Origin: Candidatus Thorarchaeota archaeon
GTDB lineage: Archaea > Asgardarchaeota > Thorarchaeia > Thorarchaeales > Thorarchaeaceae
Direction of reading: 5' to 3'
Assembly (NCBI GenBank): GCA_029858305.1
Contig: JAOUFI010000064.1
Location: 1 to 12,624 of the forward strand
DNA: 12,624 bases
Part shown: piece by piece, positions 1 through 12,624 of the stretch
Position numbering within the stretch: position 1 is the stretch's first letter
Layout: each line of letters begins with the position of its first letter
The notes under the pieces: generated by a model
Seen by the model: the letters and a program-made list of their open reading frames with translations, nothing else
The model's database searches: none
What the model was told of the DNA's origin: nothing
Position numbers and translations under genes: made by a program

Positions 1-243
1 AGTCAGTGTGCGTGGTCCTTTGATGTTATTCTCAAAATATCTCTTTCCGATTTTCAAAGGAGTGTCAGTGAGGTGTAGCTTAATTTGATTGAGAGAAACT
101 TCTGTGACAGTTGGGAGGTAGAGTATTCCATCTTCTGAGATGATTTTATACTCGCTGTCAAGCAGGTCAAAATCTGATAATACCTTCCTAGTTCTCTCTC
201 CATGCTGAACCGGAACGCTGACATAGTGTTTCTCTGAGGACAT
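1..243 (-). CDS. trm5: N-terminal part of a Trm5/Taw22-family tRNA (guanine-37 N1) methyltransferase, truncated by the window edge
   Basis: Not in the ORF track. Manual translation from ATG at 243 is open to base 1: MSSEKHYVSVPVQHGERTRKVLSDFDLLDSEYKIISEDGILYLPTV..., which matches the archaeal Trm5 N-terminal pattern (V.VP...GE..R..L....LLD..YKI......LY.P). The catalytic domain lies outside the window. Confidence 0.7.
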   Translation of the reverse strand, partial: MSSEKHYVSVPVQHGERTRKVLSDFDLLDSEYKIISEDGILYLPTVTEVSLNQIKLHLTDTPLKIGKRYFENNIKGPRTLT

Positions 244-291
244 TGTATTCTGAGCGTACTAAGATGCCTATGATAGTTGCGATAGCGATTC

Positions 292-1341
292 TTAGAGAAA
301 GCGAATATACTCTTTTCCCGACCCGTTCTTAGTACCGACCATGACTTGGTAGAAATGAGTATCTTCGTTGGTCATTGTGACCTTCTGAAGAGTTCCTGAT
401 ACTTCAACTTGGTCTCCATTTTCAAACAATCCCCCAAACGCTCCATCATATACCATTATTCGATTAATAGAGGAGTCGTTGTGTTTTATCGGATTTATTT
501 CATAGATTGCAGGGTGAAATATACTGAACTCCGCGTTCTTGATGGTCATACGAAGTGTTACAGGTTCGGTGGTCTGGGTAGTGTAAGACTCAGACCCATG
601 ATGAATTGGTGTTTCATCAGGAAATAGTACTGGAGTGATTCCTATACATCTATCTCCAATGCACAGAGCTTTTCGACGTGAAAAGAGAGCATCAAGATCG
701 GTTGGTCGAAGGACTTCAATACGATTGTGCACACGTCCGATTGCATGCTTCCACTCTGGAAGACTTCTAAGTCTGGCATGATTATCAAACCTATCAACTT
801 TCTCAAAATTGTTGTATAAAATCCAAGCATTTGTAAAGCCATAGATGTTCATATTGATGTCAGAATGTTTTGTGCTATGACCCTTCCATAGAATGCTACC
901 TGCAACTCCGAGATTGTCAAAGGAAATTCCGAGAGCGTCGTGCAGAGTTTCCGCAGCAGTCTTACTTAATACTTCCAGAGCATCAGTTGGTTCTTCCATG
1001 ATCTCCTTTAGTCTCAACTCGGGTCTGTAATATTCCATTATCGCACTACGAGGAGGTTCGACAAGATGCGTCTGGAAATGATTGTCCTCAATGATATAGT
1101 CTTTTGGAAGTATCGCCATTCCTTCAAGTGTCGAATCAACACTTCCCCAGAATGTGCGGCGGTATCTTATCCCTCCAGCTGCCCACATTCCATCTTCGGC
1201 TGGAATGTATTTGAGATATGAAAGAACTCTGTCAGATGGCTGGATGTAACCAAGTACGACAAATAATCTATTCTGGTGGTCTCTGAAGATATCCCGGTCT
1301 CGAAACCTTTCAGGCAAATCGACAGTATTGGGACTCGGCAA
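292..1341 (-). CDS. Archaeal predicted nucleotidyltransferase (COG1665-like, Pol-beta superfamily)
   Basis: 349 aa. N-terminal 'FRDRD...FVVLGY..P.DRV.SYLKY.P', central 'GVAGSILW...SDINMNIYG' (GS...DxD-type motif), C-terminal OB-like 'GD.VEVSGTL...VG'. TTG start with GAGGT 8 nt upstream. Confidence 0.75.
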   Translation of the reverse strand: MPSPNTVDLPERFRDRDIFRDHQNRLFVVLGYIQPSDRVLSYLKYIPAEDGMWAAGGIRYRRTFWGSVDSTLEGMAILPKDYIIEDNHFQTHLVEPPRSAIMEYYRPELRLKEIMEEPTDALEVLSKTAAETLHDALGISFDNLGVAGSILWKGHSTKHSDINMNIYGFTNAWILYNNFEKVDRFDNHARLRSLPEWKHAIGRVHNRIEVLRPTDLDALFSRRKALCIGDRCIGITPVLFPDETPIHHGSESYTTQTTEPVTLRMTIKNAEFSIFHPAIYEINPIKHNDSSINRIMVYDGAFGGLFENGDQVEVSGTLQKVTMTNEDTHFYQVMVGTKNGSGKEYIRFL

Positions 1342-1430
1342 TTCTTCAGACCTCGGTAATCAGTATATGCTAATAGCTACATAGATTAGAAAGACAGTCG
1401 TTTAGCTTTGCTTGCTATGGAGCTATCCTA

Positions 1431-2654
1431 ATGAAGATTCTACATTTGTGTGACAGCCTTAATCCTGCCGGTCTTGGAGGTTATGAATCATACCTCCACT
1501 ACTTATCAGAGCAACTATCAAGAAAAGGGCACGAGTCACTGGTTGTCACTCAAGTATCCAGAGAGGATATGCCAGAGTATATCATTCATGACCACTACAG
1601 AGTGCGATATCTTCCTGGTAATCTGCTTGAAGCCAAAAAATGGAAGTTCTATGCTCTACCTGATGATGAACGAGAACGAGCAGCAGCAGACATGTTCAGT
1701 AAAGATGATCTTGAAATGAATGTCAAGATTCTAAAAGAACAACTTTTAGAAATCATACAAGAAAACAGACCAGACATCATCCATGCACACAGTACGTATG
1801 TTGTATTCAATAGAGTTCTCATGAGTCTAGAACAGGATGGGAGGTTGAAAAATATCCCAATTCTTGCAACTATTCATGGGCGACCAAAGTCATTGATACT
1901 CCCAGATGGGAAGAGGACGACTGATTATGAAGAATTTCTTGAAGCATGCCCGTTCGAACTCATTTTAGGTGTAAGCGATAATGTTACCGAAGTATTGCGA
2001 AAGGGGCTTCATGAAAAAGGGATATTCACTCAAGTACGTACTTGCTACCTCGGGATAAATCTCTCAGTCTTTGCCCCACAACCAAAGACACCGAAGAAAT
2101 GGGATATTTCATTTATGGGACGCCTTGAGAAGATGAAGGCTGTTGACCTCTTTCCTGAAATGCTCTCAATACTAAAACGTGATTTTCCAAATCTACGCTT
2201 TTTGATTACAGGAGAGGGATCATTGAAAGAGAATGTACTAGAGCAATTTGACAAAATGAGTGTGTCAACCATGGTAGAATACCTTGGGGTAGTAGAAGTT
2301 GAAAAAGTACCGGATCTTATTAATCAAAGTCGAATCTTCATCTATCCATCAAGAGAAGAACCATTCGGACTCTCGATTCTTGAGGCTATGGCATGTGCGG
2401 TTCCTGTGATTACGACTAATGTCTATGGCCCAAGTGAAATCATCACGCAGAACAGTGATGGTTTGATGGTTTCTCCTGACAATGTCAAAGAACTTTCAGA
2501 TAGTATTCGCTTCTTGCTCCAGAATGAAGATCTTCGAATGATAATGGGCAATAACGGCAGAAGAAAAGTCGAATCACGGTTCGATATCAAGATTCACACT
2601 AAAAAGTTGGTCAGTATCTATGAATCTATGATTAATACTAAAATAACTCGATGA
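1431..2654 (+). CDS. Glycosyltransferase family 4 (GT-B fold)
   Basis: 407 aa. 'MKILHL...GGYE', 'PDIIHAH', 'TIHG', 'FMGRLEKMK' and the EX7E motif 'EPFGLSILEAMAC'. Confidence 0.93.
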   Translation: MKILHLCDSLNPAGLGGYESYLHYLSEQLSRKGHESLVVTQVSREDMPEYIIHDHYRVRYLPGNLLEAKKWKFYALPDDERERAAADMFSKDDLEMNVKILKEQLLEIIQENRPDIIHAHSTYVVFNRVLMSLEQDGRLKNIPILATIHGRPKSLILPDGKRTTDYEEFLEACPFELILGVSDNVTEVLRKGLHEKGIFTQVRTCYLGINLSVFAPQPKTPKKWDISFMGRLEKMKAVDLFPEMLSILKRDFPNLRFLITGEGSLKENVLEQFDKMSVSTMVEYLGVVEVEKVPDLINQSRIFIYPSREEPFGLSILEAMACAVPVITTNVYGPSEIITQNSDGLMVSPDNVKELSDSIRFLLQNEDLRMIMGNNGRRKVESRFDIKIHTKKLVSIYESMINTKITR

Positions 2655-2681
2655 TGGGGGGTCTTCTCTACACACCGGTTT

Positions 2682-3500
2682 CTACTTGCTAACTATTTTA
2701 GTGCAATTGACATTTAGTCCCTTGAGGAGAGCCTTAAGGTTTCCATACTTCATCATTGATATCAGGGTAGTTTCGAGACCATCTTCGATGAGGTCTTTAA
2801 CGACTGAGATATATGATAGTTTGCCCTTCATCGCTCCACTTGCATCGACTTTTCCTAATTGTTCAAGTCCTTCCATGACTCTGTCAAGGTCATTGATGTC
2901 AATCTCAGTCAGTAACTTTGCATGAGGGTTCTTCTTCGGATCCTCGTCATAAACTCCGAGCTCATCCATGGCAAAAATCAGACGTTTGGCTCGAAGATCA
3001 CGAGCCAAGATTATTGCTAGCTCATCACCGCTACCGATACTAAAACCCATAGTCTTGTCATAGAGTAGATCCCCTCCAAGGATGGGAATCATCCCTAAAG
3101 TCATCCAACCCTTCAATGGTTCGAAAGATGTCTTAGTGACTCGCATTTTCTCTGCAACTAGCATCGATGATGGATGAAGAAGGTTCACAGGCAATCCAGC
3201 CTCTTGAAACTCCTTTGTTATCATCAACCGAAACTCATTGACAATGCTTTGGGTCTTAGAGAGGGGGATGAATTGCTCAGGTCCTGTGAATCCCTTATAC
3301 AGCTTGTATTGGAGAACTGGAGGATGCCCAAATGAACCAACTCCATGGATAATGACAAGGGACTGAATCAGTCCCTCGTCTTTGCAGTCCTTTAGCTCTT
3401 TAGCTACAGCTGCAATTATGGACTTCCTCGCCTCGTATGGTCTTGATTTATCTGTGAGAAGGGACCCACCCAGCTTGATTACCGTGAGCTCTTTCTCCAT
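2682..3500 (-). CDS. ipk: Isopentenyl phosphate kinase (amino-acid kinase family)
   Basis: 272 aa. 'VIKLGGSLLTDK', 'IIHGVGSFGHP' with the IPK signature His, 'PILGGD', 'SGDEL', 'GVYDEDPK', 'DASGAMKGKL'. AAGGTGG SD upstream. Confidence 0.88.
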   Translation of the reverse strand: MEKELTVIKLGGSLLTDKSRPYEARKSIIAAVAKELKDCKDEGLIQSLVIIHGVGSFGHPPVLQYKLYKGFTGPEQFIPLSKTQSIVNEFRLMITKEFQEAGLPVNLLHPSSMLVAEKMRVTKTSFEPLKGWMTLGMIPILGGDLLYDKTMGFSIGSGDELAIILARDLRAKRLIFAMDELGVYDEDPKKNPHAKLLTEIDINDLDRVMEGLEQLGKVDASGAMKGKLSYISVVKDLIEDGLETTLISMMKYGNLKALLKGLNVNCTKIVSK

Positions 3501-3522
3501 TCTTCGAATTCCACCTTGATTT

Positions 3523-4314
3523 TTAGATGGTTAGTAGTGCAAATGGCCACCATGCAGGAATTAAGTTGATGAAGAGAAGAATCACGACGATTACAGCAAT
3601 TGGAACTGTCCAGTTATCAAGATTCTTTGGTGTGAGAGCCTCGACTATTGTTGCGACTATTGAGATCACAAGTACGGGCAAGAACAACAGAACAAGGTCA
3701 AAAGCTGCATATTCTAGCGAGAAGATAGCGATTAAGATGTAGCTGAATAAGAAGGAACCGATTAGCATGCCAATCGAGCCCGCAATAGTCTTCTCTGCAC
3801 CACCAATGCCAAACTTCTTTGCACCTCCAAATTTCCTCCCAATGACATCAGCTAAACCATCTCCACCCGCAAGACACCCGAGAATCACAAAGGCTGTTGG
3901 ATTTCCAGCTGGAGAATAGAACCAGAGAAGTGTGACTATGCAGATAATGAGAGCATAGTAGAGGGTTCCTTTTAGCAATTCTTTTGGATCTCCAGACCTA
4001 GACATTGATCCTACGAATGCTTCATTCACGACTTTTCCCGTACCGATACCAACAAAGAGAAGCACAAACAGAACTGGTACAATCAAGGCAAGATAGCGAC
4101 TGAAGAGCGTACCAGAGTATAAATACCAAGTCACCAGAAAGACAGGAGCTGCAAATATATGAACAATTTTTCGTGTCACATCAGAAGAGAGTTTTCCACT
4201 CTTCTGAATTGCGCCGTTAACCAGAACTACTAGCATCACAGCGATGATTGAAATAACCATTGCAATGATATCCCATACTAGCTCCAGACCAGGACCTAAG
4301 AGATTGAGTACCAA
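3523..4314 (-). CDS. CTP-dependent polyprenol kinase (phytol kinase VTE5 / farnesol kinase FOLK / dolichol kinase family), integral membrane
   Basis: 263 aa, multi-TM. 'TRKIVHI', 'MSRSGDPKELLKGTLYY' (VTE5/FOLK-like), 'GGDGLADVIGRKFG', 'KTIAGS', 'VEAL...LDNWTVP'. TTG start with GGAGG 9 nt upstream. Confidence 0.88.
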   Translation of the reverse strand: MVLNLLGPGLELVWDIIAMVISIIAVMLVVLVNGAIQKSGKLSSDVTRKIVHIFAAPVFLVTWYLYSGTLFSRYLALIVPVLFVLLFVGIGTGKVVNEAFVGSMSRSGDPKELLKGTLYYALIICIVTLLWFYSPAGNPTAFVILGCLAGGDGLADVIGRKFGGAKKFGIGGAEKTIAGSIGMLIGSFLFSYILIAIFSLEYAAFDLVLLFLPVLVISIVATIVEALTPKNLDNWTVPIAVIVVILLFINLIPAWWPFALLTI

Positions 4315-4414
4315 TTACATTTTCCTCCTAGAACTGTTTGTCCCAACAGGACGAGTAGGCTGGCTATAAGTCTGCTTGAGAATCGTTGGAACACGTGGTC
4401 GAAATAACTACAAC

Positions 4415-5038
4415 CTAGCCAGATTCACGTATTTTGAGCGGTAAGTGAATCATCTGACTGATAGCCAACCAAAGCCTCGCCAAGATAGGGGTTAGAAGGA
4501 TGACAGAAGGAAGTCCTACGGTCAGAAGAGGCAACAAGACAAAGCCAAGCTCGACGAGTACTGATTGGTTTTCAATCACTAGTCCAATCATTACCAAAAT
4601 AAGTGCTGTGAAGACTAAACCAATGGTTGAAAGAACTGACATCTTACCTAGTGACCTACCTTTTGAGAAATCGTATGAGGAAAGTCCCACGATTAGTCCA
4701 AGAATTCCATAGGCTAATGCTTGAAGAGTCAGACTCACAATAACACCATAGAAGACTAAATCATGCAGAATGATTCCCAAGTACCCTGTGAGAAGCCCTG
4801 CAAGAGGTCCGCGAATTGCTCCAATCAGAGCAATGATAGCCAATGCAGGTGAAAGGCCGAACTTAAAGAGGGAAATCATGGTATAAGGCATAGGTATTGA
4901 ATAGATCAAAGCGAAAATCCCAGCACCAATTAGACCAAAAAGAAGTGTCAAAAGAGTCATTATGGGAGTCTGAACCCTGAGTTTTTTACCGATTGCGATC
5001 CTATTTCCATCAAGATTGCCAGCTGAGGCCTCAACCAT
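4415..5038 (-). CDS. ECF-type transporter substrate-binding S-component, substrate unknown
   Basis: 207 aa, about 6 TM segments. 'ALIGAIRGPLAGLLTGYLGIILHDLVFYG...YGILGLIVG' fits the S-component GP..G...G..G..L.D pattern. Its ATG is 2 nt after the upstream stop, and its SD (GGAGGGTGA) lies inside the upstream gene. Confidence 0.72.
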   Translation of the reverse strand: MVEASAGNLDGNRIAIGKKLRVQTPIMTLLTLLFGLIGAGIFALIYSIPMPYTMISLFKFGLSPALAIIALIGAIRGPLAGLLTGYLGIILHDLVFYGVIVSLTLQALAYGILGLIVGLSSYDFSKGRSLGKMSVLSTIGLVFTALILVMIGLVIENQSVLVELGFVLLPLLTVGLPSVILLTPILARLWLAISQMIHLPLKIRESG

Positions 5039-5040
5039 CC

Positions 5041-6681
5041 TTAGTCACCCTCCATGATAACCAATTGATATGTGCCGGGTTGCAATGTCAAAAGATAATC
5101 ACTTCCAGATGCAGTCAAATCTCCGATTGACACACCTCCAGAGTAGGCAGTCGGAACACCACTGAAGTTACTAAACGCCAACTCCGCGGTGCTATCGACC
5201 TTGATGTTCAGAATGAAACCGGATTTTATGGGGTCCCACTTTGCTTGATAGACCCAGATGTTATCATCGTCTGCGGAGCTGATATAGGGATAATTCCAGA
5301 ACTCTGTAGGACGTGAATCGGCAAGATCACGTACTGTGACCGACAACGTTGACCAGACTGAAAATCCTGAGAGGACTGATGACATAAATGGATCAAGTGA
5401 CGATGCATCATAGTACATCTCTCTTCCATCTTCGGACCAGACCTTATTGACCATTCCCTGCAGCAAGTTAAGAAGACGATCCCTTGTACTGAAATCGCCT
5501 CTCTGATTAGCAAGAACCATGGTAAAGACTGTACCCAAAATCCCAAACACATCACCAAACGAACTCGGATGTTTGTATGACCCCAGCATGTACATTGCAT
5601 CCCCAGACACATCCCGTCCATAAAGATCAAGGAATACTGGGTACTTGGGTATAGTAGAATCTGGAATGGTATATTCCAAAAAGGTGAGAGCCCATGCAGT
5701 TCCATAGGAAGAAAGACTTGGACCACCTACAGAATGATCGATAGCCTGCCCAGGGATTTGTTGTGGAAGAAGATCTGAATTTGGCCCCCAACCAACGGGT
5801 TTCTGAACAAAGTATCCGTTTGTATAGAGACCATACTCATCAGTGATGTTTGCCTCAATGAAATCAATACCATAGTCCCACATTCCACTCTCCATAAAAC
5901 TAGTCCCGTACATATTATCATAGAGCTCTGTGGTATAGATGGGAATACTATTACATTGTACAAATACGACATAGGGTTCACAGGGAATAAGACCTGTTCC
6001 CCAGAGCCCTCCGGGTTTTGGATTTCCAAGACGGTCCGTTGTTGTAGAGTTCTTCCAATCGATGATATATCCAGTTAGCTCATCTTCTACTGTTCCGAAG
6101 TTGAAGTTTCGTTCATAGAGAGCCATCATCAAGGCATAGTGGCCAGTCCACATAATATTCGCCGGACCTCTAAATCCTCCTGTGTATACATCATTAGCAT
6201 CAGGATAAGTGGCATTCGGGTAGTAATAATCAGTAAATCCAGGAATAGAAACCCATTCAGAGTACTCCATTGACTCGTTTCCGTACTCAGCAATAGAGGT
6301 ATTCATTCGAAGAATCTGTGCATGTGCAAAGTCCTCATAGAATGCAGTCCTATACCCAGAAGTGGTTTCACAGGTAGCAGCAAAGAGATATGCTAAAAAT
6401 GCGTTAATGTACTGAAGAGCCCAGCTGTATCTTTCTGCATTCCAACCGGCCCATTGATTTGGAGCCTGTTCTGTTATAAGGTGATCAAAATAGTTGATGA
6501 TTGCAATTTGTTCGTGAGTCAATGCAGGATAATCTCCAAAGCTGAAAATGGTGTCATTAATTACTTGGAATCCTTGTGACACTCCAGGCGAGGGTAAGTT
6601 GCTAAAGGTCATTCCACCAAGCACAATTGTAATGACGCAAGCACAAATAACGAACTTATTCTGTTTAAGAATCACGAACAT
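5041..6681 (-). CDS. Linalool dehydratase/isomerase (LinD)-like protein, exported or N-terminally anchored
   Basis: 546 aa with an N-terminal hydrophobic signal or anchor. Motifs are colinear with Castellaniella LinD as recalled: 'QYINAFLAY' (KYSIAFYAY), 'NIMWTGHYALM' (NIMYKGHLNLM), 'LIPCEPYVVFVQCNS' (IVCEPDNYFVQCNS), 'YDNMYGTSF' (YDRLHGTDY), 'SSYGTAWAL' (SAYTTAWTL). It also has a C-terminal beta-rich extension. Confidence 0.85.
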   Translation of the reverse strand: MFVILKQNKFVICACVITIVLGGMTFSNLPSPGVSQGFQVINDTIFSFGDYPALTHEQIAIINYFDHLITEQAPNQWAGWNAERYSWALQYINAFLAYLFAATCETTSGYRTAFYEDFAHAQILRMNTSIAEYGNESMEYSEWVSIPGFTDYYYPNATYPDANDVYTGGFRGPANIMWTGHYALMMALYERNFNFGTVEDELTGYIIDWKNSTTTDRLGNPKPGGLWGTGLIPCEPYVVFVQCNSIPIYTTELYDNMYGTSFMESGMWDYGIDFIEANITDEYGLYTNGYFVQKPVGWGPNSDLLPQQIPGQAIDHSVGGPSLSSYGTAWALTFLEYTIPDSTIPKYPVFLDLYGRDVSGDAMYMLGSYKHPSSFGDVFGILGTVFTMVLANQRGDFSTRDRLLNLLQGMVNKVWSEDGREMYYDASSLDPFMSSVLSGFSVWSTLSVTVRDLADSRPTEFWNYPYISSADDDNIWVYQAKWDPIKSGFILNIKVDSTAELAFSNFSGVPTAYSGGVSIGDLTASGSDYLLTLQPGTYQLVIMEGD

Positions 6682-6759
6682 CGAGGATCACTTCACTGTT
6701 TTGAGGATATCAAAAGAATATCATTGAAATTGTGAGATTGAAGTGTGGTCCATAATTGG

Positions 6760-6767
6760 TATAAATA
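6760..6767. promoter_or_regulatory. Candidate TATA box in the divergent LinD-like/GNAT intergenic region
   Basis: TATAAATA on + and TATTTATA on -, about 80 nt upstream of the LinD-like ATG. Confidence 0.4.
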
Positions 6768-6780
6768 GTTTACATCTTCC

Positions 6781-6796
6781 AAGAATAATTATTCTT
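6781..6796. promoter_or_regulatory. Perfect 16-bp palindrome, candidate operator
   Basis: AAGAATAATTATTCTT is its own reverse complement and lies 13 nt from the TATA-like box. Confidence 0.45.
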
Positions 6797-6902
6797 AAAA
6801 TTCGCTCGCATCTACTAATCGGAGTACCAAATACGCTTCGAGTCAAATTCACAGCAGCTCAATTGCCACTTTGACATTCCAAATGATGAGAGACATGGAC
6901 CA

Positions 6903-6916
6903 CCGACATATGTCGG
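6903..6916. repeat. Perfect 14-bp palindrome upstream of the GNAT gene
   Basis: CCGACATATGTCGG is self-complementary. Function unknown. Confidence 0.4.
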
Positions 6917-6952
6917 GCGTATCAGAAGCTAGGATCTCAACATTCTGAACTG

Positions 6953-7516
6953 ATGAAGACCGAAAAATCAATGAAGTTCGACGATGAATTGCTTCACATG
7001 GAAGTATGGAGAGAGAAACTGAGAGATGGACGAGAGGTGGTAGTGAGATTTCTAACACACAATGACAAGAAGTTGCTTCTCGATATGGTCAATGGCTTCT
7101 CAGACCATGTCATATTATGGGGCAGCCCGCCATATGATGAGGCAAAGATAGATCGTTGGATGAATGGTGCAGACAGGGGGCTCTCTCTCGTAGCAGTATA
7201 CAATCAGAAGTTTGTAGGCATCTCGGCAAGCTATACGAACCTGCTCCCAAGAGGAAAAGGAATTGGAGGCATGATGATTTACTTGCATCAAGAGTTTCAT
7301 GGCGTGGGACTGGGTACAATAATGATGATGAAACTTCTTGATTTAGCCAAAGATAAGGGTCTACATAGAATCAGTCTTGAAGTGGTAGAAGACAATAAGG
7401 CTGCAGTGCGTCTATATGAGAAGTTTGGATTCAAAGTCGAAGGAAAGCTAGTAGATGCTTATTATGGAATAGACGAGAAGTATCACAATATGCTGGTGAT
7501 GGGGAAGATATTGTAA
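6953..7516 (+). CDS. GNAT family N-acetyltransferase
   Basis: 187 aa; the true start may be ATG 6971 or 6998. Acetyl-CoA motif 'YLHQEFHGVGLGT', and 'LEVVEDNKAAVRLYEKFGFKVEG'. Confidence 0.92.
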   Translation: MKTEKSMKFDDELLHMEVWREKLRDGREVVVRFLTHNDKKLLLDMVNGFSDHVILWGSPPYDEAKIDRWMNGADRGLSLVAVYNQKFVGISASYTNLLPRGKGIGGMMIYLHQEFHGVGLGTIMMMKLLDLAKDKGLHRISLEVVEDNKAAVRLYEKFGFKVEGKLVDAYYGIDEKYHNMLVMGKIL

Positions 7517-7526
7517 GGCGACAAGC

Positions 7527-7805
7527 TCATCTGCGGGTGTCCACCATAAGAAACTCTTGAAACAACTTCATTATTCGTAGAAGGTCGGTATGTATCTCTT
7601 CTTTCTCTTCGCCTCTTTGGCTTAGAAATTCCTGGAGTTGTGGGCTTTCAATCAAGGTCTCGAGGGCTGATTCTAGTTCTCTACTAAGATAGCGTATTGC
7701 ATACAATGTGGGAACAGGAATTCCACGTGAGGTGAATCCGTTAAGGAGAGTAATGGGAAGTGATTCTTCAGCGTCTTGTTTTTCTTGATGAAGATTCAAA
7801 TACAT
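7527..7805 (-). CDS. Small hypothetical helical protein
   Basis: The ORF track gives 7527..7880, but a GAGGTGA SD just upstream favours ATG 7805 or TTG 7799 (about 90 aa). The sequence is acidic and amphipathic and fills the gap between genes. No family recognised. Confidence 0.55.
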   Translation of the reverse strand: MYLNLHQEKQDAEESLPITLLNGFTSRGIPVPTLYAIRYLSRELESALETLIESPQLQEFLSQRGEEKEEIHTDLLRIMKLFQEFLMVDTRR

Positions 7806-7966
7806 CACCTCTAGGAAATAGGATGATTGCCTACAACTTTGACTATCTATTGTATACTCAGTAACCAAGATTATAATCACATATCAAAATCAAAGGGTGT
7901 GCAAGATGGAATTCAATAATTGAATCATCCTTAAAGAGTCTCATTGAGGCTGAGTGACCATTCAAT

Positions 7967-9607
7967 TTAATCGAGAGATGTGTTTGGCTTTTGTCTTAGA
8001 CCTATTGTACCTCGTCGTTTCAGTGTGACGATGAGGAGAACAATTAGAGTGATGCTCGAGAGTATGCCGATACTCAGATGTATGAAGAAGAGTGGAATCC
8101 CTCCTTCTGGGATAAGTCGTGGATAATGATCTATACTATCGCGGGATATTTGATAGGGGCCAATTCCATAGTAATCACTCCAACCATTGCCCTCACCTAC
8201 TCCATCATCCCATTCATTATAATAGTAGCATCCATCATATGCATTTGCTTGATCGTTCCAACCAATATCATTCCTGTAGATTCTATTCGCATAGCATCTT
8301 TCACCATATCCATCATATGCTGTACCTAGACAAATGCCATAATCATTGTAGGTAATGGAGTTCTGTACCACGAGACAATGACCACCGTAGATGTATAATC
8401 CAACACTGTTCTCTGAGATTGTATTTCCAATTGCTGTTGAATTGTTTGATAGAAAGAGCCCCACACCAGCATCGATAGCAAGGTATGGAAGCCTATTTCC
8501 ACGGATAGTGCAATTCACAATAGTACCATTGTTTGAGTAGATATGAGGGAGAATTCCATTCAGATTGTCTTCTAAGGTACAATTCTCAATCCGATAGAAT
8601 GGGCTTTGTGACAGAAATATTCCCTCCTCTAGACTATTATTCACTTGACAATCAACAATTCTGGTTCGAGGGGATCTTTCGATATACATTCCTTGCCAGC
8701 AGTCTGATATGATAGTTCCATCAACTGTGCAGTTGACGCATACTAGAAATTGCACCCCTGTCGTACAGGCTACAAGAGTTCCACCGCTAATTGTAATTTC
8801 AGTACAGTTACCGAGTATAATCTGACCATACAAATCCGCGTCAATTTGTGTTTCAGTAATATTATAGAACAGACCAATATCTTTGCCATTTACAGAATTG
8901 TTCTCCAAAACAGGAGGATTATTCGCTATTCGTGTGTCCCAGAACTCGATTCGAATCCCTGTGTTCTCAAAGATATTGTTTCTGAGTGTGGTATTTGCCA
9001 GATCAGGAGATATCGCTCCATATGTGAACTCGATGAAGGTATTATCAGAGATTATAGTGTCATTGCATGCATACATGGCTATACCTGTATGTCCATAGTT
9101 GAATTGGTTTTGCAGAATCTCACAGTGTGAGGATTCGTACATCCATATGGTTTCCCCAATATCATACAAATTGTATGAAAATGTGCTCCTGATAATATCA
9201 CAGTATGAGCTGTAGTCAATTGAAATTGAGCTGTTTACAAGTGTGCACTCATTGATTTTCCCATTCGATACGGAAACGAAAGTAATTTCTGCCAGCAGCA
9301 GCTGGCAATTTCTGATTTCAAAATAATAATCGATATCTAAAATTCGGATGTACAAATAATTTCCAATTGAACCCAGTGTTTTGTCCTCTAGGACAAAAGG
9401 ATTAGATTCAGAACCATTTCCAGACCAACCATTAGCTATGAAATCTTCTGCTGTATCAATCTCCATGTAATCATACGCACTTTGACTGAAATCCTCTCGG
9501 GATTCGCAAAAAGATGGAACATTCAAACCCATTGGTAAATACGAGAGAAACGAAGTAATTATGATGAACACTGTAAGACAAGCGACCATTATTAATTTCT
9601 GTTTCAA
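7967..9607 (-). CDS. Membrane-anchored right-handed parallel beta-helix (NosD/CASH-like) surface protein
   Basis: 546 aa. Signal peptide, 'GWSGNGSESNPFVLE', many I..N.I..N..GI repeats, 'NEWDDG..GNGWSDY...DHYP', then a C-terminal TM helix followed by KRR. TTG start. Confidence 0.85.
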   Translation of the reverse strand: MKQKLIMVACLTVFIIITSFLSYLPMGLNVPSFCESREDFSQSAYDYMEIDTAEDFIANGWSGNGSESNPFVLEDKTLGSIGNYLYIRILDIDYYFEIRNCQLLLAEITFVSVSNGKINECTLVNSSISIDYSSYCDIIRSTFSYNLYDIGETIWMYESSHCEILQNQFNYGHTGIAMYACNDTIISDNTFIEFTYGAISPDLANTTLRNNIFENTGIRIEFWDTRIANNPPVLENNSVNGKDIGLFYNITETQIDADLYGQIILGNCTEITISGGTLVACTTGVQFLVCVNCTVDGTIISDCWQGMYIERSPRTRIVDCQVNNSLEEGIFLSQSPFYRIENCTLEDNLNGILPHIYSNNGTIVNCTIRGNRLPYLAIDAGVGLFLSNNSTAIGNTISENSVGLYIYGGHCLVVQNSITYNDYGICLGTAYDGYGERCYANRIYRNDIGWNDQANAYDGCYYYNEWDDGVGEGNGWSDYYGIGPYQISRDSIDHYPRLIPEGGIPLFFIHLSIGILSSITLIVLLIVTLKRRGTIGLRQKPNTSLD

Positions 9608-9688
9608 CTAGCAGTCGACTCCAATAACCACATAATAGATACTTCTAAAAATTCGCTTAAATCCTCTCCTGGTTTTTTTTCCATCATG

Positions 9689-9696
9689 TTATATAC
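9689..9696 (+). promoter_or_regulatory. TATA box for a probably leaderless transcript of the TFB-like gene
   Basis: TTATATAC ends 21 nt before ATG 9718, the spacing expected for a leaderless archaeal mRNA. Confidence 0.5.
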
Positions 9697-9717
9697 TTAG
9701 TATGAGAGCCTTCGTCC

Positions 9718-10002
9718 ATGACAGAGTTCCAATTTGATATGATGAAGTCAGCACTTACAGAGCTGAACCTCCCCGAAGTAACTCATTTGGCTTGCCTGAC
9801 TATCTTGGACGATAAACGAACCAAAGATATCTTCACCGCCAAAAATACAAGAAATGTTATCGCAGGTGCAATCTACATTACTGCAATTCAAACAAACAAC
9901 CGTGTCACGCAACGTCAGATTGCCGATGTGGTAGGAGTTTCTAAATCTACAATTTACACATACTATGTGAGGATGGCTAAACTATTAGGGTTATACGGAT
10001 AG
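9718..10002 (+). CDS. Stand-alone TFB/TFIIB C-terminal cyclin-fold/HTH domain protein
   Basis: 94 aa. 'IAGAIYITA...NRVTQRQIADVVGVSKSTI...Y..MAK.LGL' matches the TFB second repeat (AAAALYIA...RRTQREVA.VAGVTEVTIRNRY). No Zn ribbon or first repeat. Confidence 0.8.
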   Translation: MTEFQFDMMKSALTELNLPEVTHLACLTILDDKRTKDIFTAKNTRNVIAGAIYITAIQTNNRVTQRQIADVVGVSKSTIYTYYVRMAKLLGLYG

Positions 10003-10112
10003 ACAATATAGTCTTCTTTCATCAAAGATTAGCTATGCGGCAATCGCTCTATCTGATGACGAGATTTATCTGTGGGAATCTCGTCAATGGTGAGAGAACG
10101 TGTGTGGCCCAA

Positions 10113-11087
10113 ATGATAAAGACCAAAGTAACCGAGATGCTTGGATGTAAATATCCGATTATATCCGGAACCATGGCTAGGATTTCCAATCCTGAATTTG
10201 TCGCGGCATCTAGCAATGCGGGTGCATGTGCGGTATTAGCAAGTGCAAACTACAAGTCTCCTGATGATCTTCGTGATGCAATTAGAAAGACTCAGTCTCT
10301 AACAAATCAACCATTTGCAGTCAATATCAATTTGTTTCCTGCTTTAATGCCTCAAGAAAAGCTAGAGGATTATGTGGATGCTACATTAGCCGAGGGCGTG
10401 AAAATCATTGAAACAAGTGGTCATAAGGCACCAGAGAACTTAGTTCCTAAATTCAAGAACAGTGGTGCTATTTGGATTCACAAATGTGCTGGAGTGAGAT
10501 ACGCAAAGAAAGGAGCATCCTTGGGTGCGGATATTGTAACGGTTGTCGGATATGAAAATGGTGGAGCTACCGGGACTCTAGATATAGGAACGATGGTAAT
10601 GATTCCATCCGTTGTTGATGCTCTAGATGTTCCTGTGATCGCCGGAGGTGGAATAACAGATGGCAGAGGTGTTGCCGCAGCCTTGGTACTGGGTGCTGAA
10701 GGAGTAATTATGGGTACAAGGATGATGGCTACAAAAGAATGTCCCATTCATGACAATCTCAAACAGGCTTTTATCAAGGCTGCAGAAACTGATACAGTTC
10801 TGGCCTTGCGTTCGGTTGGAAATACACACAGGATATGGAACAATAAGGCGGCGCAACATGTACTTGAGTTGGAGGCACAAAAATCACCCCTATTCATGCT
10901 CATTCAAGCCGCCTCTGGAGATAAGGCGCAAGAGATGTACAGAAATGGAGATATTGATCTCGGAGTGGTAGCATGTGGTCAAGGTGTAGGCTTGATTAAT
11001 GATATTCCCACTGTTAAGGAATTATTGGATAGAATAATGGTTGAGGCTGAAGAAAATATTTCACGACTTCATGGCAGATTCGAGTAG
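10113..11087 (+). CDS. Nitronate monooxygenase / FabK-like FMN-dependent oxidoreductase
   Basis: 'KTKVTEMLGCKYPII', 'PFAVNI', 'VPVIAGGGITDGRG', 'GAEGVIMGTR', 'GQGVGLINDIPTV'. The family N-terminus favours ATG 10113, or GTG 10104 with a GGTGA SD, over ATG 10035. Confidence 0.9.
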   Translation: MIKTKVTEMLGCKYPIISGTMARISNPEFVAASSNAGACAVLASANYKSPDDLRDAIRKTQSLTNQPFAVNINLFPALMPQEKLEDYVDATLAEGVKIIETSGHKAPENLVPKFKNSGAIWIHKCAGVRYAKKGASLGADIVTVVGYENGGATGTLDIGTMVMIPSVVDALDVPVIAGGGITDGRGVAAALVLGAEGVIMGTRMMATKECPIHDNLKQAFIKAAETDTVLALRSVGNTHRIWNNKAAQHVLELEAQKSPLFMLIQAASGDKAQEMYRNGDIDLGVVACGQGVGLINDIPTVKELLDRIMVEAEENISRLHGRFE

Positions 11088-11103
11088 AATAGAAAGAGAG
11101 CTG

Positions 11104-11125
11104 ATGGCGGGCCAGACGGGATTTG
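11104..11125 (-). repeat. tRNA 3'-end remnant, copy 1 (att-like)
   Basis: The minus strand reads CAAAT-CCCGT-CTGGCCC-G-CCA-T: T-loop 3' part, 5-nt T-stem strand, 7-nt acceptor strand, discriminator and CCA. A pyrimidine tract follows. Confidence 0.72.
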
Positions 11126-11137
11126 CAGATCAATTTC

Positions 11138-11611
11138 TCAAACAACTGTGGAGAGAAATGAGCCTACTATGTATGTTACGATAATAACAATAATTGCAAT
11201 TGCAAGGTGTTCAAAAACAACTCGTAGCACCTTTTCTTCCTGCGATTGAGCCAAAAGGGTGTTGAACACAATCATAATCAATAGACCCCAGATGATGTCT
11301 GCTATGACTGCAATATCGAGAGGCAGGAACCAGATTGGAATCACAAAGGTCAACGCAAATATGAATTTGGTCAGAAATGTGGTTAAAGTCGCTTCCCAGA
11401 TGTCCTTTTTTAAGTGAATGCCTTCAGATTCTTCTGAAACATGCATTGCAACTGAATCGGAGAACGCATCAGCTATAGCAATCGCAACAATGGCTGCTAT
11501 CACCGCTAGACGGGAGTTTGTGCTTGCATTTACACCAACAATCATTCCAAGTGTTGTGATAACCCCTGATGTCAAACCAAAACTAAGACCTTTCTTGATT
11601 GAGATGCTCAT
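11138..11611 (-). CDS. VIT1/CCC1-family membrane protein, short form
   Basis: 157 aa, about 5 TM. 'FGLTSGVITTLGMIVG', 'AIADAFSDSVAMHVSEESE'. Confidence 0.8.
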   Translation of the reverse strand: MSISIKKGLSFGLTSGVITTLGMIVGVNASTNSRLAVIAAIVAIAIADAFSDSVAMHVSEESEGIHLKKDIWEATLTTFLTKFIFALTFVIPIWFLPLDIAVIADIIWGLLIMIVFNTLLAQSQEEKVLRVVFEHLAIAIIVIIVTYIVGSFLSTVV

Positions 11612-11674
11612 GTGCTAGGAGCGAAAAAGCTAGCCTTTAGGTGTTTGGATGATTACTAAGTCGTTCGAAAGAAA

Positions 11675-11697
11675 ATGGCGGGCTATACGGGATTTGA
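11675..11697 (-). repeat. tRNA 3'-end remnant, copy 2 (att-like)
   Basis: The minus strand reads TCAAAT-CCCGT-ATAGCCC-G-CCA-T, 20/22 identical to copy 1 and followed by TTTCTTT. Confidence 0.68.
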
Positions 11698-11706
11698 TTC
11701 TTACAA

Positions 11707-12570
11707 CTAAAATGATTCAGGAACAAGTGAGCTTCTCTGCTCGCCTTGATATATCACTAAAATCAATAGGAGTAGTGCAATACCATATGTCAGGACCGTT
11801 TCTAATCCAGACCATGAGATGTTGAATAGAACTGGTAGAAAGTTGAGAACTGCATGACTTGAACCCACAAGATAGAGCGATTTGGTCTTATCATACAATA
11901 ATCCTATGAAACCAAACAATAGCAATCCTGAAAGAATTCCGATCGGTGTTAGGGCTTGAACTAATCCATGAAAGACTACAAAAATCGCCGTAATTAATAC
12001 AATTCCAAATATCCTGCCATATTCCTTGACAGCCTGAGTCTGCAAGTATCCTCGAAACACAATCTCCTGCCAAAAACTGTTCAGAATATAGAAAATAATG
12101 GAGGCAATTAGTGTGCTCCAGAATGGCCACAGGTCGAGATTGAGAAGCACCGGGAATTCTACTGTGTTGAGAAGTACTCCAAATACAACAGCTCCAAGAA
12201 AGAGGCCACATCCAATAACGAATCCAAGTACCACGAAGGGCAGAGTATTGCGCTGCAGATTCAAACCAATATCAATCAGATGGAATTCACGTTTCTCGAT
12301 ACGTGTAACTAAGACAACTACAAGTATGAATGTCAGGAGAATATCCAATGAACTCGCAATCGCTTGACCCTCGAATGATTCAGCTACAAAGATTTGAGCA
12401 TTTTGAAGAGCATCAGAAGATGGCACTCCTTGTAAGATGAAGATCTGTTGGACTACAAATATCAAAGCAATTCTACTAACGACGATTAATGCAAGAAGCA
12501 GTATGAGAGTTACCACAAGTTTCCAGAAAAAGCGGATTTCTCCTTTATCGGTTCTGAGTGCTCTTTCCAT
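11707..12570 (-). CDS. CPBP (CAAX protease/Abi, Rce1-like) family intramembrane glutamic endopeptidase
   Basis: 287 aa, multi-TM. Motif 1 'WQEIVFRGY', motif 2 'FVVFH', motif 3 'SHAVLN'. Confidence 0.85.
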   Translation of the reverse strand: MERALRTDKGEIRFFWKLVVTLILLLALIVVSRIALIFVVQQIFILQGVPSSDALQNAQIFVAESFEGQAIASSLDILLTFILVVVLVTRIEKREFHLIDIGLNLQRNTLPFVVLGFVIGCGLFLGAVVFGVLLNTVEFPVLLNLDLWPFWSTLIASIIFYILNSFWQEIVFRGYLQTQAVKEYGRIFGIVLITAIFVVFHGLVQALTPIGILSGLLLFGFIGLLYDKTKSLYLVGSSHAVLNFLPVLFNISWSGLETVLTYGIALLLLILVIYQGEQRSSLVPESF

Positions 12571-12601
12571 TTTGATTAGCCAAATATCCTAAGTTGTTAT
12601 G

Positions 12602-12609
12602 ATATAATA
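12602..12609 (-). promoter_or_regulatory. Candidate TATA box for the CPBP gene
   Basis: The minus strand reads TTATATAT, about 32 nt upstream of ATG 12570. Confidence 0.4.
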
Positions 12610-12624
12610 GTGAATTGAAATAAG

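Follow-up and report, generated by a model that had tools for sequence, protein, structure and literature searches.

The gene at positions 5041-6681 on the minus strand of the window, by which we mean the whole 12,624-nucleotide stretch of Thorarchaeota DNA analyzed here, encodes an Ldi-family protein (P0001) that is paired with a downstream membrane protein resembling the S components of ECF transporters. This Ldi-partner pair points to an undescribed convert-and-capture module. In our preferred interpretation, to which we give an even chance, P0001 is an outward-facing, type-II anchored Ldi ectoenzyme, with allylic chemistry of the LinD type, that is docked on a protein for capture or uptake. 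This interpretation starts from the homology and fold of P0001, its conserved residues, the obligate synteny and co-occurrence of the two genes, and a complex predicted between their products; a topology, a chemistry and a direction of hand-over may be proposed on this basis. The reference throughout is LinD, the linalool dehydratase/isomerase (EC 4.2.1.127) of Castellaniella defragrans (PDB 5g1u, 5hss and 5i3t).

P0001 has 546 aa, with no internal stops in the open reading frame and its translation, and consists of a membrane anchor, an (alpha/alpha)6 barrel (approximately residues 28-463) and a C-terminal beta domain. Its identification as an archaeal member of the Ldi family, proposed by an earlier sequence-only reading of this DNA, is upheld by the Pfam family PF18566 (Ldi), which it matches above the cut-off (59.8 bits versus 26.1, E 4.3e-16) although the aligned residues are only 230-293, and by its structural match to LinD. 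A profile built from 74 homologs aligned with LinD 5i3t over positions 30-416 (E 4.7e-69). The AlphaFold2 model of P0001 (pLDDT 93.9, pTM 0.92) contains the (alpha/alpha)6 barrel and superposes on LinD with a Z of 40.1 and an rmsd of 2.2 Å in VIA-align, where 345 of 363 residues were aligned to model residues 29-462, and Foldseek recovered the same match (E 5.3e-14, TMt 0.79). The next family by structure is GH105 (Z 22.5), with GH88, GH76 and sugar epimerases also at Z 20-22. The match of P0001 to LinD is therefore far above chance, at a sequence identity of 21-22% in the structural alignment.

The same reading had also described insertions and a C-terminal beta domain, and both are visible here. 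The insertions lie at approximately residues 129-136, 147-172, 205-232 and 296-320 in the alignment with a LinD-like sequence. The all-beta domain covers residues 466-543 (5053-5286, minus strand), with model strands running from E466-470 to E536-543; it has no equivalent in LinD, whose alignments end at about model residue 463. This domain had no Pfam match, and in the ESM Atlas its best score was 0.88, with Heparinase II C-terminal at 0.83, both sub-threshold. The N-terminal hydrophobic helix, the missing structural cysteine pair and the downstream partner gene had gone unmentioned in the earlier reading.

The catalytic residues of LinD are found in two motifs. NIMWTGH (residues 175-181; 6139-6159, minus strand) contains M177 and H181, corresponding to LinD M125 and H129, the latter presumably with a role in the LinD active site. 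CEPYVVFVQCN (residues 234-244; 5950-5982, minus strand) contains C234 and C243, corresponding to the catalytic C171 and C180 of LinD, together with E235, F240 and Q242 (LinD E172, F177 and Q179). HMMER pairs these motifs with NIMYKGH and CEPDNYFVQCN of LinD, so that the seven residues, their coordinates and their LinD counterparts are as stated in the earlier reading. Residue 175 of P0001 falls opposite chain residue 123 in the 372-residue LinD chains (5g1u, 7ad2), and the LinD numbering is backed by the titles of the PDB entries 6thm (M125A), 6tft (C171A) and 6tfr (C180A). Note that C171/C180 are also numbered C170/C179, and that the LinD disulfide C48-C101 is also numbered C49-C102.

These residues are strongly conserved within the archaeal clade. 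Among its 128 sequences, C234 and C243 are present in all 128, N175, M177 and Y91 in 127 each, H181 in 126, F240 in 121, E235 in 120 and Q242 in 102. Both cysteines are also invariant in the 74 rows of alignment A1, 19 of which are bacterial. In LinD, C170 and C179 are described as required for activity, in their reduced state (PMC6600392).

LinD also has an intrasubunit capping disulfide, C48-C101, that is described as essential (PMC6600392). In the profile alignment, its two cysteines align to approximately N75 and T128 of P0001, and no other conserved cysteine column was found among the 128 archaeal homologs, the residue C104 being present in only 10 of them. P0162, a closer relative of LinD, also has no cysteine at either of the two disulfide columns of A1. 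A further LinD residue, D39', which we take to be given to the active site by the neighboring subunit, pairs with I69 of P0001, a position at which 78 of the 128 sequences have V and 21 have I, in a region where the alignment is uncertain because of an indel. Therefore, as the active site of LinD is reported to lie at the subunit interface, with a dimer as the minimal unit (PMC6600392), and D39' is, by alignment, not conserved here, the pocket of P0001 would be completed differently. The proposal of an intact active site thus stands for the motif set of two cysteines, M, H, E, F and Q, and is weakened by the capping disulfide, absent clade-wide, and, as far as the alignment goes, by D39', aligned to I69. 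With about 21% identity, a separate clade, no capping disulfide and an extra anchor and beta domain, P0001 is not a LinD orthologue.

The N-terminal hydrophobic helix (residues 8-30; 6592-6660, minus strand) is preceded by K6 and K9; the hydropathy segment covers residues 3-21 and the helix of the model residues 9-27. We interpret it as a signal anchor that stays uncleaved and would leave the remainder of the protein outside the cell, an orientation that follows the positive-inside rule. N-glycosylation sequons were considered as a sign of external location and rejected: P0001 has 7 of them against 3.9 expected, and at least 7 were reached in 147 of 2000 shuffles, so the excess is not significant.

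The obligate partner of S-component fold is the strongest clue to the function of P0001. Its gene (P0175, 207 aa; 4415-5038, minus strand) begins immediately downstream, the Ldi stop codon TAA (5041-5043) and the partner ATG (5036-5038) being separated by 2 nt. A Shine-Dalgarno-like GGAGG (5049-5053, minus strand) lies in the last Ldi codons, 10 nt upstream of this ATG, an arrangement suggesting that the two genes may be translationally coupled. P0175 matches the Pfam family PF07155 (30.0 bits, cut-off 26.7), as do 33 of 42 orthologs at E<=0.01, and it reaches 31.9 bits against the NCBIfam RibU equivalog, whose cut-off is 99, which shows that it is not RibU itself. Searching the PDB in Foldseek with its model (pLDDT 90.9) returned ECF S components exclusively at ranks 1-26 (probability 0.80-1.00, TMt 0.50-0.67). 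The best matches were to ThiT by E value (2.4e-3) and to RibU by TMt (0.64-0.67), with no row at E<=0.001, and the similarity of P0175 to S components is therefore modest.

The association between the two genes is close to absolute. In all 41 copies with downstream sequence, the Ldi gene is immediately followed by a hydrophobic ORF of about 200 aa (39 recognized by script and the other two by eye). This adjacency extends over Thor-, Heimdall-, Hod- and Atabeyarchaeia and one Methanomethyliaceae MAG, and in two loci (L010 and L011) both genes have been duplicated together. Considering 86 genomes of the family, 45 have both genes, 38 have neither and 3 have one alone. Neither the window nor any of the loci examined has an ECF module beside the pair; two EcfT/CbiQ genes are located elsewhere in the genome, whose EcfAA'T genes are on contigs C185 and C180. 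In three Heimdall/Hod loci (L041-L043) the pair is followed by an ABC system of the MacB/FtsX type, and in L044 by an ABC-2 system.

A complex between P0001 and P0175 was predicted with an ipSAE of 0.78 (0.80, 0.77 and 0.78 in the separate runs), while the best of three controls gave 0.00. Among solved complexes, 116 of 157 attain the ipSAE mark, compared with 2 of 215 mismatched pairs; these counts are only a rough guide here because alignments made in this analysis were used. The runs share at least 96% of contacts, with a partner pLDDT of at least 83. In the predicted complex, the anchor helix (residues 8-30) packs on the membrane helices of the partner, and barrel loops 356-364, 372-376 and 398-428 are placed against partner loops 49-62, 89-106 and 156-170; the predicted contacts include enzyme residues 358-361 and 409-412 with partner residues 52-54 and 92-97. 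The interface, as modeled, is topologically coherent. The enzyme residues in it are not conserved above the rest of the ectodomain (0.595 versus 0.649).

The Ldi gene is present in 12 of 27 genomes of the genus and in 53 of 400 of the phylum. As this distribution is patchy even within the genus, its function must be accessory: the Ldi gene is an ecological accessory rather than a part of core metabolism. The organisms with the pair come from sediments. In a quick IQ-TREE reconstruction, from a sequence set in which Lis itself was absent, 55 archaeal-type rows were located on one side of a branch with an SH-aLRT of 98, apart from the LinD-like P0162. Transcription of the Ldi gene is hinted at by one RNA library, which may contain DNA, with a 227-nt contig within the Ldi gene and a 191-nt contig within the neighboring P0176; no RNA contig bridging genes was found in the same library. 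A promoter and terminator scan retrieved 4 promoter-like sites versus 9.4 expected, using a bacterial consensus that is uninformative for an archaeon. Some NCBI records already label homologs as Ldi-domain proteins. Our literature search, which was not aimed at S-component partners, found nothing linking the Ldi family to archaea, and the two-protein module appears to be new.

Downstream of the pair are two genes that we give as context only. P0176 (3523-4314, minus strand) encodes an eight-helix membrane protein that is polyprenol/phytol-kinase-like, of the CTP-transferase type. It had no Pfam match even at E 10; in the ESM Atlas, 29 of 30 matches were in cytidylyltransferase or diacylglycerol/polyprenol kinase clusters, with scores of 0.94-0.95, which we take as a lead only. 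The following gene (2682-3500, minus strand) belongs to the isopentenyl-phosphate-kinase (IPK) family (NCBIfam NF040647, 160.1 bits, cut-off 120), and is the second such gene of the genome, the other copy being on contig C157 (188.1 bits). Proximity of the kinase-like cassette to the pair, within about 4 kb, is limited to a part of the Thorarchaeota loci and is not seen in any distant lineage. A P0176-like gene is present in 36 of 46 Ldi-positive versus 28 of 40 Ldi-negative genomes of the family. Given this limited linkage and the lack of co-variation with Ldi, the IPK and polyprenol-kinase-like genes were rejected as conserved partners and retained as no more than a lead. Genes for a Fur-family regulator and a 1-Cys peroxiredoxin separate the pair from the kinase-like cassette or a GT4 gene in several of the Thorarchaeota loci.

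In the mechanism that we favor, the N-terminal helix would tether P0001 with its barrel facing outward, so that the enzyme would sit over the outer loops of its six-helix partner of S-component fold. Since the LinD barrel and the pocket residues around two reduced cysteines are kept, the same kind of chemistry is most likely, namely a cofactor-free, redox-neutral acid/base reaction in which an allylic alcohol or a conjugated alkene would be protonated to an allyl cation. Water would then be re-added or lost, and the net outcome would be a hydration, a dehydration or a shift of the hydroxyl group (1,3). A hydrophobic substrate would be expected, probably an isoprenoid and not necessarily linalool; the longer substrate suggested in the earlier reading is a speculation. 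Because the loops at the predicted interface are those that cover the ligand pocket in S components, the converted molecule could be handed to the partner, or be received from it. Uptake might then proceed via one of the ECF energizing modules of the genome, or through the partner alone.

Other readings of the pair must be considered. It is rather unlikely, in our view, that the partner is not an importer and presents a membrane isoprenoid lipid (polyprenol, quinone-like or unsaturated archaeal lipid), in which case the same chemistry would modify the envelope lipids of the cell itself, for example by double-bond hydration. The predicted membrane anchoring of P0001 and the packing of its anchor helix on the partner would suit such a role, as would the lack of an adjacent ECF module, with MacB/FtsX-type ABC genes in L041-L043 and ABC-2 genes in L044, and the polyprenol-kinase-like gene downstream in the window. 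However, S components are binders of small soluble micronutrients, usually vitamins, and the patchy presence of the Ldi gene (12 of 27 genomes in the genus, 53 of 400 in the phylum) makes a core role in lipid modification unlikely; moreover, no lipid of these organisms is known to us that has the tertiary hydroxyl to be expected. We find it equally improbable that the barrel carries out another reaction on a non-isoprenoid substrate, which could be the addition of water to an unsaturated sugar or to a vinyl or enol ether (compare GH105/GH88), or the thiol-dependent isomerization of a vitamin precursor imported by the S component. The vitamins that S components usually carry would fit the latter, and GH105, GH88, GH76 and sugar epimerases are indeed the nearest folds after LinD (Z 20-22), while the identity to LinD is only about 21% and large insertions reshape the surface. 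Nevertheless, LinD (Z 40) stands far above the sugar enzymes (Z 22.5), the conserved set is that of LinD (C, C, M, H, E and Y) instead of the Asp/Glu pairs of glycosidases, and no carbohydrate-active genes beside the pair are conserved across the loci examined.

A very unlikely case is that the Ldi-like domain is no longer an enzyme and acts as an extracellular binding cap, or substrate-capture protein, for the S component. Some ECF-type metal transporters presumably use CbiN, NikK or NikL, and P0001 lacks the LinD disulfide cap and, by alignment, D39'; yet the two catalytic cysteines never vary, and M, H, E and Y hardly do, in sequences down to about 30% identity, where a pure binder would be expected to drift. 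We regard as highly improbable a scheme that goes back to a speculation of the earlier reading, in which unsaturated lipids of dead archaeal cells would be protonated by the enzyme at their allylic ether oxygen, with release and import of the C20 alcohol. The predicted extracellular location, the uptake-type partner, the life of these organisms in sediments and the prenol-kinase-like gene and IPK paralog adjoining the pair in some Thorarchaeota could be accommodated by this scheme, but mature archaeal lipids are saturated and the kinase genes show no co-variation with Ldi (36/46 versus 28/40). The substrate scope of LinD also speaks against it, since the review in PMC6013536 describes dehydration as requiring an alpha-methylallyl alcohol motif, with ether analogs being dehydrated, and reports no ether cleavage where it covers this scope.

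Our preferred reading, an ectoenzyme docked on a capture or uptake protein, can be extended to a pathway, although we consider the extension distinctly unlikely. The four consecutive genes on the same strand (Ldi-like, S-component-like, polyprenol/phytol-kinase-like and second IPK) would then salvage isoprenoids from the sediment, from which archaeal lipids would be made. A LinD-like enzyme for C15-C20 substrates would hydrate myrcene-type dienes such as phytadienes, or isomerize tertiary alcohols such as isophytol, geranyllinalool or nerolidol, to a primary allylic alcohol; the partner would capture and import this alcohol, and from it the two kinases would produce the allylic diphosphate that ether-lipid synthases require. 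The polyprenol/phytol-kinase-like gene and the second IPK paralog are the only context leaning to isoprenoids, and nothing on prenol salvage with IPK was found for archaea in the literature searched. If true, such a pathway would provide the first case of prenol salvage in archaea, and also the first of an ectoenzyme dedicated to an ECF-type S component. The more general proposal also has consequences: if the complex is real, S components could be supplied in a new manner, through an enzyme as gatekeeper, and sediment Asgard archaea would have a new nutrient-acquisition trait. Ldi is among the very few cofactor-free enzymes adding or removing water at unactivated alkenes, and for biocatalysis the clade may offer more than 100 natural variants with putatively altered pockets.

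Among known systems, bacterial Ldi-family proteins of about 540 aa, mostly from marine metagenomes and related to P0159, are similar in length to P0001 and have the invariant C...C, N and E. P0001 matches to the bacterial P0148, P0151 and P0163 extend to approximately residue 500, beyond the barrel end. The P0159-related proteins have signal peptides or lipoprotein-like N-termini. In 73 bacterial loci, the Ldi gene is accompanied by DsbA-like proteins (45 loci), Zn-alcohol dehydrogenases (28), TonB receptors (14), acyl-CoA ligases (13) and PQQ-alcohol dehydrogenases (10), a neighborhood that fits alcohol or terpenoid chemistry for the Ldi family at large. No S-component-like ORF was found at E<=1 in 80 bacterial loci, which represent one bacterial subfamily collected with one peptide pattern, whereas the control gave 43 matches in archaeal loci. 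The bacterial Ldi subfamily is also found beside aldehyde dehydrogenases.

The characterized members had been described as betaproteobacterial, and this agrees with the literature, where only two are listed, Ldi and Lis (PMC6013536; PMC4791888). Lis, from Thauera linaloolentis, is a membrane-bound member of the family that is reported to be active only when reduced, and its four N-terminal transmembrane helices are fused to an Ldi-like domain predicted to be cytoplasmic (PMC4791888). The multi-helix part is thus fused in Lis, whereas P0001 has a single anchor, its domain is predicted to be outside and the multi-helix protein is encoded by a separate gene. The several N-terminal helices of the Lis-like P0152 were considered as a possible fused relative of the partner and are unrelated to it (hhalign probability 0.16%). 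LinD and P0001 have in common the NIMxxGH and CEPxxxFVQCN motifs, with the catalytic cysteines, M125, H129 and E172, and an N-terminal export or anchor signal, as described for LinD in PMC6013536. They differ in that LinD, reported as a homopentamer (PMC6600392), is soluble and has the capping disulfide, whereas P0001 is predicted to be membrane-anchored, has no such disulfide and, by alignment, does not conserve D39'.

The partner shares its six-helix fold and its PF07155 match with ECF S components (RibU, ThiT, BioY, FolT and PanT), and the EcfT/CbiQ genes are located elsewhere in the genome, as in ECF systems with scattered S components. We take CbiN and NikK/NikL to be extra extracytoplasmic components of ECF-type systems, and an S component paired with an ectoenzyme of its own, of 60 kDa, is not known to us. 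The archaeal clade presents the LinD catalytic core in a different setting: in Asgard archaea, predicted to be displayed at the cell surface, without the disulfide and genetically locked to a protein of S-component fold.

The 546-codon reading frame of P0001 (window 5041–6681, reverse strand) is uninterrupted, and its translation contains the two motifs from which the sequence-only reading had proposed a linalool dehydratase/isomerase (Ldi) homolog, NIMWTGH (residues 175–181, window 6139–6159) and CEPYVVFVQCN (residues 234–244, window 5950–5982), both exactly where that reading had placed them. In the HMMER alignment, their counterparts in LinD, the Ldi of Castellaniella defragrans, are NIMYKGH and CEPDNYFVQCN. 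The proposed correspondence of the motif residues to the LinD active site (M125, H129, C171, E172, F177, Q179, and C180 in the numbering of the 372-residue chain) is borne out by this pairing, and the numbering is backed by the PDB titles of the M125A, C171A/S, and C180A mutants. P0001 scores 59.8 bits against Pfam Ldi (cut-off 26.1), and a profile of 74 homologs matches LinD with an E-value of 4.7e-69 over positions 30–416; the similarity is beyond chance. The finding of an Ldi-family protein in the window is real: P0001 is a bona fide member of the family, not a LinD orthologue, and its catalytic core most probably functions as that of LinD does.

The AlphaFold2 model of P0001, built on the 74-homolog alignment (pLDDT 93.9, pTM 0.92), resembles LinD chains far more closely than any other PDB entry (Foldseek E 5.3e-14, TMt 0.79). 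The superposition on LinD that had been proposed as a check aligned 345 of 363 residues at an rmsd of 2.2 Å for model residues 29–462 (VIA-align Z 40.1); the next-best structural group, comprising GH105, GH76, GH88, and sugar epimerases, reached Z 20–22.5. The C-terminal beta domain noted earlier is present in the model as an extra all-beta domain (residues 466–543), for which neither a Pfam match nor an Atlas match above the level that counts was found.

The core residues are strongly conserved among the 128 archaeal-clade sequences that are 500 aa or longer. C234 and C243 are each kept in all 128, M177, Y91, N175, and N244 in 127 each, H181 in 126, F240 in 121, E235 in 120 (Q in 7), and Q242 in 102 (N in 21). 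Both cysteines and their flanking N residues are also invariant in the 19 bacterial rows of the 74-homolog alignment and in a second alignment of 22 rows.

A word-indexed protein search with P0001 retrieved 215 relatives. Among the 120 matches listed, lengths were about 410–585 aa (mostly about 545 aa) and identities 50–85%, the named ones were almost all Thorarchaeota metagenome-assembled genomes (MAGs), and a few NCBI records were already titled "linalool dehydratase/isomerase domain-containing protein". No more than 54 clusters came out of the exhaustive representative search, and 10 of these had an E-value below 1e-30; the distant full-length matches scanned were Ldi-family proteins without exception. 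Species-representative genomes with a homolog belong to Thorarchaeota, Atabeyarchaeia (34% identity), Heimdall- and Hodarchaeota (32–35%), and one Methanomethyliaceae MAG (34%). The gene was detected in 53 of 400 phylum genomes scanned, including 45/85 of the window's family and 12/27 of its genus, and in none of the 135 genomes of the largest other family. The window's genome (3.04 Mb, 88.9% complete) carries a single copy. Since presence is patchy and several non-carriers are >90% complete, the Ldi gene is an accessory gene. In a quick IQ-TREE reconstruction, 55 archaeal-type rows, among which the "archaeal" label of four metagenome proteins is an assumption, fall to one side of a branch supported by an SH-aLRT of 98; the nearest bacterial rows are LinD-like sequences, with a weak support of 46. 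The sole copy outside Asgard archaea, from the Methanomethyliaceae MAG (L037), groups tightly with the Atabeyarchaeia loci L039 and L040 (branch lengths 0.18–0.24), a placement that gene transfer, or else a binning error, could explain.

Two bases past the Ldi stop codon, with GGAGG ahead, starts P0175, a hydrophobic 207-aa ORF (window 4415–5038, reverse strand). A similar ORF lies directly 3' of the Ldi gene in 39 of the 41 copies with at least 700 nt downstream, and in the remaining two (L041 and L042) it is present once the start codon is correctly placed. This adjacency is seen in Thorarchaeota, Atabeyarchaeia, Heimdall-/Hodarchaeota, and the Methanomethyliaceae MAG, and two Asgard MAGs, one of Promethearchaeota and one of Thorarchaeota, have both genes duplicated together (L010:5932–10672 and L011:2112–8024). 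Several family genomes (e.g., G352, G335, G365, G376, and G381) hold two copies of both genes. Among 86 family genomes, both genes are present in 45 and missing in 38; one has the Ldi gene without the partner (G312, where a contig end cuts it) and two the partner without the Ldi gene (G391 and, as fragments, G382). Such a pattern could arise only if the two genes were gained or lost together more than once, though related genomes are not independent.

P0175 resembles the S components of ECF transporters. It scores 30.0 bits against Pfam ECF-ribofla_trS (cut-off 26.7), a profile matched at E<=0.01 by 33 of 42 partner orthologs. The first 26 Foldseek ranks for its model (pLDDT 90.9) are exclusively S components (ThiT, RibU, BioY, FolT, PanT), the best E-value being just 2.4e-3. 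Elsewhere, the window's genome encodes two EcfT/CbiQ proteins and two other S components.

The N-terminus of P0001 carries K6 and K9 within residues 1–9, and residues ~8–30 form a hydrophobic helix, conserved as "NKF..." in orthologs; by the positive-inside rule, we therefore infer that the bulk of the protein lies outside the cell. The predicted P0001–P0175 complex has an ipSAE of 0.78, whereas none of three controls scored above 0.00; 116/157 solved complexes and 2/215 mismatched pairs reached the mark used, a rough guide here since our own alignments were used. Runs share at least 96% of contacts, with a partner pLDDT of at least 83, and the prediction supports binding of P0001 to P0175. 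We know of no solved complex of this kind, so that a pass owed to structures memorised by the predictor seems unlikely. In the predicted complex, the anchor helix runs along the partner helices, its cytoplasmic end (residues 8–11) near partner residues 125–131 and its outer end (24–30) near 49–54, while barrel loops 356–364, 372–376, and 398–428 lie over the partner outer loops 49–62, 89–106, and 156–170. These modelled contacts are topologically sensible. In S components, the outer loops close the ligand pocket. The interface residues of P0001 are not conserved above average (0.595 vs 0.649).

Our preferred reading, held at about even odds, is that P0001 is an outward-facing allylic hydratase/isomerase that would hand its product to P0175 or take its substrate from it; a C15–C20 isoprenoid alcohol is our favoured guess for the substrate. 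A broader proposal would add the genes downstream on the same strand, P0176 (window 3523–4314) and, after 22 nt, an IPK-family gene (window 2682–3500), so that enzyme, partner, and kinases together would salvage sedimentary isoprenoids for archaeal lipid synthesis. P0176, a membrane protein, has no Pfam match; the clusters nearest to it in the Atlas (0.94–0.95) bear the names polyprenol, phytol, or diacylglycerol kinase and cytidylyltransferase, which offers a lead only towards a polyprenol/phytol-kinase-like function. The IPK-family gene (160.1 bits) is the genome's second, the other copy (188.1 bits) lying on contig C157. Plant phytol salvage uses a two-kinase route; by analogy, the two genes may form a prenol- or phytol-salvage/phosphorylation cassette, which would suit an isoprenoid substrate. 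The link of this cassette to the pair is weakened because it adjoins the pair in a subset of Thorarchaeota loci only, never does so in distant lineages, and does not co-vary with it: P0176 relatives occur in 64/86 family genomes, namely 36/46 Ldi-positive versus 28/40 Ldi-negative ones. We regard the salvage pathway, the boldest reading considered, as improbable.

The Heimdall/Hod loci L041–L043 (about 8030–10560) have other genes after the pair, encoding an unknown protein of 150 aa, a permease of the MacB_PCD/FtsX type, and an ABC ATPase. In L044 (8699–11299), an ABC ATPase gene and one for an ABC-2 permease come next, and in L039 a membrane protein whose match to ICMT stays below threshold (E 7.8e-4) is encoded about 460 nt downstream. 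A divergently oriented Fur-family regulator and a 1-Cys peroxiredoxin come right after the pair, ahead of the next conserved genes, in many Thorarchaeota loci (L007, L009, L013, L020, L026, L029, L035), and the peroxiredoxin without the regulator in L008; they may bear on how thiols outside the cell are kept reduced, or be mere synteny. In the window, positions 7967–9607 (reverse strand) encode a 546-aa NosD/right-handed beta-helix protein with hydrophobic N- and C-terminal segments and many N-x-S/T sequons, probably a surface protein, whose gene is conserved close to the pair in a few loci (L005, L006, L007). The 94-aa ORF at 9718–10002 (forward strand) matches only one TFIIB cyclin-like repeat and an HTH; it encodes the C-terminal fragment of a TFB on its own and lies upstream of a gene of the nitronate-monooxygenase family. 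Neither Pfam nor NCBIfam gives a match for the reverse-strand ORFs at 292–1341 (349 aa) and 7527–7880 (117 aa), yet their position is conserved in many Thorarchaeota loci. Nine studies have metagenomes, from sediment, estuary, soil, and sludge, that contain near-identical DNA. In one sediment RNA library, a contig of 227 nt falls within the Ldi gene and another of 191 nt within P0176, only a hint of expression.

When metagenomes were scanned with a bacterial Ldi alignment, covering one bacterial subfamily only, 476 relatives came up, and 80 loci were retained from these (L055–L134, with Ldi genes of the bacterial ~540-aa type, P0159). The partner HMM had no match at E<=1 among their ORFs; archaeal loci gave 43. 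Ldi is adjoined by DsbA-like proteins in 45 of 73 bacterial loci, Zn-alcohol dehydrogenases in 28, TonB receptors in 14, acyl-CoA ligases in 13, PQQ-alcohol dehydrogenases in 10, and aldehyde dehydrogenases and TetR regulators in 7 each. This catabolic alcohol context fits LinD-like chemistry for the family, and the loci look like a widespread marine gene cluster, so far uncharacterised, for the catabolism of alcohols or terpenoids. The fusion protein P0152, which resembles Lis, was considered as a carrier of a fused partner relative, an idea that was rejected since its N-terminal membrane part is unrelated to P0175. The two-protein module with an S-component-like partner is the distinguishing feature of P0001 and, against the one bacterial subfamily scanned, is specific to the archaeal clade. 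Our literature search, which was not aimed at S-component partners, found no work linking Ldi to archaea.

The LinD pocket is reportedly also lined by Y45 and by D39' of the neighbouring subunit; in the profile alignment, which has an indel in this region, D39 aligns to P0001 I69 and Y45 falls in an insert. According to the LinD literature, the enzyme is a pentamer with a dimer as minimal unit and the active site at the subunit interface, and needs four cysteines, C170 and C179 being catalytic and C48 and C101 forming a disulfide that caps the active site; the Ala or Ser variant of each is inactive (PMC6600392; PMC6013536). The capping cysteines have no counterpart in P0001, where the profile alignment places their columns at about N75 and T128, and the 128 archaeal-clade sequences contain no further conserved cysteine column beyond C234 and C243. 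The "intact" active site of the sequence-only reading therefore holds for the core residues, and may or may not extend to the parts that in LinD come from the cap and the adjacent subunit. A relative much closer to LinD (P0162, E 8.4e-72 to 5i3t) yet lacks a cysteine at both capping columns of the 74-homolog alignment, and therefore the cap may be special to LinD. The archaeal clade thus shares the two catalytic cysteines with LinD but not the C48–C101 pair. In location, P0001 would face outward; LinD is exported as well (PMC6013536), whereas Lis, the linalool isomerase of Thauera linaloolentis, is predicted to face the cytoplasm (PMC4791888).
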